A stretch of 13,463 nt of DNA, from the NCBI GenBank assembly GCA_031372065.1, contig JANMKN010000033.1:1-13463 (forward strand). Direction: 5' to 3'. Positions 1 to 13,463 of the stretch are shown one piece after another (positions within the stretch are counted from its first letter, which is position 1; each line of letters begins with the position of its first letter). The DNA is from Abditibacteriaceae bacterium (GTDB taxonomy: Bacteria; Armatimonadota; Abditibacteriia; Abditibacteriales; Abditibacteriaceae). The notes below the pieces were generated by a model. It ran no database searches. It was given only the letters and a program-made list of their open reading frames with translations, and was not told the origin of the DNA. A program made the position numbers and the translations under genes.

Positions 1-341
1 GCGCCATTGGAATAACCCAGTGCCCAAACATTCTGGGCATCAAAGCCATATTCGTGAGCCGCCTTGCCGATGAAATCGGCCAATTCTGCGGCGCGCACTT
101 TGATGTCTGCGACATCGAAAATGCCCTCGGCAAAGCGCCGAAAAAAACGCGGCATCCCATTTTCCAAAACTTTGCCGCGTGGACTGAGCAAAGCCGCGCC
201 GGGAGCAACGGCGCGGCCTATTTCGAGTAAATCGTTTTCGTTGCCGCCGGTGCCATGCAAAAGCAAAAGCACCGGCCCATTTTCGATTTCGCCGGGCACA
301 AAACGATGAATGAATTCTATTTCGTTCTCTTGTTCGCTCAT
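1..341 (-). CDS. Alpha/beta hydrolase, phospholipase/carboxylesterase family (MhqD-like); 3' end runs off the window
   Basis: Not in the ORF track. Manual translation from ATG at 341: MSEQENEIEFIHRFVPGEIENGPVLLLLHGTGGNENDLLEIG...LLSPRGKVLENGMPRFFRRFAEGIFD...VWALGYSNG. Has LLLLHGTGG and the GYSNG nucleophile elbow. ATGA overlap (338-341) with the upstream dioxygenase stop. Confidence 0.92.
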   Translation of the reverse strand, partial: MSEQENEIEFIHRFVPGEIENGPVLLLLHGTGGNENDLLEIGRAVAPGAALLSPRGKVLENGMPRFFRRFAEGIFDVADIKVRAAELADFIGKAAHEYGFDAQNVWALGYSNG

Positions 342-1306
342 GGCAAAGTTTCGCCTCCCGGCAATTGCAATGTCGGCAAAATTCCTTCAATTTGCGCGCG
401 TGAATTCTCCAACCACGGCGGCAACTTCAAATGCGTGCCGAGTTGCTCTGCGCTTTCATCCAATGTGAAACCCGGCTCATCGGTAGCAATTTCAAACAGC
501 ACGCCACCCGGCTCGCGGAAGTAAATCGAACGAAAATAGCAACGCTCCATGACAGGACTAATGTTAGCACCGACGTTAGTAATCTTTTCGTGCCACGCCA
601 GGTGTGCCTCATCATCCGCCACGCGCCAAGCGACGTGATGCACAAATCCCGGCCCCGTTCCGCCACGCATAGCGTTTGATGCCAACACATCCACAAAAGT
701 CCCGCGCTCGCTGCCATCGCCAATCAGAAAACGTGTGCGCCGATCTTCCTGTGCGACTTGCCGCCAGTTCATAACTTCACCCAAAAAGCGCTGACTGAAG
801 GCCGCTTCACTTTCGGTCAGCGTCACGCCATAAAAACCGCGCAAGGCAAACGAACTTTCAATGCCCGCGCCGTCCCAAAAAGGCCGCGCTTCGACGCCCG
901 CTTGCTCAATGATTTCGATGGCAAGTCCATCGGGGTCTTCAAACGACAGCAAGGCAGCACCGAATCGTTCACCGGCTTCGCTTTCCACGCCTGCAACGCT
1001 TAAACGCTCGCGCCAGAATTCAAGAGCGCCAAGTGGCGCGGCATAGGCAGTGGCCGTTACCAACCGCGTGCCACGCCGCCGTTCGCGGGGCAATTGTGAC
1101 GCGCCCGGCCATGCGAAAAAAGTCATAGCTGTGCCGGGCCGCCCCAGATCGTCACCATAATACAAATGATAAGAACCGGGATCATCAAAGTTAATCGTGA
1201 CTTTCACCAAGCGTTGGCCCAGCAACCCCGCATAGAATTGAACGTTCCTTTGCGCGTCGCTCGTTATGGCCGTTACATGATGAATGCCTAAAATCTCGTG
1301 TGTCAT
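338..1306 (-). CDS. Ring-cleaving dioxygenase, VOC/glyoxalase family (MhqO/MhqA/MhqE-like)
   Basis: N-terminal GIHHVTAI, LVKVTINFDDPGSYHLYYGD, VHHVAWRV and YFRSIYFREPGGVLFEIATDEPGF...LKLPPWLE are characteristic of this family. GAGG upstream of the ATG. Confidence 0.93.
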   Translation of the reverse strand: MTHEILGIHHVTAITSDAQRNVQFYAGLLGQRLVKVTINFDDPGSYHLYYGDDLGRPGTAMTFFAWPGASQLPRERRRGTRLVTATAYAAPLGALEFWRERLSVAGVESEAGERFGAALLSFEDPDGLAIEIIEQAGVEARPFWDGAGIESSFALRGFYGVTLTESEAAFSQRFLGEVMNWRQVAQEDRRTRFLIGDGSERGTFVDVLASNAMRGGTGPGFVHHVAWRVADDEAHLAWHEKITNVGANISPVMERCYFRSIYFREPGGVLFEIATDEPGFTLDESAEQLGTHLKLPPWLENSRAQIEGILPTLQLPGGETLP

Positions 1307-1339
1307 TTCGCACCTCGTTGCGCTGCGTGTCTGTTTGCT

Positions 1340-1669
1340 TTACGACTCCAATGCGCTGTCTAAGAGTGTTGCCAGTTTTGCTTCGGGTTGAAATCCCACA
1401 GCCTGATTAACCACTTGGCCGTCCTTGAAGACCAGCAAATTCGGAATGCCCTGCACGCCATAACGCGCCGACACGCCGGGGTTTTCATCCACGTCCACCT
1501 TCACAACTTTGGCGCGGCCCGCATAGCGCTCTGCCAAGCCGTCCAAAACAGGGGATAGCGCCTTGCACGGCGGGCACCAAGCCGCCGTAAAATCTACCAA
1601 AACCACGCCTGATGCGCCTTCAACTTGGCTCGCAAATTGCGATTCATTAACGTGTTGCACGTTCGACAT
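1340..1669 (-). CDS. trxA: Thioredoxin (WCPPC active site), 109 aa
   Basis: VLVDFTAAWCPPCKALSP, VVKVDVDENP, YGVQGIPNLLVFKDG. Start moved to ATG 1669 (MSNVQHV), which is preceded by AAAGGAGAAAACA (strong SD). Confidence 0.93.
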   Translation of the reverse strand: MSNVQHVNESQFASQVEGASGVVLVDFTAAWCPPCKALSPVLDGLAERYAGRAKVVKVDVDENPGVSARYGVQGIPNLLVFKDGQVVNQAVGFQPEAKLATLLDSALES

Positions 1670-1686
1670 TGTTTTCTCCTTTGATA

Positions 1687-1706
1687 CTTCGAAAACCGTG
1701 GAACAA
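1687..1706. promoter_or_regulatory. Putative second (degenerate) operator site next to the trx ribosome-binding site
   Basis: CTTCGAAAACCGTGGAACAA matches the reverse complement of 1747-1766 (CTTCGAAAATTTTCGAACAA) at 16/20 positions. Confidence 0.55.
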
Positions 1707-1746
1707 AGAGCCAAAATGCTGAAGGCGGTTCCCAACTCTTTTTTGC

Positions 1747-1775
1747 TTGTTCGAAAATTTTCGAAGCATTATACT
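1747..1775 (+). promoter_or_regulatory. Putative sigma70-type promoter for the regulator (possibly leaderless); an overlapping TATAAT on the minus strand (1768-1773) may drive trx
   Basis: TTGTTC (1747-1752), 17-bp spacer, TATACT (1770-1775). The ATG at 1784 follows 8 nt later with no SD. Confidence 0.5.
1750..1765. promoter_or_regulatory. Putative ArsR/RexT operator, perfect 16-bp palindrome TTCGAAAATTTTCGAA
   Basis: Perfect palindrome in the 114-bp divergent intergenic region, overlapping predicted promoters on both strands. Confidence 0.7.
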
Positions 1776-1783
1776 ATTAACCT

Positions 1784-2092
1784 ATGAGAAACCTTCATCA
1801 TCCCACCTTGAAAAACGTGCCGCTCTCGGTGATTTTGCACGCCCTGAGCGATCCGGTGCGGCTGCAAATAGTGCGCGTGCTGGACAAACACGGCGAAAGT
1901 TGTTGCGGCGGTTTGGAATTGGGACTCGCCAAGCCAACGCAATCCCATCACTTCAAAGTTCTGCGCGAAGCCGGCATTATAGCAGTGCGCGTCGAAGGCA
2001 CGCAGCGCTGCTTATCGTTGCGCAAAGCCGACCTCGACAAGCGATTTCCCGGCTTGATGGACGCCATCCTCAAAGCCAAAAGTCCGCTGTAA
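1784..2092 (+). CDS. ArsR/SmtB family transcriptional regulator, RexT-like redox sensor
   Basis: ALSDPVRLQIV, KPTQSHHFKVLREAGII and RFPGLMDAIL motifs. Vicinal Cys40-Cys41 (GESCC). Divergent from thioredoxin, as with cyanobacterial RexT/trxA2 (recalled). Confidence 0.9.
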   Translation: MRNLHHPTLKNVPLSVILHALSDPVRLQIVRVLDKHGESCCGGLELGLAKPTQSHHFKVLREAGIIAVRVEGTQRCLSLRKADLDKRFPGLMDAILKAKSPL

Positions 2093-2105
2093 ACCTTGTT
2101 AGTCT

Positions 2106-3044
2106 TTACTTCATTTCAAACACCAAATCGTTTTTCGAGTCGGCATCGGGTTGTCCGTTTTGAAGATCTTCTGTTGCTAAAACCGTCAGCCAATGCCCTC
2201 CGGCGGACTTGTTCGAGTGAAAACTTTCTTCGGTAATCAACAAGCGGCAATTGTATTGGCCGCGCGGCAATTTTACTTGTGCCGGGCGCTTGGCTTCGTG
2301 TTCATACCACAATTTAATAGAGCGAGGCACTTGTGGGCCGCCATAGCCAAGATACGGTGCTTGCGTGCTACCTGAGACAAAAGACCCGGCTTCGTATTTT
2401 TTTAAAGTCGTCATTTGCTTGTCCTGCCATGTAATATGCAGCGGTTTTTCGATAGTGAAATCATGGCTGGCATTTCCCATTTCATCGGTCACGAAATCTC
2501 CAGCGAACAAATAACCAACTATGCTATGCTTGCGCGACGTTTCGGCTTTGACATAAAGCGATTTGTAATAATCGTTCCATCCGCTCTGCTGCACTGTGTC
2601 ATCCCACCAGCGGCCTTGAAAACCCAAATTCGCGTTGGAATTATCATCACCAAACGGTCCCCAACCGCGCTGACCATAGCGCGGCTTGCCGCATAATTTG
2701 ATTTGATAGGCAAAATTGGGTTTCAACGCGCGTGCTTCGATGTGGCCCCGAAAAATGCCATCCGCTTGCTGCTGTTCATAAGTCAGCACAACTTGCGCCG
2801 CTTGATAACTGAACTCCTGCGGCGTGCCGATTTTATTGATGAAATCGTGAAAGCGCCGGTCATCAATATCCAACCAGCGAGGCGCGGCCTTTTTCCACGG
2901 GTCGAGAAATGGAATCAAGGTGAGGCTACACATATCGCGCGGTTTTTCGCTTTGGGCCGACGCAAAAAAAACTGCCGCGCTCATACTGCAAACCAGAGCG
3001 CAGGCAATAAAAAAGCGATTTATATGACTTACGGCACGCGCCAT
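2106..3044 (-). CDS. Hypothetical exported protein, 312 aa
   Basis: Long ORF with signal-peptide-like N-terminus (RFFIACALVCSMSAAVFFASAQ) and globular Trp/Tyr/Gly-rich composition. Overlaps the WD40 gene end by 16 nt, suggesting an operon. Start uncertain. Confidence 0.75.
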   Translation of the reverse strand: MARAVSHINRFFIACALVCSMSAAVFFASAQSEKPRDMCSLTLIPFLDPWKKAAPRWLDIDDRRFHDFINKIGTPQEFSYQAAQVVLTYEQQQADGIFRGHIEARALKPNFAYQIKLCGKPRYGQRGWGPFGDDNSNANLGFQGRWWDDTVQQSGWNDYYKSLYVKAETSRKHSIVGYLFAGDFVTDEMGNASHDFTIEKPLHITWQDKQMTTLKKYEAGSFVSGSTQAPYLGYGGPQVPRSIKLWYEHEAKRPAQVKLPRGQYNCRLLITEESFHSNKSAGGHWLTVLATEDLQNGQPDADSKNDLVFEMK

Positions 3045-4240
3045 AACTGAAGAGATTTATCCTCACCCGCAACAGCCAAAACGCGACCATCGGGCGAGAA
3101 AGCCACGCCGTTTTGCGCGGACGTTTGCAGGATTTTCAAGATTTTGCCGGTGCGCACTTCCCACACCCACACCGCCGCGTGCTTACCAGTGCGCGCGCCA
3201 CCGCCAGCCACTACACGAAAATCAGAAGTGAATGCCATCGAACCAATTGCCACGCCCGAAGCATAGCCCGGCACGGTGTTACGCACAAATTTTCCGCTTT
3301 GTGCATCCCACAATTTCACCGCAGGGCGACGGAAATCGGCGCCGGAGGCCAAGATTCGTCCATCGGCCAACAATTGCGCCGTCTCCGGCGCGATACCATC
3401 AAGGGTCATTTCTTGCTTGAGATCGCCTTTGCCCGCGATGTCCCAAAATTTCAGTTCGCCGTTTTTGCGGCCATTGCTTTGCGCGCCGACGCTGATGAGC
3501 GTATTCAAATCTTTGGTAAACGCCACCGAGCGCACCGGATAAACGTGTTGCGTCAAGGTGCCCAAAAGCTGACCATTGGCGGTGTTCCACAGTTTGATAT
3601 TCTTGTCCAAACTTCCTGTCGCAAAGGCGCGGCTATCGGGCGTGAAAACAATCGAAGTCACTAAATTCTGATGACCGGCGAAGGTGCGAATCCATTGACC
3701 GTTATCCATGTTCCACAACTTCACAGTGCTATCGGCGCCTGCCGTGGCAAGCAGTTTTCCATCGGGAGAAAAAGCCAACAAGCGCACCCATTTTTGCGCA
3801 GACGGCAATGCGGGTCGCTTTTGTCCCAGCAAATCATCTTCGGGTTTGGGCTTCGGCACATCGGGCGCTAATTGCGGCTCGGTGACGATAGTGAGCAGCA
3901 ATTCACCGGCGTCATTCCACAAGTAGACTTTGCCATCGCCACCACCCGCAAAAATTTTTCCATCGGGAGAAATGGCTACCGATTTAATTGGGTCTTCGGC
4001 AGGAATGCGGCGCCATTCGGCCAGTGACGAATAATCCCACGCGGGCGCGGCATTTTCAGTGGCCGGAGGTGTTGGCAAAGCAGCCGCATTTTCCGGGGGC
4101 GGCAAAGCGGGCGTAGCGGAAGGTGGAACTTCGGTTTTTGCCGTTGCGCCATCAGTCGGTGGGGCGGCAAAAGCGGACGGAGCCACAGTGATTGGCAAAA
4201 GGGGCAGCAAAAACAGCAACGCGAAGGGGCGCGATTTCAT
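3029..4240 (-). CDS. Secreted WD40-repeat (beta-propeller) protein with Pro/Ala-rich linker
   Basis: Signal peptide MKSRPFALLFLL...AFA. Repeated FSPDG...LATAGADSTVKLWN / GHQNLVTSIVFTPDS...SLDKNIKLWN units. AAGGAG SD upstream. Confidence 0.92.
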   Translation of the reverse strand: MKSRPFALLFLLPLLPITVAPSAFAAPPTDGATAKTEVPPSATPALPPPENAAALPTPPATENAAPAWDYSSLAEWRRIPAEDPIKSVAISPDGKIFAGGGDGKVYLWNDAGELLLTIVTEPQLAPDVPKPKPEDDLLGQKRPALPSAQKWVRLLAFSPDGKLLATAGADSTVKLWNMDNGQWIRTFAGHQNLVTSIVFTPDSRAFATGSLDKNIKLWNTANGQLLGTLTQHVYPVRSVAFTKDLNTLISVGAQSNGRKNGELKFWDIAGKGDLKQEMTLDGIAPETAQLLADGRILASGADFRRPAVKLWDAQSGKFVRNTVPGYASGVAIGSMAFTSDFRVVAGGGARTGKHAAVWVWEVRTGKILKILQTSAQNGVAFSPDGRVLAVAGEDKSLQLWRVP

Positions 4241-4472
4241 TAGTGTGATGTCTCCTTGAGTGAGTGCGATGAGTGGTGTTGTGATGTGTGCATTGAGCGC
4301 GACGCTGCGACCGACGTTTATCGGCCAGTATAACGATAAGACCAGTCCCCTGCCCGCGTGTGTTGCGAAATTCGCTTCTTAGCGAAGACGCACCGCGATG
4401 TGCCTTGTATGCAGTTGCACGCGTCTACGCGCTGAGGGAACTTTTCTGCATATAGCACCCATCCCGCTGCCT

Positions 4473-4518
4473 AAAACCGAACCGGCGCCCTTCGGATGAA
4501 GGACGCCGGTTCGGTTTT
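4473..4518 (-). terminator. Intrinsic terminator-like hairpin downstream of the Calx-beta gene
   Basis: AAAACCGAACCGGCGCCCTTC-GGAT-GAAGGACGCCGGTTCGGTTTT is a 21-bp stem. Its single mismatch becomes a G:U pair on the minus strand. Lies 18 nt past the stop at 4537. Confidence 0.8.
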
Positions 4519-4536
4519 CACGGGTGCTTCCAACAA

Positions 4537-6690
4537 TTAACCAGAAGCGTCATCGTTGAGAATTGTGCCAGTGCCGCGTGCTTTGGCTATAGTGGCATTG
4601 GTCGCGCCCGACAGCAGCACATAAAATAGTTCGTCCTGCTCAACCTGCGTATCACCGTTGATGCTCACACTGAAGGTATTGTTAATTTGGCCGGGGCCGA
4701 AAGTCAGCGTGCCGCTTTTGGCAACGTAGTCGCTGCCGGATTGCGCGGTGCCGTTGGCGGTGGCGTAATTCACCGTAATCGTCTGTCCGCTGATGGCCGA
4801 TAAGCTGACAATAAAGACTATGTTGCGCGCTCCGCTATTGCCTTCGGTGGCGTTCACATCGGTGATGAGCAAGGCCGGAGCGCGGTCATCGTTGAGAATG
4901 GTGCCGATGGCTTGATTATCCACAATCGAAGCATTGACCGCGCCACTAAGATTGACCTTGAAGGTTTCGTCGGCTTCATCAAGCGTGTCGCCGTTGATGA
5001 GAACGCGCGCTAAGGCGACGGTTTGGCCGGTGGCGAAAGCGATTTGTGTAGTAGGAACGGCATCATAATCGTCGCTCGATTTTGCGGTGCCGCTGGTGTC
5101 GGTGTTGTAGCTGACTTTGACTAACTTGCCGCTGGGCGATGACAAATGCAAACGCAAAACAGCGGTGCGCTGTCCGCTATTACCTTCGCCCATGCTTAGG
5201 TCTTCGATGGTAATAGAAGGCGCGGAGTCATCATCGTTAATGGTGCCGACGCCGCGCCCTCGTGTGATGACGGAGTTGACCGGCGAAGACAATAAAACGT
5301 AAAAATTTTCCGCGTCTTCGTTTAGCGTATCGCCAACCACTGGCACGCTAAATGTCTTGCTGTTTTCTCCGGGCGCAAAAGTAAGAGTTTTGCCGCCGCT
5401 GGTGTAATCGAATGGTGCCCGCGCAGTGCCATTGGCGGGAATGGCACTCACCGTCACGGATTGTCCGCTGATAGCCGACAAAGTGAGGGTAAAAGTTGCG
5501 TCCGCAGTGCCGGGTGCCCCGTTAGAGGGCGGGTTTCCCTCAACGACAGAAACATCGTTGATGGAAATTAAAGGCGCGTTATCATCGTCAAGAATTGTGC
5601 CGATGCCTTGTGCCGACGCACTTAACGTGGCATTAGTCGCTTGACCCAGATTAACGAAGAACGTCTCGTTACTTTCATCCAAAGCATCGCCCTGAATTGG
5701 GATGGTAATGAGGCCAGAGGCTTGATTTGCAGGAATCGTCAAGGTGCCGGAGGCAGCGGTGTAATCGGCGGGTTGTTTGGCGGTGCCATCGGCGGTGGCA
5801 TATTTCACGGTGATAACTTTCCCGCTGACGATGCTCGGCGTGACGGCGAAAGAGAGATTTTTCTGGCCGCTATTGCCTTCGCTTATGGAAACGTTATTGA
5901 TGGATAGCGTTGGCGCGACATCATCGTCGGTAATCGTGCCGATGCCCTGCGACTTGTTAATGAAGGCGTTAACAGGCGCGGACAAATTGACGAAAAAGGT
6001 TTCAGTGGCTTCGTCCGACGCATCGCCCACAATGGGAACCGTGATACTCTGCGCGGTTTCGCCCGGTGCGAAAGTAAGAGTGCCGCTGGCCGAGGTGTAA
6101 TCCGCAGGCTGCGTGGCTGTGCCGTCCGCTGTCGCATAATTCACCGTGATGCTGGCCGGACTGGTGCCGGAAAGCGTTACGTTAAACGTGGCGTTGGTGG
6201 TGCCGTTGCCTTCCACTAAGTTCACGTTGCCAATGGAAATCAACGGGGCGTCATCGTCCACAATCGTGCCGGTGGCCGATGACCCGATGAAACCAAAAGT
6301 CGAAGGCGTTAATTTCAGTGTGAAAGTCTCGTTTCCTTCGGTCGTGGTATCGCCCTTGATGGGCACGCTAACAGTTGCGTGGGTGCCGGTCATGAAAGTC
6401 ACGCTGCCAGATGTTGAGGTGTAATCGGTTCCAGCCGTCGCTGTGACATCGTTAGTCGTATAATCCACCGTCACAGAGCGGTCGAAAGTTCCATCAAAGG
6501 AACTGGGCGGATAGCCAGACACGGTGAAGTTGAGGTTGACTGTGCCGCTGTTGCTTTCGGTGACATAAGGATTATTGGCATAAACGCGGCCCAGTCTGCT
6601 AAAAGCCTGAGCGGGCGAAGCCGCACTCAGAAACAGCACGATGGCGCAAATGGTCATCAGGTGCTTTACGACAAATTTCAGTGGTTTCAT
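4537..6690 (-). CDS. Secreted Calx-beta repeat protein (six Calx-beta-like domains), 717 aa
   Basis: Signal peptide ending AQA. Six units of the form [V/I]xEGNSG...V.Y.T.DGTA....DY...SGTLTF.PG......V.I.GD...E..ETF.V.L......G.GTI.DDD. GAGGAG SD. Confidence 0.92.
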   Translation of the reverse strand: MKPLKFVVKHLMTICAIVLFLSAASPAQAFSRLGRVYANNPYVTESNSGTVNLNFTVSGYPPSSFDGTFDRSVTVDYTTNDVTATAGTDYTSTSGSVTFMTGTHATVSVPIKGDTTTEGNETFTLKLTPSTFGFIGSSATGTIVDDDAPLISIGNVNLVEGNGTTNATFNVTLSGTSPASITVNYATADGTATQPADYTSASGTLTFAPGETAQSITVPIVGDASDEATETFFVNLSAPVNAFINKSQGIGTITDDDVAPTLSINNVSISEGNSGQKNLSFAVTPSIVSGKVITVKYATADGTAKQPADYTAASGTLTIPANQASGLITIPIQGDALDESNETFFVNLGQATNATLSASAQGIGTILDDDNAPLISINDVSVVEGNPPSNGAPGTADATFTLTLSAISGQSVTVSAIPANGTARAPFDYTSGGKTLTFAPGENSKTFSVPVVGDTLNEDAENFYVLLSSPVNSVITRGRGVGTINDDDSAPSITIEDLSMGEGNSGQRTAVLRLHLSSPSGKLVKVSYNTDTSGTAKSSDDYDAVPTTQIAFATGQTVALARVLINGDTLDEADETFKVNLSGAVNASIVDNQAIGTILNDDRAPALLITDVNATEGNSGARNIVFIVSLSAISGQTITVNYATANGTAQSGSDYVAKSGTLTFGPGQINNTFSVSINGDTQVEQDELFYVLLSGATNATIAKARGTGTILNDDASG

Positions 6691-6719
6691 AATTCTCCTC
6701 TGCCCCTATTTTTGTCCTT

Positions 6720-6751
6720 ATCGTAGCAGAATTCATGAGCGAAAGTGTCAA
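6720..6751 (-). promoter_or_regulatory. Possible promoter for the Calx-beta gene (extended -10 TGcTACGAT; TTGACA further upstream)
   Basis: Minus strand reads TTGACA...TGCTACGAT. The -35/-10 spacing is 20 bp (too long), so only the extended -10 is plausible. Confidence 0.3.
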
Positions 6752-6795
6752 GAAAGAAAAACAGTTTGCTGTCGCATTTGTGACAGCAAACTGTT
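6751..6795 (-). terminator. Intrinsic terminator of the serine hydrolase gene
   Basis: Minus strand: AACAGTTTGCTGTC-ACAAATGC-GACAGCAAACTGTT (14-bp perfect stem) followed by TTTCTTTCT, about 10 nt after the stop at 6805. Confidence 0.8.
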
Positions 6796-6804
6796 GCCTG
6801 AGAT

Positions 6805-8091
6805 TTACCGCAAACGGAACAGGCTTTTGCGAGAGTTTTTGCCGTATTTGCTGTTGCTGGGGGTGGCACCGTTAAAGGCTTCGTCCCAGATAAAATTCGG
6901 CAGATCCAACAAGCGTGTGGCGACATCGGTGACGGCTTTGTAGCTGAACCACTGATCGCTTTCGCCGTTGACTCCGGGGCCGATGTTGGTCACCGCATAC
7001 GAAGCCAAATTGCGCGTCGGCTGAATGATAAGTTGCGAGAAGAATGTGCCATCCGAACCGTCATGCATGATGGTGCGCACACCCTTATAGGTGCGCTCAG
7101 CCCAGCCGAAGGAGTAACCGATGCGAAAATCAGGTAACGAGGGAATGGGCACCGGAATCGGCGTGTGCAATTTGGTCATAGTCGCGGCGCTGACGATGGT
7201 TTTTTGTCCAAGTAGGCCGCGCAGGTGCATTTGCGCATAGCGGGCGAACTCCGGCGTGCTGATGCATTCGTCGCCCGTCGGTTCAAAGAGGTGATCTAAC
7301 CCATCGAGCGTGAAGCCTTGTGCAAACGGTGCTGTTGCGATTTCAACGTGGCCGCGCGGTTGGTTGGGGCCATTATCCCGTGGACTACCCTGATAAACCC
7401 GACTTCCCAATGGCGCAAAGACTTCGCGTTGGAGCAGCGTAAAGTAATCCGTGTTGGTGGCGCGCTCCATCATGGCACCCGCGATGATAAATCCGGCATT
7501 AGAATAAAGGAAATCGCCGAGCGCGCCACTGGGCGCGAGTTTCAGCACATTGCGTGCGTATTTGACGCGTTGCTCGCGCAGCGTGCCAGAATAAGGGTAG
7601 CCGCCGATAATCGCTCTATCGTCGTCTGATTGATGCGGTATCAGCCCCGCGCGATGGTTGAGCAGTTGCTCTAAAGTGACAGTTCGATACTGCGCATTCA
7701 TGATGGAAGCAAATTCGGGAAAAAGCTCCACAATGGTGGTGTCGTAGCGAATCCTGCCTTTCTCCACTAATCGCCCCGCCAGCGTGCCTGTGACGGATTT
7801 CTGGATTGAGCCAATCGTGAACAAATCTCTATCCGTTACCTTGTCGTTCTTGCCGATTTCGCGGATGCCAAGCGTTGCGGTTTTTATAGTGCCGCTATTA
7901 ATCAGCGCGCCTGACAAAGCAGGCACTTTACTGGCCTTCAAAATTTCATCCACGATGGCGTGCACATCGGTTCCGGCAGGCAAAGCCGGGCCTCCGCTGC
8001 CGCCATTGCAGCCCGCTAAATTTAACAGGCCAAGGGCCGCTGGCGCAGCGGCTAATTTCAAAAAATCGCGTCGTTTCAGTTCGTAAGTCAT
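6805..8091 (-). CDS. Serine hydrolase, beta-lactamase class C / PBP-like family; predicted Tat-exported lipoprotein
   Basis: KRRDFLK twin-arginine motif, LAGC lipobox, FTIGSIQKS (SxxK), LLNHRAGL, FLYSNAG (YxN), HDGSDG. GAAAGGA SD. Confidence 0.9.
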   Translation of the reverse strand: MTYELKRRDFLKLAAAPAALGLLNLAGCNGGSGGPALPAGTDVHAIVDEILKASKVPALSGALINSGTIKTATLGIREIGKNDKVTDRDLFTIGSIQKSVTGTLAGRLVEKGRIRYDTTIVELFPEFASIMNAQYRTVTLEQLLNHRAGLIPHQSDDDRAIIGGYPYSGTLREQRVKYARNVLKLAPSGALGDFLYSNAGFIIAGAMMERATNTDYFTLLQREVFAPLGSRVYQGSPRDNGPNQPRGHVEIATAPFAQGFTLDGLDHLFEPTGDECISTPEFARYAQMHLRGLLGQKTIVSAATMTKLHTPIPVPIPSLPDFRIGYSFGWAERTYKGVRTIMHDGSDGTFFSQLIIQPTRNLASYAVTNIGPGVNGESDQWFSYKAVTDVATRLLDLPNFIWDEAFNGATPSNSKYGKNSRKSLFRLR

Positions 8092-8180
8092 TGTCGTTTC
8101 CTTTCAAACAAGATTTGCTTTAGCGATGATGCGGCGAACGGTGTGCGAATCTGCATTGTTGACTTTTGCAAGAGGTCTAA

Positions 8181-8204
8181 TGTTGTCTCCTGTGTTGTCT
8201 CCTG
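8181..8204. repeat. Exact 12-bp tandem duplication (TGTTGTCTCCTG)x2, intergenic
   Basis: Read directly at 8181-8192 and 8193-8204. Confidence 0.85.
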
Positions 8205-8285
8205 TCCCACACCTTGTAATGGGGAAAATTTGAATTCCATCAACAACATGGCGTTCGTAGAAAGTAATTGCGTTCACTCCGCCAT

Positions 8286-8981
8286 TTACGGCTTGGTTGT
8301 CACGCTGACGACATCGCTCCACTCGCCGACTTGGTCGTCTTTGAGCAAATAGCGCAGGCGGTATTCGCGCACTTCGGGTTGGCCCGCCGTGGCATTGTCG
8401 CGGGTGTCCACAAAGGGGCTGAAATGGTCAATGCCCAGCGCTGTCCACGTTGCCGAGCCGGGCGCGCGGCCTTCGATGACAACGCCATCAAAGGCGCCTT
8501 TGACCCATTTCAGTCGCACTTCGCCAGAAGGCAAGGCGGTGGCGGTGAACGTCGGTTTAGCCGTGGTCGGATCAATTTCCTCGTCGGTGCCGATGATCCA
8601 TAAATCGGTGCCGATGGCTTCGGTGTAGTTCGCGGCGCTCTTTATGCGTTGCACCAAAGCACGCGTGCGCGGCCAAATGCCAGCCGGCACCGTTGTCGGG
8701 GCCGCTGAAAGCGTCGGCAGCGCAGGCGGCGCGCCCGTAGGGGTGCCAATCGGCCCGTTGGCGATCAAGTTTTTGTAAGTCCTTTGCGCCTGCGCCGCCG
8801 TGGTGACCGCAGACACGCGTTGCGTCACCAGATGGATGAACATCGCACCATCGCCCAAGGCGACGGCGATTTCTGCGGCGGTCAGGTCGAGCGCGGTTTG
8901 ATAGCCGGTTATTTTGGGCATGAAGTTCTGCCACCAATTCACGCGCTCGCCATCGGATTTGGGAAGGTAATTCTTGAGCAT
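8286..8981 (-). CDS. Hypothetical protein, 231 aa: N-terminal helical region plus C-terminal FN3/Ig-like beta domain, no signal peptide
   Basis: Protein-like ORF: YLPKSDGERVNWWQNF...RIKSAANYTEAIGTDLWIIG, then alternating beta pattern VRLKWVKG..DGVVIEGR.....W..LGID..SPFVDTR.....EVREYRLRYL..DDQVGEWSDVVSVT. The fold is inferred from the pattern only. Confidence 0.85.
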   Translation of the reverse strand: MLKNYLPKSDGERVNWWQNFMPKITGYQTALDLTAAEIAVALGDGAMFIHLVTQRVSAVTTAAQAQRTYKNLIANGPIGTPTGAPPALPTLSAAPTTVPAGIWPRTRALVQRIKSAANYTEAIGTDLWIIGTDEEIDPTTAKPTFTATALPSGEVRLKWVKGAFDGVVIEGRAPGSATWTALGIDHFSPFVDTRDNATAGQPEVREYRLRYLLKDDQVGEWSDVVSVTTKP

Positions 8982-9526
8982 AATCGTTTGTTTCCAATCA
9001 AAGGTCGGGAAAAGTAGGTCGTTATCCGCTGCGATAAATCACGGCACAGCAGGAGCAAGTCGTGGGGCGGCTCCGCTAAGTGACTCAGCGGAGCCGCCGG
9101 GCAGGTCGGCGGGCGCGCCGAATCGTTTGGCGGACGCGCTAAGTGATTGGGCGGGGCCGCCAGACTACTCGGCGGGGCTGCCAGACTACTCGGCGGGGCC
9201 GCCAGACTGTTCGGCGCGCCTGCCAGACTGTTCGGCGGAGCCGCCAGACCGTTCGGCGGGGCCGCCAGACTACTGGGCGGCGCCGCCCAATCACTTAGCG
9301 CGTCCGACAATTCATTCGGCGGCGCGATGGGCAGGTCGAGGGAACGGCAGATTAAAGGTGGAACGGAGAAATTGTGAGTTGGGATTCGTTTTGGCGCTGT
9401 TTTGGCGTCGGCGCAGTCGTAGCGTTTATTCACTGACGGCTTCTCAGAGCTACCAAACGTGAAAAAGCGGGCCGCAGTATAGGGCCGAAAAGAGAATACG
9501 TTGAAAAATAAGCCCTGAATACGCAT
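8939..9526 (-). CDS. Doubtful ORF through the repeat array, encoding (AAPPxSL)n heptads
   Basis: Open frame with several synonymous-looking unit differences (GCG/GCA, GCC/GCT, CCG/CCC/CCA). Against it: no SD, 43-nt overlap with the downstream gene, and GC-rich repeats are often open by chance. Confidence 0.25.
   Translation of the reverse strand: MRIQGLFFNVFSFRPYTAARFFTFGSSEKPSVNKRYDCADAKTAPKRIPTHNFSVPPLICRSLDLPIAPPNELSDALSDWAAPPSSLAAPPNGLAAPPNSLAGAPNSLAAPPSSLAAPPSSLAAPPNHLARPPNDSARPPTCPAAPLSHLAEPPHDLLLLCRDLSQRITTYFSRPLIGNKRLCSRITFPNPMASA
9066..9338. repeat. Tandem array of about 13 x 21-bp units: quasi-palindromic 12-bp box (GGCGG-NN-CCGCC) + 9-bp variable spacer
   Basis: Boxes start at 9066, 9087, 9108, 9129, 9150, 9171, 9192, 9213, 9234, 9255, 9276, 9297, 9318 (exact 21-bp period; last unit degenerate). 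Core unit GGCGGGGCCGCC-AGACTACTC. Confidence 0.92.
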
Positions 9527-9678
9527 AGCGATACCCAGAAATAAACAAGAACTGACACAAAATAAAATTGGCTACTTCGATTTTTACAAAAAATAATAAA
9601 ATGTCAAGATGCTTGATTCCTAAGAAACGACAGGGGCTTGCTATTCGGAAACTTGGGTAACGCTCTACTTATGCCAAA

Positions 9679-9707
9679 TTGCGAAATCGTTTGGCTTGAC
9701 TTAAAAT
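9679..9707 (+). promoter_or_regulatory. Sigma70-type promoter for tRNA-Gly
   Basis: TTGCGA (9679-9684), 17-bp spacer, TAAAAT (9702-9707), 20 nt upstream of the tRNA. Confidence 0.6.
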
Positions 9708-9727
9708 GAATAAGCGCCAGCCCAGAC

Positions 9728-9800
9728 GCGGAAGTAGCTCAGTTGGCAGAGCGCGAGCTTCCCAAGCTTGAGGTCGCGGGTTCGACCCCCGTCTTCCGCT
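9728..9800 (+). tRNA. tRNA-Gly (anticodon CCC), CCA not encoded
   Basis: Cloverleaf: acceptor GCGGAAG/CTTCCGC, D arm GCTC/GAGC, anticodon stem CGAGC/GCTTG with loop TT-CCC-AA (anticodon 9761-9763), T arm GCGGG-TTCGACC-CCCGT, discriminator T. Confidence 0.97.
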
Positions 9801-9826
9801 TTAGTCGTTCTATAGCAGTGCCCCTA

Positions 9827-9864
9827 ACGGCGCCCCGACTTTCCCTCCTCAGTCGGGGCGCCGT
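9827..9864 (+). terminator. Strong hairpin downstream of the tRNA (terminator-like, weak U tract)
   Basis: ACGGCGCCCCGACT-TTCCCTCCTC-AGTCGGGGCGCCGT is a perfect 14-bp stem, followed by GTCATTT. Confidence 0.6.
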
Positions 9865-9984
9865 GTCATTTGAATCAGACGATTTCCCGAAAAAGGCGCC
9901 GCAGCTTGCAACAAGACTGCCAAATAGTGAAAATAAATAAGGTTGTTTTGACAGGTCGTTTTCTGAAAGTTGAGCGTGTTAATT

Positions 9985-11379
9985 ATGAGGGCAAGTGCCG
10001 GGCAGCGCGCTTATCAGCGCGAGGAAATGGGCCTCAAGATGCGGCGCCCGCCGGAAGAATACGTTGGGCTATTGTCGCAAACCGAGCAGGAATTTCGCTC
10101 TTACATTCATTCGTTTGAGGATTCGCCACTGTTCGACAAGCTGGTCAAAGACGGCATGATCTCCAAAGTGCGTCTGCGTGGCAAGATTCCGCGCGGCAAA
10201 TATGAGGAGTTCATGGATGAGCAGCTTTTCCAGTTTTTCCGCGATTATAAAATCGAAAGTTTCGACGGTTGGGAGCAGGATTTCCTTTCGCCGCACGCGT
10301 TAGAGCGCGTTGAGGAAATCGCCGCCAAATACCATGCGCCCGCCGGAATTTTGACCAAGCATTTGCGTTATTTGCGCTCATCGGGGCGCGGCACCATTCC
10401 CGATTGGATGCTTTCGCGGCCCTCGGCGCCTTCCGATGGCCCCGGCTTTGACCGCATCGAAAATACCGCTGCGGATTCGACGGTTGACCTCAGCGAAATC
10501 ATCGAAACCACGCGCGATTTCGTGGAGCGTTATAGTGTCAGCGAGCAAGATTTTTTAGATATGGTGCTCGGCGGCGATTCCACGCCCGATGAATTGTCCG
10601 AAAAATTCGGTTGCTCGTTGGCCGAAGCGCAGGAAGTTCTCGAAGCGGCTGACCGCGTTTATATGGCGGACACCTACGAAGCCTCCAGCGCCGCGCCCGC
10701 GCAACACGCCAGAGCGGGCGCCAGCGCCGCGCAACAAAGCGAAGAAGCAGTGGCGTTTGTGCAGGTTTTGGACGGGCAATTAGCCATTCAATTTCATCAG
10801 GAATCGGTTTATGCGCAGCGTTATCGCATCAAGCCCAACGCGCTCAAAGAATTAAAAACCGATCCCAATTTGCCCGCATTGGCGCGCGATGTTTTATCGC
10901 GGGCGCGCTTTATTAATCAACGCTTGTCGGCGCTGTCGCGGCTGATTATGACGCTTTGTTCGCAGCAGATGGAATACCTCGGCACCGGCGACATGAAGCA
11001 ATTGAAGCCTCTGGCGCAAGCCGAACTCGCGCGGCAATTGGGTGAGCATCCCTCCACGGTTTCACGCCTGATTCGCAACAAAAACATAGAAACGCCTTAT
11101 GGAGTCATTCCTCTTTTGTTTTTGTGCCAAAGCAAAACCGATGTCGTGGCGCGGTTAATTGCGCAGTTTCCCAAACTGACCGATTATCAGGTCGTTATTC
11201 GCCTGCGCGAAGATTTCGACTGCCAAATCGCGCGGCGCACGGTGGCCTATCATCGCGGCAAGCGTTTGCGCCGCAACAAAGTGCATAAACCGCGCGATGG
11301 CGCCGCAAACCCAGCAAATGAGCCGAAAAAAAGCGCGCCGCGTGGTCGGCCTCGCAAGAACGCTCAAAAAGAATCATAA
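9985..11379 (+). CDS. rpoN: Divergent RNA polymerase sigma-54 (RpoN)-like factor, about 464 aa
   Basis: C-terminal LKPLAQAELARQLGEHPSTVSRLIRNKNIETPYGVIPL (sigma-54 HTH), LTDYQV and ARRTVAYHR (RpoN box variant). N-terminal LLSQTEQEFRSYIHSFEDSPLF resembles the region I end (LLQL...EL...LE.NPLL). First ATG at 9985; the track starts at TTG 9970. Confidence 0.8.
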   Translation: MRASAGQRAYQREEMGLKMRRPPEEYVGLLSQTEQEFRSYIHSFEDSPLFDKLVKDGMISKVRLRGKIPRGKYEEFMDEQLFQFFRDYKIESFDGWEQDFLSPHALERVEEIAAKYHAPAGILTKHLRYLRSSGRGTIPDWMLSRPSAPSDGPGFDRIENTAADSTVDLSEIIETTRDFVERYSVSEQDFLDMVLGGDSTPDELSEKFGCSLAEAQEVLEAADRVYMADTYEASSAAPAQHARAGASAAQQSEEAVAFVQVLDGQLAIQFHQESVYAQRYRIKPNALKELKTDPNLPALARDVLSRARFINQRLSALSRLIMTLCSQQMEYLGTGDMKQLKPLAQAELARQLGEHPSTVSRLIRNKNIETPYGVIPLLFLCQSKTDVVARLIAQFPKLTDYQVVIRLREDFDCQIARRTVAYHRGKRLRRNKVHKPRDGAANPANEPKKSAPRGRPRKNAQKES

Positions 11380-11435
11380 GAAGAGCGGTAGCAACCAAAT
11401 CGAATCCACGATTCAAACTATCGTTCGAGATAATC

Positions 11436-13463
11436 ATGAAGTTTTTTAGCCCGTCAGTGCCTCGCAACGTGCCTCGCAACGCGACTCACCTCGCCGCGCG
11501 TCTGCTCGTTTTCCTTTTCTGTTTTGTTGTCCCGCTTCAGGCGCAGGAAAACGACGGCATCATCACCAACGCGCTCGCTGTTGATTTGGCGCCGCTGCAA
11601 CGCTTGAACAATTTGCTGTCGCAAGGAGTGGCGGCGCGCGATGCCAATACGCTGCAAATGTTTGGCGTTGGTGAAGAAGCGCGTCAATATCCGCTCTTGC
11701 AGGCGCGCACCAAAATCACGCACGCTGCAGTGCTACCCACAGGCGCTTTAGTGCGACAGCAATATGCCATTTTCGGCGGCGCCGGGGAAGCGGTAACTTT
11801 GGCTTCTGGCACCCATGATTTGTGGCTGACGCGCTTGAAAGATGGCACTTACGCCATTACGCCAAGGCACTGGGCGCCGCCCGCCGATGCCGTGACTGCC
11901 CTTAGCGAAGCGGCAGACGAAGAATGGAAAATCAACTCGCAAGCGACGCTCAACAGCAATGTGCCAACAGGGATTTTGCATCTGGTGGCCGAACGGCGCG
12001 GCGAGCGTTGGATTGCCTTGCGGCGTTCGCGCTGGAACGGCATTTTGTATGACGGCGATCAATTGGCGCAGAGCGCGGTGCGCGCCGCACGATTGAACGC
12101 CAATCCGCAAGATGTGAGTTTGTGGATGGCCGCGCAAATGAAATCGCTGGAAGCGCGCGGCGCGGGCACGGCGCATTTTGTATTTCAAGCCGGACGGCGC
12201 GGCTGGATTGGCGTGGGCGCGGCCTTCGATGCCAACCAAAATCTGTCCAAGGACGATGCTCAAGAAGTCGCCAAACTGCGCAAAGGCATGGAAGGCGCAG
12301 GCTACCTTTTGCCCGCTTTGCATCGCGATTTCGGCAACGCTTTAGCGAAAATGGGCTTGATGGGAGAAGCTGCGGACGAATTGGAAAAAGCCGAAGTTTT
12401 GCAGCCCGGAATCGTTGGCACGGCGCGTCTGGCACAAGCTACGCAAGCACGTTCGGACGACCCGCAGCCACAAGCGGCTTTGCAAATGCAACACGAGGCC
12501 ACGGTTGGTTTGGACGCCGAGCATCCGGTTTACATCATCAACGCGCTGATGAAAGAGCGGCCTCAGCCGCAAACGCCGTTGCAGGCTTTGCGCTTGGGTT
12601 TGGAATATGCGAAATTGGCCGACGATGATAATTCGCTGAAATACCTGCGTTTGGCCGAACAAATGGTCAACGATGGCGGCTTGGCGAATTCGACAGCGGG
12701 CGAAGTGGGCTGGGCCGATGTGTTACACGAGCATTTGAAAGAGCGCGAAGAAATGCGCGCCGTCAAACCGAACAACATCGTGCGCTCGGCGCTTTTCACA
12801 GTGCGCTGCACCTTGAACGACCCCAAAGCCGTTGAAGTCTTGGCCGCGCTCGAAACGGCGCAGCACACGGTTTATTCGGGCTTTGGCATTCCGATGGGCA
12901 ACACCGAAGTGCTGGTTTGGCAAACGCAAACGCAGTTTCAACGCTACACCACCCGCTTCGCGCCGCAAGGCGCCAACGAATTTGTGGCGGCGCTGACCTT
13001 AACCAAACTGATTTCCACACAAACTGGCCCAATGGTTTTGGGCGAAGAAGTCAACGTGTTCAACGATGAGCGCGCGAATATGTTTTCGACGATTCCGCAT
13101 GAATACGGTCACGTCGCGGTGCGCCAACTGAGCCGGGGCCGCACGGTGCCGGTGTGGATGAACGAAGGCATCGCGACGGCTGTCGAAGGCGGCTACGATG
13201 GCTATTTGGAGCGCGTTCGCAAATATGCGGCAGCGCGGCGCCTTTTGACATGGCCGGAAATCAAAGAATGGAATGTAGACGGCGAACGCGCTTTTTTGGC
13301 GTATTCACAAGCCAATTCGATGATTGATTTCATGGTAGCCACAGGGGGCCGCGATTCGGTCTTGCAAATTCTGCGGCTTATCGGACAAGACGTGCCGCCT
13401 GAAGCCGCCATTCAACAAGTTTTGAAAGCCTCGTCCGCCGACCTGTGGGCACAATGGGCGAGA
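11436..13463 (+). CDS. Secreted zinc metallopeptidase, gluzincin / peptidase MA-like, with TPR-like helical middle region; 3' end runs off the window
   Basis: Not in the ORF track. Manual translation from ATG 11436 (MKFFSPSVPRNVPRNATHLAARLLVFLFCFVVPLQAQEND...) stays open. In-frame HEYGH at 13098-13112 is followed by VPVWMNEGIA (Glu codon at 13164). LHRDFGNALAKMGLMGEAADELEKAEVLQP is TPR-like. Confidence 0.88.
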   Translation, partial: MKFFSPSVPRNVPRNATHLAARLLVFLFCFVVPLQAQENDGIITNALAVDLAPLQRLNNLLSQGVAARDANTLQMFGVGEEARQYPLLQARTKITHAAVLPTGALVRQQYAIFGGAGEAVTLASGTHDLWLTRLKDGTYAITPRHWAPPADAVTALSEAADEEWKINSQATLNSNVPTGILHLVAERRGERWIALRRSRWNGILYDGDQLAQSAVRAARLNANPQDVSLWMAAQMKSLEARGAGTAHFVFQAGRRGWIGVGAAFDANQNLSKDDAQEVAKLRKGMEGAGYLLPALHRDFGNALAKMGLMGEAADELEKAEVLQPGIVGTARLAQATQARSDDPQPQAALQMQHEATVGLDAEHPVYIINALMKERPQPQTPLQALRLGLEYAKLADDDNSLKYLRLAEQMVNDGGLANSTAGEVGWADVLHEHLKEREEMRAVKPNNIVRSALFTVRCTLNDPKAVEVLAALETAQHTVYSGFGIPMGNTEVLVWQTQTQFQRYTTRFAPQGANEFVAALTLTKLISTQTGPMVLGEEVNVFNDERANMFSTIPHEYGHVAVRQLSRGRTVPVWMNEGIATAVEGGYDGYLERVRKYAAARRLLTWPEIKEWNVDGERAFLAYSQANSMIDFMVATGGRDSVLQILRLIGQDVPPEAAIQQVLKASSADLWAQWAR
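11457..11480 (+). repeat. Exact 12-bp in-frame tandem duplication (GTGCCTCGCAAC)x2 = VPRN VPRN in the signal peptide n-region
   Basis: Read directly at 11457-11468 and 11469-11480. Confidence 0.8.

Follow-up and report, generated by a model that had tools for sequence, protein, structure and literature searches.

In the genome of an Abditibacteriaceae bacterium, a tandem array of quasi-palindromic 21-bp units directly precedes a gene for a protein that combines a helical domain with a fibronectin type III (FN3) fold, and this pairing of array and gene is general, since it recurs upstream of paralogues in the same genome and of most homologues sampled elsewhere, with the period conserved. The arrays show palindromy and a sub-period of 10.5 bp and carry no codon signal, the module has been duplicated as a whole, and gene-less array copies occur at new intergenic sites. 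The explanation that we favour, with slightly less than even confidence, is that the array forms a non-coding, helically phased docking track of double-stranded DNA, which the adjacent protein family would likely bind and read through its geometry. The window designates here the whole stretch of 13,463 nucleotides that was analysed (contig JANMKN010000033.1).

By direct measurement, the array occupies positions 9066 to 9338, without strand assignment, and comprises 13 units at an exact 21-bp period, each made of a quasi-palindromic 12-bp box and 9 further bp. The 12 units quoted in the original prediction, which was made from the sequence alone, were recovered letter for letter from position 9066, on the strand opposite to the 231-aa gene; the degenerate 13th unit that it announced corresponds to 9318-9338, and the distance from the array to the ATG (8981), given as about 85 bp, was measured at 84 bp. 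The palindromic character attributed to the boxes is found in 10 of the 13 units (8 to 12 of 12 bases self-complementary), but not in units 4, 12 and 13 (4 to 6 of 12), and the palindromy of the unit profile reaches a z of 3.3. Units 1 and 2 are perfect inverse counterparts over 12 bp. Direct comparison also revealed a perfect 24-bp inverted match within the array (9131-9154 with 9283-9306, spanning 9131-9306, no strand), likely left by an in-phase inversion or conversion event. The match at lag 21 is 0.66, against 0.33 at lag 20 and 0.27 at lag 22, and the best lag never exceeded 0.44 in 2000 shuffles of the bases; TRF reported period 21 at 9150-9287 with a score of 178. Contigs from public DNA runs over 8646-9311 and 9283-9433, all from one study and possibly from the source sample, present zero differing letters and no visible array-length variants; since they agree with the array, an assembly artefact is unlikely. 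No RNA run was listed as a holder among the public sequencing runs checked for the window sequence. An Rfam scan of positions 8000-10000 retrieved no CRISPR family, a tRNA being the sole match to pass.

The gene (8286-8981, minus strand) encodes P0001, a protein of 231 aa with zero matches in Pfam, NCBIfam, PHROGs and PADLOC, whose profile had no match among PDB sequences either. Its predicted helical and FN3-like architecture was borne out by a structure model based on 138 sequences (pLDDT 95.9; four helices, one of them of 41 residues, and a beta domain) and by fold searches. The N-terminal helical domain (residues 1-132, positions 8586-8981, minus strand; helices at 10-27, 35-75, 102-115 and 121-126) retains a pLDDT of 95.1 when modelled alone and has no clear structural relative: Foldseek at E 0.001 found no match in the PDB or in viral models, the best VIA match is a designed bundle (Z 6.2, rmsd 5.0, 93 aligned) where nothing stands out, and the Atlas returned no named cluster for the domain. 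The C-terminal part (residues ~135-231, positions 8289-8579, minus strand) matches the fibronectin type III fold (Z 11.8, rmsd 2.0, 87 aligned). With a dN/dS of 0.17 against the 84% identical paralogue of the C201 module described below, the gene is under purifying selection. No signal peptide was evident by eye. The family comprises 1875 clusters at 50% identity (E up to 0.001); the Atlas clusters nearest to P0001 are unnamed, with Verrucomicrobiota and Acidobacteriota commonest, and no relatives were found in viral contigs (three patterns) or plasmids. A search for longer fused forms gave only four matches, of 232-243 aa, which is weak evidence, and a Pfam scan of the 138 homologues yielded nothing except two weak unrelated matches. 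One protein of at least 636 aa (L089, G561:C398) contains two P0001-type helical domains, with no clear array upstream.

The coupling is complete among the seven paralogues found by tblastn in the own genome, which all have an upstream array with a best period of 21 or 42 and a match of 0.71-0.99, versus none of seven in the downstream control (match at most 0.45). Among outside homologues, Bacteroidota included, an array was present upstream in 74 of 99 and downstream in 4 of 96. This count retained loci with at least 400 bp upstream, took a match of at least 0.6 as an array and dropped exact duplicates and matches lacking the N-terminus; it covers the fetched loci, a part of all matches, with several loci per genome, so that the counts are not independent. 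The sources were 41 relatives, 301 genomes of the own phylum, 301 Bacteroidota-group genomes, two further genomes and 48 metagenome loci. The best period of the 74 arrays was 42 (29 arrays), 21 (27), 63 (8), 62 (3), 43 and 44 (2 each) or 41, 64 and 70 (1 each), that is 21, 42 or 63 in 64 arrays, 41-44, 62 or 64 in nine and 70 in one. The family itself is patchy, with 24 of the 301 own-phylum genomes and 12 of the 301 Bacteroidota-group genomes, the latter figure including weak FN3-only matches. The original prediction had considered array and gene as one module, held the impression that homologues in other phyla adjoin such repeats and proposed to look for periodicity upstream of them; periods near 21, 42 or 63 with unrelated unit sequences were indeed recovered there. 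Two damaged loci were also observed: a congener homologue broken near codon 40 by an apparent insertion sequence, with a short period-21 stretch remaining upstream of the original start (L024, G003:C114), and a family gene of the own genome (designated G000) in three pieces with its array retained (G000:C233:477-1050).

The idea that unit length is conserved while sequence drifts proved right both in the own genome and outside. Paralogue pairs with 83-91% protein identity have 11-13 of 21 consensus bases in common, and unrelated pairs about 10; the array sequence is private to each locus, and the unit sequence turns over faster than the protein. Within 24 of 148 arrays, a 30-bp inverted match of at least 87% was detected.

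The array and the gene are part of a larger module (8286-9612, minus strand). Homology with the paralogous module of contig C201 begins at the promoter (9612) and stops at the stop codon (8286), with identities of 79-89% in the leader, 76-93% in the gene and 44-56% in the diverged array region, so that promoter, leader, array and gene were duplicated as a unit and the array was rewritten afterwards. The predicted promoter (9580-9607, minus strand) fits 10/12 of a sigma70-like hexamer consensus, and 11/12 in the C201 module. Between promoter and array lies the leader (9339-9579, minus strand), which contains at 9383-9482 half of a dispersed inverted-repeat element; the whole element, of about 150 bp, is REPIN-like and separate from the arrays, with 42 profile matches at about 30 sites in the own genome, three of them near period-21 arrays. 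An open frame of 195 codons (8939-9526, minus strand) runs across leader and array and is also open in the C201 module; with a dN/dS of 0.55 (69 codons) and no ribosome-binding site seen, it is probably not a gene.

Around the module, a tRNA-Gly(CCC) (9728-9800, plus strand) is divergently oriented, with a GC-rich hairpin behind it (about 9830-9864). Integration targeted to this tRNA was considered and rejected, the tRNA pointing away with its 5' end toward the module. Further on, positions 9970-11379 encode a 469-aa protein in which a sigma-54 DNA-binding domain alone was recognised and which is kept in congeners; since congener synteny upstream of this gene differs, an empty site for the window module is not definable. 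On the other side, positions 6805-8091 encode a serine hydrolase of the beta-lactamase family in which a TAT signal is weakly matched; the gene lies on the same strand 195 bp downstream of the module, and its co-transcription with the module is possible because no terminator was called in between. A 717-aa protein with six Calx-beta repeats is encoded at 4537-6690.

A scan of the own genome for periods 9 to 45 gave 203 matches at period 21 and at most 11 at each of the others, except 41 and 42, which are largely recounts of period-21 arrays. After merging and removal of period-7 simple repeats (perfect many-copy 7-bp repeats in contigs C4, C69, C320, C351, C357 and C405), 184 arrays remained, about 30 per Mb, in 108 sequence families. 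Arrays preceding small helical or helical and FN3 genes, from several families of 121-329 aa, number 32, a selected number since they were chosen by eye. A less biased check, tblastn with these 32, restricted to loci that include the N-terminal part and have 200 bp or more upstream, added 13 loci, nine of which had an array at 0.6 or more (counted by eye), two of the nine with a best period of 40/20 or 22/44. Profile comparison of P0001 with the other array-linked families revealed no link (best probability 27%); they are taken as kin on the basis of a helix pattern recognised by eye. Among array-linked proteins, those of 121-122 aa in contigs C50, C51 and C168 (L010, L011) correspond to the helical part alone and end in strongly basic tails. 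Another, helical with an fn3 part (L009:743-1363, contig C118), resembles over residues 21-203 the 'minor tail protein' phrog_6977 (E 1.6e-06), a match that the fn3 part may drive.

It was originally foreseen that arrays scattered beside unrelated genes would refute the coupled system in favour of a generic repeat family. This holds in part: about 150 of the 184 arrays have no family gene found beside them, and most of these are gene-less copies lying in intergenic gaps, as REP elements do; but many of them are sequence relatives of gene-linked arrays, so that they enlarge the system, which does not come down to one generic REP family. In one locus (L188:~995-1230, contig C253), such an orphan array starts within the final codons of the gene upstream, to which it provides the stop codon; this suggests insertion at short homology.

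Several features of the units point to DNA geometry. Across 162 arrays, the power of column variability peaks at a period of 10.5 (0.205), versus 0.081 at period 3, and palindromy exceeds a z of 1.64 in 71 of the 167 arrays of this genome and in 24 of the 44 from outside. The conserved, paired positions lie 3 to 8 from the axis, i.e., in half-sites of about 6 bp, one per turn and alternately inverted. On a docking track, the adjacent protein or a paralogue would assemble cooperatively, guided less by base sequence than by spacing and twofold symmetry: the half-sites would follow one face of the helix and carry stacked protein rods, joined through two twofold contacts. By standard geometry the 41-residue helix is about 60 Å long and 21 bp about 71 Å, which agrees only loosely. 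Once occupied, the track would regulate the promoter of its own module. Homogenisation of each array by tandem and inverted recombination would make its sequence drift, and array-only copies may spread like REP elements, supplying extra docking sites. Basic residues K23, K70, R105, R112, K114, K161 and R208, kept in 80-96% of the 138 homologues over both domains, also argue for the docking track. Other observations speak against it. Fold searches with the whole model and with the helical domain returned no resemblance to any DNA-binding fold, and the family is about neutral (mean net charge +0.5 for the helical domain and -1.9 for FN3). No array is detectable in 25 of the 99 outside homologues, 96 of the 167 own arrays are not clearly palindromic, and outside arrays show a weaker 10.5-bp peak (0.16, against 0.15 at period 21). 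In a genome with 13 family matches, a single 42-bp array of non-coding appearance was found in the 400 kb sampled. Finally, promoters vary in their side of the array, and no link emerged between the phase of the array and the -35 box in 14 loci (Rayleigh p 0.48).

The gene-less copies also fit another explanation, unlikely in our opinion but the best placed of the alternatives, in which the array would belong to the non-autonomous mobile repeats and be copied or duplicated with the help of the protein, in the way that RAYT serves REPINs; the 21-bp rule would then stem from the copying step and not from docking. Orphans group with gene-linked arrays, 15 of the 42 multi-member sequence families containing one. 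They often retain the first-to-last unit order of their parent (by eye), and the flanks have nothing in common in 28 of 29 parent/orphan pairs, with scores at or near background. In three operon gaps carrying orphans, before hemC-, murE- and fmt-like genes (names assigned by reading translations), the congeners lack an array, their gap being either empty or occupied by other repeats or genes; the L189 orphan site was left out of these empty sites, its flanks being split between two contigs of G002. There are no recurrent gene neighbours (168 of 182 unique), and the neighbours are found in either orientation. The placement of orphans is REP-like: among 103, according to crude gene calls, 11 lie between divergent genes (depleted) and 26 between convergent genes (enriched; chi-square p 0.003), so that most orphans are not promoter operators, a point that also weighs against the docking track. 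On the contrary, the protein has no HUH or other invariant catalytic set, the alignment of 138 homologues having no invariant column and no conserved His column, and Y119, aromatic in 98% of the P0001 family, is not evident by eye in the other array-linked families. No reverse transcriptase was found in the own genome, which is 94% complete, and its seven Y1_Tnp genes could be the movers instead, although only one of them (C343:2635-3704) lies near an array, an orphan about 400 bp away. Since these seven genes are present and no reverse transcriptase was found, it is possible that arrays move by single-strand copying by a host transposase, or by plain recombination.

A host protein, such as a nucleoid-associated protein or a transcription factor, might also read the phased array, the gene being a passenger tuned by it. 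We consider this improbable, even if several array-linked families without detectable profile similarity to P0001 display the same period and the P0001-family protein is not basic, because the coupling extends across phyla with different hosts and each locus has its private array sequence. Moreover, a 400-kb sample of a congener without family or PQLLE matches contained no period-21 array, where about 12 would be expected at the density of the own genome, and a similar sample of a Bacteroidota carrier contained five.

That the array acts as RNA, as a folded 5' leader or a non-coding RNA bound by the protein, has slender chances. The promoter consensus is located upstream of the array in seven loci, including those of the window, C201, C368, C378 and C190, and the 594-nt leader of the window locus folds with a z of -5.3, as expected of any palindromic tandem. 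Outside arrays exhibit a slight local compensation (0.567 observed, 0.550 expected, 29/44, p 0.01), but own arrays have none (13/29, p 0.44; 79/138, p 0.11), and G-U pairs are not favoured over A-C on the gene strand (107 vs 116; 181 vs 177). Furthermore, in 15 of 32 loci the promoter consensus lies between array and ATG, against a background of 0.22 per kb and 2 of 32 loci for the opposite strand, so that the prediction often leaves the array outside the transcript. The structured leader suggested originally is not supported as a general rule.

A heptad-repeat peptide encoded by the array, as an upstream frame or an antisense partner of the long helix, is very improbable in spite of a frame of 195-200 codons in the window and C201 loci, of more open frames than in column shuffles (2.48 vs 2.04 of 6) and of the coiled-coil look of some frames by eye, since 162 arrays present no synonymous (z -0.2), conservative (BLOSUM z -0.27) or heptad a/d (z 0.0) excess against column shuffles and favour neither strand (15 antisense, 14 sense), and since periods of 41, 43, 44, 62 and 64 occur outside and 20/40 and 22/44 in the own genome, 10 of the 74 outside best periods not being multiples of 3.

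Returning to the docking track, a bolder version of it, rather unlikely as a whole, would make the array-linked proteins a rod-shaped helical superfamily with a new fold, which polymerises on DNA by a two-turn ruler, without need of a fixed sequence, and not only reads its own arrays but also propagates them; a private 21-bp address would belong to each gene and be copied to new sites, with about a hundred address families in the one genome. If such address reading were true, it would represent a new kind of self-spreading DNA-protein system without a recognised transposase or DNA-binding domain. Whatever the mechanism, the arrays constitute a large unexplained class of repeats (184 loci in this genome). 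In usual protein-DNA systems the sequence of the site remains in step with the protein, whereas here spacing and often symmetry are kept across phyla and protein families and sequence is replaced faster. If the protein is the reader, it would be a geometry-reading DNA polymer, usable as a programmable DNA ruler or scaffold.

No description of the array-gene pair was found in the literature searched, a body of papers mostly excluding subscription articles and supplements, where one could exist. In CRISPR arrays, identical repeats alternate regularly with spacers that are each unique and at least about 30 bp long. The present arrays are alike in their regular spacing, palindromic repeats and short variable parts, but their 9-bp 'spacers' are repeated and self-complementary and their boxes vary; no cas genes were seen in the window. 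PQLLE (NF052641) is a family with a name only, and the literature searched yielded no relevant match for it. An array-linked helical protein of 234 aa (contig C318) is a member with 113 bits for a cut-off of 80, whereas P0001 itself does not match.

The REPIN-RAYT system is similar, in the accessible text of its descriptions, by its palindromic intergenic repeats, which comprise several families in one genome, each associated with a gene in the vicinity, and many gene-less copies (PMC3337134; PMC3116915); here also, sequence families join the arrays of partner genes to dispersed intergenic copies. However, REPINs are described there as inverted doublets with a spacer, and the present arrays run head to tail at period 21 on one side of the gene. 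The REP/REPIN partner RAYT belongs, according to the same accessible text, to the IS200-like transposases and bears HUH and Y motifs (PMC3337134), whereas the partner found here has no HUH/Y transposase domain, is modelled as helical and FN3, and occurs as recent duplicates (83-91% identical); nor does the sequence of the repeats here follow that of the protein.

BrickBuilt of Porphyromonas gingivalis is presented, in the portion of the source at hand, as a minisatellite MITE with one 23-nt sequence, a shared leader, a tail and inverted ends (PMC4596501). It likewise forms intergenic tandem arrays with many dispersed copies in one genome and promoter elements; the present system differs from that description by its 108 families of period 21, its linked gene family and its mostly unshared flanks (PMC4596501).

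Similarly, partition centromeres and iterons offer tandem palindromic sites near whole helical turns beside the gene of their presumed binder, as in sopC of F with its 12 repeats of 43 bp, each containing a 16-bp inverted repeat in the part of the source available (PMC3177203). As compared with that part, the present arrays are chromosomal and multi-copy with no plasmid match, the module has no ParA/ParM ATPase or Rep gene as neighbour (its neighbours in the window are the beta-lactamase-family hydrolase and tRNA-Gly), the fold searches gave P0001 no HTH or RHH match, and the site sequence is not conserved with the protein (PMC3177203). As far as these partial sources describe them, REPIN-RAYT, BrickBuilt and partition centromeres each have tested defining features that the array-gene module lacks; the module is most like REPIN-RAYT in its genome layout and like a partition centromere in its geometry.
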